Both the position numbers and the translations under genes were made by a program. The notes under the pieces are model-generated. The model saw nothing but the letters and a program-made list of their open reading frames with translations, was not told where the DNA came from and made no database searches. Below, piece by piece: positions 1 to 64,000 of a DNA stretch of 64,000 nt (within the stretch, counting starts at the first letter, position 1; each line of letters begins with the position of its first letter). Where the stretch lies: IMG/VR virus record IMGVR_UViG_3300044712_000123. One strand, 5' to 3'. Origin of the DNA: a virus (taxonomy: Duplodnaviria; Heunggongvirae; Uroviricota; Caudoviricetes).

Positions 1-1731
1 TTTGGACAAGATTTGATTGCATTAGGTAAAGTAATTGATTTAGGTAACCTAGAATCATTTGGATTGCCGTCAGTGTTGCTGCGAACTATTAAAAAATATA
101 ACGCTATAACTCAATCATTGAGTTTGGCATTATTGGCTAGTGAACTACAAGTAAGTGAGATCGAAAAGATCATAGCAGGTTCAGTTCCTTCTAAGTTACA
201 AGAGCAAAAAATCTACAGCGCATTCTTGTTAATAGTGGGTGTTGATTTGGTTGATGTGCTTATTCCTTTGAATTGTAAAACTGAGGGTTTGAATAGTCTT
301 GCTGACTTATTAAACCCAATGAAACTGTTCCCTAGTAGTTATATGTCATTGACTGTACCAGTATACAATCTATCACCCGGTCCGACTAATAGCAAAACTT
401 ACTATCCAATATACAACGGTAGTGGTGTTAATACTACTCTTAACTCTGATGCTATCGGACAATACTTTGGATTGTATCTTGAAGGTATTCTTCCTACTGA
501 TGTTGCGATTGCGTGTGGTGCATTTGGCGTTGCAATGCGTCAGATTAAAAAGATTAAAGGCGCCCCGATCGAAAAGTTTGCACAAGTTGTTGCTAATTTA
601 GAAACTACTAAAAACTTGAATCTAGTGGGTGGTACAGATATCCCAGTTGATGCTACAGCCGCATCGGCAGCCGCAGCCTCTCTTGGCCAAGGTAGTGGAC
701 CTAACGGCACATATACAATGAGTGATTTCTTTGGATGCATGTCTGGTCTTCCGTATGCTTGGAAAGATATCCAAAATTTGATATTACAATTACAAACATC
801 AGGGTTAGTAACAACATACACTAACTTGTATAATACTATTGCTGCAGGCCCCGCATCATCTGATCCGGGTGATATCACTGCGTACAATAGCGCAATTCAA
901 ACATTAATCAATACAGCTAACTCGCAAATAACTGCGATCAATAATGCTAATCCGATTGCAGCCAATGCATTGAATACTTTGTACAATAATATTGGTACTC
1001 AGTTGACGATTGAGCAGACTGCACGAAACAATGCATTAACTCCTGTTCCCTATCCAGGAAGAGATCCTAATCTAAGTCAATACCCAGGTACAATTTATAG
1101 CTTTATTGATACTGTGCCCATCTACGCAGAAGATACCTTACCGCATATGACGGCTCAAACTATTGAGGCAATCGCAGATTGGAGTACCCTTGGTGGTCAG
1201 AGTCTTGTGGGCATGATGAGAGAATCACGAAACAAAACAAGACTTGCTTCTATTGGCATTCCGTTAGACGACACTGTATCAGAAGAACCTTCAGAAGCAA
1301 CTACCAATGCATTGATTGCAAATGGTACCGCACCTACTAATAGAAGCGGTATTACTACTAGTGCAGGAATAACATATACTATTCCTAGCATACCAAATAT
1401 TGATTCACCACCTGAACCTTCTGGCTTCTATGATGGTGTATACAAAGTTAGCTCAGTACGAGCTAACACAACTAGCTTAGGTCAATTGTTAGATAACGTT
1501 GTCCCAGCTATTCCGCAAGTCGGTCCCGTCGTAGTTTTGGGTTCCGGCACTACTTTAGACACAGGACAAGCCGTAGAGCCTGGCAGTTTTGCTGGGTCAC
1601 CTTATCGCGACCTAGTACCGCCTAATTTAGATACAGTGTATACGTCTAAAGTATTATCCCCCGCAGTGTTATCTGTTCCGGAAGCAATTGACCAAGTGAT
1701 TACTTGCAATTGTGACTGCTGGGTGAACTGA
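1..1731 (+). CDS. Large hypothetical protein, probably virion-associated; 5'-truncated by window edge
   Basis: Frame open from position 1; 572+ aa rich in A/N/T/P/G; no recognisable motif. Confidence 0.6.
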   Translation, partial: FGQDLIALGKVIDLGNLESFGLPSVLLRTIKKYNAITQSLSLALLASELQVSEIEKIIAGSVPSKLQEQKIYSAFLLIVGVDLVDVLIPLNCKTEGLNSLADLLNPMKLFPSSYMSLTVPVYNLSPGPTNSKTYYPIYNGSGVNTTLNSDAIGQYFGLYLEGILPTDVAIACGAFGVAMRQIKKIKGAPIEKFAQVVANLETTKNLNLVGGTDIPVDATAASAAAASLGQGSGPNGTYTMSDFFGCMSGLPYAWKDIQNLILQLQTSGLVTTYTNLYNTIAAGPASSDPGDITAYNSAIQTLINTANSQITAINNANPIAANALNTLYNNIGTQLTIEQTARNNALTPVPYPGRDPNLSQYPGTIYSFIDTVPIYAEDTLPHMTAQTIEAIADWSTLGGQSLVGMMRESRNKTRLASIGIPLDDTVSEEPSEATTNALIANGTAPTNRSGITTSAGITYTIPSIPNIDSPPEPSGFYDGVYKVSSVRANTTSLGQLLDNVVPAIPQVGPVVVLGSGTTLDTGQAVEPGSFAGSPYRDLVPPNLDTVYTSKVLSPAVLSVPEAIDQVITCNCDCWVN

Positions 1732-1790
1732 TACCAAAACATTTGGTATTAAAACCATTCTGTGATACACTCACAGTGAAAGGAAAACTT

Positions 1791-2318
1791 ATGAGTTTAG
1801 TTAACCTACCTAAGATATTCTTAGGCATGTTGATTCTAATGTTTGGGCTTACTATCGCCCCGTCATCTAACATGGAATCTATTAATTTTATCAAGCCAGT
1901 GCAAGTCAACGTTGACATGAAGCAACTAAAATGCATGGCAAACAATATTTACTTTGAGGCAGGCCACGAAGGTTTGCTTGGTATGGCTGCGGTTGCACGA
2001 GTGGTCATGAATCGAGTATCACATGGCTTTAGTAGCACGCCATGCGGAGTAATCAACCAATCAACGATATCTAACGACAAGAAGATGTGTCAATTTAGTT
2101 GGGTATGTGAGGGTAAGTCAACTCCTACGGTACGAAACCACAGATATCGTCAAGCTGAACAAGTTGCATATGACGTTTTGGTCAACAACAGATACACTGA
2201 TGTTTTACCCAAGACTGCATTGTTCTTCCACAATACGACTATAGATCCACTATGGCCATATAAGAAAGTTGCACAGATTGGCAATCATATCTTCTACTCT
2301 AAATCTAAGCGGATTTAA
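1791..2318 (+). CDS. Cell wall hydrolase, SleB/Hydrolase_2 family
   Basis: CMANNIYFEAGHEG..AVARVVMNRV..CQFSW..ALFFH..IGNHIFY motifs; N-terminal hydrophobic segment. Confidence 0.9.
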   Translation: MSLVNLPKIFLGMLILMFGLTIAPSSNMESINFIKPVQVNVDMKQLKCMANNIYFEAGHEGLLGMAAVARVVMNRVSHGFSSTPCGVINQSTISNDKKMCQFSWVCEGKSTPTVRNHRYRQAEQVAYDVLVNNRYTDVLPKTALFFHNTTIDPLWPYKKVAQIGNHIFYSKSKRI

Positions 2319-2364
2319 TTCTCTTAGTGTTAGTGACGTTAAATATCAGTCATAGAGGAAAACA

Positions 2365-3465
2365 ATGAGTTATTTATTTACAAGTGAGTCAGTGTCCGAA
2401 GGACATCCAGACAAAGTAGCTGATGCAATCAGTGACGCCATTCTCGATTTAGTAATGGCAAAAGAAGACAAGTCACTACGCTGTGCATGTGAAACGTTGG
2501 TAACAACTAATATGGTAACAGTTGCAGGAGAATACAAAGGTATCTTGCACAAAGAGGAAGTAGAATCTACTATCCGTAAGACTATTAAAAATATAGGTTA
2601 CGAGCAACAAGGGTTCGACTGGCGCACAGTAAAGATTTACAATGAGTTACATGGTCAGAGTGCAGACATTGCATTAGGTACCGACGACTTTGGTGCAGGA
2701 GATCAGGGCTTGATGTTTGGTTACGCATGTAATGAAACTCAAAACTATATGCCATCAGCGATCTATTGGTCACATCGTATCGTTGAAGAACTAACACGCC
2801 TACGTAAGAATGGTACAATGACTTGCTTGGGCCCTGATGCTAAGAGCCAAGTAACATTTGAATATAATGACGATGGTACACCTAAGCGTATTGCTAAAGT
2901 TGTTTGTTCGACTCAGCACACTGATGACATTGATATCAACTCATTGCGTTTGGCAGTCAAAGAAGTGATTCGTGCTATCTTACCCAGAGAGTACTTAGAT
3001 CATGACACTGAATATTTTATTAACCCTACTGGACGGTTTGTTATTGGTGGTCCTGATGGTGATACTGGTCTTACTGGTCGTAAAATCATCGTTGATACTT
3101 ATGGTGGCTATAGTCCTCACGGCGGGGGAGCCTTCAGTGGCAAAGACCCTACTAAGGTTGATAGAAGTGCTGCCTATATGATGCGCTACATTGCTAAGAA
3201 CATCGTAGCAAGTGGTAAGGCAGATTGGGCAACATGTCAAGTTAGCTATGCAATTGGATTGAAAGACCCTATGAGTTTCTACATTGAAACTGCTGATGCC
3301 AAACAAGGTCGTGATTTGACTAAGTGGGTACAAGACAATGTTGACTTGACACCTAAAGGAATCATCGAGCGTTTTGACTTGTTCAGACCAATCTATAGTA
3401 AAACAACCAACTATGGACACTTCGGCAAAGCTGGTTTGCCCTGGGAAAAAATTGACTTGTTCTAA
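2365..3465 (+). CDS. metK: S-adenosylmethionine synthetase
   Basis: FTSESVSEGHPDK, GAGDQG, GGPDGDTGLTGRKIIVDTYGG, GGGAFSGKDPTKVDRS signatures. Confidence 0.98.
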   Translation: MSYLFTSESVSEGHPDKVADAISDAILDLVMAKEDKSLRCACETLVTTNMVTVAGEYKGILHKEEVESTIRKTIKNIGYEQQGFDWRTVKIYNELHGQSADIALGTDDFGAGDQGLMFGYACNETQNYMPSAIYWSHRIVEELTRLRKNGTMTCLGPDAKSQVTFEYNDDGTPKRIAKVVCSTQHTDDIDINSLRLAVKEVIRAILPREYLDHDTEYFINPTGRFVIGGPDGDTGLTGRKIIVDTYGGYSPHGGGAFSGKDPTKVDRSAAYMMRYIAKNIVASGKADWATCQVSYAIGLKDPMSFYIETADAKQGRDLTKWVQDNVDLTPKGIIERFDLFRPIYSKTTNYGHFGKAGLPWEKIDLF

Positions 3466-3944
3466 TGTCTGACGACAAACTAAATTCAGCGAACGGTAGA
3501 AGTAGCTACGACTCAACTTCTAGTGGTTCGCTGATCCACTTCTTCAATCGCAATGTAACACCATATGCGACCGAAAGTTCTGGGCCCAAGTTTGACCTAG
3601 TGCCCGTTGAAAAGCATAAGGATATTATGCTTAACGTTGCGAGGTTGCACGCCAAGCAAGAGTATGATAGAATCATGGAACTAGTTAACGTTTTGCAGAA
3701 GCAAGCTGAACAGATTAAGCACAGACTCGATTTGACTGATATGGTTCATGCTGCCAAGTACGACTTTCAGTTATCAAACGGTAACATATACTGGTTATTG
3801 TATGACCATAGAAAACAGTTTACTAGACTCAGTATCAGTGGCCCCAATGATTGGTCGAGCAGTGCGCCCGAAGAATACGAATATCTAGCAAGAGTTAAAT
3901 GGTTAGGCGATCACACTTGGATAGAGGTAGAAGATGATAAGTAA
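3465..3944 (+). CDS. DUF2452-like protein
   Basis: Coupled ORF; coiled region then YWLLY..LSISGPNDW pattern resembling DUF2452. Confidence 0.55.
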   Translation: MSDDKLNSANGRSSYDSTSSGSLIHFFNRNVTPYATESSGPKFDLVPVEKHKDIMLNVARLHAKQEYDRIMELVNVLQKQAEQIKHRLDLTDMVHAAKYDFQLSNGNIYWLLYDHRKQFTRLSISGPNDWSSSAPEEYEYLARVKWLGDHTWIEVEDDK

Positions 3945-4494
3945 AAGTCCAGATAGAGGAATGTTTCAAATACAAGGACAATTGAAACAGGTCGAAGAAG
4001 GTAACAAGACACCTGAGCAAGCTCAAGAAATGATTGACTTTTACCGCACTTGGCAACAGACCCGAGAAGAACTGGAAGCAACTGTTGAATGGCAAACAGA
4101 TAACATGGAGTACGATTTGCGAAGTACTCAATGGATCATCGACAAAGTAAAAAGTGACGATGTGTATGCCCAGCACCTATATGCTGCCATGTGTAATAAT
4201 GAATTTACTAAGAATGATGTTATGCCCATCCTTACTGAAAAACGTTGGAGTTGTAGTTGGCGCAGTGCAGGCGGCATCATCGCTAACATGCAAGAGAAAG
4301 GTGACTACATTGATTGGTATTGCAGTGGCATCAGATACGTTGAAGATGAGGTAGAAGAATTTGACCTTACCGTCGAGCAGAAAGAACATCGATTAAAGGT
4401 AAACTCCTACGTCAGTGAAAGCGTAGTTACTGACGAGATTCGTAGTGATTTATTAAAATTAGGCTGGTTAGTAGCCCACGAAATAAATAGCTAA
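3934..4494 (+). CDS. Hypothetical protein (WSCSWRSAGGIIA..YIDWYCSG)
   Basis: 186 aa ORF overlapping previous stop. Confidence 0.8.
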   Translation: MISKSPDRGMFQIQGQLKQVEEGNKTPEQAQEMIDFYRTWQQTREELEATVEWQTDNMEYDLRSTQWIIDKVKSDDVYAQHLYAAMCNNEFTKNDVMPILTEKRWSCSWRSAGGIIANMQEKGDYIDWYCSGIRYVEDEVEEFDLTVEQKEHRLKVNSYVSESVVTDEIRSDLLKLGWLVAHEINS

Positions 4495-4508
4495 AGGAGA
4501 TACTGTCA

Positions 4509-4673
4509 ATGGCAAATTTAAGAAATATAGGTACAGGACGCAAAATGATTGAAAAAGTGATGGCACAGCAAAAATCAGGACCTGTCAAGTCTACAAAGCA
4601 ACCAGACTTAAAACCCACACCTGCACACACTGGATCAAAAACACCCCGTTCAAAATTTACTGCTAGAACCTAA
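4509..4673 (+). CDS. Small basic hypothetical protein (54 aa)
   Basis: AAGGAGA RBS, ATG 4509, MANLRNIGTGRK... Confidence 0.6.
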   Translation: MANLRNIGTGRKMIEKVMAQQKSGPVKSTKQPDLKPTPAHTGSKTPRSKFTART

Positions 4674-4683
4674 AGGAAATAAA

Positions 4684-4992
4684 ATGGCAAATGAACTCGC
4701 AAAGTATATCAATTCTCGCCGTCGATTCAAAGATGAGACTGCAATTGCAAAACAAATTAAGATTGCAAAAGCACATGGTCTAGGATTTCATGATAAAGCG
4801 ATTAAAGAACCACATCGTATGGCTAAACATCATGCTATGGATTGTGGTCAACCCGGTTGTATGATGTGCGGTAATCCTCGCAAAACTCACAAAGACAAAT
4901 TGACAGCGCAAGAGAAACGCCTGTTTCAAGAGGTAGAGAAATCTACAGACAAACACAGTAATGGATTGCTGCCTAATTCAACTGACGAGTAA
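4684..4992 (+). CDS. Hypothetical protein with H/C cluster (HHAMDCGQPGCMMCGNPR)
   Basis: AAGGA RBS; possible Zn-binding motif. Confidence 0.8.
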   Translation: MANELAKYINSRRRFKDETAIAKQIKIAKAHGLGFHDKAIKEPHRMAKHHAMDCGQPGCMMCGNPRKTHKDKLTAQEKRLFQEVEKSTDKHSNGLLPNSTDE

Positions 4993-5010
4993 TCAAGTTA
5001 AGATTTTTAA

Positions 5011-5952
5011 TTAAACGAGCCTGGACCAAGTTCCAGGTTCACCGCCGATAACGTCGGCTGTTTTTTGTCCCCATGATATACTAAGTCTGTTATCTCCAAA
5101 CAGTTTCAATAGGTATTCTCTATAATAAAGTCTATCAAATATTTTAGGATTGATAGTCTCCCAACCAAAACTTTTATTTCTTGGTTCTAGGATGTGTGAA
5201 CCTAAGTTTTCGTACAAGTGCTTCTTTAAGTATATTATTCTATGATCGCTACCATACTGCTGATTAACATCGTTTGATATCATTTTAACATGCTGTCTCA
5301 TGCACATTAGATTAGTTTCAAGGCTAGAATTCGTAAAACTTCCTAATCCATCTATGTTATTATCATCCATGAATCTCTTGTAACAACTGTATGCGTGACG
5401 AGCCGGACTTACTGCAATGTGTCCGGTACCATGCCATGGCCAATTATAGTCGCCTCCCATAACGGGATACCCACTGCATTGTTCAATCAACCATAAATGA
5501 GTTGACGCATGTGGGATAATAAGTCGATACGGTTCTAAGTATTTTAGAAAATCTCCGTTTTCAAAGAAATCTTTAATGTTCAAATCAACTATTTTTTGAA
5601 CTACTCCGCGTTCTCTGCAAAATTTATCACTGTAGTACAAATCTTGTACATTCATTATAATACCATCAACATGTATTTTCATTGTGATTGCTTGAACTGG
5701 AATTTTATTTCGCAAACACACATCTACTGCAACCTCACTGTCTAAACCACCGCTATACAACACCTCAACTGTTTTTGTTTTTTTCATGCGAATAGCATCA
5801 GCGAGTGCGTCATAGAAAGGTCTAGGAGGAGGTATCTCAACGTCACGAATCTCTGTGTGGAAGTGATTCATCTTTTTTTCGGGGTCTGGGGTATAGGTAT
5901 ACTTGTAATAATCATTAACTCCCTCATACCAAACTTGAGTGCCGTCTGTCAT
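5011..5952 (-). CDS. PP-loop (adenine nucleotide alpha hydrolase) fold protein
   Basis: VLYSGGLDSE motif near N-terminus. Confidence 0.6.
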   Translation of the reverse strand: MTDGTQVWYEGVNDYYKYTYTPDPEKKMNHFHTEIRDVEIPPPRPFYDALADAIRMKKTKTVEVLYSGGLDSEVAVDVCLRNKIPVQAITMKIHVDGIIMNVQDLYYSDKFCRERGVVQKIVDLNIKDFFENGDFLKYLEPYRLIIPHASTHLWLIEQCSGYPVMGGDYNWPWHGTGHIAVSPARHAYSCYKRFMDDNNIDGLGSFTNSSLETNLMCMRQHVKMISNDVNQQYGSDHRIIYLKKHLYENLGSHILEPRNKSFGWETINPKIFDRLYYREYLLKLFGDNRLSISWGQKTADVIGGEPGTWSRLV

Positions 5953-6506
5953 GTCAATCCTATAATCATGTATCTGTCGTAACCCCAGTCACCGTACTGT
6001 ATTCGCTTAGTTCCACTGAATAATGTATGCGTTACTGGATATAGTTTCACGAAGCTATCAAAGTCAGGTGTGGGTTGAGTTATGAACCATGGACTATCAG
6101 GATCAGTTACATTAGTAGATTGAATACAAACTAGTGTATTTTTTGGTAGTTTAGTGAGCCAATCATTGGAGGTAAAGTGTTCTGAGCTACAATTGACGAT
6201 CACGGTGTGCTCATTAGTGTCACATTTGTATGTGTTTGCGTCCTCACAAAGGTTCTTAATTCCTCGCTCACTCCATAACCAACTGTTGGTAAACTTATCT
6301 GCTATCTGTATTGCATCATTGTCTAAGTCTACCCCGGTGATAGAATTGATAGATGAACGATCCCTGACCATCAGCATAAAACCCAACACATTGTACCAGC
6401 ATCCTAGGATGTGTATATCAGCATTCGGTGGCAAGTGCTTTTCAAGCTCCTCGCACAGCCAAATCTTACTGTGTATCTGTCCATGGCTCAGGCTGTCATA
6501 GTTCAT
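5949..6506 (-). CDS. Class I SAM-dependent methyltransferase-like protein
   Basis: IHILGCWYNVLG..ITGVDLD..CEDAN..IVNCSSEH Rossmann pattern. Confidence 0.7.
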   Translation of the reverse strand: MNYDSLSHGQIHSKIWLCEELEKHLPPNADIHILGCWYNVLGFMLMVRDRSSINSITGVDLDNDAIQIADKFTNSWLWSERGIKNLCEDANTYKCDTNEHTVIVNCSSEHFTSNDWLTKLPKNTLVCIQSTNVTDPDSPWFITQPTPDFDSFVKLYPVTHTLFSGTKRIQYGDWGYDRYMIIGLT

Positions 6507-6571
6507 ATCAACGATATTTATCAAATATTTTTTTACAAAAGATAAATAAAGTATCAATTGGAGAATTTTAA

Positions 6572-6928
6572 ATGGCATATCATATCAAAGCTGTAGTACG
6601 TAACGGACCAAAATGGGATCCGGCAGTGCATCCAACAATTTTTGAGTTTCTTACTACCTTCCCCGAACATGATGTAGCTCGCCTTAACGAAATTAACGAT
6701 TTCTTAACTACTCTAGTGGGAATTTTTGCAGTCAACAGACCAGCTGATCCTGCGTTAGGAGATGACGATACGGTATCTTGGGTCCATGAATTTGAGGTGC
6801 AAGAGCATTATTCAGTGCCCATAGAAGAAACGGTCGCATTGTTGCTAGCTCACTTAGAGTCAAGAAAAGATGGTCCGATCGTCAAGGCTCACGGATACAC
6901 TATAGACATAACTTCGACTCAAATTTAA
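6572..6928 (+). CDS. Hypothetical protein
   Basis: GGAG RBS; TAAATA late-type motif upstream. Confidence 0.7.
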   Translation: MAYHIKAVVRNGPKWDPAVHPTIFEFLTTFPEHDVARLNEINDFLTTLVGIFAVNRPADPALGDDDTVSWVHEFEVQEHYSVPIEETVALLLAHLESRKDGPIVKAHGYTIDITSTQI

Positions 6929-7047
6929 CTTTTGGGCAACTACGAGGTTGACGATAAAAGCATAACTTGCTATACTACACACATGTTCTGAAAAATTCAG
7001 GACGAAAAACAAGTTGTGAAGTTTGGGCAAGTTAGTGAAAAAAGTTG

Positions 7048-7076
7048 TTGACAACAAATCACTAAGGTGCTACAAT
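7048..7076 (+). promoter_or_regulatory. sigma70-type promoter
   Basis: TTGACA-17-TACAAT. Confidence 0.7.
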
Positions 7077-7153
7077 TCATACATGAATTAACAAAAGGCA
7101 TGAAAAACAGCCTTAAAAAGACGAAATTTTTAACCAGGACTAAATATCTTACT

Positions 7154-7321
7154 ATGAAAAACATTGCATGTCAAACTGCTAAACATTCCGGACTATGGTC
7201 AATTGCACCGCAGCAACCAGTGTTGGCTACGTTTGAGGGAACAATGTTACCTAGTATTCGCGGCTCATATAATGATGCGAGAATGCCAGGGAGTTTCATA
7301 GAAGGAGCAGGTTACGCTTAA
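7154..7321 (+). CDS. Putative 55-aa leader peptide of an attenuator
   Basis: Contains all 20 amino acids and 40 different codons; its 3' part is complementary to the downstream terminator arm. Confidence 0.65.
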   Translation: MKNIACQTAKHSGLWSIAPQQPVLATFEGTMLPSIRGSYNDARMPGSFIEGAGYA

Positions 7322-7386
7322 AGTAACTACTCTAACAAGATTATGAAACCCCTGGGAAACTAAAAAGTCTCAGGGGTTTTTCTTTG
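7286..7386 (+). terminator. Intrinsic terminator with overlapping antiterminator
   Basis: AAACCCCTGGGA (7346-57) / TCTCAGGGGTTT (7368-79) + T tract; CCAGGGAGTTTCATA (7286-7300) can pair with TATGAAACCCCTGG (7342-55). Confidence 0.85.
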
Positions 7387-7423
7387 TGTCGTAATAAAAC
7401 AACAGAAAGAAAATTGACAGTAA

Positions 7424-7588
7424 ATGGAAGATGTGATAGAATACAAAACTTCTTCTGATGACAAGAGTGATTGGTTAGCTAATCACACATTGTCAAAAGA
7501 ACAAGTTGCACAATTGATCCGTAACAAGATTGAACGTGCAAGACTCTATCAGCGCAAGGAGGACGAAAAATTCTTCTTTGATGACTGA
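7424..7588 (+). CDS. Small hypothetical protein (54 aa)
   Basis: Open frame MEDVIEYK...FFFDD. Confidence 0.5.
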   Translation: MEDVIEYKTSSDDKSDWLANHTLSKEQVAQLIRNKIERARLYQRKEDEKFFFDD

Positions 7589-7754
7589 TAGAAAAGTGTT
7601 GAATAAGTGCGTAAAGCCCAGGGAACGAGGCCCTGAAAGAACACTATAATAATCTTTAAACGGGCGGACAGTAGGATGAAGTCTGTGGCGTTAACGCAGA
7701 TTGTAAAATCACTGGGTAGGGTATTGACCCTATCATGTCGTGTAGAAATACACG

Positions 7755-7837
7755 GCATTCTAAAACATACTAAACTCATATGCAGCCTAGTGCATTGTGT
7801 CCGTGGCGTAGCAGGTTATAAGTGTGTTTTAGAATGC
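7755..7837 (+). repeat. Stem-bounded element, copy 1 of CATTCTAAAACA..AGTGTGTTTYAGAAT family
   Basis: Terminal inverted repeat similar to those at 20963 and 21269. Confidence 0.6.
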
Positions 7838-7898
7838 TTACTACAGGTGAACATTACATAAGCACTGTGAATGCTTATGCTGTAGTGACAGTTTTTAT

Positions 7899-7976
7899 TC
7901 CGTGAGAGCAAGCAAGGTGTGGGCGTCTGACTGTTAATCAGAAATGAGCCTGGTTCGATCCCAGGTCACGGAGCCA
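7899..7976 (+). tRNA. tRNA-Asn(GTT)
   Basis: Cloverleaf, TCTGA ctGTTaa TCAGA, CCA. Confidence 0.9.
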
Positions 7977-7984
7977 AGTTAAAT

Positions 7985-8059
7985 GGTCTTGTCATATAGT
8001 GGTTATTATACCGGCCTGTCTAGTCGGATATCGGGGTTCGATTCCCCGCAGGATCGCCA
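7985..8059 (+). tRNA. tRNA-Asp(GTC)
   Basis: CCGGC ctGTCta GTCGG, CCA. Confidence 0.9.
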
Positions 8060-8069
8060 AGTATTTTGT

Positions 8070-8147
8070 TGGGGTATAGCTTAGTCTGGCCTAAAGCACT
8101 GGTCTTTGAAATCAGTATCATTGGTTCGAATCCAATTACCTCTGCCA
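8070..8147 (+). tRNA. tRNA-Gln(TTG)
   Basis: CTGGT ctTTGaa ATCAG, CCA. Confidence 0.9.
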
Positions 8148-8154
8148 ATTTTAT

Positions 8155-8228
8155 CTCCGAGAGATGTTACGGTAGCATCCCTGGCCTGGAACCAGGAAGC
8201 GGCAGTTCGACTCTGCCCTCGGTGACCA
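8155..8228 (+). tRNA. tRNA-Pro(TGG)
   Basis: CCTGG ccTGGaa CCAGG, CCA. Confidence 0.85.
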
Positions 8229-8233
8229 ATTAT

Positions 8234-8308
8234 ACTCAGTTCGTCTATCGGTAAGGACGACAGCCTTTCAAGTTGTAAAGACGGGTTCGATTCCCGTACT
8301 GAGTACCA
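8234..8308 (+). tRNA. tRNA-Glu(TTC)
   Basis: ACAGC ctTTCaa GTTGT, CCA. Confidence 0.9.
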
Positions 8309-8311
8309 AGT

Positions 8312-8397
8312 TTTGTAGTGACGCCACAGTCGTAAGAGCCAGCTGGAACGAGAAGACAAAAAGCCTAAGTGTGCAGATGGGCTCGCACAGCTACAAA
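8312..8397 (+). ncRNA. Stem-closed small RNA of unknown type
   Basis: TTTGTAG/CTACAAA closing stem, internal TGTGC..GCACA hairpin. Confidence 0.4.
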
Positions 8398-8406
8398 TTA
8401 ATTAAT

Positions 8407-8493
8407 GCGTTGTGTTCCCTGTCGCCGGCTGTAACCCGGTGGTCATATTAAGCAGGGTGGCGGCAAGAGGTTCGATTCCTTCACAACGCACCA
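8407..8493 (+). tRNA. Atypical tRNA-Tyr(GTA)-like RNA lacking a canonical D-arm
   Basis: GCGTTGT/ACAACGC-A-CCA, GCCGG ctGTAac CCGGT, GGTTCGATTCC; only about 10 nt between acceptor and anticodon stems. Confidence 0.6.
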
Positions 8494-8498
8494 ATCAT

Positions 8499-8573
8499 GG
8501 GGGCAGCAGAGGGCTGCGGAGATGCCTTGCAAGTATCTTGTCTAGAGGGGTTCGATACCCCCGGCCTCCACCA
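8499..8573 (+). tRNA. tRNA-Ala(TGC), reduced D-arm
   Basis: G3.U70, GATGC ctTGCaa GTATC, CCA. Confidence 0.75.
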
Positions 8574-8579
8574 AACAAT

Positions 8580-8654
8580 GGGCTGTTAGTGATAATGGGA
8601 GCACGGGGGCTTTGCACGTCCTAGGTAAGAGTTCGATTCTCTTACGGTCCACCA
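8580..8654 (+). tRNA. tRNA-Ala(TGC)
   Basis: G3.U70, GGGGC ttTGCac GTCCT, CCA. Confidence 0.88.
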
Positions 8655-8659
8655 GTTTT

Positions 8660-8724
8660 AGGATAGTAACAGCAACATTTATACTCTGAACTTTTAATTC
8701 AACCAGTAAAAATTCTATCCTGTT
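8660..8724 (+). ncRNA. CAGCAA-module RNA carrying a Lys(TTT) anticodon stem-loop
   Basis: AGGATAG-TAACAGCAA ... TGAA ctTTTaa TTCA ... CTATCCT-GTT. Confidence 0.7.
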
Positions 8725-8730
8725 TTATAT

Positions 8731-8805
8731 ACCCTCTTCGCCAAGTGGTAAGGCCCCGGATTTTGATTCCGGTATTCGGTGGTTCGAATCCATCAGGGGG
8801 TGCCA
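8731..8805 (+). tRNA. tRNA-Gln(TTG)
   Basis: CCGGA ttTTGat TCCGG, CCA. Confidence 0.9.
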
Positions 8806-8944
8806 AGTTGTGTTGCAACTGATTTGAGGAACTTGCGTTTAAACCTCAACGAGAATAACAAAAACACGCAGCCAAATTTATGCCGCCGTAACTCAGTAAA
8901 TTATAGTCCCAGAGCTAAATATATTATGCTAAGAGGTCTATGAC

Positions 8945-9376
8945 ATGAAAAAACTAACATACAACTGTGTTAACTGCGGTAAAGAAAATAAATGGGGTGA
9001 CAGTAAAGTAAACAAGTATTGTGATAATGCTTGTCATGCCCAACATCGTAGAAAGATAATCCTTGAAGATTGGTTATCAGGAACTTACTTCAATAAAAAA
9101 GGTGTTCCACCTGAGGTAGCTAAAGAGTGGATTAGTGAACAACAGAATCACTCTTGTCTATTGTGCGGTATTACTGAATGGAATGGAAGTTCTATTGTCT
9201 TTCAGTTTGACCATATTGACGGTGATCCTGACCACAACACTAAAGAAAACATTAGAATGTTGTGTCCAAACTGTCATTCTCAAACAGAGACATACGGTGT
9301 AAAGAATAAAAAAGCGTCAGAAAGTAGACGGAATGTTTACAGACGAGAAAATTATAAAGATAAAAAGTCTCCGTAA
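8945..9376 (+). CDS. Freestanding HNH homing endonuclease
   Basis: CxxC, CLLCG..FQFDHIDGDPDHNTKENIRMLCPNCHSQT; stop codon lies inside tRNA-Arg. Confidence 0.9.
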   Translation: MKKLTYNCVNCGKENKWGDSKVNKYCDNACHAQHRRKIILEDWLSGTYFNKKGVPPEVAKEWISEQQNHSCLLCGITEWNGSSIVFQFDHIDGDPDHNTKENIRMLCPNCHSQTETYGVKNKKASESRRNVYRRENYKDKKSP

Positions 9377-9443
9377 CTCAGTGGATTAGAGTACTTGCCT
9401 ACGAAGTAAGGAGTCGGGAGTTCGAATCTCTCCGGAGACGCCA
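9367..9443 (+). tRNA. tRNA-Arg(ACG)
   Basis: CTTGC ctACGaa GTAAG, GTCTCCG/CGGAGAC, CCA. Confidence 0.92.
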
Positions 9444-9450
9444 AGATTAT

Positions 9451-9527
9451 CCTTGAGTTAAGCGGGGCCGCGTTACGGCCTTGCAAATAGTTAGTAATGT
9501 GTACTGCAACTTACACCTCAAGGTCCA
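9451..9527 (+). ncRNA. CCA-terminated non-cloverleaf RNA
   Basis: CCTTGAG/CTCAAGG-T-CCA; GGCCG/CGGCC and TTGCA/TGCAA hairpins; no TTCG loop. Confidence 0.55.
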
Positions 9528-9535
9528 GTTTTAAT

Positions 9536-9612
9536 GCGTGGTTAGCTCAGTTTGGTAGAGCAGTAGGTTGCCAACTTACAGGTCGCAGGTTCGAACCCTG
9601 TACCCCGCACCA
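9536..9612 (+). tRNA. tRNA-Gly(GCC)
   Basis: GTAGG ttGCCaa CTTAC, CCA. Confidence 0.92.
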
Positions 9613-9617
9613 GTTTT

Positions 9618-9678
9618 AGGATCGGTTCAGCAACTCAAAAGCTAACTTTGGATGTCTAGCGACAAAAACGATCCTGTT
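9618..9678 (+). ncRNA. CAGCAA-module RNA (short; possible Gln TTG loop)
   Basis: AGGATCG-GTTCAGCAA ... AAAAA-CGATCCT-GTT. Confidence 0.7.
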
Positions 9679-9703
9679 TTATTTTCTCTAAGTTTACTTA
9701 GGT

Positions 9704-9774
9704 GTGGCCATGTTGTAATGGTAGCAACCTAGACTGTGACTCTGGTAGTTCGGGTTCGAGCCCCGATGGTCACC
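9704..9774 (+). tRNA. tRNA-His(GTG), no encoded CCA, acceptor extended by a 10-bp flanking stem
   Basis: CTAGA ctGTGac TCTGG; TTTACTTAGG (9693-9702) / CCTAAGTAAA (9775-84). Confidence 0.8.
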
Positions 9775-9787
9775 CCTAAGTAAATTT

Positions 9788-9861
9788 GCTCTTATAGTTC
9801 AATGGTAGAACACATTCTTGGTACGAATGAAATCTAAGTTCGATTCTTAGTTTGAGCACCA
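9788..9861 (+). tRNA. tRNA-Thr(GGT)
   Basis: CATTC ttGGTac GAATG, CCA. Confidence 0.9.
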
Positions 9862-9869
9862 AATTTTAT

Positions 9870-9946
9870 GCATGGATGACAGAGTGGCCTAATGTGACTG
9901 ATTGCAAACCAGTTTTTCGTGAGTTCGAATCTCACTCCATGTTCCA
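9870..9946 (+). tRNA. tRNA-Cys(GCA)
   Basis: ACTGA ttGCAaa CCAGT, U73, CCA. Confidence 0.88.
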
Positions 9947-9954
9947 ATTTTAAT

Positions 9955-10028
9955 GCGTGGTTAGTTTAATGGTAAAATAGGACGTTGCCAACGTCTTGTC
10001 AAGAGTTCGATTCTCTTACCCCGCACCA
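9955..10028 (+). tRNA. tRNA-Gly(GCC)
   Basis: GGACG ttGCCaa CGTCT, CCA. Confidence 0.9.
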
Positions 10029-10034
10029 ATCAAT

Positions 10035-10154
10035 GCCGCTGTCGTCTAATTGGCTAGGACGCTTAAAAAGGTGACTCTGACAAGAGTACATACAGCAACA
10101 TAAAAATTCCATTCTAAGGAAGTTATGGAGGTTCGAATCCTTCCGGCGGCACCA
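10035..10154 (+). tRNA. tRNA-Arg(TCT) interrupted by a 44-nt CAGCAA-module insertion
   Basis: Removing 10063-10106 gives a 76-nt cloverleaf (CTTCC atTCTaa GGAAG, GCCGCTG/CGGCGGC-A-CCA). Confidence 0.75.
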
Positions 10155-10159
10155 GTTTT

Positions 10160-10282
10160 AGGATACATTCAGCAACTAATACTTACGTCAACTAGCGTGT
10201 TGAGAGTTCGAACCTCTCCTTCGTTCTTATGGACGATGTAGCTCAATTGGTAGAGCAGCCAGCAAGTAAAAAGTATCCTGTC
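10160..10282 (+). ncRNA. CAGCAA-module RNA carrying a circularly permuted tRNA (T-arm, looped acceptor, D-arm)
   Basis: AGGATAC..GAGAG ttcgaac CTCTC-CTTCGTT/GACGATG-TAGCTC aattggta GAGC..GTATCCT. Confidence 0.75.
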
Positions 10283-10289
10283 TTATTAT

Positions 10290-10364
10290 GCTCCATTAGT
10301 TCACGTGGTAGAATAACGGTTTTGTAGTCCGTAGAAGGCAGTTCAAGTCTGTCATGGAGCACCA
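10290..10364 (+). tRNA. tRNA-Thr(TGT)
   Basis: ACGG-t ttTGTag t-CCGT, CCA. Confidence 0.85.
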
Positions 10365-11047
10365 ATTATGTTCAGTAAGTTGTCGGCAAATTGTTTATTG
10401 TTGCCCACACCAGAATGCATTAAATCTCTTGCCGCATCCTTTATTGGATCGTTGTCAACTTCCTTTGCAATAATAAATTTTGATTTTATCTTATTGCACA
10501 ATAATTCTATAGCACCGAGATTTTTCTCCTCATTGAGAATATGATTATATTCACATGAGAACCATTCTTTGTAGTTTGCAACTGACATAGATGAATGAGG
10601 ATTATGTGCTATAGGTCTAGTACTATAGTTAAACATTTCAAATCTAGCCGGATCAGGTGGCCGTATGACTACGATCTTTGGTTTTAGCCGATCGATGTAG
10701 TAGCTAGCTAAACGATACGCAGTATCACTAGAGCAGCCTCCCTGACCTAAGTTAACGCACTTCAGTTTTAATGCTTTTGCTGTTTGGTATGCCCAAGTAG
10801 CTTCAAGCGGCAGACCCACACCTAATGTATGACTACAACCTAAAAACATAATAGAGTCATCATCGGTAAATTCGTCACATCTAAACCCGTGACTATTAAA
10901 TTTATATGTGAAGGATGCATCTATCCAACCGTTAGATTGTAATCCTTCATAGTTGTTTTTTAGATTATCTAAGTATTGTGTTTTACTGTCAGTGCCCAGC
11001 CATTGGGACTCTTTAAAACTGTAAAACGAAAATGATCTGAAATTCAT
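10352..11047 (-). CDS. Hypothetical protein, SGNH/GDSL-hydrolase-like
   Basis: FNSHGFRCDEF..FLGCSHTLGVGL..NLGQGGCS..DLMHSG; stop overlaps tRNA-Thr antisense. Confidence 0.65.
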   Translation of the reverse strand: MNFRSFSFYSFKESQWLGTDSKTQYLDNLKNNYEGLQSNGWIDASFTYKFNSHGFRCDEFTDDDSIMFLGCSHTLGVGLPLEATWAYQTAKALKLKCVNLGQGGCSSDTAYRLASYYIDRLKPKIVVIRPPDPARFEMFNYSTRPIAHNPHSSMSVANYKEWFSCEYNHILNEEKNLGAIELLCNKIKSKFIIAKEVDNDPIKDAARDLMHSGVGNNKQFADNLLNIIGAP

Positions 11048-11061
11048 TGTGTATTTATTAT

Positions 11062-11136
11062 GGAAGTATAGCACAGCGGTAGTGCATCTCCTTCATACGG
11101 AGCAGGTCAGTAGTTCGAATCTACTTACTTCCACCA
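11062..11136 (+). tRNA. tRNA(CAT): elongator Met or Ile2
   Basis: CTCC ttCATac GGAG, G1-C72, CCA. Confidence 0.85.
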
Positions 11137-11305
11137 ATCAGTTGAGACAACGTATCAGGCACAAATGGTGTCTTTTGTTTGTTATCAAACAATGGAACAA
11201 AAGTTTTTACAGTAGTGTAACTCTTTGAGTTTACATACTTGTATTGGCGGGCAACTTCGAATAGTTCGTTTATGCCATGATTAACTTTTTCCATACAATA
11301 TTTAT

Positions 11306-11379
11306 GCCCGGGTAGTTAAATGGAATAACACACCCCTGATAAGGGTGAGTAGCAAGTTCAATTCTTGCTCTGGGTACCA
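11306..11379 (+). tRNA. tRNA-Ile(GAT)
   Basis: CACCC ctGATaa GGGTG, CCA. Confidence 0.9.
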
Positions 11380-11386
11380 AGATTTC

Positions 11387-11463
11387 GCCTCAATAGCTCA
11401 GTTGGTTAGAGCAATGTGTTGATAACGCATAGGTCCCTGGTTCGAGTCCAGGTTGCGGCACCA
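11387..11463 (+). tRNA. tRNA-Ile(GAT)
   Basis: ATGTG ttGATaa CGCAT, CCA. Confidence 0.9.
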
Positions 11464-11467
11464 AGTT

Positions 11468-11569
11468 TTGTCATAGTGTAATGAGAATGCACGGGATCGC
11501 CACATAAATCTTTTTAAGTAAAGCGGTGGAACAAGGTTCAGGTACGGTAAAAACCCGTAGCGACAATCA
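11468..11569 (+). ncRNA. Degenerate tRNA-like RNA with enlarged central arm
   Basis: TTGTC/GACAA stem, D-like TAGTGTAATG..GCAC, TACGG taaaaac CCGTA in T position. Confidence 0.35.
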
Positions 11570-11572
11570 AAT

Positions 11573-11693
11573 TTCGTGATAGACGGTGGGCTTGAGTCCC
11601 AAGTAGCAGGCGTTTAAGTACGCATTGGTTTGACTGTGAAGTATGGTTTGTTAAAACTCGCTCATTCGAGACAACACCGAAAGGTGTCACGAA
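11573..11693 (+). ncRNA. Stem-closed structured RNA of unknown type
   Basis: TTCGTGA/TCACGAA closure; ACACC gaaa GGTGT and TGGG..CCCA hairpins. Confidence 0.4.
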
Positions 11694-11703
11694 AATCTAT
11701 AAT

Positions 11704-11779
11704 GCACCTTTAGCTGATATGGTTATAGCGGCGGTCTGAAAAATCGTAGAAGTTGGTTCGATTCCAACAGGGTGCACCA
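11704..11779 (+). tRNA. tRNA-Phe(GAA)
   Basis: GCGGT ctGAAaa ATCGT, CCA. Confidence 0.88.
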
Positions 11780-11786
11780 AACAAAT

Positions 11787-11878
11787 GGAAAGTAATGCAG
11801 CGGGGATGGTCCTGCGACTGGCCTTGAAAACCAGGTTCTCTTAACGGGGATGGGGTTCGACTCCTCTGCTTTCCGCCA
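11787..11878 (+). tRNA. tRNA-Ser(TGA)
   Basis: CTGG ctTGAaa CCAG, long variable arm, G73, CCA. Confidence 0.85.
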
Positions 11879-11884
11879 AACAAT

Positions 11885-11977
11885 GGGGTGTCTGGAGACG
11901 ATCAGGTTCGATTCCTGTTTAAGGTGGTCCAAGTCAGCGCGCGGCACGTTAGGGTTCGATTCCCTCTCACTCCACCA
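11885..11977 (+). ncRNA. Anticodon-less Ala-identity tRNA-like RNA with two T-loops
   Basis: GGGGTG/CACTCC-A-CCA with G3.U70; CAGG ttcgatt CCTG and AGGG ttcgatt CCCT. Confidence 0.6.
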
Positions 11978-11983
11978 AGTTAC

Positions 11984-12040
11984 GGGACAAAAAAATAGAT
12001 GCTGACAAGTATCTTAACTGCAATCAAAACTGTCCCGCCA
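11984..12040 (+). ncRNA. CCA minihelix carrying a permuted CAGCAA-like module
   Basis: GGGACA..AAAAAAT-AGATGCT gaca AGTATCT-TAACTGCAA-TCAAAAC..TGTCCC-G-CCA. Confidence 0.65.
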
Positions 12041-12048
12041 AACAATAT

Positions 12049-12125
12049 CTCTGTGTAGCTCAGATTGGTAGAGCGCAAGTTCGGGGAACTTGAGGCCGCA
12101 GGTTCAAGCCCTGTCACGGAGACCA
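12049..12125 (+). tRNA. tRNA-Pro(GGG)
   Basis: CAAGT tcGGGga ACTTG, C1-G72 A73, CCA. Confidence 0.85.
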
Positions 12126-12131
12126 AATTAT

Positions 12132-12206
12132 GGATGATTATTTCAGCGGTAGAATACTTCGTTGACATCGAAGAGGTCAGTGGTTCGATCCCACTATCAT
12201 CCACCA
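12132..12206 (+). tRNA. tRNA-Val(GAC)
   Basis: CTTCG ttGACat CGAAG, CCA. Confidence 0.9.
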
Positions 12207-12213
12207 AGCATAT

Positions 12214-12290
12214 GCCCCTGTGATGGAATTGGTATACATACTAGTTTGAGAGACTAGGTTCTGCAGGTTCAAGTCCTGTCTCGGGCACCA
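12214..12290 (+). tRNA. tRNA-Leu(GAG), short variable loop
   Basis: CTAGT ttGAGag ACTAG, Leu-type D-loop, CCA. Confidence 0.85.
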
Positions 12291-12304
12291 ATAAGGAGAA
12301 GAAG

Positions 12305-12478
12305 ATGAAAACAATTTACTTTGAAAACGTAAGAAACAAAGAAAAGTTCTTCTGCAAAAATCTGAAGGACATTCAAAAGATTGACGGCGTAGATTATCTA
12401 CGTGTGTTCAAGATGGGAACTCAGCGTGATTGTCTAGTTAAATTAGATAGTCTCAGAAAGATTCCAGAAACAAAATAA
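12305..12478 (+). CDS. Small hypothetical protein (57 aa)
   Basis: AGGAG RBS; MKTIYFENVRNKEKFFC...; stop abuts tRNA-Phe. Confidence 0.7.
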   Translation: MKTIYFENVRNKEKFFCKNLKDIQKIDGVDYLRVFKMGTQRDCLVKLDSLRKIPETK

Positions 12479-12554
12479 GCCGATGTAGCTCAGTTGGTAG
12501 AGCAGCGGATTGAAAATCCGTGTCTCACTGGTTCAAACCCGGTCTTCGGCACCA
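12479..12554 (+). tRNA. tRNA-Phe(GAA)
   Basis: GCGGA ttGAAaa TCCGT, CCA. Confidence 0.92.
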
Positions 12555-12562
12555 AATCAAAT

Positions 12563-12640
12563 GCCCACGTGGACAAATTGGAAAAGTCACTTCTCTCAAA
12601 AGGAAGAGTTCTCTCGGTTCGACTCCGAGCGTGGGTACCA
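12563..12640 (+). tRNA. tRNA-Leu(CAA), short variable loop
   Basis: CTTCT ctCAAaa GGAAG, CCA. Confidence 0.85.
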
Positions 12641-12678
12641 ATATTCGATGTATTGTAGATTGGTTGATAAATAATTGT

Positions 12679-13224
12679 ATGTTGAATTACAAGATTTTAC
12701 CAGACTTTGTTTATAACTTTGCGGTAATGCCGCAAAGTACATACGATGCATTATCACGCCTTACGTTTCACTCGTGGGTAATTTTGCCTACTGTAGATCA
12801 CATGACTCCAGAAGGTATCGAGTACTTTAAAAGCAAAGATGTAATTTTTACAAACAATGTCACTTGCTGGAAATGTAGTTCAAACACCATTGGCCCTACT
12901 CATATAGATGCGATAGCACAGATGGGTTTTAATTTTGTGGTAAAGGGCAGTGGAAGAATGGAATGGATGCACTCGTCTGTTCCTCCGATCATGGGTGAAA
13001 ACAAGTTAACAACTGGTCAAACTGTCTACGCACCTACATTCCCAAATCAAGATGCACTAACTGTATTGGATACGTGGAATAGCACTGCAGGTGAATGTGC
13101 AGTAGTCAGGACACACACCCCACATAGGGTAGTTGCGACAGATGAACCTAGATACTGCTTGAGTTTCAGATTACATGCGGATCATAGTTCTGAAACATTT
13201 GACCAAATAGTTGAACGTTTCTGA
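12679..13224 (+). CDS. Hypothetical protein, cupin/2OG-oxygenase-like
   Basis: PTHID..VVRTHTPHRV..RYCLSFR; TAAATA upstream. Confidence 0.6.
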   Translation: MLNYKILPDFVYNFAVMPQSTYDALSRLTFHSWVILPTVDHMTPEGIEYFKSKDVIFTNNVTCWKCSSNTIGPTHIDAIAQMGFNFVVKGSGRMEWMHSSVPPIMGENKLTTGQTVYAPTFPNQDALTVLDTWNSTAGECAVVRTHTPHRVVATDEPRYCLSFRLHADHSSETFDQIVERF

Positions 13225-13302
13225 TTCAACACAATCGGTGAGAATCGCAAGATTCCTCAATAAATTTGACAAATAATGGTATTTGTCTTATAATCATAAC
13301 AT

Positions 13303-13377
13303 GGGTCGTTAACTCAGTGGAAGAGTTCTGGTCTTCGAAACCAGCAGTCACAAGTTCGAATCTTGTACGACCCTCCA
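13303..13377 (+). tRNA. tRNA-Arg(TCG)
   Basis: CTGGT ctTCGaa ACCAG, CCA; own TTGACA-17-TATAAT promoter at 13266. Confidence 0.9.
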
Positions 13378-13422
13378 AAGGAACATTAAATAAATGTAGA
13401 CAGTAACACAAGGAGTAATAGC

Positions 13423-13983
13423 ATGGCTGTTCTAGCACTAGATATTTCGGGAACTCCCCGGCAATGGATCTCATACGATGACGCAATCGCCTACCACGCA
13501 ACTGATTCAGTAGCATGGTCAATGGGCGAAATTGTTGCTAAGTATCATGGTGGCGTCCAAAAGGACGGATCACTGAGTTACCTAGAAACACCTAGCATCA
13601 TCGCTATTAAGGGACACGGGTACAACCCACATCGACACGCAAATGTAGCATTGACTAACCGAACCTTGTTCGGTCGAGACAGAAACGTTTGTGCATACTG
13701 TGGTGAACACTTCGCTAACTACAATCATCTAAGCCGCGACCATATCGTTCCACGATTCCATGGTGGCGAAAACACTTGGATGAACTGTGTTACTGCTTGC
13801 AAAGAATGTAACTCTAAAAAGGGTCACAAGACTTTGAAGGAAGCACGTATGGAACTGTTGTACGCTCCTTATGCGCCTAATCACTATGAAAACATGATTC
13901 TACAACATCGCACGATCCTCGCAGATCAGATGGAATACTTGATGGCAGGTGTGCCCAAGCATTCAAGAATCTTGCTTTCTTAG
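13423..13983 (+). CDS. HNH endonuclease
   Basis: RDRNVCAYCG..SRDHIVPRFHGGENTWMNCVTACKECNSKKG. Confidence 0.92.
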   Translation: MAVLALDISGTPRQWISYDDAIAYHATDSVAWSMGEIVAKYHGGVQKDGSLSYLETPSIIAIKGHGYNPHRHANVALTNRTLFGRDRNVCAYCGEHFANYNHLSRDHIVPRFHGGENTWMNCVTACKECNSKKGHKTLKEARMELLYAPYAPNHYENMILQHRTILADQMEYLMAGVPKHSRILLS

Positions 13984-14087
13984 GAAGAAATTATCACTGC
14001 GAGGCTTGACAAAAAAATCTCGCAGTGATATACTACATATAAATAAAAACGTGCAGTGAGTAACGACACTGCATTTCATCAACAAAT

Positions 14088-14164
14088 GCCGTTTTAGCTC
14101 AGTTGGCCAGAGCACTCGCCTTGTAAGCGATAGGTCCCCAGTTCGAATCCGGGAAGCGGCACCA
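14088..14164 (+). tRNA. tRNA-Thr(TGT)
   Basis: TCGC ctTGTaa GCGA, CCA. Confidence 0.92.
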
Positions 14165-14170
14165 ATTTAT

Positions 14171-14246
14171 TCTCCTATAGCTCAGTCGGTAGAGCGTTTG
14201 ACTGTTAATCAAAATGTCCGTGGTTCGAGCCCACGTAGGGGAGCCA
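14171..14246 (+). tRNA. tRNA-Asn(GTT)
   Basis: TTTGA ctGTTaa TCAAA, CCA. Confidence 0.92.
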
Positions 14247-14261
14247 AACAAAAATCAATCT

Positions 14262-14336
14262 CTGGCGTTCGTTCAACGGATAGGACATCATTCTTCTAAA
14301 GTGATTATAGGGGTTCGATTCCCTTACGCCGGACCA
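14262..14336 (+). tRNA. tRNA-Arg(TCT)
   Basis: TCATT ctTCTaa AGTGA, CCA. Confidence 0.9.
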
Positions 14337-14342
14337 AACAAC

Positions 14343-15419
14343 ATGTTCTTTTATGCAGGCACACACTGTGAGTTGTTAAACAAAGCCGACGAAGGCTTGT
14401 TTCTTGACAATGGCTGGATAAGACAAGATAACGTCTGGTTCAAAGGCTACAGCACAGAATGCGACATAAGTAAGAACGTTCAAGATATCATTGAAGGCTA
14501 TCAGCCACGAGGTATCTGGGCACTCATTCACAAGTCTGAAAATAGTTATACTGTACATCACAGTGAACTAAGAGGCTTTCCTCTTTTCAGAAACAAAGAC
14601 AACGAAACAACTAACATACCTAACTTGAATGGCTTTGAGTTAGAATATTGCCAAATAGACTGGTCAACCGACTTCACCGAACTTTCACTTGAGGAAGTTG
14701 TTGATAGAGTTAGATCAATACTAGTGGAAAACGTTGAAGGTGTTATCAAGTATAACACCATAGATAGAATGACTGTATTAGTCACGGGTGGATTAGATTC
14801 TACCTTAGCATGGGCAACGATTGATTCAATTAGTGATTATGATTTGGTAAAGTCTCCTACACAAAATCGTAGAGACTATACCTCACCACTGACTCAGTAC
14901 ATGAACACTAATCATTGGGCACATGCTATTGTGAACCTTTCAAACAAGGTCACATGGAATTTAACTGGGTTCAGTGCAGAAGCAATGACGGTCAGAAGAC
15001 CAGACATGTTTAACACGATTTGTAGATTCAATAACACTACGGTGTATGATTCTATATCGAGTAAAGATTACATGTATTATTTTTTGCATCGACCTAGTTG
15101 GAAGAAAATCTTTGAGGAACAAGATCACGTGGTCACAAACCTACGTGAAACATTACTCAAGCAAATTGATGTGGACTACTACATGTGGCACATTGATAAC
15201 AATTTTCACGTGAGTCCTTTCTATGACAAGCGCATCGCCGAAACGTGTGTACGATTGAAGATGGAAGACTTGATTGAAAATTGCAAGAACGGTACAGTCG
15301 AGCGATTGGTTTTGCAAAAGATCAAACCCCAGTACCTAGCTCTTGTAAGCGATTACAAGAATTACGGTAACGTGATGAAGAACTTTAGTACTCATTTTGA
15401 AATGGCTACTAAAGGTTGA
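14343..15419 (+). CDS. Asparagine-synthetase-like / PP-loop protein
   Basis: N-terminal WFKGY..RGFPL amidotransferase-like region; VLVTGGLDST; SPFYD. Confidence 0.6.
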   Translation: MFFYAGTHCELLNKADEGLFLDNGWIRQDNVWFKGYSTECDISKNVQDIIEGYQPRGIWALIHKSENSYTVHHSELRGFPLFRNKDNETTNIPNLNGFELEYCQIDWSTDFTELSLEEVVDRVRSILVENVEGVIKYNTIDRMTVLVTGGLDSTLAWATIDSISDYDLVKSPTQNRRDYTSPLTQYMNTNHWAHAIVNLSNKVTWNLTGFSAEAMTVRRPDMFNTICRFNNTTVYDSISSKDYMYYFLHRPSWKKIFEEQDHVVTNLRETLLKQIDVDYYMWHIDNNFHVSPFYDKRIAETCVRLKMEDLIENCKNGTVERLVLQKIKPQYLALVSDYKNYGNVMKNFSTHFEMATKG

Positions 15420-15486
15420 CAGTAAATATGATCGGTGATACAATCATAGCATGAGTTGAGAAATCAACAACGTTCTTTAAAAATTT
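15416..15486 (+). promoter_or_regulatory. sigma70 promoter followed by boxB-like hairpin and boxA-like sequence
   Basis: TTGACA-17-TACAAT; GTTGA gaaa TCAAC; CGTTCTTTAAAAATTT. Confidence 0.65.
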
Positions 15487-15692
15487 GTAGTGTAGTTTAG
15501 GCTGATGGACGGCAATCTGTTCGCAGTCTGATACTTGACTTCCTGAGACAGTAGCTTTGCCGAGCGAATCACAGGGAAGTTCGATATGGTGGAATTGGCA
15601 AACACAGGTGCTTTTGAAGGCGTCTGAGGTTAAACTCTTGTAGGTTCGAATCCTACTATCGATTTATCAAGCGTCAGCCTAAACTACATTAC
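15487..15692 (+). ncRNA. Long stem-bounded RNA containing a Leu-type tRNA body (15581-15662) with aberrant anticodon loop and no CCA
   Basis: GTAGTGTAGTTTAGGCTGATG / CGTCAGCCTAAACTACATTAC; GGTGGAATTGGCAAACAC; GTAGG ttcgaat CCTAC. Confidence 0.6.
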
Positions 15693-15700
15693 AAAGTACT

Positions 15701-15837
15701 CAAACTATTTCTAAGTGTCTTATCGTCTAGAGGCTTAGGACGCAAGGGCCCACACAGTGAAGTCATAGTAACTGTATGGTGGGAATCGCCAGTGAAACGA
15801 TGGTTCGAATCCATCTAAAATACTTAAAAATAGTTTG
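15701..15837 (+). ncRNA. Stem-bounded tRNA-like RNA with anticodon arm replaced by a long hairpin
   Basis: CAAACTATTT/AAATAGTTTG; D-arm CGTCT..AGGACG; GATGG ttcgaat CCATC. Confidence 0.55.
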
Positions 15838-15882
15838 ACAATAAATCGGTGCTATGATACAATCATAGCATGAGTTGAGAAA
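15835..15882 (+). promoter_or_regulatory. sigma70 promoter, repeat copy 2
   Basis: TTGACAATAAAT..TGATACAATCATAGCATGAGTTGAGAAA; last 28 nt identical to copies at 15436 and 16003. Confidence 0.65.
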
Positions 15883-15982
15883 TCTGTTTAAAAACAGTGT
15901 GACGTAGGTTGATGCTACTCTAGGGTAGACTGATACAGAGTAACAAGCTAGTGGAAATCACACATTAAACTAGCTAAACAGG

Positions 15983-16066
15983 TTGACAATAAATACATGG
16001 TGTGATACAATCATAGCATGAGTTGAGAAAGTCATCGAACTTCTTGACAACGATCTTTAAAAATTT
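15983..16066 (+). promoter_or_regulatory. sigma70 promoter, repeat copy 3, with hairpin and boxA-like sequence
   Basis: TTGACA-17-TACAAT; GTCA..TGAC; CGATCTTTAAAAATTT. Confidence 0.65.
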
Positions 16067-16388
16067 ATAGAATATGATGTCCTCGCAAGACAACACAACG
16101 CACGATAACGCTGCCGAGTGATAACAGTCCGTAATCTTGTGAAAGAACACGTAGCGAGGAATCATATAAAAACGCATATTAGTTTGAACGTCCAGCTAAG
16201 TTACGCAATCGGCAGTTTTTAACAAGTCCGAGAGAGGCGGTGAATTGCAGGTTAGTATTGCTTTTATGTGTTTCTATATGATAGAGAGTCAATGTTAAAA
16301 GTGGGTACTAAGAATATTCGCCAGTCAGTTGCAAATGCTGTTCAGCCTAGATGGACTGTAATAAAAACATAGACTCGTCATTATTTTT

Positions 16389-16470
16389 GATACACTAGTT
16401 GACCGAGCGTAAAACTCGTGCAAAACTAATATGAATTCTGGGTTCAAATCCCGGGGTCGGCTAGGGTGTC
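16389..16470 (+). ncRNA. Stem-bounded RNA with an isolated T-arm
   Basis: GATACACTAGTTGACC / GGTCGGCTAGGGTGTC; CTGGG ttcaaat CCCGG. Confidence 0.45.
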
Positions 16471-16499
16471 GTTTTGAATAAAAACAAAAACAAATTCAT

Positions 16500-16575
16500 G
16501 CTCCGTTCGTCTATCGGTTTAGGACACCAGCCTTTCACGTTGGTAAGATGGGTTCGATTCCCATACGGAGTACCA
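16500..16575 (+). tRNA. tRNA-Glu(TTC)
   Basis: CCAGC ctTTCac GTTGG, CCA. Confidence 0.92.
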
Positions 16576-16582
16576 AGTTTAT

Positions 16583-16719
16583 GCGGTTAGTCTAGGGACA
16601 ACTCTGTGCCCGTATGTGAGTAGGAAGTAATTATCCGAGGGGCATACGGCGGTGGGAAGTGATATCACCCATTGTAAAATGACAAGACTAGTTGAGTTCG
16701 AATCTCAATGGCTGCACCA
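16583..16719 (+). ncRNA. 137-nt tRNA-like RNA: acceptor + T-arm + CCA around a non-tRNA core
   Basis: GCGGTTA/TGGCTGC-A-CCA; TTGAG ttcgaat CTCAA; CCGTATG/CATACGG hairpin. Confidence 0.6.
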
Positions 16720-16726
16720 AGATATT

Positions 16727-16803
16727 GCCCTTGTGATGGAATTGGTATACGTGCTTGACTCAAAATCAAGATTTTGCGGGTTCGAGTCCCGCTGGGGGCA
16801 CCA
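16727..16803 (+). tRNA. tRNA-Leu(CAA), short variable loop
   Basis: CTTGA ctCAAaa TCAAG, CCA. Confidence 0.88.
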
Positions 16804-16880
16804 AGTTTTGAAAGTTCGAAGAAACGCTATAAGGAAGTTACAGGTAGAACCTATCCTTGGTAAGTAACGAATTTTCTAAT

Positions 16881-16965
16881 GGAGATGAAGCATCAATGGT
16901 GATGCAGTGGACTGTAAATCCGCCGCTTTATAGCACGACTGGTTCGATCCCAGTAATCTCCACCA
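16881..16965 (+). tRNA. tRNA-Tyr(GTA)
   Basis: GTGGA ctGTAaa TCCGC, variable arm, CCA. Confidence 0.9.
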
Positions 16966-17079
16966 AGATCAACAATGAAGGATGTTTAAGACGGCTTGTA
17001 AACTTCATTGGATTCAGGAACAGATTGCCGTTAATTACTGAATCAAATTTATACTAAGACATTGTTTAGTAGTATGAGT

Positions 17080-17275
17080 AGATGGAAACCGACCCGGGAG
17101 AGACTTCCCGGGCTTCAATCAAGTGTGCATTGGTAGTTCAAGCAGATGCGATTGACGAACGATAAGCAAAGTCGGTCCAGTAGGGGTATGAAAAACATTG
17201 TCAGCGGGGACGCTGTTACCAGTCAGAAGTTAAAACTAGCGTAGGCTAGGGATAACGCCGTGTAATCTGGATCAA
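17080..17275 (+). ncRNA. Structured non-coding segment of unknown type
   Basis: ACCGAC/GTCGGT, CCCGGGA/TCCCGGG, CAGC gggga CGCTG hairpins; no credible ORF. Confidence 0.35.
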
Positions 17276-17280
17276 ATTTC

Positions 17281-17357
17281 GCTTCGTTAGCTCAGTTGGT
17301 TAGATCGCCACACTGTCACTGTGGAGGCCAGGGGTTCGAGTCCCCTACGAGGCGCCA
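17281..17357 (+). tRNA. tRNA-Asp(GTC)
   Basis: CCACA ctGTCac TGTGG, CCA. Confidence 0.9.
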
Positions 17358-17408
17358 AACACGCATTATCATGTGAGTGTCACATGATATGTAAGTCTAA
17401 TCTAATAT

Positions 17409-17483
17409 GGTCGGGTGGCAGAGCGATTATGCGGCGGATTGCAAATCCGTCTTAGGTAGGTTTGACTCCTATCTCGACCTCCA
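17409..17483 (+). tRNA. tRNA-Cys(GCA)
   Basis: GCGGA ttGCAaa TCCGT, U73, CCA. Confidence 0.88.
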
Positions 17484-17567
17484 AGGCAAATAGATATCTT
17501 GTTTTGATGCATGGTATCTCAACGGTTGTAAGTGACGATGGGTGCTATCGGAACTTACGCAAATTTT

Positions 17568-17639
17568 GAAGTGAGTAGATGCTAGTTCGATTCTAGCCCT
17601 GCGTAAGAGTAGCATAATTTGGCAATGCAACTTACTTCA
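17568..17639 (+). ncRNA. YrlA-like permuted tRNA mimic (stem, T-arm, short capped acceptor, D-arm, stem)
   Basis: GAAGTGAGT/ACTTACTTC; GCTAG ttcgatt CTAGC; GCAT aatttggca ATGC. Confidence 0.55.
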
Positions 17640-17649
17640 TCACGATTAT

Positions 17650-17737
17650 GGAGCATTGGCCGACCGGTTAAGGCAACAGATTGCTAATCTGTCATTCAGC
17701 AATGGGTGAGTAGGTTCGATTCCTACATGCTCCGCCA
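17650..17737 (+). tRNA. tRNA-Ser(GCT)
   Basis: ACAGA ttGCTaa TCTGT, long arm, CCA. Confidence 0.92.
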
Positions 17738-17886
17738 AAAACAGTCAAACATTCACTCTGACTTTAAACGTGTGATAATTTAAAAAGGAAAAATTGACAT
17801 GAAACGTTCAGGTAAACGATAGTGTCAACTACTGACCCCCATGTATGGTCGTAGTTGGCACGTAAAAGACAATCTAATACGTACAA

Positions 17887-17961
17887 CCCAGGGAAACTTT
17901 GATGGTGAAGTCCGGCCTCTTAAGCCGAGAGAACTGAGTTCGAATCTCAGCACTGGGACCA
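17887..17961 (+). tRNA. tRNA-Lys(CTT)
   Basis: CGGC ctCTTaa GCCG, CCA; atypical D-arm. Confidence 0.8.
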
Positions 17962-17966
17962 TATAT

Positions 17967-18041
17967 GGGGGTATAATTCAACGGCTAGAATATCCGGCTT
18001 TTAACCGGTCTATCAGAGTTCGATTCTCTGTGCCCCTACCA
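17967..18041 (+). tRNA. tRNA-Lys(TTT)
   Basis: CCGG ctTTTaa CCGG, CCA. Confidence 0.9.
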
Positions 18042-18167
18042 TATATATAAACATTTTTGACGGCCAGACCTCGCAATTGAAGCGAGTAATCTCGTCGGTG
18101 ACCTGGCAGTTGCGAAAGGTTCTTTGTGCCAGCATTGAACTGAAATCGAAAATGTTTTTATATATGG
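18039..18167 (+). ncRNA. Stem-bounded cassette
   Basis: CCATATATATAAACATTTTTGA / TCGAAAATGTTTTTATATATGG near-perfect inverted repeat. Confidence 0.45.
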
Positions 18168-18182
18168 TATAAATAATTTTAT

Positions 18183-18272
18183 GGAAACGTGGTCGAGTGG
18201 TCTATGGCTCCGGTCTTGAAAACCGGCGGACGTGAAAGCGTCCCGTGAGTTCGAATCTCACCGTTTCCGCCA
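18183..18272 (+). tRNA. tRNA-Ser(TGA)
   Basis: CCGGT ctTGAaa ACCGG, long arm, CCA. Confidence 0.93.
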
Positions 18273-18279
18273 ACAACAT

Positions 18280-18353
18280 ATCTCTTTGGTGTAATGGCAG
18301 CACTGCGGTCTCCAAAACCGTAAGTGGGGGTTCGAGTCCCTCAGGGGATGCCA
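18280..18353 (+). tRNA. tRNA-Trp(CCA)
   Basis: GCGGT ctCCAaa ACCGT, CCA end. Confidence 0.9.
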
Positions 18354-18360
18354 ATTTTTA

Positions 18361-18452
18361 GCCTCTATAGTTTAACGGTAAAACGGCGGATTTATATCCC
18401 GTAAGCAACAGATAATTGGTTCATCTGGGTTCGATTCCCGGTGGAGGCACCA
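18361..18452 (+). tRNA. tRNA-Ile(TAT) with long extra region
   Basis: GCGG-a ttTATat c-CCGT; about 22-nt variable region; CCA. Confidence 0.7.
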
Positions 18453-18459
18453 GAACGTT

Positions 18460-18537
18460 GCGCCCTTAGCTCATGCTGGTTAGAGCAGTGGACTCATAAT
18501 CCATTGGTGCTGTGTTCGACTCACAGAGGGCGCACCA
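18460..18537 (+). tRNA. tRNA(CAT): Ile2 or elongator Met
   Basis: GTGGA ctCATaa TCCAT, G1-C72, CCA. Confidence 0.88.
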
Positions 18538-18540
18538 TAA

Positions 18541-18683
18541 ATTAGTGTACTCAAAATTAATTTAGAGTATAATTTGCCAGACTCCGGTCTATCTATTGGT
18601 GCACACATTAGATGGGCTATGATACTATTTTAATTATAGAATCAATAGTATCTCTTTACAGTCTGCCAGCCGAGTACACTAAT
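18541..18683 (+). ncRNA. Stem-bounded cassette
   Basis: ATTAGTGTACTC/GAGTACACTAAT perfect 12-bp inverted repeat; inner CAGACT/AGTCTG and GATACTATT/AATAGTATC. Confidence 0.45.
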
Positions 18684-18692
18684 TTATGGTAG

Positions 18693-18806
18693 TTACAATG
18701 AATGTATGAAAGACAACGCAGATTCCATGTCAGTGAAAAATTTCAAGACTGTGGACACTGTGTACATATCATGCACGAGGATGTAACATGTATTGTCGTT
18801 AGACAT
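18693..18806 (-). CDS. Possible small hypothetical protein (37 aa)
   Basis: MSNDNTCYILVHDMY.. open frame. Confidence 0.3.
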   Translation of the reverse strand: MSNDNTCYILVHDMYTVSTVLKFFTDMESALSFIHSL

Positions 18807-18878
18807 TGACAGATGGATGTGTAATCCACTTTTAGTGATTGCGTCATATGTGTGCATCAAGTATTTATAAATATTCAC

Positions 18879-19673
18879 ATGAGTAAAATTCTGATTACAA
18901 GTGGATGTAGTTTTAGCGTTAATAACCTTAGAATTCCGGCAACATGGTCTACACACCTCGGTAATACGTTGTATCAATTAGATTATCATGCACACCGTAA
19001 CTCTGCTAGATCAAGTCAGGGTAATGGCTTGATAAGCAGAAGTACGATGTATAATGTTATTAGCGCATTGGAAACATACAAGCCCGAAGATATCTTAGTG
19101 GGTGTCATGTGGTCAGGAGCAAGTCGCCATGATTATAGATGCACTGATAGTAAAGACCTGCAGTTTGTTCAAGCTAATATAAACAACGGTTGGATTAAGA
19201 ATCCAAATCAGTTTGTTAAAAATGCTCCTGACAATTGGGTCATGCTTACGGCAGCTTGGGCTGATGGTAGCTACGGTTCCGTAGTCAAAGAAGCTGAACT
19301 GTACTACAGACATTTTTACGATGAGATTGGTAGCTCAATTCAATCAATTGAGCATATACTGCGTTTGCAACTGTTTTTAGAATCAAAGAAAATTCCATAC
19401 TTCTTTACTAACTACAGCGATCAAAACATAGTAAGAGACTATCTAAAGGAAAATATCGAGATAAAATATTTGTACGATCAAATAGATTTTTCAAAGTATC
19501 TTCCAGTTAGTAGTGAATTTAGATGGTGTTACGATAACTCTAAGTTCACACATTTGTGGCCAGAGAATTGGAGAGATCAGATATCTCTTCATCCAAAACC
19601 AGAAATGCACAAAGAATTTGTTGACCAAGTTATAATGCCTTGGTTACAAGAAAAATACGCGGGGTTGGTATAG
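18879..19673 (+). CDS. Hypothetical protein, SGNH-like
   Basis: LITSGCSFS..SQGNGLI..GVMWSG..SLHP; TATAAATA at 18866; stop inside tRNA-Gly. Confidence 0.7.
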   Translation: MSKILITSGCSFSVNNLRIPATWSTHLGNTLYQLDYHAHRNSARSSQGNGLISRSTMYNVISALETYKPEDILVGVMWSGASRHDYRCTDSKDLQFVQANINNGWIKNPNQFVKNAPDNWVMLTAAWADGSYGSVVKEAELYYRHFYDEIGSSIQSIEHILRLQLFLESKKIPYFFTNYSDQNIVRDYLKENIEIKYLYDQIDFSKYLPVSSEFRWCYDNSKFTHLWPENWRDQISLHPKPEMHKEFVDQVIMPWLQEKYAGLV

Positions 19674-19732
19674 TGGCTGTGCTCTAGCCTTCCAAGCTAG
19701 TAAGACGAGTTCGATCCTCGTACCCCGCTCCA
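19659..19732 (+). tRNA. tRNA-Gly(TCC)
   Basis: CTAGC ctTCCaa GCTAG, CCA. Confidence 0.9.
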
Positions 19733-19737
19733 CTTTT

Positions 19738-19847
19738 AGGATGTTTACAGCAAACAATCGTTTAAGGTTCAACTCCTTATTTTGCCACCAAACGCTCGAA
19801 AGGGCATCGGCAGAGTCGCGCAATGGGCGCAATCTACACATCCTGTT
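19738..19847 (+). ncRNA. CAGCAA-module RNA carrying a permuted tRNA with internal ACCA
   Basis: AGGATGT-TTACAGCAA..TAAGG ttcaact CCTTA-TTTTGCC-ACCA..GGCAGAG-TC-GCGC aatgg GCGC..ACATCCT-GTT. Confidence 0.7.
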
Positions 19848-19880
19848 ATATTTTGGTCAACGACTTGAAAATAGTTGTTG

Positions 19881-19950
19881 ACAATAAATCAAAGAACTGA
19901 TACAATACATGTATTGACACTGAGAAATCGGTGATGTTCTTTAAAAATTT
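19881..19950 (+). promoter_or_regulatory. sigma70 promoter + boxB-like hairpin + boxA-like sequence
   Basis: TTGACA-17-TACAAT; CACTGA gaaa TCGGTG; TGTTCTTTAAAAATTT. Confidence 0.65.
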
Positions 19951-19963
19951 AAGCTAAGAATTT

Positions 19964-20085
19964 TCTTAGCATTGTTGAGTATACTAACTTACAGCACAGC
20001 CGAATCTGTGTGTAACTCCTAGTCGTAACTTATTGTGAGAAATAAGGGAGTGTATGTCTCACTAGTGTATTCAACAATGTTAAGA
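19964..20085 (+). ncRNA. Stem-bounded cassette
   Basis: TCTTAGCATTGTTGAGTATACT / AGTGTATTCAACAATGTTAAGA. Confidence 0.5.
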
Positions 20086-20098
20086 TTTTAAAAGATAT

Positions 20099-20963
20099 GG
20101 GGGCTTAGCCTCATTAGAATAAGCATAGTGATATGCCCAAAGCGGTCGTCTCCTACAGACCCGCGCTAGAAATAGTTCATCTAAGCAAGCCTGCTTACAC
20201 CCGTGAGGGTGCGATCACTGATAAGACCGGTGGTTGTAACTGTAAAGCAAGTGTGTTGGAAAGAATGTCTGTTTATGTTCCCGTGAGGGTAAGACAGGCG
20301 GACAGAGAGTAACAGGTGGTGCTGACCTCAACACAAAACCAACTTGTCAACAGGTATAAGAAAAGGTAGTGTATTGATTCGAGGGGTTGCACCCAAGAGT
20401 TCGTATGCAGTTTGAGTGGTTAGTGGATATGTATGGTAACAGGCATATACACCGATCGTGAAAGACGACTGAGTAGTTCGCAAGACAAAAGGTACGTGGC
20501 GTGTTGTATTTTGTAGTCCAAAAGATTATGAAGCAACTGAGACAGCACATCACAGTAGGTTGTTATAGATCATTGGTAGATCAATTCTCTGTTAAAGAAT
20601 AGGCAGCAGGTTCAATTCCCGCTAACAAATAAAAAAGCAAAGTCTGTCTCGGTTGTATGTGAAAAGCATCTAATACTGGAGCCGCAAGGTAATTCAGTCA
20701 GACGTAACTCGCAAGGTGAAATCTGTTTATGCAGGAAGTTTCGTAAGTTGTTAGCGCAACTGAATGGCTCGCAAGGTCAGCGGAGTAGAAAGCGTAGAAT
20801 AGCATACAATGTCAAGTCTAATGCCTGACTTAAAACGGCGATGTTGGTAACAGACTAGGATACTCAGCAATGAGGCTTAGTGGAAATCAGAAGAAAGCAG
20901 TCTCGCAAGGATTGTAATAATGTCTGAGGTGTTACTCGGTAAGGATGTATTCTCAGTCCTCCA
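20099..20963 (+). ncRNA. GOLLD-like giant structured RNA (about 865 nt)
   Basis: ORF-free; many GNRA hairpins; GGGGGCT/AGTCCTCC end pairing; ACTGAGACAG/CTGTCTCGGT long-range pairing; located in a tRNA cluster and carrying an internal tRNA. Confidence 0.65.
20559..20629 (+). tRNA. tRNA-Asn(GTT)-like domain embedded in the giant RNA; no CCA
   Basis: GATC attggta GATC; ATTCT ctGTTaa AGAAT; GCAGG ttcaatt CCCGC; TTGTTA/TAACAA. Confidence 0.7.
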
Positions 20964-21036
20964 CTATTCTAAAGCACATTAAAGTAGCGACTATTGCTGG
21001 AGGCGGTAGCACGTAATTAGTGTGTTTCAGAATAGT
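20963..21036 (+). repeat. Stem-bounded element, copy 2 of the ATTCTAAA..TGTGTTTCAGAAT family
   Basis: ACTATTCTAAAGCACATT / AGTGTGTTTCAGAATAGT. Confidence 0.6.
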
Positions 21037-21268
21037 AAATTACTGGCTCCAAAGGCAAAGTGATACTATACGGTGTGTTCAGCATCGTGAGAGCAAAAGT
21101 TAGATACAAGATTGCAAAGCGAAGTTAATTAACGCAGTTCGGTCGCTACAGAATATCGGGTTACTCCCGACGGTGGGACTGTATTATTAACCAGCAAAGA
21201 ACGATTGGATAGGATTTGATCACCTTGAATGTCGTAAGCATCAAGTTGAAACGCTAACAACTGGACAC

Positions 21269-21335
21269 CATTCTAAAACACATTTCGAGTCCATGTCTCT
21301 TCCGTAATTAAGGAAGGATAGTGTGTTTCAGTATG
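21269..21335 (+). repeat. Stem-bounded element, copy 3 of the same family
   Basis: CATTCTAAAACACATT / AGTGTGTTTCAGTATG. Confidence 0.6.
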
Positions 21336-21418
21336 AGTAATTACATGAACAACTCAGATCACTCGCTTATCCCATAGATAAGAAAGAGGGTCGTAGTTAC
21401 TCGTATAAATAGTTTTAT

Positions 21419-21495
21419 GCACCGGTGATGGAATTGGTATACGTGTTGGTCTTAGAAGCCAAATTTTGTGGGTTCGAGTCCCACCCGGTGCACCA
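21419..21495 (+). tRNA. tRNA-Leu(TAG), short variable loop
   Basis: TTGGT ctTAGaa GCCAA, CCA. Confidence 0.9.
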
Positions 21496-21660
21496 TACTA
21501 TAGTATACTCTTGTCATATTGGGGGACATAGCTTGCCCGTATAGTTAGGGGAATCCGTTCGCTCTAACGAGTGCTATATCTCAGATGTTCGAAAGTCTGG
21601 TTTAAGGTATACTACGAAGTTACAGTGCTTGACACGCATTGGGAGTGTATTATAGTATGG
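21493..21660 (+). ncRNA. Stem-bounded cassette
   Basis: CCATACTATAGTATACTCT / GGAGTGTATTATAGTATGG. Confidence 0.45.
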
Positions 21661-21667
21661 TAAATTT

Positions 21668-21751
21668 GCGACTGTGGTGTAATTGGTAGCCACAGCAGAC
21701 TTAAAATCTGCCGCCTAGTGCGTACCGGTTCGAGTCCGGTCAGTCGCACCA
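21668..21751 (+). tRNA. tRNA-Leu(TAA)
   Basis: GCAGA ctTAAaa TCTGC, variable arm, CCA. Confidence 0.93.
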
Positions 21752-21808
21752 AAGAACTCTCCCTTACATACGGAGTACAATGAGACAAGTAGTATGTAAC
21801 GAATAATT

Positions 21809-21884
21809 GGGGGTGTAGCTCAACTGGGAGAGCGTCTGATTTGCATTCAGAAGGTCGCGGGTTCGATCCCTGTCACCTCCACCA
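21809..21884 (+). tRNA. tRNA-Ala(TGC)
   Basis: TCTGA ttTGCat TCAGA, G3.U70, CCA. Confidence 0.93.
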
Positions 21885-21894
21885 AGTATCATGT

Positions 21895-21968
21895 TGCGGG
21901 CGAGTGTGATGGTAGCACGTTGGGCTCATAACCCAGAGGGCCGGTTCGATTCCGAGGCTACGCAACCA
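21895..21968 (+). tRNA. tRNA-fMet(CAT)-like, irregular acceptor
   Basis: TTGGG ctCATaa CCCAG (3 G-C pairs), CCA. Confidence 0.7.
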
Positions 21969-21975
21969 AATTTAT

Positions 21976-22049
21976 AGCGGGTAGGGCGGTCACCACTTCA
22001 GTCTCATAAGCTCGGAGCATCGGCAGTTCGAATCTGTCACCCGCATCCA
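21976..22049 (+). tRNA. Degenerate tRNA-Met(CAT)-like
   Basis: ctCATaa loop, A1:A72 mismatch, weak D and anticodon stems, T-arm and CCA intact. Confidence 0.5.
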
Positions 22050-22060
22050 AATTGACCTTT

Positions 22061-22179
22061 AGGTTCATTTCAGCAATCAAAATAATCTTTCTGTAAAAAA
22101 GAGGGACTGGGTTCGAATCCCAGCAGTGAGTTGGTCTTCACTGTGGTGTAATGGTAGCACGAAAAAAGTTGAACCTGTT
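22061..22179 (+). ncRNA. CAGCAA-module RNA carrying a complete circularly permuted tRNA-Tyr(GTA)
   Basis: AGGTTCA-TTTCAGCAA..TCTTT ctGTAaa AAAGA..CTGGG ttcgaat CCCAG-CAGTGAG/TTCACTG-TG-GTGT aatggt AGCAC..TGAACCT-GTT. Confidence 0.8.
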
Positions 22180-22197
22180 AACGCAAATAAATACAGC

Positions 22198-22839
22198 ATG
22201 AAGAAATCGGCTGATGATATTTTATTTGCAAGTGTAAATCTTCCAATCTTAGACAAAAAACTAGCCGCTAAAGAAATTTTAGCACTAGGTGATGAAGTGT
22301 CTTATTGGAATGATTATCGATACACAAAGATGATTCCATTAATGACAAAAGGTGGCGCCGGTCAACGAATTGGCGCTGACAATAGTAGACCTGGAGATTT
22401 TGATTGGACATCTTATGCTCCTAATGTCATTGTCGATTGGTTCGAAGAACATGTTTTTCCCTGGCTAGGTGGACGTTATCGTGTTATGGCATTGATAACA
22501 CAGCCCGGAGTAGCAAATCATGAACACATCGATTGTAACCCTGACGAACTAAATACACTTCAACATAAGTTTAGAATTGTATTACAGGGTAAGACAAGTA
22601 CATTGTATTGGTTAACGGACAACGGCAACGTTTATGTACCTGATACAGAGAAAGCATTTATCATGGATGGCGGTTGGCCTCATGGTATGACAAATACAAC
22701 TGACGAGATTAAAGTAACATTGGCATTGGGTGCCCCCTGGGTAGGCAATGAAAGTTACGGTGATGATATCACTATCTTGCAGAGAAGACAAGATTATAGA
22801 ATGCCAGAGAAGATAGATCATCTTTGGCAAAAGAGTTAA
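22198..22839 (+). CDS. Aspartyl/asparaginyl beta-hydroxylase-like 2OG-Fe(II) oxygenase
   Basis: NHEHID..HKFRIVL..MDGGWPHGMTN. Confidence 0.75.
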   Translation: MKKSADDILFASVNLPILDKKLAAKEILALGDEVSYWNDYRYTKMIPLMTKGGAGQRIGADNSRPGDFDWTSYAPNVIVDWFEEHVFPWLGGRYRVMALITQPGVANHEHIDCNPDELNTLQHKFRIVLQGKTSTLYWLTDNGNVYVPDTEKAFIMDGGWPHGMTNTTDEIKVTLALGAPWVGNESYGDDITILQRRQDYRMPEKIDHLWQKS

Positions 22840-22843
22840 TATT

Positions 22844-22921
22844 CGGAGTGTAGCGCAGTCTGGTTAGCGCACCTGCTTTGGGAGCAGGGGGTCCAAGGTT
22901 CGAATCCTTGTACTCCGACCA
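22844..22921 (+). tRNA. tRNA-Pro(TGG)
   Basis: CCTGC ttTGGga GCAGG, CCA. Confidence 0.95.
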
Positions 22922-22926
22922 ATCAT

Positions 22927-23001
22927 GCATCGTTAGTTCAGCGGTAGAACTCCATCCTTACACGGTGGCTGTCGGCGGTTCGATCCCGTCACGATGTACC
23001 A
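22927..23001 (+). tRNA. tRNA-Val(TAC)
   Basis: CCATC ctTACac GGTGG, CCA. Confidence 0.92.
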
Positions 23002-23010
23002 AATAAGACT

Positions 23011-23038
23011 AATAGGTTGTTGTAAGAAACAACCTATT
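23011..23038. terminator. Hairpin closing the main tRNA array
   Basis: AATAGGTTGTT/AACAACCTATT. Confidence 0.5.
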
Positions 23039-23091
23039 GCCACATCCGTCCTGGAAATTTGTTATGATGTTATTTCTAAATAAATATCTAG

Positions 23092-23679
23092 ATGAAATCT
23101 CTTAATATAGAACTACCAGACTTTCACTGTGACCTAACTGAGCAAGACTTATTAGATATGCATGACATTATTCAAGTAGGGAAACTTGCTTGGAGTCCTT
23201 CGGAGAAAAAAGTAGTAGATTACTCCGATGTTCCGGTATTTAGATTATACACGACTTATGATCCAAACGTAACTAGTAATGTAAATCCTGCATTAAATCA
23301 TGCTAGATGGTTCCCCTTACAACCTGCGTTTTATCGAGTTTGTGCAGGAACCGGAAATACAAAACTCATTGATTTATTTGGACAACTAGTGAATGAAGCT
23401 ATCCGACTTTATGATAAGCCGTTTTCGACAGTAAGTTGTATACTATGTGATGAAACCATCAGTAAGCACATTCACTCAGTAGACCCTAGTAAGAATGTAG
23501 TTACTACTACTTTTTATTGGTGTTTGACTGAGAATACACTTGACGCAGATTTTTTTATCGAAGATGAAGTTTATCCTGTGTTTCGTCAGGGAATGTGGGA
23601 ATTCGACCCAGCAACACCACACGGCTTAATCAGTAAAGATAAAAATATGAGATTTTATGTGTTGATTGATAATCTATGA
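23092..23679 (+). CDS. Cupin/2OG-oxygenase-like protein
   Basis: SKHIHS..FDPATPHGL. Confidence 0.55.
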   Translation: MKSLNIELPDFHCDLTEQDLLDMHDIIQVGKLAWSPSEKKVVDYSDVPVFRLYTTYDPNVTSNVNPALNHARWFPLQPAFYRVCAGTGNTKLIDLFGQLVNEAIRLYDKPFSTVSCILCDETISKHIHSVDPSKNVVTTTFYWCLTENTLDADFFIEDEVYPVFRQGMWEFDPATPHGLISKDKNMRFYVLIDNL

Positions 23680-24362
23680 ACATTAATAAAGATAGGGATA
23701 TGATAATCATAGGCCATCCAAGAAGCGGTAGCTTTTGGTTGCAAAGTTGTATGCCTCACTTTAATTGTCGGGAACTTTTCAATACAGTTAACTTCGACAT
23801 TGTTGGTAAAAATGAAAAACAATTACTAATCAGTTCATATAAAAGTGTGCTACTTGATGAACAGCATGAAGATGAAGAAATTAGAAAACGCATTGAATTA
23901 TTGAGTACCATCAACGTTCCTAAGGTTACAAAAATACTTACATTTCAATTTCAGTACGCACATAGAACAAAATGGAATAGTACTATTTTTGATTGGGTCA
24001 ATTCACAAGATGCGGATGTAGTATGGATAAAAAGAAAAGATAAGTTAGCAAGTTTCAAGTCTTTACTAGTAGCTGACTCTTTGGGAAAATATATAGGTCC
24101 CATAGGTGCATCGGAATGCACAGTTGATATACAACGATTACCTTGGTTGATAGATAGTTTAAGTTACGATAAGGATACTTATATCAGAGAACAACTGAAC
24201 AAGGATATACATGATGTATGGTATGAAGAATTGCTAGACGATTCTTCCTTTAAAAACACATCATCAATGGTAGTTCAAAAATCAAGCGAAGTAACTATTA
24301 CTAACTGGCAAGAAGTAGTTAATAGTTTACCTTCAGAGGTAAAGCATGATATCGGACTTTGA
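23676..24362 (+). CDS. Sulfotransferase-like P-loop protein
   Basis: IIIGHPRSGSFWL; IKRKD..S; WYEEL. Confidence 0.6.
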   Translation: MNINKDRDMIIIGHPRSGSFWLQSCMPHFNCRELFNTVNFDIVGKNEKQLLISSYKSVLLDEQHEDEEIRKRIELLSTINVPKVTKILTFQFQYAHRTKWNSTIFDWVNSQDADVVWIKRKDKLASFKSLLVADSLGKYIGPIGASECTVDIQRLPWLIDSLSYDKDTYIREQLNKDIHDVWYEELLDDSSFKNTSSMVVQKSSEVTITNWQEVVNSLPSEVKHDIGL

Positions 24363-24948
24363 GATTCTGCATCAACCTGTTCCTGATTTTACTAGTCATA
24401 TCGCCTGTTTGGATCGACTAATCAGTGTAGGTAGCACAGCATATAATCCCGAGACTAACACGATTAATGGTAGTTTTATTAATGATGGTGTTGGATTATT
24501 CATCATACATTCTAGTGTGTTTTGTCAATACTTTACTATCACTAAATCACCCTACCCTATGTTCCCTACATTGAATAGGGGTATTGCAAATAATGTAAGC
24601 AGATATGTGTATGACGGGATAAAAGAGTTGTATCTGATGTGTAAGTCGATGGTAAAGATTGATTACAACACTGTTAACTTCAACTTAGCACGAACATCGG
24701 TATACAAACACACTCATAAGTTTGCATCACCAAACGATACTTCGATTGATACTCAAGTATTTCAGTTTAAGTTAACCAACTTAGGACCAAGAAACAGTAC
24801 GTTTAAACTTTATAGTTCTGAATATGTTGAATTACCGATGACTGATAATTGCACCTTTAGATTTAACGGTATGTTAGAACATGAAGTAGCTAGTGCAGAA
24901 GATCCTAATTACTATGGATACTTCGTATTTGAAAAGTGGCCAGAATGA
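24346..24948 (+). CDS. Cupin/2OG-oxygenase-like protein
   Basis: YKHTH..FNGMLEHEV. Confidence 0.5.
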   Translation: MISDFEILHQPVPDFTSHIACLDRLISVGSTAYNPETNTINGSFINDGVGLFIIHSSVFCQYFTITKSPYPMFPTLNRGIANNVSRYVYDGIKELYLMCKSMVKIDYNTVNFNLARTSVYKHTHKFASPNDTSIDTQVFQFKLTNLGPRNSTFKLYSSEYVELPMTDNCTFRFNGMLEHEVASAEDPNYYGYFVFEKWPE

Positions 24949-25508
24949 TTTGCTTTAGAGAAATTGAAATAGAAAACTACGAACAATGCAATACTGAACT
25001 AACGGAAATGTTTAATAGGCAATATGTGAATCCTACTGCCATCGAACGCTTTTGGAACTTTCCGAACGAAACAGATTTCTTTGCGATGTGTCCCGCGGTA
25101 ATCAATAGTCTCGGTAAGTTAGGGTTGACTGTTAATCACGTGTATATGATATCAATATCAAATAATCATCCCGAATCGATTCACATTGACTATAAAGCTA
25201 ATCCAGTTAGGCTACATTGGCCAATCTACAATGTAGGTTCTGCGTTGACTAAATGGTACGAGTATGACGGATCGTATGATGAAGCGGATCTAAAAAACAT
25301 TGATGGTAATGGACCTCTGTACGCAGAGTTTGATAAAAATAAATGTTCAGTAATCAGCGAACTTATTATGGTTAAACCTACAATGTTTAGAGTTGATATA
25401 CCACACAGTGCAGGTATAATATCTTCTATGCCTCAACCTAGAGTAGCTTTCAGCTTTAGTTTTAAAGAGCAAGATAGAACAGAGGTAATTTTAAATGAAG
25501 GCTTATAA
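24945..25508 (+). CDS. Cupin/2OG-oxygenase-like protein
   Basis: IHIDY..FRVDIPHSA..RVAFSF. Confidence 0.6.
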   Translation: MICFREIEIENYEQCNTELTEMFNRQYVNPTAIERFWNFPNETDFFAMCPAVINSLGKLGLTVNHVYMISISNNHPESIHIDYKANPVRLHWPIYNVGSALTKWYEYDGSYDEADLKNIDGNGPLYAEFDKNKCSVISELIMVKPTMFRVDIPHSAGIISSMPQPRVAFSFSFKEQDRTEVILNEGL

Positions 25509-26043
25509 AGTAGAACAGTTTACTAAAATGACCCCTGAGTTAGAGGAGTTCATGAAAATAACCAAAGATAGAGGTCTAGTCAATAACTCAAGTCTTGATA
25601 TGCTATATAGTTATCGCAACGAGAAGGACCATGCACTATTCACCTTGTGGTACAATGATATAATCGTAGGAACGTTCGGGGCGCATTCAATGGATTTTCT
25701 ACCCAACTCATATAGAATATGTGCAAGAATGTGCATATTAACAGACTTGACAGATTACCCCTCAGTGAGAACGTTAAATCAGATAAAGACAAACAAGCAT
25801 TTGACTGCATTATATGCTATTCCCAAATGCATTGAGTGGGTACGTAGTGTAAATGAATCAGGGGATATGTTCATCACTAGTCACCCTTCGGACGTTGGTA
25901 CTCAAAGACTGGTTCATAATATATATTGTCCAGCTATGGAGAAACTTTCAGTATTGAAAAATGAAGGGGAGTACTTTTACCGAGGTGCCGTCCAGACATT
26001 TTGGAAATTAAACCCTGAAAAATTTTATGAAACAATTCAGTGA
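25495..26043 (+). CDS. Hypothetical protein, possibly GNAT-like
   Basis: IIVGTFGAHS..YRICARMC; coupled ORF. Confidence 0.55.
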   Translation: MKAYKVEQFTKMTPELEEFMKITKDRGLVNNSSLDMLYSYRNEKDHALFTLWYNDIIVGTFGAHSMDFLPNSYRICARMCILTDLTDYPSVRTLNQIKTNKHLTALYAIPKCIEWVRSVNESGDMFITSHPSDVGTQRLVHNIYCPAMEKLSVLKNEGEYFYRGAVQTFWKLNPEKFYETIQ

Positions 26044-26608
26044 CACATTTTTCTTTCGCTTAGGCGCGATGAAGTTTTCAGAATCATTTGACGGGTTAAC
26101 TAAGCTAACTGACGTTTGCACATACGATGCAACAATGTATGCAACAAACGAACCCAAGTACTGCATGATTCGTAAACAAGAAACCACATTCAGACCTCAT
26201 TTAGTGAGGCACTTGAACCTATTAGATGATGAAATGCGAAACTATATTCAACGGATGTGGGATGCATCAAATACATTTGTGCAATCTATTGGAATCGAAC
26301 CGTATCAATGCTTCTTGGTAATTTCTAGTAATCGTTATAGTGTTCCGGATCACACGCACGGCGACCACATGGGAGATACTATTACAGTAGTGTCATCATT
26401 AGGTAACAGTGTTTCAGATACATATCTTTGCTTAGGTGACAATACTAGATTGAAATACCCTGAACCGAATGAAGGCAACTATGCAGTTTGCTTTGATGGC
26501 AACATTGTCCATAGTATGGATGCACACGATGACAATTACTATTTTCATTTTGTGTATGATTTAACTACTAGTGTAGATTTTCCAAAGAACATCTGGATTA
26601 AGTTATGA
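26027..26608 (+). CDS. Cupin/2OG-oxygenase-like protein
   Basis: PDHTHGD..FDGNIVHSM. Confidence 0.6.
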   Translation: MKQFSDTFFFRLGAMKFSESFDGLTKLTDVCTYDATMYATNEPKYCMIRKQETTFRPHLVRHLNLLDDEMRNYIQRMWDASNTFVQSIGIEPYQCFLVISSNRYSVPDHTHGDHMGDTITVVSSLGNSVSDTYLCLGDNTRLKYPEPNEGNYAVCFDGNIVHSMDAHDDNYYFHFVYDLTTSVDFPKNIWIKL

Positions 26609-27219
26609 ACAAAGTAGAAGAGGCAGTACTTGAGTGGATAGAACGTAACAATCTTTCATATGAAAAGACTGATTGGGGTTTTATTACATCTGCCTTCAAT
26701 ATCAAATGCATACCGAACAATCAATCGTTTCCTATATACAAAGAAAAGAATGATAGAATAGTTGCAGAGTGGGCACTAGCGCAACATATCGTTCGCCTTG
26801 ATGATTGGATCAACAAGAGACCAACTCTACGTATTGAGAAATTATCCATCAATGTCGAAACAACAGAAGATAAGATTCTAGTAACCGCTAAACGTGACGA
26901 TACATTGATTGCCGAGTCAGAATTATGGATTGAGGACACTTGCATATATTGGCACGACACACGTTATCATGGTTACCATGTTCCCGGTTGGCTATCTAAA
27001 ACACTACGAACTGTGTTAAGATTGAATTTAAATTTGCCTATTGAGACTATTACCAATTCAATCGATAGTTCGTATCATCGTATTGGATTTAGAACAGTAG
27101 AAAAATTTGATGTACGTGATTATGTGAGACGGTCTAAACTCCCTAGTAAGATTCCATTCACAAATCCAGAAAACATCATAATGTGGAGATTAGTTTATGA
27201 TAGTATCAGCACCGTATAG
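26605..27219 (+). CDS. Hypothetical protein
   Basis: 204 aa coupled ORF. Confidence 0.7.
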   Translation: MNKVEEAVLEWIERNNLSYEKTDWGFITSAFNIKCIPNNQSFPIYKEKNDRIVAEWALAQHIVRLDDWINKRPTLRIEKLSINVETTEDKILVTAKRDDTLIAESELWIEDTCIYWHDTRYHGYHVPGWLSKTLRTVLRLNLNLPIETITNSIDSSYHRIGFRTVEKFDVRDYVRRSKLPSKIPFTNPENIIMWRLVYDSISTV

Positions 27220-27730
27220 ATCAGGTGGCACCTCATTATGCACAATATTAGCATCTGAACATAACCTAAGGTTTGCCGGACAGATTGATAACAATGCAGT
27301 ACCCTTCACACGAATGGAAGACAAGAACTTCATTCACGAACATCAGAATCAACCAGATCATACTATCAACTCAATCACTAAGTTGTTGATTGACGATAGT
27401 AATGATATTATTCTAAACAACTCAAACCCTGCTCTATTCTCTAGAAGTGATTATTTCATCATGCGTAGTGATATGAGTCAGGTATATTCATCTATGTATT
27501 GGATGATGACTAAGTTGTATCCTAATATGGGTAAGCATCCAATTGAAATGATGTTCAAACGCATTACATTCTACAACGCATTGTTCCTGGATTACTTGAA
27601 AGAAACTAATACAGAGCCATTGATTCTGGAAGAACAACCATGGTATGTTCCTAAAGATAATCATATAGTACCTAAGGAGATACAGGACATGATTCCAACA
27701 TACACAGTATATTTGGAGGCATTTAAATGA
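27197..27730 (+). CDS. Sulfotransferase-like P-loop protein
   Basis: IVSAPYRSGGTSL. Confidence 0.5.
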   Translation: MIVSAPYRSGGTSLCTILASEHNLRFAGQIDNNAVPFTRMEDKNFIHEHQNQPDHTINSITKLLIDDSNDIILNNSNPALFSRSDYFIMRSDMSQVYSSMYWMMTKLYPNMGKHPIEMMFKRITFYNALFLDYLKETNTEPLILEEQPWYVPKDNHIVPKEIQDMIPTYTVYLEAFK

Positions 27731-28335
27731 AAAGAGTTTTGATAGTAGGAGCTGATAGTGGTATCGGTGAAGCATTGTTCAACAGAATCGAAGGAAGTAT
27801 AGGCACCTCACGCCGCTCAGATAGTAAACACATTCTATTGGATGTATTATCCCCTGAGACTTATCCAACTTTTGAAGAAAAGTTTGATGAGATATACTTC
27901 TGTACTGGGTTAGGTGGCAAGATGGGAACAACTGAGCAAGTTATTGAAGTCAATGCTACAAAAGCAATTGAATGCCTACATCATTTAGCATCCTACGTTG
28001 TCGAAGGTGGTTCTATAAGAGTTATGTCTAGTATCACTGCATCATTATCATTTGCGGTGAATACCCCAATGTCATCGATACCTACATCTTACCGAATGAG
28101 TAAAGTCGCATTGAATATGGGGGTAATTAAATTACACCACGCTTTTCCAGAGATTAATTGGCAGTTAGTTCATCCTGGATTAGTGAGAACAAAGATGACA
28201 GAAGATATATTAATAACTGACAGTAAGTACAAAATGATTTCTCCGGAGGAATCAGCACAAAGGATCCTTGCTACATCAGTAGACAAGCGATTAAGTTTTG
28301 TTAACGTAATCTCGGGACATGACATTCCTTGGTAA
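27727..28335 (+). CDS. Short-chain dehydrogenase/reductase
   Basis: VGADSGIG, YRMSK (YxxxK), HPGLVRTKM. Confidence 0.88.
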   Translation: MKRVLIVGADSGIGEALFNRIEGSIGTSRRSDSKHILLDVLSPETYPTFEEKFDEIYFCTGLGGKMGTTEQVIEVNATKAIECLHHLASYVVEGGSIRVMSSITASLSFAVNTPMSSIPTSYRMSKVALNMGVIKLHHAFPEINWQLVHPGLVRTKMTEDILITDSKYKMISPEESAQRILATSVDKRLSFVNVISGHDIPW

Positions 28336-28406
28336 TACTATGAACATTATATTGTGCACCACTCTGGGTAGATAAATATTGTCACTGTTTATATCTAGGA
28401 GAATAT

Positions 28407-29138
28407 ATGGATGATACGAAAATTTTCTGGCGCAGACATGAGCTACCTGTTGCAGAGTACTTAATGTCACATCAAGCTGGGTTGCGTGATGATTTCATGA
28501 GAGGTTTTGCAACCTTAGAGGAAGCAGCAAAAGCCCAAACTGAGGGTATTATGGCTAAAGAATGGCGCTTAAAGGATCGTATTAGACGCGGATTCTCAAA
28601 GGAAGATACAGAAAATTGTGTCACCACCGGTGATTCTGCAAATCTTGAGGGATGGAGAGCTATGCCCCTTCGTTACGAAAGACATGACGACATTAATATT
28701 AGTTATACAGCACCTGAGTCCTTTAAGGAAAGGTATCCAACTGCATATAAACTAATAACAGAATACGGGGATGACTGCCCAATCTCAAATTATACAGTTC
28801 TCGCTCCCAACACTGTATTGCATAGACATACTGGTGTTGAAAATCGCACAGGTGAATACATCCGTATCCACATCCCATTGATAATCCCTGAGGGTGATGT
28901 ATTCTTTGAAGCGAACAACGAAGAAATAGATTGGTCTGACATTTGGGGATTTCATAATCAGTTTGCACACTCTGCACACAACTATACAAACGAATGGCGT
29001 TTAGTATACCTAATAGACCTTCGCAGAACTTCTATCGGTCTGCCACCAGGAATGCCATATGATCCAAAATATGAATCAACAAACATGGCTCCGTTCGTAA
29101 GAAAAAATAAACCAAATCAGTTACCCAAAACTGTTTGA
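28407..29138 (+). CDS. Aspartyl/asparaginyl beta-hydroxylase-like oxygenase
   Basis: LHRHTG..RIHIPLIIP..FHNQFAHSAHN..RLVYLID. Confidence 0.85.
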   Translation: MDDTKIFWRRHELPVAEYLMSHQAGLRDDFMRGFATLEEAAKAQTEGIMAKEWRLKDRIRRGFSKEDTENCVTTGDSANLEGWRAMPLRYERHDDINISYTAPESFKERYPTAYKLITEYGDDCPISNYTVLAPNTVLHRHTGVENRTGEYIRIHIPLIIPEGDVFFEANNEEIDWSDIWGFHNQFAHSAHNYTNEWRLVYLIDLRRTSIGLPPGMPYDPKYESTNMAPFVRKNKPNQLPKTV

Positions 29139-29163
29139 CAACAACACTAAATTGTTATACAAT
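29135..29163 (+). promoter_or_regulatory. sigma70 promoter of ncRNA cluster
   Basis: TTGACA-17-TACAAT. Confidence 0.7.
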
Positions 29164-29184
29164 ACTTGTATTGAATGATTCAAA

Positions 29185-29440
29185 GGGATGATTTCAGAAT
29201 TTAAAAACATACTTAACTAATTACCATAGAAGGTGGTCGTAGGACACAGTAGCAATACTGTTCTAGGAAACTAGACTCGAAGGAATGGATGACAGAATGG
29301 AAAGACATTCTATGATGTTTGTACAGACACAATACAAACTAGTCAACATGAATTGTTGATATGGTTGAGGAACGTAAGTCCTTTATAGGTGAGTTAGACT
29401 CAACCAGACAATAAAATAAACTACGTTCAGACATCCCGTT
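29185..29440 (+). ncRNA. Long variant CAGCAA-module RNA with multi-hairpin cargo
   Basis: GGGATG-ATTTCAGAA..CATCCC-GTT; hairpins ACAGTA gcaa TACTGT, CTAG gaaa CTAG, GTTTGTA/TACAAAC, TCAACA/TGTTGA, TGGTTGAG/CTCAACCA. Confidence 0.6.
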
Positions 29441-29449
29441 TAATTTTTT

Positions 29450-29600
29450 AGGATCGGTACAGCAATAATTTACTTTATTGGAACTGATGGATCGCATGGT
29501 AGCTATTGGAGTCTACGGACGTTGAAGGTAGTTATTGAAATGCATCTATCGCAATAGGAGTGATGGCCCTATTCAAAAAGCAGTCAACAACGATCCTGTT
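29450..29600 (+). ncRNA. CAGCAA-module RNA with about 115-nt cargo
   Basis: AGGATCG-GTACAGCAA ... CGATCCT-GTT; inner ACTG/CAGT, GATGGAT/ATCTATC, AATAGG/CCTATT. Confidence 0.7.
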
Positions 29601-29626
29601 ATTTTTCGTATCATTGCAAAAAAGTG

Positions 29627-29655
29627 TTGACAAATAACACAAACAATGATACAAT
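29627..29655 (+). promoter_or_regulatory. sigma70 promoter; predicted start at the module RNA 29663
   Basis: TTGACA-17-TACAAT. Confidence 0.7.
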
Positions 29656-29662
29656 ACATTTT

Positions 29663-29719
29663 AGGATGCATTCAGCAACTTTAATCTTTTTCATAATAAG
29701 AGCAAAAGCGCATCCTGTT
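29663..29719 (+). ncRNA. CAGCAA-module RNA carrying a Met(CAT) anticodon stem-loop
   Basis: AGGATGC-ATTCAGCAA..TCTT-t ttCATaa t-AAGA..GCATCCT-GTT. Confidence 0.72.
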
Positions 29720-29744
29720 GCAAAATTCATAGAAAGGAACTATA

Positions 29745-31169
29745 ATGCAATTCGCAGAAGCAATCAAAAACCAAGAAGTTCGTACTACTAATGGTATGAA
29801 GGCACGTAAGTCAAGCGCAAACGCTTGTGTAGACTTGTTCTACAACCTAGGTGCAAGCCGAGGTAAAAACGTTATCCCAGCATTCACTGCGGCTTATGTC
29901 GAGAACAGTGATCTGGCACTGCGTATTGCACAGTGGGCACGTGATGCCCGCGGTGGTTCCGGTGAACGCCAAGTGTTCCGAGATATTCTTGTTCACTTGG
30001 AAAAGACTAACCCAGAAGACGCTATGCGTTTGATGGCGAAGATCCCAGAAATCGGTCGTTATGACGACTTGCTAGTGTTTAAGACTCAGCCTGTGAAGGC
30101 TAAGGCATACACTATGCTTGGCGATGCACTTCGTGCCCGTAACGGTCTCGCGGCTAAGTGGACTCCTCGTAAGGGTGAAGTCGCACGTGAAATCCGCGAA
30201 TTCTTCGGAATGACTCCTAAGCAATACCGTAAGAGCCTTGTTGCACTTACTAACGTTGTGGAAACACAAATGTGTGCTAAGGATTGGGATAACATCAACT
30301 TCTCGCATGTTCCTTCAGTGGCACATGCACGTTACAAGAAGGCGTTTGGCCGTAATGGCACAACTTACGCTGAATACGTAACTAAGTTGGTTAAGGGCGA
30401 AGCAGGTGTCAAAATCAACGCTGGTGCAGTTTTCCCTTACGATGTGTTGAAGGGTGCTATCAACCGATACAGCCGTTCAGCTATGTCTAAGACTGAGTTG
30501 GATGCATTGCAAGCCCAATGGGACGCATTGCCTAACTACGTCGGTGACGCTAACGTGTTGCCTATGGTTGACTCGTCAGGTTCGATGACTTGCGCGGCAG
30601 GTGGTTACAACTCTAAGTCAGGCTTGTCTTGCTTGGATGTTGCACTGTCTTTGGGCTTGTACTTCGCTGACAAGAACAAGGGTAAGTTCAAGGATACGTT
30701 CTTGACTTTCTCTAACACACCAAAGTTGGTTAACTTGAAGGGTAACATCAATCAAAAGATTGACCAAATGAACACAGGCGAAGTTGCTAACACCAACTTG
30801 AATGCGGCGTTCAACTTGATCCTCAAGACAGCGTTGGACAACAATGTTCCTCAAGCAGAAATGCCAGAAACATTGGTGATCTTCTCTGACATGCAGTTCG
30901 ACCAAGGCGTTAAGCACGATGACAGCGCAATCGAAATGATTGCACGTAAGTATGAAGCCGCAGGCTACGCGATCCCTAAGGTCGTGTTCTGGAACTTGAA
31001 TGCCGCTTATGGCAACACCCCTGTCAAGTTCGATAAGAGTGGTACCGCTCTTGTCTCTGGTTTCAGCCCAGCTGTTGCAACTTCTGTATTGTCAGGAGAC
31101 TTGGAAGACTTCACACCAGAAGCTATCATGTTGAAGACAGTTATGAAGGATCGTTACGACTTGTCGTAA
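29745..31169 (+). CDS. DUF2828-family TROVE-like/vWA protein (Ro60-like architecture)
   Basis: N-terminal TTNG..VDLF..RDARGGSGERQVF..GRYDDL..AKWTPR helical region; vWA MIDAS VDSSGSM..T..SDMQFD..VFWNL..VSGFS. Confidence 0.8.
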   Translation: MQFAEAIKNQEVRTTNGMKARKSSANACVDLFYNLGASRGKNVIPAFTAAYVENSDLALRIAQWARDARGGSGERQVFRDILVHLEKTNPEDAMRLMAKIPEIGRYDDLLVFKTQPVKAKAYTMLGDALRARNGLAAKWTPRKGEVAREIREFFGMTPKQYRKSLVALTNVVETQMCAKDWDNINFSHVPSVAHARYKKAFGRNGTTYAEYVTKLVKGEAGVKINAGAVFPYDVLKGAINRYSRSAMSKTELDALQAQWDALPNYVGDANVLPMVDSSGSMTCAAGGYNSKSGLSCLDVALSLGLYFADKNKGKFKDTFLTFSNTPKLVNLKGNINQKIDQMNTGEVANTNLNAAFNLILKTALDNNVPQAEMPETLVIFSDMQFDQGVKHDDSAIEMIARKYEAAGYAIPKVVFWNLNAAYGNTPVKFDKSGTALVSGFSPAVATSVLSGDLEDFTPEAIMLKTVMKDRYDLS

Positions 31170-31372
31170 TTGAAACACCCGGCTACACTTCTCCGTTAAA
31201 GAAGTGCGTTATTGTCTGACGATACATGACGATGTGCATAAGGTCTACAGCAAGGCTCCTTTAGAGCGACTTGGCAAATCCTTAGGTGGACGACAGCCTA
31301 ACCAGAAGAGGCAACGTGAGACAGTGTAAACAACTAAGACCGGGGCTCTTGTGGTGAGAGTATCCGGTCAAC

Positions 31373-31942
31373 CTATTTGAAGCGAGGGCCCCAAGCGTGT
31401 CCAACAAGACTAAAGCGTGTGCCCCTTGTAATCTCGGTTACTGAATGAATGTAATGACTAGGAAAGAATATTCCTGTTCCTTGTTTTCTATTGCAGTTAT
31501 AAGAACCGATCATCAAGTCGCCGCCTTCATATTCTTGTTCATCTGACAGTTGTACAATCAGGTTCATTTTTCTTTCAATTCCCCGTTCAGTGTTGATTAG
31601 GATGTCACTGTGAGGTCCGAACACATCACCTTCGATATATGATTTGATTTCATATGGTTCAAGGAAATCTATCGATGGATTTTCAATATCACAAAACTGT
31701 TCCCATGCTGAATCTAAAATGTCGTATATACGATGATTGTGTTGAAACACCAAGCAGGTGTAAAAAGAGGCAAAACAATCTTCTGACTTGCTACCTCGAC
31801 GGTGCAATCCTGATAGGTCCTTGTCTAACGCAAACTCACGTAATTCTTCTGCTACTTCTTTGGTTACTAAATTGGGTATCTCGGTTACCAAACTTTTGAA
31901 GCTCGCAATTGCTAGTGGTTTGTTTTGAACGGGTAAGAACAT
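31373..31942 (-). CDS. 2OG-Fe(II) oxygenase, PKHD/P4Hc type
   Basis: FGPHSD..RKMNLIVQLSD..YEGGDL..FFPSHYIHSVT..RFSLVG. Confidence 0.92.
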   Translation of the reverse strand: MFLPVQNKPLAIASFKSLVTEIPNLVTKEVAEELREFALDKDLSGLHRRGSKSEDCFASFYTCLVFQHNHRIYDILDSAWEQFCDIENPSIDFLEPYEIKSYIEGDVFGPHSDILINTERGIERKMNLIVQLSDEQEYEGGDLMIGSYNCNRKQGTGIFFPSHYIHSVTEITRGTRFSLVGHAWGPRFK

Positions 31943-32027
31943 GAAAGTATTTATTGCAAATAATAGTGAAGTGTGATAAAATAGAGTCTTCTCAGCACTA
32001 GAGTAAATAATTAACTAAGAGGATATT

Positions 32028-32195
32028 ATGAGTTGTAGAGGTTATTCCCCAAAAGCAGTTAGTCTGCCAAAATCAGTTAAACGTGCCGCGGCACGTATTC
32101 AAGATGCACATACACGTGGAGCATTCATCAAGAGTTATGTAACGATTCTTGAAAGTGAATCACGCTCATTTGGAGGCAAAGGAGATAAGAAATGA
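32028..32195 (+). CDS. Small hypothetical protein (55 aa)
   Basis: GAGGA RBS; MSCRGYSPKAVSLPKSVKR.. Confidence 0.6.
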   Translation: MSCRGYSPKAVSLPKSVKRAAARIQDAHTRGAFIKSYVTILESESRSFGGKGDKK

Positions 32196-32380
32196 GTAAG
32201 GGTTCTCGACCTCGCCCATTCAGTGTAAGTCCAAGTGAGTTCAACGAAAACATGGACAGAATCTTTGGTGCTAAGCCAAAGCGTGAACAATATGTTCCAC
32301 CTCCCCTTCCTGATATGAGCGAAGAAAAGAAAACAATTGACTGGGGTACAGAAAATAAAACCCCCGATCAAGGAAGCTAA
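32192..32380 (+). CDS. Small conserved phage protein (MSKGSRPRPFSV)
   Basis: GGAGA RBS; motif I recall from large myophages. Confidence 0.7.
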   Translation: MSKGSRPRPFSVSPSEFNENMDRIFGAKPKREQYVPPPLPDMSEEKKTIDWGTENKTPDQGS

Positions 32381-32393
32381 ATAAAATATCAAC

Positions 32394-32468
32394 GCCTCGT
32401 TAACTCAGTGGTAGAGTGTCTCCTTTACACGGAGAAGGTCGGCAGTTCGAAACTGTCACGAGGTACCA
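32394..32468 (+). tRNA. tRNA-Val(TAC)
   Basis: TCTCC ttTACac GGAGA, CCA. Confidence 0.93.
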
Positions 32469-32475
32469 ATCAAAT

Positions 32476-32551
32476 GCGGGTATAGCTCAGTTGGTAGAGC
32501 ACTTCCTTGCCAAGGAAGATGTCGAGAGTTCGAGTCTCTTTGCCCGCTCCA
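32476..32551 (+). tRNA. tRNA-Gly(GCC)
   Basis: CTTCC ttGCCaa GGAAG, CCA. Confidence 0.95.
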
Positions 32552-32578
32552 AGTTTATTAACTAAACGAAAGCAAAAA

Positions 32579-32794
32579 ATGACAACAGAAAGCAGAGCAC
32601 GGTATACTAGTGAAGAAGCCGCAATCGCAGTGGGTAATCGATATGATTTGGTTCTAATTGCATCTGCAAGAGTTCGTGAATTGAAACGAGGTCACATGCC
32701 CAAGGTTACTACTACCGCAGGAACAACAGTAACTGCCCTTCAAGAAATCGAAAAGGGCCTAGTAGGTCGCGAATACTTGAAACGTGTCAAGTGA
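32579..32794 (+). CDS. rpoZ: RNA polymerase omega subunit homolog
   Basis: AR.T.E.A...VGNRYDLVLIASARVREL..G..P....TVTALQEIEKG. Confidence 0.88.
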   Translation: MTTESRARYTSEEAAIAVGNRYDLVLIASARVRELKRGHMPKVTTTAGTTVTALQEIEKGLVGREYLKRVK

Positions 32795-33455
32795 TATTGT
32801 AGGTATCATCGGTCCCGGTGGAGAAGGTGGGACGTTCTTAGATTGGACGTTACACTATCTCGCCGGTCAGACCTATATGAGATATATTATTGTAGACAGA
32901 ATCTCAAATAAAATAATAAACTCAGCGGCGCAGTTAATCTCAACTAATCCAATAACTAGTTCTGGCAACGCACATAAACATAAGAAAACACATCCCACTG
33001 AGGCATTAGTTAAACCATGCATAGACTTGTACCGAAAAGTTACTGATTCTAAAATCAAGCTATTGACGATGTACATTGTAGCATCAAGTGAATCATATGC
33101 TAATGGTGAGTCTTATTCAGAATTAGCAAGGCGAATCTGTAGGCAGAATGCCGAAATGCCTATCATTCATTTTTATCATCCTGATAACATGAGTGATAAA
33201 CTTGCACATAGAATTCATCTACATATCCCTGAATTGTCTCAAACTATTACTGAGATTAAAAATAGTGTTCTGGCTTCATGCAATGAACCAGATAAAATAA
33301 TCATTGATCCTAACGTTTATCCTCTAAACATAGAGACAATGTTTTCAGACCTCGATACTGAAATACATAAAATATTTGCTTGGTTAAATTTACCAATAGA
33401 CGAAGCAAGATACACTGCTTGGTTACCTGTCTACCGAGCATGGCAACAAGCCTAA
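32784..33455 (+). CDS. Hypothetical protein, possibly P-loop/sulfotransferase-like
   Basis: GIIGPGGEGGTFLDW. Confidence 0.6.
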   Translation: MSSDIVGIIGPGGEGGTFLDWTLHYLAGQTYMRYIIVDRISNKIINSAAQLISTNPITSSGNAHKHKKTHPTEALVKPCIDLYRKVTDSKIKLLTMYIVASSESYANGESYSELARRICRQNAEMPIIHFYHPDNMSDKLAHRIHLHIPELSQTITEIKNSVLASCNEPDKIIIDPNVYPLNIETMFSDLDTEIHKIFAWLNLPIDEARYTAWLPVYRAWQQA

Positions 33456-33534
33456 ACTTACTACTTTTGTAGTACTTGACTTTAATACCCAAACACTGTA
33501 TAATGTAGAAATACAAAAGAAAGAGTGTATCCAA

Positions 33535-33708
33535 ATGAAACAAGTCGTTTACAAAGGTTCAGTGTTAGCTAAAGGTAGTACTGCACTTGAACTGTGGGAA
33601 AACTGGCAAAAAGAAAAGAAAGATCGGAACGCCGCTCAAAAGAAGCTGGACGTCCATATGAAAGAAGTCGAACAGCGTCACCGAGACTTGCTGGATCGAT
33701 ACAAATAA
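33535..33708 (+). CDS. Small hypothetical protein (57 aa)
   Basis: Downstream of TTGACT-17-TATAAT at 33476. Confidence 0.6.
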   Translation: MKQVVYKGSVLAKGSTALELWENWQKEKKDRNAAQKKLDVHMKEVEQRHRDLLDRYK

Positions 33709-33722
33709 GAAAAGAGAATAAT

Positions 33723-34190
33723 ATGCCTTGGATTGAAAATTGTGCGGCTGATGATATCCCAAAGAGATTTCACCACGAAGCCGGTGAGAATAGTATGCTG
33801 ATTAGCATTACAGACCCAGCAAGTTGGAGACCAACTCCTGCTCACAAGTTCAAAGAGATTCACAATTTTGAATTCTTGGATATTGAAAAAGACGATTTTG
33901 CATTGGACGAGGCAATGCGTTGTAGTCAAGAGCAAGCAAACGAATTAGTCCGATTGTTGCAACATGCAAAGGAAAATCGAATGAACGTTGTGGTTCATTG
34001 CTTTGCAGGTATCTGTCGCAGTGGTGCAGTGTGTGAGGTTGGTGTCATGATGGGTTTTGAAGACACTGGCAGATTTCGCAGTCCTAACTTGCTTGTCAAG
34101 CATCGCATGATGCGCGCCCTCGGCTGGACCTACGATGAGGATGAGAAACCGAATGTCGATGACTGGAGAACTTTTAGGAACGACAATTAA
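33723..34190 (+). CDS. Protein-tyrosine/dual-specificity phosphatase-like protein
   Basis: VVVHCFAGICRSG (CX5R). Confidence 0.85.
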   Translation: MPWIENCAADDIPKRFHHEAGENSMLISITDPASWRPTPAHKFKEIHNFEFLDIEKDDFALDEAMRCSQEQANELVRLLQHAKENRMNVVVHCFAGICRSGAVCEVGVMMGFEDTGRFRSPNLLVKHRMMRALGWTYDEDEKPNVDDWRTFRNDN

Positions 34191-34235
34191 TGATAAAAGT
34201 GCTTGGTTGGGATAAATAAGTATATAGGAGAAATC

Positions 34236-34886
34236 ATGAATACTTATCCAACTAAAGCAAAACCGTATGTTTATCGCTGTACTAACAAAATCACTGGTCA
34301 TTTTTATATAGGATATCGTGAGGCGAATGTTAAACTGAATAGGATACCAGAAATTGATTTTCCGTTATATAAGAGTTCTTCAAAAGCAGTTAAGGACAAC
34401 TTTGACAATTTTGAATGGACTATCGTAGCAGAATTTGAGACTGGTAAAGATGCGTATTCATTTGAGCAAAAATTGATTCATGAGCACTGGAATGAACCAT
34501 TACTCTTGAACGAACATTGCTGTCACAATGAACAACAATTCAGAAGATCGGCACCACCGTGGAATAAAGGAAGAACAGGGTTATATAGCAGAACTGATGA
34601 TACCAGGCAGAAAATAAAACAAAAACGAGCACTTCAAGTTATGGGAGAATCTCCTTTAAAGGGAAAGTCATATAATGATATTCACGGGGAAGATGCAGTA
34701 TCTTTGAAGAAGAAAATTTCTGAAAAAATGTTAAGCGCAGGTATAAAAAGAACCGAAGAGTTTAAAGAAAATTTGAGAAAACCAAAAGAGAAAATCACTT
34801 GCCCACATTGCGGTAAAACAGGGGGTGGTGGTTCAATGATTCAATGGCACTTTGATAAATGTAAAAATAGGAATTTAGATGTTTAA
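34236..34886 (+). CDS. GIY-YIG homing endonuclease with NUMOD3-like repeats
   Basis: YVYRCTNKITGHFYIGYR; PWNKG; TRQKIK; C-terminal CPHCGK..WHFDKC. Confidence 0.8.
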   Translation: MNTYPTKAKPYVYRCTNKITGHFYIGYREANVKLNRIPEIDFPLYKSSSKAVKDNFDNFEWTIVAEFETGKDAYSFEQKLIHEHWNEPLLLNEHCCHNEQQFRRSAPPWNKGRTGLYSRTDDTRQKIKQKRALQVMGESPLKGKSYNDIHGEDAVSLKKKISEKMLSAGIKRTEEFKENLRKPKEKITCPHCGKTGGGGSMIQWHFDKCKNRNLDV

Positions 34887-35109
34887 AGTAATAGGCAAAG
34901 ATGTAGAATATGAAGTTCATTCACTGGATGACGCCATGTTCTTGGCAAAAAAGATGAACGAATTCGTGACCATACGTGGTCAAGATGGAATGGAATTTGT
35001 AGGCAAGTTTGGTGTTGATTCAGTGAAAGATGGTAAGTGCCCTGACGGTGTCGCTTACGACTGGAACAAGGCATCACGCATCGGTGCTCCAAAACGAGTC
35101 AGAGTTTAA
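34879..35109 (+). CDS. Hypothetical protein
   Basis: 76 aa coupled ORF. Confidence 0.7.
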   Translation: MFKVIGKDVEYEVHSLDDAMFLAKKMNEFVTIRGQDGMEFVGKFGVDSVKDGKCPDGVAYDWNKASRIGAPKRVRV

Positions 35110-35112
35110 TAC

Positions 35113-35141
35113 TTGACAATAAATCGGTTTGGGCATATAAT
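35113..35141 (+). promoter_or_regulatory. Early sigma70 promoter; family copies at 36389, 40561, 41022, 42356, 42783, 43067, 49888, 50304, 63873
   Basis: TTGACAATAAAT or TTGACTTTAAT, 17-bp spacer, TATAAT/TACAAT/TATACT. Confidence 0.85.
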
Positions 35142-35168
35142 CAATCTATTGAATGAAAGGAGCATAGT

Positions 35169-35360
35169 ATGGGTTACAATACAAAACACTTTGACCATGA
35201 AGCACACTATGCTTCCAAGTCAACAAAAGAACTTGAGGCACTGTTAAAACAGGCTGAAAAGTTTGTACAGGATCATCCTAAGTTTGAATTCAGTTGGCAC
35301 AATGAGTATCGCCATAAATTGAAACTGTTGATTGCAGAAAGAATTGGAAAAAGAAAATGA
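35169..35360 (+). CDS. Hypothetical protein
   Basis: AGGAG RBS, 63 aa. Confidence 0.7.
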   Translation: MGYNTKHFDHEAHYASKSTKELEALLKQAEKFVQDHPKFEFSWHNEYRHKLKLLIAERIGKRK

Positions 35361-35899
35361 CAAAATGGATTACAAGTGACCTGCATTTCGGTCACGCAAA
35401 TATTATGAAGTTCTGCCCAGTAACACGGGCAGGCTTCACTGACACCGATCACATGCGTGAGCAAATGATCTCCGAGTGGAACCGTGACGTTAAGCCAGAA
35501 GATGAAACATTCATTCTGGGTGACTTTGCATTCTTGCCGGCTAAGGATGCAGTCGCAATCTTGCGCCGATTGAACGGTACAAAGATTTTGATTGAAGGTA
35601 ATCACGACCGCAAACTGTTGAACGACCCTAGTTTCCGTAATGAGTTCAAAGAAGTTCACCAGTACTTGCGTTATGTGCATGAAGGCACTACTGTGATTAT
35701 GTTGCACTATCCTATCTTGGAATGGGACCAGATGCATCGTGGAGCAGTTCATTTCTATGGACACGTTCATGGTGCAAAGACTGGTATGGAAAAGTATCGT
35801 TGTCGTGACGTAGCGTTTGACGCTACTGGTCGAGTTGTTAGCAACTTGGACATGATGATTAAAGACGCATTGAAAGGTGAGATTAAGTCTCACCACTAA
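35357..35899 (+). CDS. Calcineurin-like metallophosphoesterase
   Basis: SDLHFGH, LGDF, GNHD, HY, GHVH. Confidence 0.92.
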   Translation: MTKWITSDLHFGHANIMKFCPVTRAGFTDTDHMREQMISEWNRDVKPEDETFILGDFAFLPAKDAVAILRRLNGTKILIEGNHDRKLLNDPSFRNEFKEVHQYLRYVHEGTTVIMLHYPILEWDQMHRGAVHFYGHVHGAKTGMEKYRCRDVAFDATGRVVSNLDMMIKDALKGEIKSHH

Positions 35900-35908
35900 G
35901 GAGAAAGT

Positions 35909-36370
35909 ATGCCAAAGTGTTATCAACTGATTGGAGTGCCTGGCGCAGGCAAGAGTACTTGGATTAAGAACCAAGAGTGGGCTAACGATTGTGTGGTTGT
36001 TTCTACTGACGAGTTCGTAGAAGATTACGCAAAAGAAGTAGGCTCAACATACAGTGATGTATTTGACGACTACATGCCTACTGCTGTCAAGTTGATGGCT
36101 GATAAGGTTGTTCGTGCCCGTAATGCAGGTAAAGATATTATCTGGGACCAAACATCTACTAGCGAAGGCTCACGTAGAAAGAAGTTCAATATGTTACCTG
36201 ACTATGAACACATTGCGGTGGTGTTTAAGACTCCTGAAATGGATGAATTGAAGCGCCGTCTTGCATCGCGCCCAGGCAAGAATATCCCATCGCACGTGAT
36301 GGTTCAAATGATTCGCAGTTTTGTAATGCCCACACTAGATGAAGGCTTCACTGAAATTCGAGTAGTATAA
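35909..36370 (+). CDS. AAA_33 polynucleotide-kinase-like protein
   Basis: GVPGAGKST, STD, WDQT..R, RR..R. Confidence 0.88.
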   Translation: MPKCYQLIGVPGAGKSTWIKNQEWANDCVVVSTDEFVEDYAKEVGSTYSDVFDDYMPTAVKLMADKVVRARNAGKDIIWDQTSTSEGSRRKKFNMLPDYEHIAVVFKTPEMDELKRRLASRPGKNIPSHVMVQMIRSFVMPTLDEGFTEIRVV

Positions 36371-36447
36371 AGTATTACTTTTCAGTGGTTGACTTTAATT
36401 CAGTTTGGGCATATAATAGATACTTAGATTGATTAAAGGAGTGAGCA

Positions 36448-36984
36448 ATGGAAGGTTTTACATTTGAATTGTCGGGTATGGACATTGTCCAAAAGGCCCA
36501 GGTCTACGCCATTGCTGCTCACTCGGCTGTTCAGCAAAAGCGTAAGTACACTGGCGAACCCTACTTTGTTCACCCTGCAGAGGTTGCACAAATCGTAGCC
36601 AGTGTTCCAGGTTCTACTCCTGACATGGTTGCGGCAGCTTGGTTGCATGATGTTGTAGAAGACACTGGCTGCACATTCACTGACATTCACATGGCTTTCG
36701 GTATCGATATCGCTGTGTTGGTTCAGTGGTTGACTGACGTTTCTAAGCCCGAAGATGGCAATCGTGCTACTCGCAAGGCAATGGATCGTGAGCATACTGC
36801 ACAAGCACCTGCTGAGGCACAGACCATCAAGTTGGCAGATTTGATCTCCAACAGCAAGAGTATCATGGCACACGACCCTGACTTTGCCAAGACTTACTTG
36901 GAAGAAAAAAGATTGTTGTTGGCTGTGATGACTAAGGGTGATCGCGGCTTGCACGCCGAAGCTAGTAAGTACGTTGGAGTTTAA
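36448..36984 (+). CDS. RelA/SpoT-type HD hydrolase (Mesh1-like)
   Basis: AH..Q.RKYTGEPYFVHP.EVA..LHDVVEDT..KLADLISN. Confidence 0.88.
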   Translation: MEGFTFELSGMDIVQKAQVYAIAAHSAVQQKRKYTGEPYFVHPAEVAQIVASVPGSTPDMVAAAWLHDVVEDTGCTFTDIHMAFGIDIAVLVQWLTDVSKPEDGNRATRKAMDREHTAQAPAEAQTIKLADLISNSKSIMAHDPDFAKTYLEEKRLLLAVMTKGDRGLHAEASKYVGV

Positions 36985-36986
36985 GA

Positions 36987-37175
36987 ATGACTAATCCTGT
37001 AACCAAAGACAATTTAGTTCGAGGTGGTAAGTATAACTGGAAGTGGCAACCTGAACGACTAGTATACTTGCGTCAGGTTGGTGCATGGTATCAGTTTGCA
37101 TTGACTTCCAACCCTGAGAAGATTTGGTGCGAAGTTCTTGCAGAAGACTTGGAAATGTTTGAGGAAACAAAATGA
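36987..37175 (+). CDS. Hypothetical protein
   Basis: 62 aa ORF. Confidence 0.7.
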   Translation: MTNPVTKDNLVRGGKYNWKWQPERLVYLRQVGAWYQFALTSNPEKIWCEVLAEDLEMFEETK

Positions 37176-37438
37176 ACAAACAAATCAAAGAACTTGCTGA
37201 ACAGGCTGGACTCAGAATTGAGTATCAGATGATTAACCCGCCCAAGCCTTTTCAGATTCTTGGTAGTACTGAACAGTTTGAAAAGTTCGCCGAGTTGATT
37301 ATCAATGACTGTGCTAGTCTATGTGAGATTGAAAGCCGATCATACACTTATTCTTTCACACCAGCAAAGGCACGATTAGCAGAATCTACTGCAAAGAATT
37401 GCGGTACAATAATCAAACGACATTTTGGAGTCGAATAA
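37172..37438 (+). CDS. Small paralogous protein (IKELA.QA..EKFAELI..HFGVE family)
   Basis: Similar to 38963 and 51334. Confidence 0.75.
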   Translation: MNKQIKELAEQAGLRIEYQMINPPKPFQILGSTEQFEKFAELIINDCASLCEIESRSYTYSFTPAKARLAESTAKNCGTIIKRHFGVE

Positions 37439-38340
37439 TGTTTAAAGAAGAATTGAAAAAGTACGTAGAGACTTCGGGCCTAGTGAACATGAAAGAGGCT
37501 GGCGCCGGCATCTTCATCTTGAAGTATAAGAAGAAGGTGTTCTACGATAACCTGTGGAACGAGTACATCGCTGAATGCCGTGGATCAGTGATTGATAAGG
37601 ATTTCAACCTAGTTGCTTATCCCTTCACAAAAATCTACAACTATGGCATTGAGAAAGAAGCACCCGTGCTTTCTGACGACACTCAAGTAACTGCTTTCCG
37701 TAAGGTTAATGGTTTCATGGTTGCAGTTTCGTATCACAACGGTGACGTTTTTGTATCTACTACAGGTTCTACTTTGGGTGACTATGTTGGCTATGCTAAG
37801 GATATGATGCTAAAGCACATGCCCTGGAGTGACTGGCAAATGGCACTAGCAGCCGATGACTGCCGAGACATGACCTTCATGTTTGAGTGCGTACATCCCA
37901 ACGATCCTCATATCGTGGTTGAAAAGCCAGGTATGTACATCTTGGGTTATCGTGAAAAGACTTGGGGGTCTAAGGTAGGTCATGATGTTTTCATGCTACA
38001 AGAACTTGGTCATGTGTTCAACTGTTTTGTACCAGAAAGCGTAACAACTAACCTGGCACAACTAAAGATCATGGTCAAGGAATGTAAGCACGAAGGCTTT
38101 GTGTTCTATACACAGGACGGAGTTAGCTCTAAGATCAAGAGTCCATACTACTTGACTTCAAAGTGGGTAGCACGTAACCCTCGTACAGACAAGCTAGTTG
38201 ACCTGAACAAGGACATCAAGCAAAATCTGGACGAAGAATACTACCCACTAGTGGATGCAATTCGTGCTAACATCGTTGAATACACTAGTATGGACGAGCA
38301 AGCTCGCCTAGCATGGGTTCGTAATTTTGTGAGTGCGTGA
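37438..38340 (+). CDS. T4 Rnl1-like RNA ligase
   Basis: ECRG....PFTKIYN; motif I KVNG; TFMFE; EGFV; KIKS..Y. Confidence 0.85.
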   Translation: MFKEELKKYVETSGLVNMKEAGAGIFILKYKKKVFYDNLWNEYIAECRGSVIDKDFNLVAYPFTKIYNYGIEKEAPVLSDDTQVTAFRKVNGFMVAVSYHNGDVFVSTTGSTLGDYVGYAKDMMLKHMPWSDWQMALAADDCRDMTFMFECVHPNDPHIVVEKPGMYILGYREKTWGSKVGHDVFMLQELGHVFNCFVPESVTTNLAQLKIMVKECKHEGFVFYTQDGVSSKIKSPYYLTSKWVARNPRTDKLVDLNKDIKQNLDEEYYPLVDAIRANIVEYTSMDEQARLAWVRNFVSA

Positions 38341-38551
38341 TATGGAAGAGTTTGAATATACTCACGGTGCGTTGAGCCCCAATGATCCTAGTCAGGTTCC
38401 CATGAAGTATTATACCAAAGAGGAAGCAGAGGCACATGCTAATAACATGAATCGTCTGATTGACTCTTGGGAAGAAAATAAAGATGGGTTCTGGAACAAA
38501 GATCATTGGAAAGTTAAACCCGAGCCGTGGATTGTTAAGGAACTAAAGTGA
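38333..38551 (+). CDS. Hypothetical protein
   Basis: ORF in early-gene run. Confidence 0.65.
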   Translation: MRDMEEFEYTHGALSPNDPSQVPMKYYTKEEAEAHANNMNRLIDSWEENKDGFWNKDHWKVKPEPWIVKELK

Positions 38552-38859
38552 TGGCTATCAAACCCAACGATTGTGTAATCAAAATCGAGGACCTGGTCGT
38601 TGGGTCTGATACTGTCAGAGACTGGGATGGTCGCCCAAAAACAGTTCCAGTGTATGAATCATACTGGACAAACTTTTTACAACACGTAAAGGACTCTACT
38701 GATTGGAAGGCGGGTGGCTGGAATGCATACGATAAAAACTTTGAACAACAACTAGCAAAGTTCAATGCAATCTACAAACAAACCAAGAAGTATGACGAAC
38801 GTTATGTCAAATTCAAGTCACACCAAGACTTAACATTTTTTGTATTGAGGTGGGCATAA
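38548..38859 (+). CDS. Hypothetical protein, C-terminal F..xxD..F.LRW family
   Basis: Ends KFKSHQDLTFFVLRWA. Confidence 0.7.
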   Translation: MMAIKPNDCVIKIEDLVVGSDTVRDWDGRPKTVPVYESYWTNFLQHVKDSTDWKAGGWNAYDKNFEQQLAKFNAIYKQTKKYDERYVKFKSHQDLTFFVLRWA

Positions 38860-38962
38860 TGTACATTACAAACAAATACGATTCAATTAGACTGCCCTAT
38901 AGTGAAGAACTATTAGAGTGGCTGATTGAAACATATCCTTTCTCAAAATATGTGGTGATAGA

Positions 38963-39178
38963 ATGAACGAACGAATTAAAGAACTTAGTAAGCAGGCTGA
39001 AATCTATGCTCTTACTTTAGTGGGTCGTGAGGACGATTATGTTGACGTATTTGAACAAAAGTTCGCCGAGTTGATTGTGAAGGAATGTGCCAAAGAAGCA
39101 GCATACTGGTGGCCAGCGGACTATTACGGAGCGAAAACCGTTGAAGATCGAATACTGCAACATTTCGGAGTCGAATAA
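38963..39178 (+). CDS. Small paralogous protein (KFAELI..HFGVE family)
   Basis: Paralog of 37172. Confidence 0.7.
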   Translation: MNERIKELSKQAEIYALTLVGREDDYVDVFEQKFAELIVKECAKEAAYWWPADYYGAKTVEDRILQHFGVE

Positions 39179-39465
39179 TGGCATTACGTAGTGCATGGGC
39201 TGTAGTTGAAACCGACTACACAAATAAGATATTTGTAATCGAAGACATTGCCAACAAGACTGGCGGCACAACTATTACTAACGATGCTGAAAATGTGCTA
39301 AGATATGTTTTTGACCATTTTGACAGGAGTTGGAGAACAGTCTACAAAGACACCGATAACGAATGGTGGGAAATATATATGCAAGCAGACGGCTTATGGC
39401 AGAGTGATTTTAAAGTAGGGTTCAAACCTTGGAATGGCCTTGCTTGGGATATTTTACAGAGGTAA
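39178..39465 (+). CDS. Hypothetical protein
   Basis: TITNDAENV..YKDTDNEW. Confidence 0.7.
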   Translation: MALRSAWAVVETDYTNKIFVIEDIANKTGGTTITNDAENVLRYVFDHFDRSWRTVYKDTDNEWWEIYMQADGLWQSDFKVGFKPWNGLAWDILQR

Positions 39466-39467
39466 AT

Positions 39468-39815
39468 ATGAGATTAATGTTAGGTACAAAAGACAATCCA
39501 AGTCTATTGGTCGATGTTCGACAAGAGTTTTCACCAACTCATTTTGACTTTTGGGTAGTCAACGGTTGCTGGGAAGGTACGTACACAAACGGACATGTCA
39601 CTGTATGGGACTGCCCTTCGGGTGACTTTTCTAGTCTTGACCAAGTTGAAATTCTAACAGACAATCAGGATCGGTTGCGGACTACTGGCTGGTATAGTGA
39701 TGTAGATAGAGGGTACCAAGCGGTGTTTGATAACTTCCACAACCCCAACTATATTGCACCTAAGCCTGAGAAGGTTGATCTACCCGCAGACTGGGATGAT
39801 GACATTGCGTTTTAA
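39468..39815 (+). CDS. Hypothetical protein
   Basis: GAGG RBS. Confidence 0.7.
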   Translation: MRLMLGTKDNPSLLVDVRQEFSPTHFDFWVVNGCWEGTYTNGHVTVWDCPSGDFSSLDQVEILTDNQDRLRTTGWYSDVDRGYQAVFDNFHNPNYIAPKPEKVDLPADWDDDIAF

Positions 39816-39823
39816 GGATTAAT

Positions 39824-40030
39824 ATGAAAGATGAATCACACTTGCCAGTGAGTGAACAAAGCCTAGTCTTCCGTCTCAGGAAGCGAGCCGAAATTCGCAG
39901 ACAAATTCCAGGCCGATTGGCAGTAACAGAAGGTAAGCCAGACAAGATAGCAAACTTGTTAGACGAAGCTGCTAGCGAGATTGAACGACTACGACATGTA
40001 CTATCCCATCTAGAAGACGATGGGAAATAA
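39824..40030 (+). CDS. Hypothetical protein
   Basis: LVFRLRKRAEIRRQI. Confidence 0.7.
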   Translation: MKDESHLPVSEQSLVFRLRKRAEIRRQIPGRLAVTEGKPDKIANLLDEAASEIERLRHVLSHLEDDGK

Positions 40031-40055
40031 TAGGGACTCACGTCCCTATTTTTTT
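40029..40055 (+). terminator. Intrinsic terminator
   Basis: AATAGGGAC tcac GTCCCTATT + T run. Confidence 0.85.
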
Positions 40056-40099
40056 GGCTAAAAGTTAGAAATTATTATATACGTATAAATAGCAGTATC

Positions 40100-40564
40100 A
40101 TGTTACACTTCATCAGAGACCTCACAGACAAACTTTTAGACTTCATCAAGGACGATCCTGTACGTCCTGAAATACCTACAGACTTCCGCGTAAGCGATGG
40201 TCGAATGGTCGCCGCACTTGTTAGTGAGGATAAACCTGATGCAATGGTATGTGTAAGTTTTCACGACTTTGTTCCTGCTGATACGAATGACTTGAAGACA
40301 ACAGCACAAGTGCCAACAACGGCAGTGTTCTATACAATCTGGAGTTATAAAGCTGGCAAAGGACAAGAGTTGTTATTTCAAGCTGTGAAGGGCATCCAAG
40401 AACAGTACCCAAGCGTGACTCGATTTGTGACACTCAGTCCAAAGACAAACATGGCAAGACGTTTTCACTTGAAGAATGGAGCTATCATTTTCAGAGAAAA
40501 CGGAGAGACTGTGAATTACGAATACCCATCAAAACTCGAAACAGTAGAAGAATCCCAATCTTGA
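40100..40564 (+). CDS. GNAT-like conserved phage protein
   Basis: KDDPVRP..AVFYTIWSY..GKGQELL..TLSPKT..FHLKNGA; TATAAATA at 40084. Confidence 0.65.
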   Translation: MLHFIRDLTDKLLDFIKDDPVRPEIPTDFRVSDGRMVAALVSEDKPDAMVCVSFHDFVPADTNDLKTTAQVPTTAVFYTIWSYKAGKGQELLFQAVKGIQEQYPSVTRFVTLSPKTNMARRFHLKNGAIIFRENGETVNYEYPSKLETVEESQS

Positions 40565-40695
40565 CAATAAATCAATTTCGTGCTATACTGACAGCATGAA
40601 ATTCATTAAAGAACTACTCCAAGCGACCGTCATAGCATTGCTATTTGGCGGTCCCGTTTTTTACTACTTACTGTTTCAAATGAAGGCTTGAGAAA

Positions 40696-40902
40696 ATGTA
40701 TACTTTAATCTTCGTTTCTAACTTTCTGTTTCTTGGTACCTATGCTGACTTATATTCTTGTCAGAATGCTATCAGTGAAATCTACACTCAAAAAGCAAAC
40801 CCTCCCGGTATGCGCTTGCCTGAACTGGAAGAAGGCATTAACATCACGATCAAAACGCAAAAGCAATTGCTTTGCATCCCTGTGAAAAAGAGCAAAGACT
40901 GA
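40696..40902 (+). CDS. Hypothetical protein
   Basis: 68 aa ORF. Confidence 0.55.
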   Translation: MYTLIFVSNFLFLGTYADLYSCQNAISEIYTQKANPPGMRLPELEEGINITIKTQKQLLCIPVKKSKD

Positions 40903-41056
40903 GTACTTTAGTACTACAGTTTTTTGAAACAAAAGTATTCATTTTTGTTGTTCAGGGACGCTAGGACCGATTCTTTGTTCAGGACTAGCTACTGACTCAC
41001 AAGAAAAGAATTGCCCAAAATTTGACAATAAATGGGTTTGGTTGTATAATTCATGT

Positions 41057-41386
41057 ATGAACTCAAGAAAACGCCGCTCAGATCGTAACCAAGTGATTTA
41101 CTTCATCCAAGATGTTGTAACACTTGAGTACTACATTGGTCTGACTGCTATGGAATTCAATGGCAACGTTTTCAAGACTCTTCGCCGTCGTATGCAAAAG
41201 CACATGCAACGAGCCCTCACTGAAAACAAAGACTGGGGTCTGAGTGTTGCATTGCGTACACGTGGTGCCGAGCGTTTCGTTTTCGGTAAGTTGGAAGTTG
41301 TGCGTGGCAAGAAAGAAGCTCACGCACGTGAGACACAATTGATTAACACATTGCAACCAGCATTGAACACATTTGGAGTCAAATAA
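41057..41386 (+). CDS. GIY-YIG-like nuclease
   Basis: VIYFI....YYIGLT..R..H..E..LI. Confidence 0.65.
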   Translation: MNSRKRRSDRNQVIYFIQDVVTLEYYIGLTAMEFNGNVFKTLRRRMQKHMQRALTENKDWGLSVALRTRGAERFVFGKLEVVRGKKEAHARETQLINTLQPALNTFGVK

Positions 41387-41528
41387 TGACAACTTACCTA
41401 GTGGTCTACAAGTCTTATCAAAAGCCCGGATTAGAACATTTTGAGGTTCTTGCTGAAAACAAATATGATGCAAGAATGAAATTTCTAAAATCAAATATCA
41501 AATACGATTACATCATCAAGGTGATTCT

Positions 41529-41726
41529 ATGACCAAATTCGTACACATCGTCCAAGTCCACCCCGTATACAACGGTATTCTACAAACTCACAAGATCAAG
41601 CACGAAGTAGAATACGATACAAAAAAAGATGCTGATGCGTATATTGAAACATTTAATGCTCAGTATACTGACCTGAGAGCAGTCTACTACGGCTGTGTCA
41701 ACGATGAAACCGGAGAACTGGTATGA
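41529..41726 (+). CDS. Hypothetical protein
   Basis: 65 aa ORF. Confidence 0.6.
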   Translation: MTKFVHIVQVHPVYNGILQTHKIKHEVEYDTKKDADAYIETFNAQYTDLRAVYYGCVNDETGELV

Positions 41727-41874
41727 TGAAACAACTATTAGACCTGCTGTACAAAAAGCAGAGTGAGATTTATGCTGACCCTGATGGCCGAGACGAGTTT
41801 GATTGCCTAGTGGGTTTAATTGAAGACGGCACAATCGACTCCTTTGAAGAACTTGCCAAATACGGAGTTGAAGA

Positions 41875-42114
41875 ATGAAAGATTTTCTAGGGCGTGAACT
41901 TGAACTCGGGGACAGTGTGATTGTTGTCGCTCCTGGTTATCGTCATTTTGTTCTTGCTAGAGTAATTCACTTTACTCCTAAACAAGTTCGTGTGTCGTTT
42001 ATGAACACTTGGAACCACAGTGGTGACGGTTACTACACTGAACTATTGCAAGGTCCCTCGCAACTTACAAAAGTTGACGGCCCTGATCTAACTATGTACC
42101 TTTTGAAAAAATGA
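41875..42114 (+). CDS. Small SH3/KOW-like protein, paralog of 49631
   Basis: D.LGRE...D.V...FTPKQVRV..GPDLTMYLLK. Confidence 0.65.
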   Translation: MKDFLGRELELGDSVIVVAPGYRHFVLARVIHFTPKQVRVSFMNTWNHSGDGYYTELLQGPSQLTKVDGPDLTMYLLKK

Positions 42115-42359
42115 AAATCAATCCCAAACTACAACTGAATATCGCCTTTTGGGCAGTCACTCTTCCGGTAGTTCCATTTGTGGTAATTATATTACTACTG
42201 TCAGTCGTCATCGGCACTATACCAGGCATCGGAAACAAAGTCTTGGACAAAGTAGAGCGACTAATAACAAAGTTCGCAGTTTGGCGTAACAACATTCCCT
42301 TCATCAAAAACGCCTACGATAAGGTACATTTGTTCGATTACATCAAAAATTCCAATTGA
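42111..42359 (+). CDS. Small membrane protein
   Basis: One hydrophobic helix. Confidence 0.65.
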   Translation: MKINPKLQLNIAFWAVTLPVVPFVVIILLLSVVIGTIPGIGNKVLDKVERLITKFAVWRNNIPFIKNAYDKVHLFDYIKNSN

Positions 42360-42414
42360 CAATAAATCGTTTTGGGCATATAATACATGTATAGATTGAT
42401 TAAAGGACAAGTAC

Positions 42415-42786
42415 ATGGCAAGTCTATTCGTTATCCGTGAAAAGAACACTGGCACATTCTGTACCAGTAGCAAGTTCAAACACTTCGAAGCAGACCTGCA
42501 GAAGGCTGCTATGTTCAATCAGCGTAAGAACGCAGAGACTGCCGCCCGTAAGATGTTTGCAGGTGCTGACAAAGGTCAAGTCAATCCCTACGGTGGCTGG
42601 TGCTGGAGAGTCTATAATGAAGATGAAAGTATTCAAGATTTTCACCATGCACTACTGAATGAGTACATCGAGTTCCTCAAAGCCCACAGCGGCAACCATG
42701 CTGACTCGATACAGTATCTGCAAACAAAAGTACGCGAACAACGATGCGAAATGGAAGTTGTTGAGGTAAAGTTGACTTTGGCTTGA
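42415..42786 (+). CDS. Hypothetical protein
   Basis: After promoter 42356, AAGGA RBS. Confidence 0.75.
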   Translation: MASLFVIREKNTGTFCTSSKFKHFEADLQKAAMFNQRKNAETAARKMFAGADKGQVNPYGGWCWRVYNEDESIQDFHHALLNEYIEFLKAHSGNHADSIQYLQTKVREQRCEMEVVEVKLTLA

Positions 42787-42842
42787 CAATAAATCACTTT
42801 GGGCATATAATACATGTATAGATTGAAACAAAGGTCAATGAC

Positions 42843-43070
42843 ATGGAATATCAGTGCTTTTATTTGAACCCAGACTTCAAACTGGCTCATGATGATGACG
42901 CGGAAGTCTTGTTTGAAACTGACAACCTGGCCGAGGCGTGTACTTTCGTTTACAATCTGTTCAAACAAGAAAAGCGTGATATCGCAGTCTATCAGCCACG
43001 TAGTCAGGGCTATCGTGAAATCTATCAAAACAAACTCCGTGACAGTAAGGGTCGATTCGTTAAAGGTTGA
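42843..43070 (+). CDS. Hypothetical protein
   Basis: After promoter 42783. Confidence 0.7.
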   Translation: MEYQCFYLNPDFKLAHDDDAEVLFETDNLAEACTFVYNLFKQEKRDIAVYQPRSQGYREIYQNKLRDSKGRFVKG

Positions 43071-43127
43071 CTTTAATTCAGTTTGGGCATATAATAGATT
43101 CATAGACAGTAAAGAACAGGACTTGAA

Positions 43128-43331
43128 ATGAAACCCGAAACAATGTATTACATCGCATTTGGTACAGTCGTTGATTGGTTTGCCATCAGTGATTCCTACA
43201 AAGTGTATGCTGATACAGCGGATGGCGAGGCAGAACGATGCCGTGCTAACCGTAAGTCGCTCAAGTACAAGGCAAAGGCTATTGTTGGGCTTGATCGTGA
43301 AATGGATCGCTTGGTAAAGGAATACAAATGA
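43128..43331 (+). CDS. Hypothetical protein
   Basis: After promoter 43067. Confidence 0.65.
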   Translation: MKPETMYYIAFGTVVDWFAISDSYKVYADTADGEAERCRANRKSLKYKAKAIVGLDREMDRLVKEYK

Positions 43332-43627
43332 ACATCCAAACCGTAGCAGAAAATCTGCGTAACACAATCGCCGGCAAGGAAGCATTGCTGGAAGAATACA
43401 AGAAGGCAAGTTTGATTGCCGTTCGCAACGATACTCCTGACCGAGTAACTATCGGAGCAATGGCAGGATTCTTGTCTACCAACATTGACGAACTCAAGCG
43501 TATTCTCAAGGATGTGGAACAGTGTGCCAAGCAAGCATCCGATGACAGCTGGATCACTAACCCAGATCGCATGGGCGGTGGCGGTTGGACACAAGATGAA
43601 CTTGATCCTAACAGAGGTTGGAAATAA
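43328..43627 (+). CDS. Hypothetical protein
   Basis: SWITNPDRMGG. Confidence 0.7.
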   Translation: MNIQTVAENLRNTIAGKEALLEEYKKASLIAVRNDTPDRVTIGAMAGFLSTNIDELKRILKDVEQCAKQASDDSWITNPDRMGGGGWTQDELDPNRGWK

Positions 43628-43638
43628 GGAGAAACAAA

Positions 43639-43935
43639 ATGCCCTGCATGAGTTATGATGATCGTCCCGACTACAGTGACCGGGAGTGGAAAAACAAAAC
43701 TGACAAACTGGCTCGCATCGCCTGCAAGGCTATGACTGAGTTGGTTGAGCAAGGTAAAGCAGACTTTTTGATTCTCCGTGATGATGAAGTCCGTGACTGG
43801 TGGGAGGCTCACCAAGAAGCTGATCGCAAAGCACGTGAGGCACGTGAACGTAAAGCACATGATGCACAAGTTCGCAAAGAAGCACTGGCTAAACTGACAC
43901 CAGAAGAAAAGAAAATTCTTGGGATTAAAAAATGA
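43639..43935 (+). CDS. Hypothetical protein
   Basis: AGGAG RBS; MPCMSY..ALAKLTPEEKKILG. Confidence 0.75.
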   Translation: MPCMSYDDRPDYSDREWKNKTDKLARIACKAMTELVEQGKADFLILRDDEVRDWWEAHQEADRKAREARERKAHDAQVRKEALAKLTPEEKKILGIKK

Positions 43936-44276
43936 TTAACGCAAAAGAAGCCCGTGAGTTAGTTGAGCAAAGTGATACTGTCCTGAAAAACCGATTGGAC
44001 TCCATCGAAGTATTGATTCAATCAGCAGCCTCTTTGGGCAAGCGTGAGGTATTACTGAAGGAATATCTCTATCATGCAGACTGGATGAAGGTTGAAAAGC
44101 AACCATTCTACGAACCTGAGTTTACGCCTACACAGCGACTTGTCAAGGTTGAACTTGAGAAGTTGGGATTCACTGTAGATATTCACGGATACCCGATCAC
44201 TATCGGTGGCGGGCTTGGTAGCATGGACGAAGAGCCTCGTGAAGGAACTAGCTATGCTATCAGGGTGAGGTGGTAA
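43932..44276 (+). CDS. Hypothetical protein
   Basis: Coupled ORF. Confidence 0.7.
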   Translation: MINAKEARELVEQSDTVLKNRLDSIEVLIQSAASLGKREVLLKEYLYHADWMKVEKQPFYEPEFTPTQRLVKVELEKLGFTVDIHGYPITIGGGLGSMDEEPREGTSYAIRVRW

Positions 44277-44277
44277 T

Positions 44278-44601
44278 ATGGAATATAAACACATTGGTTG
44301 GTGTAAAGACGAAAAGACAAACAGCGATAAAGTCTGGGGTGTTATTCTACTAGCAGAAGATGTCGCCATCAGCGATGCTTGGCATTTTAAATCAAATAAG
44401 TATGTAACATTCTGGGGCCGTCGCGGTGCCAAACTACAGACAAAACTGTGGAATGGTACTGACTGGGATGCTCGGGAAATGTTTATGAAAAAACAAAACA
44501 AAGGCTACAATTCAGTTGAGAAAAATGAATTGGATGAAGTCTATCCTGAGTTTCAACAAGACTTAGAGAAGACTGCATTCTGGGCTACATTTAAGATTTA
44601 A
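44278..44601 (+). CDS. WGR-domain protein
   Basis: NSDKVW..VTFWGRRG..K.NKGY. Confidence 0.7.
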   Translation: MEYKHIGWCKDEKTNSDKVWGVILLAEDVAISDAWHFKSNKYVTFWGRRGAKLQTKLWNGTDWDAREMFMKKQNKGYNSVEKNELDEVYPEFQQDLEKTAFWATFKI

Positions 44602-44602
44602 T

Positions 44603-44809
44603 ATGCCTAGAGTTTTGAACAAAAGTATTTGGCCCTATCAGGTCTTCATTGAGAGGGGCGATATAAAAGAATTTGGCAAAAGGGTCCAGTGGTTGAAAGA
44701 TAACTTGTATCACGGCGGCTACTATGAACCAAAGTGGTATGTCAACGGAGACACTTATTGTTTTCAAGACGAAAAAGAATACCTACATTTTTTATTGGTG
44801 TGGCAGTGA
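44603..44809 (+). CDS. F..EKD..F.L.W family protein
   Basis: Ends YCFQDEKEYLHFLLVWQ. Confidence 0.7.
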   Translation: MPRVLNKSIWPYQVFIERGDIKEFGKRVQWLKDNLYHGGYYEPKWYVNGDTYCFQDEKEYLHFLLVWQ

Positions 44810-44815
44810 TAGACA

Positions 44816-45013
44816 ATGAACGAAAAAATTAATACATGGAGAGCACTACAAGACTTGCCACCAGCAGTGTCAAGTTTTTGGTGCCGCTTTAACTGGCACA
44901 CTTGGACTAAGTGGAGTGATCCTGTATCTAGTAGTTATTCATCATTCACCCGGCAAGATCGTTACTGCATCCATTGCAATAGCGTAGAAACAAAAAAGTG
45001 GCGATCATCATGA
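44816..45013 (+). CDS. Small Cys/His protein
   Basis: CRFNWHTW..CIHC. Confidence 0.65.
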   Translation: MNEKINTWRALQDLPPAVSSFWCRFNWHTWTKWSDPVSSSYSSFTRQDRYCIHCNSVETKKWRSS

Positions 45014-45240
45014 ATAGTTCACAAAGACGCAAAAGCAAAAGAGAATTCCCTCATGTGATTAAATTGTTACCAGACGCAGGAATGCGTTACTTTGAGCATG
45101 ATGACAAGGTGATGACTGCACGTAATTGGTGCAGTCGTAATTGCCGCAGTGGCTTTAGAGTTGACAGTAGCTGGGACCATGCTGAATTCAAATTCGCAAC
45201 AGAAAAGGATGCGGTAATTTTCGCATTGAAGTGGCTATGA
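45010..45240 (+). CDS. F..EKD..F.L.W family protein
   Basis: Ends FKFATEKDAVIFALKWL. Confidence 0.7.
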   Translation: MNSSQRRKSKREFPHVIKLLPDAGMRYFEHDDKVMTARNWCSRNCRSGFRVDSSWDHAEFKFATEKDAVIFALKWL

Positions 45241-45515
45241 GTCTATTAAGTTTAGATGTAAATTCGATGTACCCACATCAAGTCAATGTCAATTTAACAG
45301 TGAAACCCTACACGTTATTGTGTTCTAGTTCAGACAGTTTTGGTACAATGTGGTATGAAATTGAAGTCTGTGTAAATAGCTTACGGCGTTGGATTGAAGA
45401 TCAACCAGAAGACTTGTGGTGTGATGGTACATATACATGGGGTCGTAAAACATCGGGTATACCTTACTTGGTACACGAATCACTATACACGTTCATAACA
45501 TTGAGGTGGGAATAA
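45237..45515 (+). CDS. Hypothetical protein, related C-terminus
   Basis: Ends YTFITLRWE. Confidence 0.65.
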   Translation: MSLLSLDVNSMYPHQVNVNLTVKPYTLLCSSSDSFGTMWYEIEVCVNSLRRWIEDQPEDLWCDGTYTWGRKTSGIPYLVHESLYTFITLRWE

Positions 45516-45988
45516 TGGGTATTATTAGAAACACAACAGATGGTATCTACCCTTACCAACAAGCTATGTATAATAAAATATCACAGGGTGGATTTAAAAC
45601 GGGCGCAATGCAGATTATATCTTCTGGTCGACAGTCTGGCAAGAGTATGCTGAATGCTATTTACAATAATAACCTTTGCAAGGAGATTACATTGTCAGGT
45701 CAAGAGTATCTCCATTTAGTAGAACTGAAAATGGGTTTTGCTAATCTAGCCACAGACAGAATCAAACAGAGAAAAAAAGTGAAGCAATATAAATTTAGTC
45801 GTGCCAAATGGTATGAGGGCAAATTTAACTGGCGCAAGTATGAAGAGGTACATAACTGGTGTGAGCAACACTTTGGCAAGCATCCCAAGAGACCTGATGC
45901 TTGGTCGCGCTGGAACCATATGTATGAAGATATGATTCTTTTCCGTGACGAAAAAGATTACATGTTGTTCGTGCTGAGGTGGTCATGA
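45515..45988 (+). CDS. P-loop-like fragment fused to F..EKD..F.LRW domain
   Basis: SGRQSGKS; ends FRDEKDYMLFVLRWS. Confidence 0.65.
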   Translation: MGIIRNTTDGIYPYQQAMYNKISQGGFKTGAMQIISSGRQSGKSMLNAIYNNNLCKEITLSGQEYLHLVELKMGFANLATDRIKQRKKVKQYKFSRAKWYEGKFNWRKYEEVHNWCEQHFGKHPKRPDAWSRWNHMYEDMILFRDEKDYMLFVLRWS

Positions 45989-46233
45989 AGTATTGGAACA
46001 AACAACACAAACTACGAGAAAGGTGGTACAAGGTTGAATTACCCAAGACACTTCTTATAAATAGTGTGTTTCCATCCATCGATGGATGGTGGACCTGGTC
46101 CAAGTTCGACTCTCTTAAAAGAGAGTTGCAAATGATTGATAGTCCTGGAAAGTTTTATATGAGTGTCATGCACCGAGATGTTTATTTTGAGCGTCAACAA
46201 GACGCAGTTTATTTTAGTTTGAGGTATCTATGA
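45985..46233 (+). CDS. F..EKD family protein
   Basis: Ends YFERQQDAVYFSLRYL. Confidence 0.65.
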   Translation: MKYWNKQHKLRERWYKVELPKTLLINSVFPSIDGWWTWSKFDSLKRELQMIDSPGKFYMSVMHRDVYFERQQDAVYFSLRYL

Positions 46234-46508
46234 CAGTTTATTACAAAATCAGATATAAAGACGATCCTGAAAAGTACATTAAAGGTACGCCCTACTACCA
46301 GAGTTATGACAAGACTGGTAGAATCTTTCAGACTCTTGGTCAACTACGTACCTTCTTGACTGGTGTGATGAATGCTGATGGGCGCAGTGATGGTAGAAAT
46401 CGAGTCAGTGAATGGGAAATCGTTGAACTTGAAATGGTAGTGAAGGAAGTCAAAGGTGTTCATGAAGTCATCACTGCCAAGAAACTTAAAGAAATGATAA
46501 TGAAATGA
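46230..46508 (+). CDS. Hypothetical protein
   Basis: 92 aa coupled ORF. Confidence 0.7.
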   Translation: MTVYYKIRYKDDPEKYIKGTPYYQSYDKTGRIFQTLGQLRTFLTGVMNADGRSDGRNRVSEWEIVELEMVVKEVKGVHEVITAKKLKEMIMK

Positions 46509-46750
46509 GTTACTTTGAACAAGTATACGGAAAGTCTGGAGTAAGACTTGAATATAAACCTATGTACTTACCTTGCGGTGGAGTAGCATATTTTGATGAT
46601 GGTTCAGGATATGGTTATCGATGTGAATGTGGTTCTGTCGTGGGCTCGATCGGGCAACCACAACAGTGTAAAGATGAAGCACAAAAGTATGATAACTGGC
46701 AAACACTTGGTGGCAAGGGTTGGGATTATGATAAAGGATGTCCAAAATGA
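46505..46750 (+). CDS. Small Cys-containing protein
   Basis: LPCGG..YRCECGSVVGS. Confidence 0.7.
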   Translation: MSYFEQVYGKSGVRLEYKPMYLPCGGVAYFDDGSGYGYRCECGSVVGSIGQPQQCKDEAQKYDNWQTLGGKGWDYDKGCPK

Positions 46751-47028
46751 ATAAAGAAGAAATAATCTATAACATGTGCATGACGTACAGACACGATTAT
46801 GGATTGCGCAAAGAACAAAGTGATCCAAGTTGGACAGCAGGCATGACTGAGCAGGATGCCATAATGCTGTACAAAACAATGGAACAGATATATAATAACA
46901 ACATCGAACCGTTACTCAAAGAGTTTAACGACTTACGAGAAGGTAAGAGTGTTCAAGTTCCACAGAGCAAAGAACATGCGGCACTCATGTTAAAATTGGC
47001 ACAAATGTATTTAGGAATAGACAAATGA
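46747..47028 (+). CDS. Hypothetical protein
   Basis: MCMTYRHDYGL. Confidence 0.7.
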   Translation: MNKEEIIYNMCMTYRHDYGLRKEQSDPSWTAGMTEQDAIMLYKTMEQIYNNNIEPLLKEFNDLREGKSVQVPQSKEHAALMLKLAQMYLGIDK

Positions 47029-47543
47029 AACTAGCACAAGTAAACGAAGCACTCGACCACAAGATCACTAGTGGCTCAGAATATCAATGGAATTGTTATG
47101 GTCCCGATGCACGTTACTTGGACTATGAAAGTGATTATGCAAGTGTAAGCGTAATCTACGATACGACCAATCAAGTGGTTTATCAAGCTGAGGTATCTGT
47201 CAAAGGTGATGCGTGGTCAGAAGATTCACGACCATATCGTTGGTTGTATCCCTACACCAAAGATGCATTCATCAATGAATCTAAGGATCGAAAGGTTGAT
47301 CCTGATCAGGCATGGGATGATGTCAAGTGGATTGACTTGGAAACAGAAGAAGACTTCCTAGAAAAAGCAGTCGCTATGTTCAACGGTGATGAATGGGATA
47401 CTCGTGTTCAGGTTCCATTAGATTTAGACGATAATCTTTTGATGCATCTTGCAATGGAAGCACACAAGCGAGATATCACACTAAATAAGATGGTTGAGAT
47501 TGTTTTGCAAGAAGCAATCGACCGTCATAAGGAAACAGTTTGA
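47025..47543 (+). CDS. Hypothetical protein, possible C-terminal ribbon-helix-helix/HicB-like segment
   Basis: VPLDL....LAMEAHKRDITLNKMV. Confidence 0.65.
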   Translation: MKLAQVNEALDHKITSGSEYQWNCYGPDARYLDYESDYASVSVIYDTTNQVVYQAEVSVKGDAWSEDSRPYRWLYPYTKDAFINESKDRKVDPDQAWDDVKWIDLETEEDFLEKAVAMFNGDEWDTRVQVPLDLDDNLLMHLAMEAHKRDITLNKMVEIVLQEAIDRHKETV

Positions 47544-47830
47544 CTGACTTACTTTTTAACATCATAGTCTGGATCAGAGAGGATTGGCGAAGTAATCCTC
47601 TCCGCTGTTTCTTAGAAATCTTAGCATGGTTCATGAGTATCGGTTGCTCGGTCACTATGATGTTGACTGTGCCCACTCCCCCTTTCTTAATTCTTTATCC
47701 ACTGTTTATTGCCCAATGTGCAATCTTTGCATGGGCAGCATGGACACGTAAGAGTTTAGGTATGTTAGCAAACTATATGCTGTTGGTAAGTATTGACAGC
47801 GTAGCACTTTTTAGAATGGCAGTATTATGA
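47540..47830 (+). CDS. Membrane protein
   Basis: Three hydrophobic helices. Confidence 0.7.
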   Translation: MTDLLFNIIVWIREDWRSNPLRCFLEILAWFMSIGCSVTMMLTVPTPPFLILYPLFIAQCAIFAWAAWTRKSLGMLANYMLLVSIDSVALFRMAVL

Positions 47831-48141
47831 TTAATTGGACAGACCCCAACAACCTAGTAGTTATTGATGACAACATTGAGCCAGCACTTCACAAGTGGCT
47901 TAAAGATATCATGTCAGTTACAGAAGTAACAGTCACCTTTACAAAGGTAGATGGTACTGAACGTGTAATGAAATGCACATTACAAGCCGACAAGTTGCCT
48001 CCTGTAGTAATCAAAGAAGACGCAAAGCCTCGTAAAGAAACTACAAGCACAAAGGCATTGCGTGTGTTTGACATTGAAAAACAAGAATGGCGTAGCTTCA
48101 CCATTAAAAATATCAAGCGAATCGATCTATCACTGGTATGA
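47827..48141 (+). CDS. WYL-like/SH3-fold phage protein
   Basis: VTFTKVDGTERVMKCTL..VFDIEKQEWRSF. Confidence 0.7.
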   Translation: MINWTDPNNLVVIDDNIEPALHKWLKDIMSVTEVTVTFTKVDGTERVMKCTLQADKLPPVVIKEDAKPRKETTSTKALRVFDIEKQEWRSFTIKNIKRIDLSLV

Positions 48142-49460
48142 CAGATATTGAGTTAAACGAACTATTCAATAAAGGCAATCAGCATTACTTCAACAAAGAG
48201 TTTGTGGAAGCATCACTGTGTTACATGGAACTGTTGAAGTACGTGCCGGATAACCATGTGATTCATCACAATTTGGGATTGGCGTATATTGGGCTAGAGC
48301 AATACGAAAAATCGTTGAATTGTTTTGAATTACCGTTATCAAAAGGATATACTGATAGCTATCTTAGCAGAGGTAGTGCATTGCGTAGTCTAGGTAAGTA
48401 CGAAGGGGCACTTGCTGATTTTTGTAAGTTAGTGACTTTGGATCCTACGTCGGCTGATGCATACTCTAATATCGGTAATACGTTGCGTGAGTTTGGTATG
48501 CCTGTTGCTGCCCTTCCTTTCTTAGAGAAAGCACTTGAGTCTCAACCCGATAATCCTACATTTAAATTGAATGAGAGTGTAGCTCATTTATTGAATGGTG
48601 ACTTGGAAAACGGTTGGAAAAACTATGATGCACGTTGGTACTATCAAAGTGATGTTTCCTTCAAGCCAAATTTGCCAGGAGTTGAGTATGACGGAACTCA
48701 AGACGTTGCTGGTAAGATTGTTCTAGTATATGGTGAACAGGGTTTTGGTGATAACATACAGTTTGTAAGATTCATCAAGATACTTCAAGAACGTGGCGCG
48801 ACAATCACTATGGTTGTAAGACCTCAACTTGTAGGTTTATTTGAATGTAACTTTCCTAACGTGAAGATAAAAACAGATTTTAGTAGTTTGGAATATCACT
48901 ATCATTGTCCAATGATGGAGCTACCTAAATGTTTGGGTATTACTATCAAATCTATTCCATACAACAACCGATACCTTACGGCCCCGTTAACCCCTGATGT
49001 TAAGTTACCTACTACTAAAAAGAAACGTGTTGGTATTCAATGGGGGAGCAACGGTGTTGCATTCATCACCCGCTTTAGAAAGATGGAGCTTGCTACATTG
49101 TTGGGAATAGCACGTGATGATATCGAAATATATTGCTTGGGGTTTGAGCCCAATGAAGAAGAAGTCGAGCTATTAAAAAATTATAAAGTCAAGACACCTG
49201 ACTTGGGAGATTTCTGTAAGACTGCAAGCATAATTTCACAGCTTGATTTGGTCATCACTGTTGACACTGTGACTGCACACTTGGCCGGTGCACTTGGAGT
49301 CGAAACATGGGTCATGCTCAGTCAGTATGGTTGTGATTGGCGATGGTTCTTGAATAGAACTGATAGCCCATTCTATGAAAACATGAGGTTGTTTCGTCAA
49401 ACAGACAACACATGGGATAGTGTCATTGACCAGATAAAATTGGCTCTTGACACTAAATAA
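48138..49460 (+). CDS. TPR-repeat protein with glycosyltransferase family 9-like domain
   Basis: N-terminal TPRs; EQGFGDNIQFVRF; DLVITVDTVTAHLAGALG..W.W. Confidence 0.88.
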   Translation: MTDIELNELFNKGNQHYFNKEFVEASLCYMELLKYVPDNHVIHHNLGLAYIGLEQYEKSLNCFELPLSKGYTDSYLSRGSALRSLGKYEGALADFCKLVTLDPTSADAYSNIGNTLREFGMPVAALPFLEKALESQPDNPTFKLNESVAHLLNGDLENGWKNYDARWYYQSDVSFKPNLPGVEYDGTQDVAGKIVLVYGEQGFGDNIQFVRFIKILQERGATITMVVRPQLVGLFECNFPNVKIKTDFSSLEYHYHCPMMELPKCLGITIKSIPYNNRYLTAPLTPDVKLPTTKKKRVGIQWGSNGVAFITRFRKMELATLLGIARDDIEIYCLGFEPNEEEVELLKNYKVKTPDLGDFCKTASIISQLDLVITVDTVTAHLAGALGVETWVMLSQYGCDWRWFLNRTDSPFYENMRLFRQTDNTWDSVIDQIKLALDTK

Positions 49461-49482
49461 GACTCATGTTATAATATGGGTT

Positions 49483-49641
49483 ATGAAACGAGAAATACTA
49501 TCCTTCAAAATTGAGCCGATGAAACATCGTGCTCACCGAGTGTTGTTTGATGAAAACACACCGTTCAAACCTAAGGTTGTAAAATCTAAAAAAGGTGAGT
49601 ACAACCGTCGACCAAAGCACAGGAACAAAGATGAGTACTAA
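49483..49641 (+). CDS. ArfA-like alternative ribosome-rescue factor
   Basis: LF...PFKPKVVKSKKG.YNRRPKH resembles the ArfA core L..PLFR.RV...KKG..SY.RK.KH. Confidence 0.5.
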   Translation: MKREILSFKIEPMKHRAHRVLFDENTPFKPKVVKSKKGEYNRRPKHRNKDEY

Positions 49642-49882
49642 AGTAGTACACGAAGACCACCGTGATCTACTTGGTCGCGAAGTCAAAGAGGATGATGCTG
49701 TAGCATTCACGCATCACAATACCCTTTATGTGGGTAAGGTTATCAAAATCACGCCCAAGCAGGTCCGTGTGGTACCCATGTTGTCAACTTATCGGAATGA
49801 TACGGGTTATCTAAAGTATACAAATCAATGTGTACTGATAGGTGGCCCTGAACTGACGATGCACCTCTTAAAAAATCTCTAA
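49631..49882 (+). CDS. Paralog of 41875
   Basis: DLLGREV..ITPKQVRV..GPELTMHLLK. Confidence 0.65.
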   Translation: MSTKVVHEDHRDLLGREVKEDDAVAFTHHNTLYVGKVIKITPKQVRVVPMLSTYRNDTGYLKYTNQCVLIGGPELTMHLLKNL

Positions 49883-50080
49883 AAAATTTGACAATAAATC
49901 CATTTCCTGATACAATACATGTATTGAAACGATAAGGAATTGGAAGTATGAAATTCACTCTCATTACAACTAACGGTAAAGTTCTCACTTTCTTCGTCAA
50001 GGCTGTCGCAGAAACGTTTCAACAAGCATACGGTGGCAATCTGTTCACCAATGAAATTCTCAACACAAAGGAAACTCAAA

Positions 50081-50308
50081 ATGTCGCTTAAACAAAAAGC
50101 ATTACTTATTACCCTCAGCGTGATCCTATCTGCTGTAGTCGGAGCAATGGTCGCCGCATTTCTCGTTGCAAACGTAAGTATTCTAACACTGGCTAATATT
50201 GCTATCGTCTTGGTGCTAGGTTGGGCAGTCTATCTGTTGTACGGCGCCACGCTCAACCGACTTGAGTATGAGGAAACACTCAAGAAAATGACCGAAAAAA
50301 AGGATTGA
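50081..50308 (+). CDS. Small membrane protein
   Basis: Two hydrophobic helices. Confidence 0.65.
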   Translation: MSLKQKALLITLSVILSAVVGAMVAAFLVANVSILTLANIAIVLVLGWAVYLLYGATLNRLEYEETLKKMTEKKD

Positions 50309-50365
50309 CAATAAATCATTTCGGGTATATAATAGAATCTTAAACAGTCGAAACAAGGAATCAAA

Positions 50366-50791
50366 ATGTCTACTCGTTCAGCAATCGGTATCATGCATGG
50401 TGACAACTGCAAAGCTATCTACTGTCACAGCGACGGCTACCTTTCTTACGTGGGTAAGGTTCTGTTGAATCACTATGACAGCACCAAAGCTAACTTCTTG
50501 GTTGCTCAGGGTGACTGCTCTATGCTCGGTAAAGAGATTGGTGAGAAGATTGATTTCAACGACCGCATGGTCTATGACACTGACAACATTGCAAAGCAAT
50601 GCCGTTTCTACAAGCGTGACCGTGACGAGACCGGTGTTGATTTCAAAACATTCTTCAATGAACAAGAGTTGTTCGAGGGTATCGATGCCGAATATTTCTA
50701 CGTGATGAAAGACAATGTGTGGTATGTGTCTGAAGGCAGTGAGTGGAAAGTCTTGTCAGAAGCTATTGCAGAAGAAATGGTTGGTGCTTAA
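50366..50791 (+). CDS. Conserved phage hypothetical protein
   Basis: MSTRSAIG..IYCHSDGY..VG..L..HY. Confidence 0.8.
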   Translation: MSTRSAIGIMHGDNCKAIYCHSDGYLSYVGKVLLNHYDSTKANFLVAQGDCSMLGKEIGEKIDFNDRMVYDTDNIAKQCRFYKRDRDETGVDFKTFFNEQELFEGIDAEYFYVMKDNVWYVSEGSEWKVLSEAIAEEMVGA

Positions 50792-51159
50792 TGAAATACT
50801 TTGAAGAGGTCACTGATTGGGGTTCTGCCACAGCACAGAACCATATTTATTACTTGAAAGATGACAAGACTACTATGGTAGGTTACATCAAGCAAGGTAC
50901 TAAAGACCTCTTCAAATTCAAGCAACCCATTACGTTTTACCCTAAGGGTCGCAAGTTCGTAGAGTTGAAACGAAAGGGCGAACCTGATTCAGTATACTTC
51001 ACTAAGTCAGAGGTATTTGCACCCAAGCAAGCTATCGAAGTCGAAGGGTCGAACGGTAAAAAGTATTATCTCACTAAGATCGGTGCTAAGTACTCATGCA
51101 CATGTCCTGGATTTGCATTCAGGCATACATGTAAGCACGTTCAGGAGATGAACAAATGA
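50791..51159 (+). CDS. SWIM zinc-finger protein
   Basis: YSCTCPGFAFRHTCKH. Confidence 0.75.
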   Translation: MKYFEEVTDWGSATAQNHIYYLKDDKTTMVGYIKQGTKDLFKFKQPITFYPKGRKFVELKRKGEPDSVYFTKSEVFAPKQAIEVEGSNGKKYYLTKIGAKYSCTCPGFAFRHTCKHVQEMNK

Positions 51160-51380
51160 AATATATTCCACTGATTATTGTGGTTGGTTTTTTCTGTGTT
51201 GTGGGTTATATCGGCTCAAGTATTGTAGGGTCCTTCACTAGGATTCAAGCTCGATATGATTGTCAGTTAGCAGAAATTTCACCTGACATTCCTGTTAAAG
51301 TAAAACAGGAATGCAGAGAATTAAGGATTAAAAATGAACAAAGAAATATTCAAGGAGATAGCACTACAAGCGGGCGGTAG
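51156..51380 (+). CDS. Small membrane-anchored protein
   Basis: N-terminal TM helix; CQLAEISPD..C. Confidence 0.65.
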   Translation: MKYIPLIIVVGFFCVVGYIGSSIVGSFTRIQARYDCQLAEISPDIPVKVKQECRELRIKNEQRNIQGDSTTSGR

Positions 51381-51630
51381 TCATTACCCGGACGTGGGTG
51401 GAGCAACACTCGAAAAGTTTGCAGAATTGCTACTAGAAAAGGTAATCGAAGTAGTACAGCAAACACCAATTCATTGCGCAAGCACTACCTTTCAGCTAGG
51501 TATTGTTGAATGCACGATTGATAAAAGCGTGGAAGCAATCGAACAAACGTTCGGTATCCCACATAAACACAGGGACACAAATGAAAATCGCACTCGCATC
51601 GGACTTGCATCTAGAGTTTCAGGACATTGA
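51334..51630 (+). CDS. KFAELL family paralog
   Basis: EIALQAGG..EKFAELL. Confidence 0.6.
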   Translation: MNKEIFKEIALQAGGSHYPDVGGATLEKFAELLLEKVIEVVQQTPIHCASTTFQLGIVECTIDKSVEAIEQTFGIPHKHRDTNENRTRIGLASRVSGH

Positions 51631-52429
51631 ACTGAAAAACACTGAGGGTGCAGAAGTCCTCATTCTGTCAGGTGACATTATGATTGCAGATTACTTGCAC
51701 GATCATCCTAGCCCTGACCCATACACCCCAGGTGGTATGAAAGAGTACGGGCACAAATTGCTTATGAGCATTCGCTTCCGTGACTTCCTCAAACGGGTGA
51801 GTTTTGAGTTCCCTCACGTTATTTACGTTGCAGGTAACCACGAGTTCTATCACGGCAAGTGGAAAGGTAGTTTGGATGACTTGCGCTTTCAGTGTGCTCA
51901 GTTGCCTAACGTTTACTTTTTAGAAAACGATATCAAGACAATCGGTGAGCATACGTTCATTGGTTGTACCTTGTGGACTGACTGCAACAACGGTGATCCA
52001 TTGACACTTCACTGTCTCACTGACATGATGAACGACTTTAGGATCATTCGTAACGACACCCTTGGGTACACTAAGTTGCGTCCTGCGCACACACTAAGCC
52101 GTCACGTTCAAAGCAAACAGTACATCAAGAATATCGTTCAAGGTATGCATGATGAAAAGTTTGTGGTAGTAGGACACCATGCACCTAGCAAGTTGAGTAC
52201 GCACGAACGCTATCAACATGCTGTCCATTCTACAATGAACGGTGGCTATAGTAGTGACTTGAGCGAATTCATTATGGATCATCCTCAGATCAAATTGTGG
52301 ACGCATGGACACATGCACGACCCATTTGATTACGTGATTGGTGAGACTAGAATCGTTTGTAACCCTCGTGGTTACGGTGGTCATGATCCTCAGGCTGATG
52401 TGTTTGAGTTGAAGTTTTTGGAGATTTAA
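51581..52429 (+). CDS. Calcineurin-like metallophosphoesterase
   Basis: SDLHLE, SGDI, AGNHE, GHHAP, HGHMH, NPRGY. Confidence 0.93.
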   Translation: MKIALASDLHLEFQDIELKNTEGAEVLILSGDIMIADYLHDHPSPDPYTPGGMKEYGHKLLMSIRFRDFLKRVSFEFPHVIYVAGNHEFYHGKWKGSLDDLRFQCAQLPNVYFLENDIKTIGEHTFIGCTLWTDCNNGDPLTLHCLTDMMNDFRIIRNDTLGYTKLRPAHTLSRHVQSKQYIKNIVQGMHDEKFVVVGHHAPSKLSTHERYQHAVHSTMNGGYSSDLSEFIMDHPQIKLWTHGHMHDPFDYVIGETRIVCNPRGYGGHDPQADVFELKFLEI

Positions 52430-52430
52430 T

Positions 52431-52622
52431 ATGGGACATTGGCAAGAAAAATACGAGTCTATTGAAGTGGGCACTACAGAAGTTGATGGTGAAGTCATTA
52501 AGGTATACGGAATGATTGCAAAGAAGGACCGCTGGATTCCTAACATGATCCGTGATCCTTTGACCAACAGCATGGTCTACGACCTTACTGACAAAGAGCC
52601 ATCGACTGTTCTGGACACATGA
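52431..52622 (+). CDS. Hypothetical protein
   Basis: GGAG RBS, 63 aa. Confidence 0.55.
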   Translation: MGHWQEKYESIEVGTTEVDGEVIKVYGMIAKKDRWIPNMIRDPLTNSMVYDLTDKEPSTVLDT

Positions 52623-52714
52623 GTGATTTTGTTTCACCATATGTCTTGAGAATCTCCTCTGGTTCTGTCATAATACATGTACGTTCTAAGAACGAAACAC
52701 TTAAGGAAAATAAA

Positions 52715-52972
52715 ATGACAGCAACTAAACAGACCCGTGTCCTAGAGGCACTACAAGCCGGTGAACAACTTACAGCAAAACAAATTGGCGCACGTTTCGG
52801 CGTAGCTAATCCAACTGCAACTATCAGCGATATTCGTTTCGCAGGTTATGCAGTTTATGCTAACAAGCACACCGACACTAAAGGTCGTGTCACTACCAAG
52901 TACCGTTTGGGTCGCCCAAGCCGCGAATTGATCGCCGCAGGTTACAAGGCTATGGCACAAGGTCTAGTCTAA
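52715..52972 (+). CDS. Winged-helix DNA-binding protein
   Basis: KQTRVLEAL..LTAKQI..F.V..PTATISDIR..GY..KYRLG. Confidence 0.7.
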   Translation: MTATKQTRVLEALQAGEQLTAKQIGARFGVANPTATISDIRFAGYAVYANKHTDTKGRVTTKYRLGRPSRELIAAGYKAMAQGLV

Positions 52973-52990
52973 TCTCGTGAGAGACTGACA

Positions 52991-53016
52991 AAAAAGGCTC
53001 TTCGGAGCCTTTTTTC
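52991..53016. terminator. Intrinsic terminator, UUCG loop, possibly bidirectional
   Basis: AAAAAGGCTC ttcg GAGCCTTTTTT. Confidence 0.9.
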
Positions 53017-53076
53017 ATTTGCATTTAATTCAAAACTGTGTTACAATAGTACATCGCAAATTATCAGGAGTGTAGT

Positions 53077-53595
53077 ATGAGTTTCTTTCACAAGATTATG
53101 AATAAGCTAGGTCGCTATCGATTGATTCCCGATCGTCAAACTGGTGAAGACTATTTGCATCGGTACTACCTCTTTCTCAAAGATCGCAAATGGTTCCCCT
53201 TCAATGTCACACTGCACAAAATTGTTCGCAGTGATGACCCAATCATGCACGATCACCCCTGGTCATATACCACTATTGTCTTGAAAGGTGGTTACTGGGA
53301 ACACACTCCGGTCTTCACGAAGGATGGTACGAAGTTTGCAGAGTTTCAAACATGGCGTGGTCCCGGCTCTATCATTCATCGTAAAGCAAACGAATATCAC
53401 TGGCTTGAACTTGACGAAAGTGTAGGCCCTGCTACGACACTATTCTTTATGGGTCGTCAACAACGTGACTGGGGCTTTCTCGTACAGACCAAGAAAGGTC
53501 TGCATCGTTGGATCAAGTGGACAGACTACTTGACCGACTGGAAGAACTATCACGCAAAGTATGTGGCAAAGGCTGCAAGCAAAAAGAAAGACTAA
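53077..53595 (+). CDS. Cupin-fold protein
   Basis: LHKI..SD...MHDHPW..LKGGYWE..H.LEL. Confidence 0.75.
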   Translation: MSFFHKIMNKLGRYRLIPDRQTGEDYLHRYYLFLKDRKWFPFNVTLHKIVRSDDPIMHDHPWSYTTIVLKGGYWEHTPVFTKDGTKFAEFQTWRGPGSIIHRKANEYHWLELDESVGPATTLFFMGRQQRDWGFLVQTKKGLHRWIKWTDYLTDWKNYHAKYVAKAASKKKD

Positions 53596-53596
53596 C

Positions 53597-53902
53597 ATGG
53601 ATTACGAACAATTCTCATATTCCCCACAAGACTATGGAACTGAATTGACCGCAAATGCACATCAGGTATTGTATTGGTTAAATCGCAATGGGTATCTTGA
53701 CAGTGATGATACTATAGAACTTGCAAGTCGAATGATCGTGGTGCCAGTGAAAAACAACAAACGGTTTGGTCAGCGTTTGTTGGAACGCTTTTTTAATAAG
53801 AAATCAACTGATACCACTTACGTGTTCCCAATCACATTGCTTGAGGATCATAGTAATAATAGAGTGACAGATGACAAACCAACACTGAAGGTAGTGAAAT
53901 GA
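53597..53902 (+). CDS. Hypothetical protein
   Basis: 101 aa ORF. Confidence 0.65.
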   Translation: MDYEQFSYSPQDYGTELTANAHQVLYWLNRNGYLDSDDTIELASRMIVVPVKNNKRFGQRLLERFFNKKSTDTTYVFPITLLEDHSNNRVTDDKPTLKVVK

Positions 53903-54180
53903 ACGAAGAAACAAGAGAGATTTTAGTTATTCTAGGTGAGGAGGCAAGTGAAGTCTCTAAAGAGATTTTCAAGATCATGCGTTTTGGTCCAGATCAATGC
54001 AAGCCAGACAGTGATGAAACAAACATTCAAGCACTAGAAAAAGAACTCGGTGACTTGATGGCTATGATTGAACTAATCATGGAACAGAATGTGGGAATAA
54101 CGAACAAAGGCTTGAAAGAGGCTAAAAAGGCTAAGTTCGAGAAGCTAAAACAGTGGTCTAACATTACTATCAATAAATAA
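53899..54180 (+). CDS. MazG-like nucleotide pyrophosphohydrolase
   Basis: EEASEV..EI.K..LEKELGDL. Confidence 0.75.
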   Translation: MNEETREILVILGEEASEVSKEIFKIMRFGPDQCKPDSDETNIQALEKELGDLMAMIELIMEQNVGITNKGLKEAKKAKFEKLKQWSNITINK

Positions 54181-54183
54181 CTT

Positions 54184-54543
54184 ATGCTTGAAATTATCAT
54201 TATCGGATTCATTTTTTGGTTGGGGTACCAAGTAGGATGTCATCTTACAGCCTGGCACTTGCGTGAGTTTATCATAGAAGCTGCCAAAAAAGAAGGTATA
54301 GTCATCAAGGATAATAAAGTTGTTGACATGAACGAGACACCAACCGTATACAAACTTGCTATAGAAAAGGTTAAAGATACATTGTATCTGTACGACCATA
54401 AAGATGATTTTGTGTGTCAGGCACTAACAATAGAGGAACTAGCTACATTGGCAAAACAATATAAGAACATCAAATACGCCGCGGTGTTGTATGGAGATGA
54501 AACATATATGTTTGTTGATGGCGAAGTGAAAACAAAACTATGA
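54184..54543 (+). CDS. Membrane-anchored hypothetical protein
   Basis: N-terminal TM helix. Confidence 0.7.
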   Translation: MLEIIIIGFIFWLGYQVGCHLTAWHLREFIIEAAKKEGIVIKDNKVVDMNETPTVYKLAIEKVKDTLYLYDHKDDFVCQALTIEELATLAKQYKNIKYAAVLYGDETYMFVDGEVKTKL

Positions 54544-55079
54544 AAGTAAAACTAGGTAATTACCCTAAAAAGGGTGACCGAAGAAAAGTCAGTGTTGAGA
54601 TCGAAGGCTTTGACACATGGAGCTTTGACCACACACTTGCACATATTATCTATCCGGCACTACTTCAACTCAAAGCTGAGAAGCACGGAGTACCAAGTAA
54701 TATTGTTGATGATGTAGGCGGCGAAGATTGGGCTGCCCAAGAAAGTTTTGACTTCTACAAAGAGACTCATGATGAATCTTGGACTATTGCTAGTAAACGT
54801 TGGGATGAAATACTTGATAAAATGATTTGGTCATTTGAACAATTAATCACAGATGACTATAGTAGCAAATACTTTCACGGTAAAGCAGAATATGATTGGG
54901 TGAAGTCAGACCATACATTCCCTAACCCAATAACAGGTAAAGTAGAAGAAACTTATCAAATGGTTGACAAGAATCCAAACGACCACTGGTACGATAGTGT
55001 AGGACATCAACTACACGAGGAACGAATCCAAGAAGGACTCGATTTGTTTGGTAAATACTATCGGAGCCTCTGGGACTAA
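54540..55079 (+). CDS. Conserved myophage hypothetical protein
   Basis: DTWSFDHTLA.II.P.L..EGL.LFGKYYRSLWD. Confidence 0.8.
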   Translation: MKVKLGNYPKKGDRRKVSVEIEGFDTWSFDHTLAHIIYPALLQLKAEKHGVPSNIVDDVGGEDWAAQESFDFYKETHDESWTIASKRWDEILDKMIWSFEQLITDDYSSKYFHGKAEYDWVKSDHTFPNPITGKVEETYQMVDKNPNDHWYDSVGHQLHEERIQEGLDLFGKYYRSLWD

Positions 55080-55306
55080 TGAACGCATTCAATCACATGG
55101 TGTCGTTTTTAGATACGATGCCTAAAGTAGAGATAAGTAAACAAGATTATGAAGTCTTTTGCAAAGAGTATATCTTTGACCAACTACAAGGTAAAAGGTT
55201 TGGAAGAGCCTTTTGCGAAAGATTCGACATTGAAGACACCGTAGTTAAATGCTTATTTGACGAAGATATCGCCCGAGAAATGATTGAAGAAAATTATATC
55301 CAATGA
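55079..55306 (+). CDS. Hypothetical protein
   Basis: 75 aa ORF. Confidence 0.65.
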
Positions 55307-55632
55307 CACACTTAGTAACAGAAAATTGTATCCAATGTAAGTACACAGATTGCGTACAAGTTTGCCCTGTAGATTGCTTCTACGAAGGCCCCAACTTCCT
55401 AGTAATCAATCCAGATGAATGCATTGACTGTGCAGTTTGTATCCCAGAATGCCCTGCAGGTGCAATCGTATCAGAAGATGATCTACCAGAAGATGAACGC
55501 AAGAAATGGTATGATATCAATGCACGATTGGCAGCAAGTTGGCCAACGATCACAAAACGCAAAGATCCACTACCTGATGCAGATCAGTGGAAAGACGTAC
55601 CTAACAAACTTAGCAGCCTCAAAGAAGAATGA
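55303..55632 (+). CDS. fdxA: 7Fe ferredoxin (FdxA type)
   Basis: [47 protein letters not shown]. Confidence 0.95.
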
Positions 55633-56168
55633 AACAAAAATATATTGACTACTACATGGATGTAGCACAGCGTACTGGTAAACTCAGTCACGCTATTCGT
55701 AGACAAGTTGGAGCAGTCATTGTTAAAGACAATAGAATTCTCAGTTATGGCTATAATGGTATGCCTACTGGCTGGCCCAACGATTGTGAATACAAAGAAT
55801 ACATGAGTCCGGATGCAGGCGGCTGGCTTAATCCCGACGAGATCGAAGAACGCTGGCCGTTTCAAGAGTGGGTGGATAAAGTCTCAGAAACAGGTGAGAC
55901 CTGGGGCTATAATGCTCGTTATCGCTTAGTCACTAAAGACGAAGTACTCCATGCTGAAAGTAACGCAATCGCTAAAGTGTCCGGCTCAACAGAATCTAGC
56001 GAAGATGCTACCATGTTCTGTACGACTGCACCATGCATTCACTGTGCCAAGATGATTTTTCAGTCTGGCATTAAAAACGTTTTCTATCGAGATACCTACC
56101 GCGATAGTAACGGAGTAGACTTCTTGGAAAAGAGTGGGGTTAATGTTACCAAATACGAACAAAGTTGA
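55629..56168 (+). CDS. dCMP deaminase
   Basis: VGAVIV..GYNG, HAESNAI, PCIHC. Confidence 0.93.
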
Positions 56169-56340
56169 AATCAGTTTAGGATACGGTGAGCTTACACCAT
56201 TGATTCGATGGTGTGAGTCAAACTGTTCTAATGAATGGGCTTATGAACAACTGTTCCCTGCAGGCAGGGATGCAGGGTTGTATGAGTTCTATTTTCAAAG
56301 TGAGAAAGACTTGGTAGCTTTTACTATATGGAAAACATAA
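56146..56340 (+). CDS. F..EKD family protein
   Basis: Ends FYFQSEKDLVAFTIWKT. Confidence 0.65.
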   Translation, partial: LPNTNKVEISLGYGELTPLIRWCESNCSNEWAYEQLFPAGRDAGLYEFYFQSEKDLVAFTIWKT

Positions 56341-56343
56341 CAT

Positions 56344-56589
56344 ATGAAATACTTTACATTTAGCCGAGAAGATAACAATTTTGACGATATCCTAAAGGAT
56401 GTCAACTTAAAGAAACGCATCGACTTTAAACTACGCTGGTACCAACATTTGATGATCGGTATGGTTGAAGATGATCGGACTAGCAGCTACATCACATTGA
56501 AGTATGGTGATGAGATGGTTAATGAGATGGTAAAGGACTTTAGTCCTATACCCGGAGTAGACTACACTCCTAAACGAAAGATTGTTTAA
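56344..56589 (+). CDS. Hypothetical protein
   Basis: 81 aa ORF. Confidence 0.65.
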   Translation: MKYFTFSREDNNFDDILKDVNLKKRIDFKLRWYQHLMIGMVEDDRTSSYITLKYGDEMVNEMVKDFSPIPGVDYTPKRKIV

Positions 56590-57323
56590 ATCTTAGCTAA
56601 CAGAATAGCTTCGGGAATACGTGTCTTAGTATTCTTGCTTCCCAACAGGACTACGGTCCTGATTCCATTGATAGTGTTCAGCATCATAACGATGCAACCA
56701 CCACTGCGATTGATAAACCCTGTCTTACTTACTAAAAATGAACGCAAACCTACTGCGGGATTTGTGTTGTGAAAGACTAGATTGTTTTTCTTGACTGGAA
56801 CTTGAACTGATGGTTTATTGCTAGCTTCTACAATTTTAGGATACGTGCTTGCAGACATTACTAATTTGATTAAGTCTTCTGCGGTACTGACGTTCATTAC
56901 GGTCAACCCTGTAGGATCGGCGAATCTTGTATTCATCATATCCAATTCGACTGCCTTACGATTCATTGCTGATATACATGCACTAAACCCACCGGGGTAG
57001 TATTCGCATATCAATCTAGCCGCTTGATTGTCTGACTTGACTATTGCTAGGTCAATCAATGTCTGTCGGTCATGTTCTTTGCCGTACATCTTAACTGGAA
57101 TGACTTCTGTTAATGACTGACCTGCGTCTAGTACGACCATGACTGTCATTAACTTTGAGATACTAGCGATAGAACGGACATCAGTAGTATGAACACCTTC
57201 TAATATATTGCCCTTCTCATCGGCTACTAACCATGCTTTAGCAGTAACCGCAGGAGTAGCACCGCATCCTATTGCAGTGCATAGCACGGATGCTAATAGT
57301 GTTTTACGTAGATACTTAACCAT
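56586..57323 (-). CDS. D-alanyl-D-alanine endo/carboxypeptidase (peptidase S11, PbpG-like)
   Basis: Signal peptide; ASISKLMT (SxxK), SDN, KTG. Confidence 0.9.
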   Translation of the reverse strand: MVKYLRKTLLASVLCTAIGCGATPAVTAKAWLVADEKGNILEGVHTTDVRSIASISKLMTVMVVLDAGQSLTEVIPVKMYGKEHDRQTLIDLAIVKSDNQAARLICEYYPGGFSACISAMNRKAVELDMMNTRFADPTGLTVMNVSTAEDLIKLVMSASTYPKIVEASNKPSVQVPVKKNNLVFHNTNPAVGLRSFLVSKTGFINRSGGCIVMMLNTINGIRTVVLLGSKNTKTRIPEAILLAKI

Positions 57324-57371
57324 AAGTTTAATATAACAGATTAACTGATTTTTAGTCAACTGTTACGGTAC

Positions 57372-57395
57372 AAAAGCCCCTTTCGGGGCTGTTTG
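57372..57395. terminator. Hairpin terminator
   Basis: AGCCCC tttc GGGGCT with AAAA on 5' side. Confidence 0.7.
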
Positions 57396-57396
57396 T

Positions 57397-57933
57397 TTAG
57401 AACCAAAGCCAGAGTGCTTGACTCATCAGTATCATCGCTAACCCACCTACGTATAAACTTGCAGTGTACAATTTGTTGTTTACGGCTAAAATAGATGCTG
57501 ATAATAGAACGATTGCGATTTGGAACAATGATCCAGCAAATGTATACCAAGGACTACGAGTCTTTGCTACGGCACGTTCATCTTCTAGTTTACGTGCTTT
57601 AGCCATCAACTCTTTCTTGCCTTCACCTGTCGCAGGATCACTTTCGTAACGTGCGATTTTCTTCTCTAGTATCTCAGCTTTCTTGGTATCCTTGCGAGAA
57701 ACAGCATCGTCTAATGCCATTTCTGCTAGCGTACCTTTGATGCTCTTAGCTTGATAGAATGCCCATGTGTTGTTAGCTTCAATCGTGTTGTTCAGCACTT
57801 TTGAGCTATTGCCACCGGCCATGTATGTATTGATTGCAAGCAACGCTGCGAAAACGACAATAACCCAGCCGGCTTTGTCTTTGATTAATGCCTCACGTTC
57901 CGAGCGTGATAGAGGTTTCTTTTCTTCTGCCAT
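57397..57933 (-). CDS. DUF4337-like membrane protein
   Basis: TM helix, WAFYQAKSIK, coiled coil, two C-terminal TM helices. Confidence 0.75.
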   Translation of the reverse strand: MAEEKKPLSRSEREALIKDKAGWVIVVFAALLAINTYMAGGNSSKVLNNTIEANNTWAFYQAKSIKGTLAEMALDDAVSRKDTKKAEILEKKIARYESDPATGEGKKELMAKARKLEDERAVAKTRSPWYTFAGSLFQIAIVLLSASILAVNNKLYTASLYVGGLAMILMSQALWLWF

Positions 57934-58054
57934 GTTAACTCCTTTGTTATTATTGTTGGTTTTAATAGCTATAGTATATTTAGCAGTTTATTGATAAATA
58001 TCAATGAGATATCAATCTCCTCTTCCAAATAAAAACAATAACAAAGGAAAGAAG

Positions 58055-59233
58055 ATGAAAAAGACCTTTTTAGCACTGGCTATAGCTGCCAGCTTTGGTG
58101 CGACCGCCCAAACCCTAATCAATCAGGGAACGTATGATAGTACATCTTTGGTTGACACGAACAGTACCAGCAACAGCACCAGTTCGGTTACTACCAATAA
58201 TACTAGCGCAAGTACTAGCACAAATACTAGTACAAGTACGGTAAATTCTAATAGTACTAACACCAACAATAATATTAACAGCGGGACTATCACGTATAAC
58301 AACAATAATAATAACGTGCAAAGTGGTACCGTGACTAATATTAATCAGAATACCAATAGTGGTACGATGACTTATAACAATAACAATGCTATGAGTGGAA
58401 GTGTTACCTACAACAACAATAACGTTCAAAGCGGTATGTTGACTAACAATAACAATAACGTCAACACTTCTACTAGCGTTAACACAAACAACAACGTGAA
58501 TTCAGGTACACAGACGTTTAACAACAATAATGCTAGTACCAGTACTAACACGAATAACAACATCAACAGTGGAACAATGACCTACAACAATAACAATGCC
58601 AGTACGTCAAATAACACTAATACCAACATCAATAGTGGTACAATGACGAATAATAATAACAACGTCAACAATAGCACAAGTGCAAGTACAAACGTGAATA
58701 CCAACAATAACGTCAACACAGGTACCATGACGTATAACAATAACAACGTTAACCAGTCTGCAAGTACTGCTACTAATAATAACAATAACGTTAACCAAAA
58801 CACTAGTACAGCGACAAACGTTAACCAAAACATTCAGTCAGGTTCATTAACTAACAACAATAACAACGTTAGTAGGATTGACCAGACGATCCATCAACCG
58901 CCACCAACAGCTATTGCTCCTGCGATGATGAGCATGGGAACTGACTTGTGCGTTACTGGTGTTAGTGCAGCAACACAGACACAAATTTTCGGTCTAAGTT
59001 TTGGATCTACTATGCGTGATGCAAACTGTGAAAGACTAAAGTTATCTAAGACTTTGTTTGACATGGGCATGAAAGTTGCAGCAGTTGCTACTATGTGTCA
59101 AGACCGTCGTATTTGGGACGCTATGATGCAAGCTGGTACACCGTGCCCATATGAAGGCAAGATCGGTGAAGCTGCCAGAGCAGAATGGGAAGCAAATCCT
59201 AAGAAGATTCCTACAGTTGGTCTAAAGGACTAA
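58055..59233 (+). CDS. Secreted Asn/Thr-repeat protein with conserved Cys-rich C-terminal domain
   Basis: Signal peptide; (N)SGTMTYNNNN repeats; C-terminal C..G.S..CERLKLSKTL..MC..TPCP. Confidence 0.8.
   Translation: MKKTFLALAIAASFGATAQTLINQGTYDSTSLVDTNSTSNSTSSVTTNNTSASTSTNTSTSTVNSNSTNTNNNINSGTITYNNNNNNVQSGTVTNINQNTNSGTMTYNNNNAMSGSVTYNNNNVQSGMLTNNNNNVNTSTSVNTNNNVNSGTQTFNNNNASTSTNTNNNINSGTMTYNNNNASTSNNTNTNINSGTMTNNNNNVNNSTSASTNVNTNNNVNTGTMTYNNNNVNQSASTATNNNNNVNQNTSTATNVNQNIQSGSLTNNNNNVSRIDQTIHQPPPTAIAPAMMSMGTDLCVTGVSAATQTQIFGLSFGSTMRDANCERLKLSKTLFDMGMKVAAVATMCQDRRIWDAMMQAGTPCPYEGKIGEAARAEWEANPKKIPTVGLKD
58200..58870 (+). repeat. Imperfect intragenic repeats (AAC/AAT runs; AGTGGTACAATGAC-like units)
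   Basis: Seen in DNA and protein. Confidence 0.8.
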
Positions 59234-59234
59234 G

Positions 59235-61262
59235 ATGAAGAAGTTTGTATTTCTTGTATTGTCGCTATTGACCACGGTTGTCTTTGCTCAATACATACAA
59301 AACGTGGGTATGATTGATGGTGCTACTGGTAACTTAGTATACACCTCGGTCAATCCACCGCCACCAGGCGCCGATCTAATAACTTGGTCTGGGTTTACAG
59401 GTACAAATTCTAATGGTGGAGGATACAGCGGCGGTTATATACCGGGATATAATTCAAACACAGGTACATTCATGTTTGGTTATACTCAAGGCACCATCGC
59501 CTATTCAACTCCAGTAAACTATGCATTATCTATGGCCGGAACGAATATTCAAGTGAATGGTTTTAAGTATTCTTGGGAATATTTTAACCAAGACTACTCT
59601 CGAGGAACTCTTAGTGGAAATATTAACTTGACTAATAAGAACGGTCAGATAGTAGAGAACTACAATTACAACATGCCACAAACAACAAGTGGCTGGACAA
59701 CGATGAGTGGTATTGAAAATTTCAACACTCAATATTCAGCCTCTACAATAGATCGCCTGAATGTGAGTTTTACAGGTAAAGATGATCGTTGGTGGGCTGG
59801 TTATTACGGTCCGCAAATTAGAGACATTGATGTGAAGTTATTATACAGCGTTGCACCTCCGCCAGTACCGACGGATTTTTCAAAGTGGGTTCCATTGACA
59901 AATGAGAATGGTGACTTCACGCTTACTAAATCTGGTGTAGTTCGCTATGGTGCTAATGATACATACGTTTATCACGAGTTCCAAGCTGGTACATATAGCT
60001 GTAGTAATAGTGCTTGGGGCACCGACCCCATAGGTGGAGTGTATAAGTCTTGTTCACTGGGTACCAATACAACGACAACTACTGTACCAAAAACCACAAC
60101 AACTACAGATACATTTACGGTGTTGCTAGATCCGGTAACTACTGTAGCTTCACCTACATCTACTACTGCGACAACACCTACTACGATTGTAACTGAACCA
60201 GTAACTGGAACTACAACAAGTACAGCACCTGCATCACAACCTAGTGTAGTTGCTTCTGTAGTATCTGCACCTGCACCGACAGCTACAACTAGTTCATCTA
60301 CCGCATCATCTAGTTCATCTACCGCATCATCTAGTTCGCAAACAACTAAAGAAACAAGTGGTTCTAGTGGGAATGTAAGTCTAGCATTAAGTATTATCGG
60401 GAAGAATTCAGAACGTGATGCTGCCGGATCAGCAGTAGCGCAAGCTGCGGTAGCACAGGCACAAGCAACCGCTACTCAAGCACAACAAGATGCAGCAACT
60501 GTTGCAGCCAGTGCTGTAGCAAATAGCATGACTGCAAATGCAGCAACTGGTGGTGGGCAACAAGCTAATGGAAGCGGCACGCGAACAAATCAAAGCACTA
60601 ACAGCACAAACTTTAGCCTACAATCAGGTGTTGCGAGTGTTGCCAGTGTAACAATAGGACCTCAGTCGCCTACACAAATGGTTGGTCAGCAACAATCAAC
60701 TGGTACTGGCATCAATATATTGAACAATCAACCTGTTATTACCAGTACTAATACTCAGCAGTCATTCTATGATTCATCCTCTGCGGTAGCATTGTTGCAG
60801 CCACAATCTGTAGCTATGTTTATTCCAACAGTAGTAGCACCGACTGAGCAACAAACACAAACAATGCAATCAACACAGACTAACACTAACACATCAACAC
60901 AATCTACTGAAACATATGCTTTGGTTACACCAAACATGTTGACCGACAAGACTAACCCACTTACTGATATCATTGAGGCGAAACAGACTATTCCTCAAAC
61001 CAGTACGATAGCAATGTCAGGACCAGTAGTCAATAAAAACACACAGGACAATGACGTTGCCGGTGGAGTTTCTATTGCTAAGATGGCTATTGATCCCGCA
61101 GGATATAATAGCTATTTGAATATAGCATTACGTGACGTAGCATTCTATGCACCAAAAGAGGTTTATAAGAATCAGCGTAACGTTGATAACGCTAGAGCAT
61201 TGCGTCTAATGACCAATGATAGCAGGCATAAAGAGATGATGGAGATGCAGTATGCTAAATGA
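59235..61262 (+). CDS. Secreted or virion-associated Ser/Thr-rich protein
   Basis: Signal peptide; beta-rich N domain; VRYGA..C..AW.DP.GGV.K.C module; S/T linker. Confidence 0.75.
   Translation: MKKFVFLVLSLLTTVVFAQYIQNVGMIDGATGNLVYTSVNPPPPGADLITWSGFTGTNSNGGGYSGGYIPGYNSNTGTFMFGYTQGTIAYSTPVNYALSMAGTNIQVNGFKYSWEYFNQDYSRGTLSGNINLTNKNGQIVENYNYNMPQTTSGWTTMSGIENFNTQYSASTIDRLNVSFTGKDDRWWAGYYGPQIRDIDVKLLYSVAPPPVPTDFSKWVPLTNENGDFTLTKSGVVRYGANDTYVYHEFQAGTYSCSNSAWGTDPIGGVYKSCSLGTNTTTTTVPKTTTTTDTFTVLLDPVTTVASPTSTTATTPTTIVTEPVTGTTTSTAPASQPSVVASVVSAPAPTATTSSSTASSSSSTASSSSQTTKETSGSSGNVSLALSIIGKNSERDAAGSAVAQAAVAQAQATATQAQQDAATVAASAVANSMTANAATGGGQQANGSGTRTNQSTNSTNFSLQSGVASVASVTIGPQSPTQMVGQQQSTGTGINILNNQPVITSTNTQQSFYDSSSAVALLQPQSVAMFIPTVVAPTEQQTQTMQSTQTNTNTSTQSTETYALVTPNMLTDKTNPLTDIIEAKQTIPQTSTIAMSGPVVNKNTQDNDVAGGVSIAKMAIDPAGYNSYLNIALRDVAFYAPKEVYKNQRNVDNARALRLMTNDSRHKEMMEMQYAK
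60289..60337 (+). repeat. 21-bp tandem duplication (2.3 copies)
   Basis: CTAGTTCATCTACCGCATCAT x2 + CTAGTTC. Confidence 0.9.
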
Positions 61263-61392
61263 TATAATTAGTTGGAATACTATGGTAATGATAGTTGTGT
61301 CTGTTTTAGCAACACACGCAGGCATCAAAATCATAAACAAGTTGTTTGAAGGAACAACAAAGAAAAAGAATTCATTGTTTTAAGGAGTGAAT

Positions 61393-61980
61393 ATGACAGA
61401 AGAAATTAAAGACGTTAACGCTAAGATTGACGCAGCCGAAGAAGCAGTTAAGAAGTATGCTAGTAAAGACACCGTGATTAGCATTGGTGGGTATGAATTT
61501 ACTCCAGCCAAACTAATGGTTGCATTCACATTAGCAAGTTCGTTGCTTGGTGGATTGTACGGTTGTTTTGAGGTCTACAAGGACTATCAATCGATGAAGA
61601 AAAAGATTGCCGAATACTCAGCACCTGACTTGAGTGAGTTTGATAAGCGTTTGGCCATCATCGAAGAAACTAATCAGAAGACCGGTGATTACACACGTGA
61701 TATCAAGAACGATTTGAAGAACGATATTCGCCGTAATGAGTCAGTCACTGAGCAAGTTGAACGCAGTGTAAAGACTGCCCAACGTGAGACTGAACAAGAA
61801 ATGCGCCAAGCACGTAAAGATGTCCGAGAAGATTTAGACAAAGCGCGTTCCGAAGTCAACGCAATTCGTAAAGAAATGGCAGACGCTCGTAGAGAAATTT
61901 CACGTGAAGTGGAAGTACTAAAGAGAGAAGTTGACCATAAAATTCAGAAAGCTATTGACAATCCACTTGCAAACAAGTAA
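61393..61980 (+). CDS. Membrane-anchored coiled-coil protein
   Basis: AGGAG RBS, TM helix, long heptad region. Confidence 0.8.
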   Translation: MTEEIKDVNAKIDAAEEAVKKYASKDTVISIGGYEFTPAKLMVAFTLASSLLGGLYGCFEVYKDYQSMKKKIAEYSAPDLSEFDKRLAIIEETNQKTGDYTRDIKNDLKNDIRRNESVTEQVERSVKTAQRETEQEMRQARKDVREDLDKARSEVNAIRKEMADARREISREVEVLKREVDHKIQKAIDNPLANK

Positions 61981-61989
61981 AATGATTGA

Positions 61990-62541
61990 ATGAAAACAGA
62001 CGATTTAAAGAAAATGCCCCATCTGTACTTAGATATGGATGGGGTCCAAGCCGATTTCTTCGGTGCTTGGGCAGACAAACATAATGTCTCACATTGGAAA
62101 GCTATCCAAGACAAAGAAGGTGAGATTGAAGAATTAGCAAACAGTACACCAGAACAAGTGTATGGTTTCTTTCGCAACTTGCGATTACTCAATGGTGGTA
62201 AAGAAATCATCGATTGGATTCAAAAACATAATATTCCCTATACAGTACTATCAGCACCCTTACGTGGACCCTATGCTGACGATAGCAAACGAGGCAAGCG
62301 TGATTGGTTAGATGAACATCACCCTGGTTCCAGTGAATCTGCTATCTTTACTAGTCAAAAGCAGAAGTATGCAGTCACTGATGGTGTTGCAAACGTATTA
62401 GTTGACGACTTCGGTCCATACATTCAAAAATGGATTGATGCCGGTGGCATTCCAGTTAAGCATGAAGATGAATCGGAAGTACCAAATGCTGCCCAAGATA
62501 CGATTGACAAACTAGAAAAGATTTATGCACCGTATCTATGA
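61990..62541 (+). CDS. HAD-family 5'-nucleotidase-like protein
   Basis: LYLDMDGVQADF, LS, K..W, LVDD. Confidence 0.85.
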   Translation: MKTDDLKKMPHLYLDMDGVQADFFGAWADKHNVSHWKAIQDKEGEIEELANSTPEQVYGFFRNLRLLNGGKEIIDWIQKHNIPYTVLSAPLRGPYADDSKRGKRDWLDEHHPGSSESAIFTSQKQKYAVTDGVANVLVDDFGPYIQKWIDAGGIPVKHEDESEVPNAAQDTIDKLEKIYAPYL

Positions 62542-63299
62542 AGAATCTGTATCTGATTAACTTCTTAGGTGGAACCGCTGGAAACTTTATTCAGCAGTTG
62601 TTAATTAGATTGATTACTAAAAGTAGTAGTGATATACAAATGAGCATAAACGGTGGGGCACATGTAGACTGTCTTTCGTTTGATATGCCAATGAAACATT
62701 CTTATCAAAACGTAATTAATATAGAACCTGTATACAGGTATTTTGATATTGATTTGTGTTTTCCATTTGATGATTATATTGCAGTAGATCACGTATCTCC
62801 TGATTGGGATGAACTGTTCATGTTGTACCCAACGTGTAAGAACATTGTAATTACTCTACCAGTGTCGATGGCTTTGAGAGTAGTGGGCAATTTATTCTTC
62901 AAATCAACTTGTATACAAGTCCTGGAACCAGAAAGCAATGTTCCTTGGCAACACATGCGTACTAATAATCCAATGTTGGCGCAATATGTGCGACCAGAAG
63001 ATGTACCAATAGAGCTATTAGAGAATGAATTTAGGGACTTTGCTAGTCAATATGATGATGTCATTATTACACCATATGATAATTCCCCTGTGCCAAACCA
63101 GTACAAAGATCAGATATGCTATATTTCTTACCATGATATAATTCACGACATGGATAAGGTACTTGGTCAATTAAAAGACTTTACTGGACTAGAGCTTCCG
63201 GATGGAATTCGAGATTCCTACCAGATGTACTTAGATGCACAGACAGAGCTAGTAAAAACAAAGATGCCGTGGGTTGACGATAAATATCCGTATGAGTAA
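62538..63299 (+). CDS. Hypothetical protein, possibly sulfotransferase-like
   Basis: INFLGGTAGNF..ISYHDI. Confidence 0.6.
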   Translation: MKNLYLINFLGGTAGNFIQQLLIRLITKSSSDIQMSINGGAHVDCLSFDMPMKHSYQNVINIEPVYRYFDIDLCFPFDDYIAVDHVSPDWDELFMLYPTCKNIVITLPVSMALRVVGNLFFKSTCIQVLEPESNVPWQHMRTNNPMLAQYVRPEDVPIELLENEFRDFASQYDDVIITPYDNSPVPNQYKDQICYISYHDIIHDMDKVLGQLKDFTGLELPDGIRDSYQMYLDAQTELVKTKMPWVDDKYPYE

Positions 63300-63474
63300 A
63301 CCAGGACAGAATAACAATCGCTATGAAGTAATCGTACAAGAAGATCCCGAGACAGGGGACTTGTTGATGCCTATTCCACCCGTCCTATTAAAACAAATGG
63401 GCTGGAAAGAAGGTGATGATATCGAGTTCGTTCTTGACGAAACCGGTAACTACATTTTAAAGAGAAAAGAATGA
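63292..63474 (+). CDS. AbrB/MazE-like protein
   Basis: GDLLMPIP..LLKQMGWKEGDDIEF. Confidence 0.7.
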   Translation: MSKPGQNNNRYEVIVQEDPETGDLLMPIPPVLLKQMGWKEGDDIEFVLDETGNYILKRKE

Positions 63475-63857
63475 GCTATACATACATAAATCCATGGGAT
63501 AACATGTCATCAGACCTGTCTACAGTTGGTACTAGTGTTACTGGCGCTGCTGGTCAAGTATATACTGTTTCTGGAACTAATGGAACGAGTGCTAGCTGGG
63601 CTACAATAGCTGACCCAAACTTATCAGGTGCTTCACTTCAAGTTAAAGGTAACGCTAACTTTGACGGTGACGTAACCATTAAGGGCAAGAGCATTAATGA
63701 TTCACTTGAACGAATTGAAGAACGACTAGCTATCCTTCGACCTAATGAAGAACTAGAAGCTAAATGGGAAAACTTGCGTGGTCTGCGCAAGATGTATATG
63801 GAACTCGAAGCTGAGATTATCGAGAAAGAAAAAGTCTGGGGAATCCTAAAGAAGTAA
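63471..63857 (+). CDS. Hypothetical protein
   Basis: IEERLAILRPN.ELE.KW..L. Confidence 0.75.
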   Translation: MSYTYINPWDNMSSDLSTVGTSVTGAAGQVYTVSGTNGTSASWATIADPNLSGASLQVKGNANFDGDVTIKGKSINDSLERIEERLAILRPNEELEAKWENLRGLRKMYMELEAEIIEKEKVWGILKK

Positions 63858-63934
63858 TACTTTAGTGATACTTGACAAAATATACGGATACATGTACAAT
63901 AGAGACTAAATTGACAACTACGGACAATTATCTA

Positions 63935-64000
63935 TGACCATGCATCTTGCACACCCTTCCCTGTCTATGGGCGGTAAGCGTAAAGGTAAAGTAAAGTTTC
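63935..64000 (+). CDS. 5' part of an ORF cut by window edge
   Basis: ATG after promoter 63873; MTMHLAHPSLSMGGKRK.. Confidence 0.5.

What the first reader, a model, noticed from the sequence alone, without database searches (positions are those of the whole stretch)
29185..29600. Two long-cargo module RNAs with non-tRNA multi-hairpin interiors
Seen: 29185-29440 (variant TTTCAGAA) holds at least six hairpins, several with GNRA loops; 29450-29600 holds nested stems. Neither has an ORF or tRNA arms. Inference: these are analogous to the second, non-tRNA-like Y RNA of bacterial loci that tethers Ro to a nuclease, or are scaffolds for other partners. The copy at 29663 starts at the predicted TSS of the protein gene and could also autoregulate it.
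Basis: partly seen in the sequence, partly recalled or inferred. Interest (0 to 1): 0.7.

Follow-up and report, generated by a model that had tools for sequence, protein, structure and literature searches.

The report
Two large structured phage Y-like RNAs
Just upstream of a phage gene for a Ro60-shaped RNA-binding protein lie two conserved, intricately folded non-coding RNAs of about 253 and 146 nt that carry the same short "handle" as the phage's small tRNA-mimicking RNAs, so they are most likely partner RNAs of that protein with a new kind of cargo.

Summary
RNA A (29185-29437) and RNA B (29451-29596) are each closed by a 6-bp end-to-end stem followed by (U)WCAGMA. Neither contains a tRNA or a plus-strand ORF.

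Both have many relatives in uncultured phage contigs, and their helices covary strongly. RNA B is a four-way junction with a long nested arm.

Scans using only the RNA cores found the downstream protein gene on the same strand in 109 of 115 loci for A and 111 of 117 for B. That protein (Pfam DUF2828 + DUF7788) folds like Ro60, with TM-scores of 0.56-0.64 to solved Ro60 structures.

My best reading is that these are Y-RNA-like partners of a Ro60-like protein: the handle binds the protein and the large cargo acts as an adaptor or scaffold. Binding, expression and cargo function are all untested.

They fail the defining tests for canonical Y RNA, because they lack the GNCGAA motif, exceed the size range and get no Rfam match. 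No Rfam family matches either RNA.

This scan has already reported the handle, its protein partner and its likeness to Dictyostelium Class I RNAs on other DNA. New here are the covariation-backed folds of the two long-cargo RNAs and their gene linkage.

The parts
29135..29163 (+). Sigma-70-like promoter (TTGACA-17-TACAAT) in front of RNA A. Its -10 box overlaps a conserved inverted repeat, CAATAC..GTATTG.
   Evidence: The consensus scan scores it 11/12. The upstream block is conserved in 31 related loci and can be seen in the sequences.
29185..29437 (+). RNA A, 253 nt. Closing stem P1 pairs 29185-29190 with 29432-29437. The motif UUCAGAA lies at 29193-29199 (CAGCA in relatives). P2 pairs 29224-29227 with 29285-29288. 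The P3 three-way domain spans 29232-29277 and has GCAA and GAAA loops. H7 is 29294-29311 with the invariant GGAAAGAC. H8 is 29317-29339 with loop CAGACACAA. H9 is 29343-29359. H10 is 29363-29405.
   Evidence: Alignment A1 holds 39 distinct relatives. Covariance model R1 finds 98 further copies at 108-251 bits. Coordinates were verified.
29370..29428 (+). Pseudoknot of RNA A. The first loop bases of H10 (29370-29376, GAACGUA) pair with the 3' tail (29422-29428, UACGUUC). The two strands are joined by a conserved A-rich stretch at 29406-29421.
   Evidence: The first four pairs are standard in 39 of 39 sequences, with UA/GC/AU and AU/CG/GC exchanges. There are 16 distinct loop 6-mers, and nearly all have a matching complement of 4 or more bases in their own tail. 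A helix of 5 bp or more forms in 56% of sequences, against 9.6% when tails are swapped between sequences.
29451..29596 (+). RNA B, 146 nt. P1 pairs 29451-29456 with 29591-29596. The motif UACAGCAA lies at 29458-29465. H1 is 29463-29480. H2 pairs 29486-29497 with 29540-29550. H3 pairs 29500-29505 with 29529-29534. H4 is 29511-29520 with a UACG loop. Two UUGAA strands sit at 29522-29526 and 29535-29539. H5 is 29553-29573 with loop AGUGAUGGC. The tail AAAAAGCAGUCAACAA at 29575-29590 is nearly invariant.
   Evidence: Alignment A2 holds 26 distinct relatives. H1 and H4 hairpins are kept with different sequences. The minimum-free-energy fold equals the manual model.
29627..29655 (+). Second sigma-70-like promoter (TTGACA-17-TACAAT with an upstream TG). 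It places the transcription start at the first bases of handle RNA C.
   Evidence: Found. The spacing from the end of the -10 box to the handle's first G is 9-11 nt in all 32 distinct relatives with a strong promoter, and exactly 10 nt in 27 of them.
29664..29715 (+). Short handle RNA C, 52 nt, GGAUGC-AUU-CAGCAA...GCAUCC, followed by UGUU. It forms the 5' leader of the protein gene.
   Evidence: Seen and conserved in 58 loci. Its best Rfam match is Dicty_Class_I_RNA over the full model, at 24-28 bits against a gathering score of 41.5, here and in 8 of 9 relatives.
29745..31169 (+). Gene for a 474-aa Ro60-like protein (Pfam DUF2828 + DUF7788, a vWA domain with an intact DxSxS MIDAS motif).
   Evidence: Pfam E-values are 7e-25 and 3e-42. 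PHROG 850 is named 'RNA-binding protein'. The AlphaFold2 model has pLDDT 91.8. The 13 best PDB matches are all Ro60/TROVE, with E-values from 3e-8 and TM-scores mostly 0.56-0.64. D276, S278 and S280 are invariant.

Best explanation
RNA A and RNA B are two separate, independently folding non-coding RNAs. They belong to the phage 'CAGCAA-handle' family.

Shown:
- Each RNA is closed by a 6-bp stem that joins its two ends. The stem is followed on the 5' side by single-stranded (U)WCAGCA(A) and on the 3' side by C(U/C)GUU.
- Each encloses a conserved, covarying tertiary-type fold.
- Both are encoded immediately upstream of a gene for a Ro60-fold protein, on the same strand.

Inferred:
- The promoter at 29135-29163 transcribes both RNAs.
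- The transcript is cut in the AU-rich spacers.
- The handle is the binding site for the DUF2828 ring protein, as the terminal stem of a Y RNA is for Ro60.
- The large cargo domain projects from the ring. There it recruits a second factor, which could be a nuclease such as PNPase, an RNA-repair enzyme, or a substrate RNA. Alternatively it gates access to the ring.

The invariant loops and junctions of A (GGAAAGAC, CAGACACAA, CCAGAAAAUAAA) and of B (AGUGAUGGC, the two UUGAA strands, AAGCAGUCAACA) are the likely contact sites.

The short copy C, in the 5' leader of the gene, may let the protein bind its own mRNA.
For: Real structured RNAs:
- A has 92.4% of cells paired and a covariation score of 0.428, against 0.147 when shuffled. 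30 of 44 pairs show double changes, and the pseudoknot covaries.
- B has 95.4% paired and a score of 0.407 against 0.178.
- G-U pairs fit only the plus strand.

One family with the tRNA-mimic modules:
- Eight RNAs in the window share the handle.
- The module at 10161-10281 is YrlA-like, at 34 bits.
- The handle logo from 338 distinct modules is UUUUA-GGAUnn-nUW-CAGCAA ... A-rich-nnAUCC-UGUU.
- The outermost pair of A's stem and two pairs of B's stem covary.

Linkage to the protein gene:
- RNA-only pattern scans of IMG/VR found the gene on the same strand in 109 of 115 loci for A and 111 of 117 for B, usually 200-600 nt away. Most of the rest had too little flanking DNA to judge.
- The order of A and B is swapped in many relatives, so each is a self-contained unit.

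Protein: it has a Ro60 fold.

Precedent:
- The Ro60 of Thermus phage phiLo binds two Y-like RNAs encoded upstream of its gene and assembles with host PNPase (PMC12135203).
- Bacteria carry two or more Y RNAs beside rsr (PMC4201824).
Against: - There is no expression, end-mapping or binding evidence.
- The canonical Ro60-binding motif is absent, and the protein is not a Pfam TROVE member.
- The Ro60-like gp130 of phage Bas63 counters the Ppl defence when expressed alone from a plasmid or from T7 (PMC11482910). That paper calls gp130 Ro60-like by structure. I did not verify that it belongs to the DUF2828 family, although other Felix O1-type phages do carry DUF2828 homologs. If it does, at least one activity of such a protein needs no phage RNA.
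- A and B have no DNA match in cultured phages that carry the protein family. Their cargo is therefore lineage-specific and not essential to the protein.
- The window's RNA A has an A at a nearly invariant C of the motif.
Confidence: 0.62

Rival explanations
1. The handle is a processing or stability signal, for example for tRNA-type end-processing enzymes, RNase E/III or an RNA ligase. It is not a protein-binding site for the Ro60-like ring. On this reading A and B act on their own, as decoys for host defence nucleases, as sponges or as ribozymes.
For: - Handle RNAs in the tRNA island sit within about 6-10 nt of tRNA ends, where tRNA-processing enzymes cut.
- The window carries an RNA end-healing and ligase cassette.
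- The size, pseudoknot and invariant junctions of A are typical of ribozymes or ligand-binding RNAs.
- gp130 of Bas63 works without phage RNAs (PMC11482910).
Against: - Independent RNA-only scans find very tight same-strand linkage to the protein gene.
- A handle copy lies in the gene's own leader at a fixed distance.
- No Rfam ribozyme or riboswitch family matches, even at E-values up to 10.
Confidence: 0.2
2. A and B are cis-acting leader elements, either riboswitch-like or autoregulatory, that control expression of the downstream Ro60-like gene.
For: They lie upstream on the same strand. A's pseudoknot and conserved core resemble riboswitch aptamers. U-rich tracts follow both RNAs.
Against: - A strong promoter lies between B and the gene.
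- The order of A and B is swapped in relatives. In some loci A lies 1.0-1.5 kb upstream of the gene or about 1.8 kb beyond the gene's start.
- The same closing handle occurs on stand-alone RNAs between tRNAs, 7-21 kb away.
Confidence: 0.08
3. There is no function. The hairpins are chance features of AT-rich intergenic DNA, or relics of a repeated mobile element.
For: The region is AT-rich (36-41% GC), and short inverted repeats are common in such DNA.
Against: More than 100 distinct homologs preserve the helices through compensatory changes. Shuffles and slid-partner controls never approach the observed values.
Confidence: 0.01

Closest known systems
Bacterial and phage Y RNAs with Ro60/Rsr: Yrn1/YrlA, YrlB and Yrn2 (Rfam RF02553; PMC4201824), and Yrl1/Yrl2 of Thermus phage phiLo (PMC12135203)
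   Same: - Two or more non-coding RNAs are encoded just upstream of a Ro60-fold gene on the same strand.
- The 5' and 3' ends pair into a terminal stem, next to a short conserved single-stranded motif on the 5' side.
- A variable 'effector' domain is enclosed.
- Sibling RNAs in the same genome mimic tRNA.
   Different: - The motif is UWCAGCAA, not GNCGAAN0-1G or GGUCCGA.
- The stem is only 6 bp.
- The protein is Pfam DUF2828/DUF7788, with 12-16% identity to solved Ro60 structures.
- At 253 and 146 nt the RNAs exceed the 80-130 nt of Y RNAs.
- The cargo is a multi-helix fold with a pseudoknot (A) or a four-way junction (B), not a tRNA-like domain or a simple long hairpin.
Dictyostelium Class I RNAs (Rfam RF01414; PMC7919456)
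   Same: The end architecture is shared: AG before a 6-bp stem of variable sequence, then (C)UUACAGCAA, an A-rich 3' side and a CUGU end. The short sibling RNA C matches the full Rfam model at 24-28 bits in the window and in 8 of 9 relatives.
   Different: - Class I RNAs are 42-65 nt long, eukaryotic, driven by the DUSE promoter element, and known to bind the RRM protein Rnp1A.
- A and B are three to five times longer and give no Rfam hit.
- All scores are below the gathering threshold.
- Whether dictyostelids encode a DUF2828 protein was not tested here.
Large structured phage RNAs of unknown function found near tRNA genes (GOLLD, ROOL)
   Same: These too are large, highly structured, covarying non-coding RNAs carried by phages with tRNA islands. 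A GOLLD copy lies in this window at 20496-20959.
   Different: There is no sequence or model similarity. A and B are smaller and carry the handle, and they are linked to a specific protein gene.

Membership tests
Y RNA (Ro60-associated; YrlA, YrlB, Yrn) | Encoded within a few kb of a Ro60/TROVE gene, on the same strand | tested here: inconclusive
   The position and strand are met: A and B lie 150-560 nt upstream. The protein has a Ro60 fold. However, it matches Pfam DUF2828/DUF7788 and not TROVE.
Y RNA (Ro60-associated; YrlA, YrlB, Yrn) | Ro60-binding motif GNCGAAN0-1G (GGUCCGA in animals) near the 5' end, within the terminal stem | tested here: not met
   The 5' ends read GGGAUGAUUUCAGAA and GGAUCGGUACAGCAA. 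The only CGAA in A lies in an internal junction and is not conserved in relatives.
Y RNA (Ro60-associated; YrlA, YrlB, Yrn) | Size of 80-130 nt, with a long stem and a large internal loop or a tRNA-like domain | tested here: not met
   The RNAs are 253 and 146 nt, with 6-bp stems and multi-helix interiors. ARAGORN finds no tRNA.
Y RNA (Ro60-associated; YrlA, YrlB, Yrn) | Match to the Rfam models Y_RNA or YrlA | tested here: not met
   Neither model matches within 28900-29800 at E-values up to 10. Only the sibling RNA at 10178-10280 gives a weak YrlA match (34 bits against a gathering score of 69).
Y RNA (Ro60-associated; YrlA, YrlB, Yrn) | Physically bound by the Ro60 protein | not testable with these tools
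   This needs immunoprecipitation or gel-shift experiments.
Phage CAGCAA-handle RNAs beside DUF2828 genes (not found in the papers searched; reported repeatedly by this scan) | A 6-bp stem joining the two ends, GGAUnn with nnAUCC, with compensatory changes | tested here: met
   In A the outer pair varies as GC, UA and AU. In B the stem GGAUCG/CGAUCC alternates with GGUUAG/CUAACC.
Phage CAGCAA-handle RNAs beside DUF2828 genes (not found in the papers searched; reported repeatedly by this scan) | UWCAGCAA three bases after the 5' strand of the stem, and CUGUU after the 3' strand | tested here: met
   B has the exact motif. A has CAGCA in all relatives and CAGAA in the window, with C(C/U)GUU at the 3' end.
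Phage CAGCAA-handle RNAs beside DUF2828 genes (not found in the papers searched; reported repeatedly by this scan) | A DUF2828/DUF7788 gene nearby | tested here: met
   The gene is present in 109 of 115 loci found with the A core and 111 of 117 found with the B core.
Dictyostelium Class I RNA (RF01414) | Length of 42-65 nt, 11-nt motif CCUUACAGCAA, AAG start, CUGU end, and a score above the gathering threshold | tested here: not met
   A and B are far longer and give no hit. Only RNA C matches, at 26.6 bits against a threshold of 41.5. The features are as described in PMC7919456.
Cis-regulatory leader or riboswitch | A fixed position in the 5' UTR of the regulated gene, with no promoter in between | tested here: not met
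   A promoter lies between B and the gene. The order and distance of A and B vary among relatives.

The most novel reading that the evidence does not exclude
The Ro60-like ring and its handle form a modular platform whose RNA cargo can be swapped among tRNA mimics, RNA A, RNA B and other lineage-specific folds. On this reading RNA A, with its pseudoknot, GNRA loops and invariant junctions, is itself a working machine: a ribozyme, a ligand sensor, or a specific docking site for a host RNA or enzyme. It would then be more than a passive tether. Because the same handle architecture marks the orphan Class I RNAs of dictyostelid amoebae, this type of particle might extend to eukaryotes.
Probability: 0.15. 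Interest if true: 0.85.

Novelty: new variant of a known kind. Interest (0 to 1): 0.62.

Why it matters
Ro60/Y-RNA particles are understood as a ring protein plus a small RNA that gates the ring or tethers it to a nuclease. In bacteria the known cargo is a tRNA mimic or a simple hairpin.

Here a very large, unstudied relative of Ro60 is involved. The family has about 6,000 clusters at 50% identity and occurs in 702 cultured phage records. It is paired with RNAs whose cargo is a 250-nt pseudoknotted fold or a 146-nt four-way junction.

That gives two new, well-supported structured RNA classes with a built-in clue to their protein partner. It suggests that the cargo is exchangeable. A Ro60-like protein of coliphage Bas63 has been shown to defeat the Ppl bacterial defence system, so the finding also points to a testable mechanism.

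RNA A is large enough for cryo-EM.

Tried and rejected
- **Rfam:** neither the gathering thresholds nor E-values up to 10 gave a meaningful family for A or B.
- **Cultured phages:** blastn of A plus B against them gave no match. Blastn of the whole region found only about 70% identity over short pieces of the protein gene.
- **Solved structures by sequence:** a sequence search of the protein against the PDB found nothing. Only the fold comparison worked.
- **Own genome:** none is held for this window.
- **ESM Atlas:** it returned only the protein's own family.
- **Bacterial and archaeal genomes:** scanning them with the A core gave 6 hits. I estimate about 8 would arise by chance. Model R1 confirmed only one, L273, a 1.8-kb contig binned with a Polynucleobacter genome.
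- **Alternative pairing in A:** CCAUA at 29224 with UAUGG at 29361 was rejected, because relatives covary with AUGG at 29285 instead.
- **Candidate pseudoknot in B:** ACUG at 29483 with CAGU at 29581 was rejected, because relatives do not keep it.
- **Possible likenesses of B:** I considered 5S rRNA loop E, the L11-binding region of 23S rRNA and double T-loops from memory. None is supported by a model match, so none is claimed.
- **Minimum-free-energy fold of A:** it contains a long-range helix (about 29212-29219 with 29361-29368) that conflicts with the covarying H10 and pseudoknot.
- **Avesson et al. 2011:** this paper lists the proteins pulled down with a Class I RNA, but it is not held in the library.

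Full report
**Setting**

The window is a phage-type tRNA island. ARAGORN finds 49 tRNA genes between 7.9 and 32.6 kb, and Rfam finds a GOLLD RNA at 20496-20959. The finding lies in a 600-nt ORF-free stretch. It sits between a hydroxylase-like gene that ends at 29138 and a 474-codon gene at 29745-31169.

**The shared handle**

The architecture is UUUUA-GGAUnn-nUW-CAGCAA, then a variable interior, then an A-rich stretch, nnAUCC and UGUU.

- Five lie between tRNA genes: 8661, 9619, 10161, 19739 and 22062.
- Three lie directly upstream of the gene: A at 29185-29437, B at 29451-29596 and C at 29664-29715.

The RNAs at 10161 and 22062 enclose a T-arm, a sealed acceptor stem and a D-arm in permuted order. 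The one at 10161 gives a weak YrlA match of 34 bits. A logo built from 338 distinct modules in related loci confirms the consensus.

**The protein**

- Pfam assigns DUF2828 plus DUF7788, and PHROG 850 is named 'RNA-binding protein'.
- A sequence search of the PDB finds nothing.
- An AlphaFold2 model built on 66 diverse relatives has pLDDT 91.8.
- The 13 best Foldseek matches to that model are all Ro60/TROVE structures: Thermus phage phiLo, Xenopus, Deinococcus and human. E-values start at 3e-8, TM-scores are mostly 0.56-0.64, and identity is 12-16%.
- The MIDAS residues D276, S278 and S280 are invariant.
- The family is huge: 5,977 clusters at 50% identity and 702 cultured phage records, among them Felix O1-type coliphages, mycobacteriophages annotated 'Ro-like', and Listeria, Vibrio and Campylobacter phages.

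**RNA A**

Related viral contigs were found through the protein (297 contigs, of which 80 were fetched). They hold 39 distinct homologs of A.

A hand-built model was tested on the plain MAFFT alignment. It gave 92.4% standard pairs, against 76.2% in shuffles and 30-45% when the partners were slid. The covariation score was 0.428 against 0.147, and 30 of 44 pairs had changes on both sides.

The fold consists of:
- P1;
- a 33-nt single-stranded linker that carries the motif;
- a P2-P3 domain with three hairpins, two of which keep GNRA loops (GAAA, GCAA or GUAA) across relatives;
- hairpins H7 (invariant GGAAAGAC), H8 (CAGACACAA), H9 and H10.

The first bases of the H10 loop pair with the 3' tail just before P1. 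Four of these pairs are standard in 39 of 39 sequences while the bases exchange freely. In a second, independent set of 77 distinct copies there are 16 different loop 6-mers, and nearly all have at least a 4-base complement in their own tail. A helix of 5 bp or more forms in 56% of sequences, against 9.6% when tails are swapped between sequences.

This makes an H-type pseudoknot whose strands are linked by a conserved A-rich stretch. The folding z-score is -4.06.

The window's CAGAA is the only difference from the 99.6%-identical locus L001, which has CAGCA like every other relative.

**RNA B**

Twenty-six distinct homologs give 95.4% standard pairs, against 82.6% when shuffled and 23-39% when slid. 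The covariation score is 0.407 against 0.178.

- The closing stem itself covaries: GGAUCG/CGAUCC alternates with GGUUAG/CUAACC.
- H1 and H4 are misaligned by MAFFT, but they form hairpins of different sequence in every relative.
- The minimum-free-energy fold equals the manual model, with z = -2.74.
- The loop AGUGAUGGC, two UUGAA strands opposite UGG, and the tail AAGCAGUCAACA are nearly invariant.

**Linkage to the gene**

To avoid circularity I scanned IMG/VR with patterns taken only from the RNA cores.

- For A, 109 of 115 loci carry the DUF2828 gene on the same strand, mostly 200-400 nt downstream of the A core. Most of the rest have too little flanking DNA to judge.
- For B the figure is 111 of 117.

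In many relatives the order is B-A-C-gene rather than A-B-C-gene. B can also be replaced by other cargo types of 110-195 nt. Each RNA is therefore a self-contained cassette.

Covariance model R1 finds 98 further A copies at 108-251 bits. In bacterial and archaeal genomes only one true copy turned up, on a 1.8-kb contig binned with a Polynucleobacter genome. The other five pattern hits match the number I expect by chance.

**Transcription signals**

Strong sigma-70-like promoters lie at 29135-29163 and at 29627-29655. In relatives with a strong promoter before RNA C, the -10 box ends 9-11 nt before the handle's first G in all 32 cases, and exactly 10 nt before it in 27 of them. This puts the transcription start at the UAGG that begins the handle. 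The stem of C ends 29-37 nt before the start codon in all loci.

**Comparison with what is known**

*Y RNAs.* The layout is that of a Ro60/Y-RNA locus. Bacteria carry two or more Y RNAs beside rsr (PMC4201824). The Ro60 of Thermus phage phiLo binds two Y-like RNAs encoded upstream of its gene and assembles with host PNPase (PMC12135203). A and B nevertheless fail the defining tests for Y RNA. They have no GNCGAA motif, no Rfam match and are the wrong size, and the protein is not a Pfam TROVE member.

The nuclease-containing complex involves the tRNA-like Yrn1/YrlA, not the second Y RNA (PMC4201824).

*Class I RNAs.* The handle strikingly parallels Dictyostelium Class I RNAs: AAG start, 6-bp stem, CCUUACAGCAA and CUGU end (PMC7919456). 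RNA C matches the full Rfam model at 24-28 bits in the window and in 8 of 9 relatives. That is below the gathering score of 41.5. I saw this before consulting earlier notes. The scan has reported it on at least ten other genomes. Whether dictyostelids encode DUF2828 proteins was not testable here.

*Literature.* No paper in the library links DUF2828 to RNAs. One preprint reports that the Ro60-like gp130 of phage Bas63 counters the Ppl defence, even when expressed alone (PMC11482910).

**Verdict**

A and B are real, conserved, elaborately folded non-coding RNAs (confidence about 0.95). That they are partners of the Ro60-like protein through the handle is well motivated but unproven (about 0.6-0.7). 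What the cargo does is open: adaptor, gate, decoy or catalyst.

Noticed in passing
window 29156-29180: The -10 region of the first promoter overlaps a perfect inverted repeat, CAATAC-TT-GTATTG, followed by AATGA. The block is conserved in front of the first RNA of the cluster in 31 relatives, whichever RNA comes first. It could be an operator or a 5' hairpin.
   Followed up: partly
window 29198 against L001:2444: The only difference between the window's RNA A and its 99.6%-identical relative is C to A inside the otherwise nearly invariant CAGCA motif. It may be a natural test of the motif or a sequencing error.
   Followed up: partly
L013:2504-2613, L014:2498-2608, L020:2762-2876 and L080:2798-2906: In many relatives, a different cargo of about 110-165 nt takes the place of RNA B. 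It has a conserved loop GAUAACUUCAAG, which reads like an anticodon loop (C-U-UCA-A-G), and a hairpin GUGAGUUUCGAU..CUCAC.
   Followed up: no
L196:3643-3969 (Synechococcus phage BUCT-ZZ01, ON615601.1): The closest cultured phage, at 47.5% protein identity, has three unannotated handle RNAs of 176, 61 and 68 nt directly upstream of its DUF2828 gene. The long one has a cargo unrelated to A or B. This is a possible experimental system.
   Followed up: partly
L200:5876-5932, 6332-6402 and 6422-6543 (Escherichia phage SUSP2): Model R1 picks up weak handle-only matches among the tRNA genes downstream of the annotated 'RNA-binding protein' in a coliphage of the subfamily Ounavirinae. E-values range from 0.003 to 0.35.
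   Followed up: no
window 22184-22228: A possible ninth, degenerate handle RNA (AAAUAAAUACAGCA...UAUUUUAUUUGC) lies directly after the module at 22062-22178. Model R1 gives it E = 0.14.
   Followed up: no
L273:1611-1802: The only true RNA A copy in the bacterial and archaeal genome collection lies on a 1.8-kb contig binned into an uncultured Polynucleobacter genome. This is a weak hint that the host is a freshwater betaproteobacterium.
   Followed up: partly
L198:2257-3516 and L199:9102-9389: In cultured Erwinia and Aeromonas phages, RNA ligase genes lie within a few kb of the DUF2828 gene. In the Erwinia phage a tRNA nucleotidyltransferase gene does too. This fits a role in RNA repair.
   Followed up: no
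window 20496-20959: A full-length GOLLD RNA (215.7 bits) contains a tRNA-Asn at 20558-20631.
   Followed up: no
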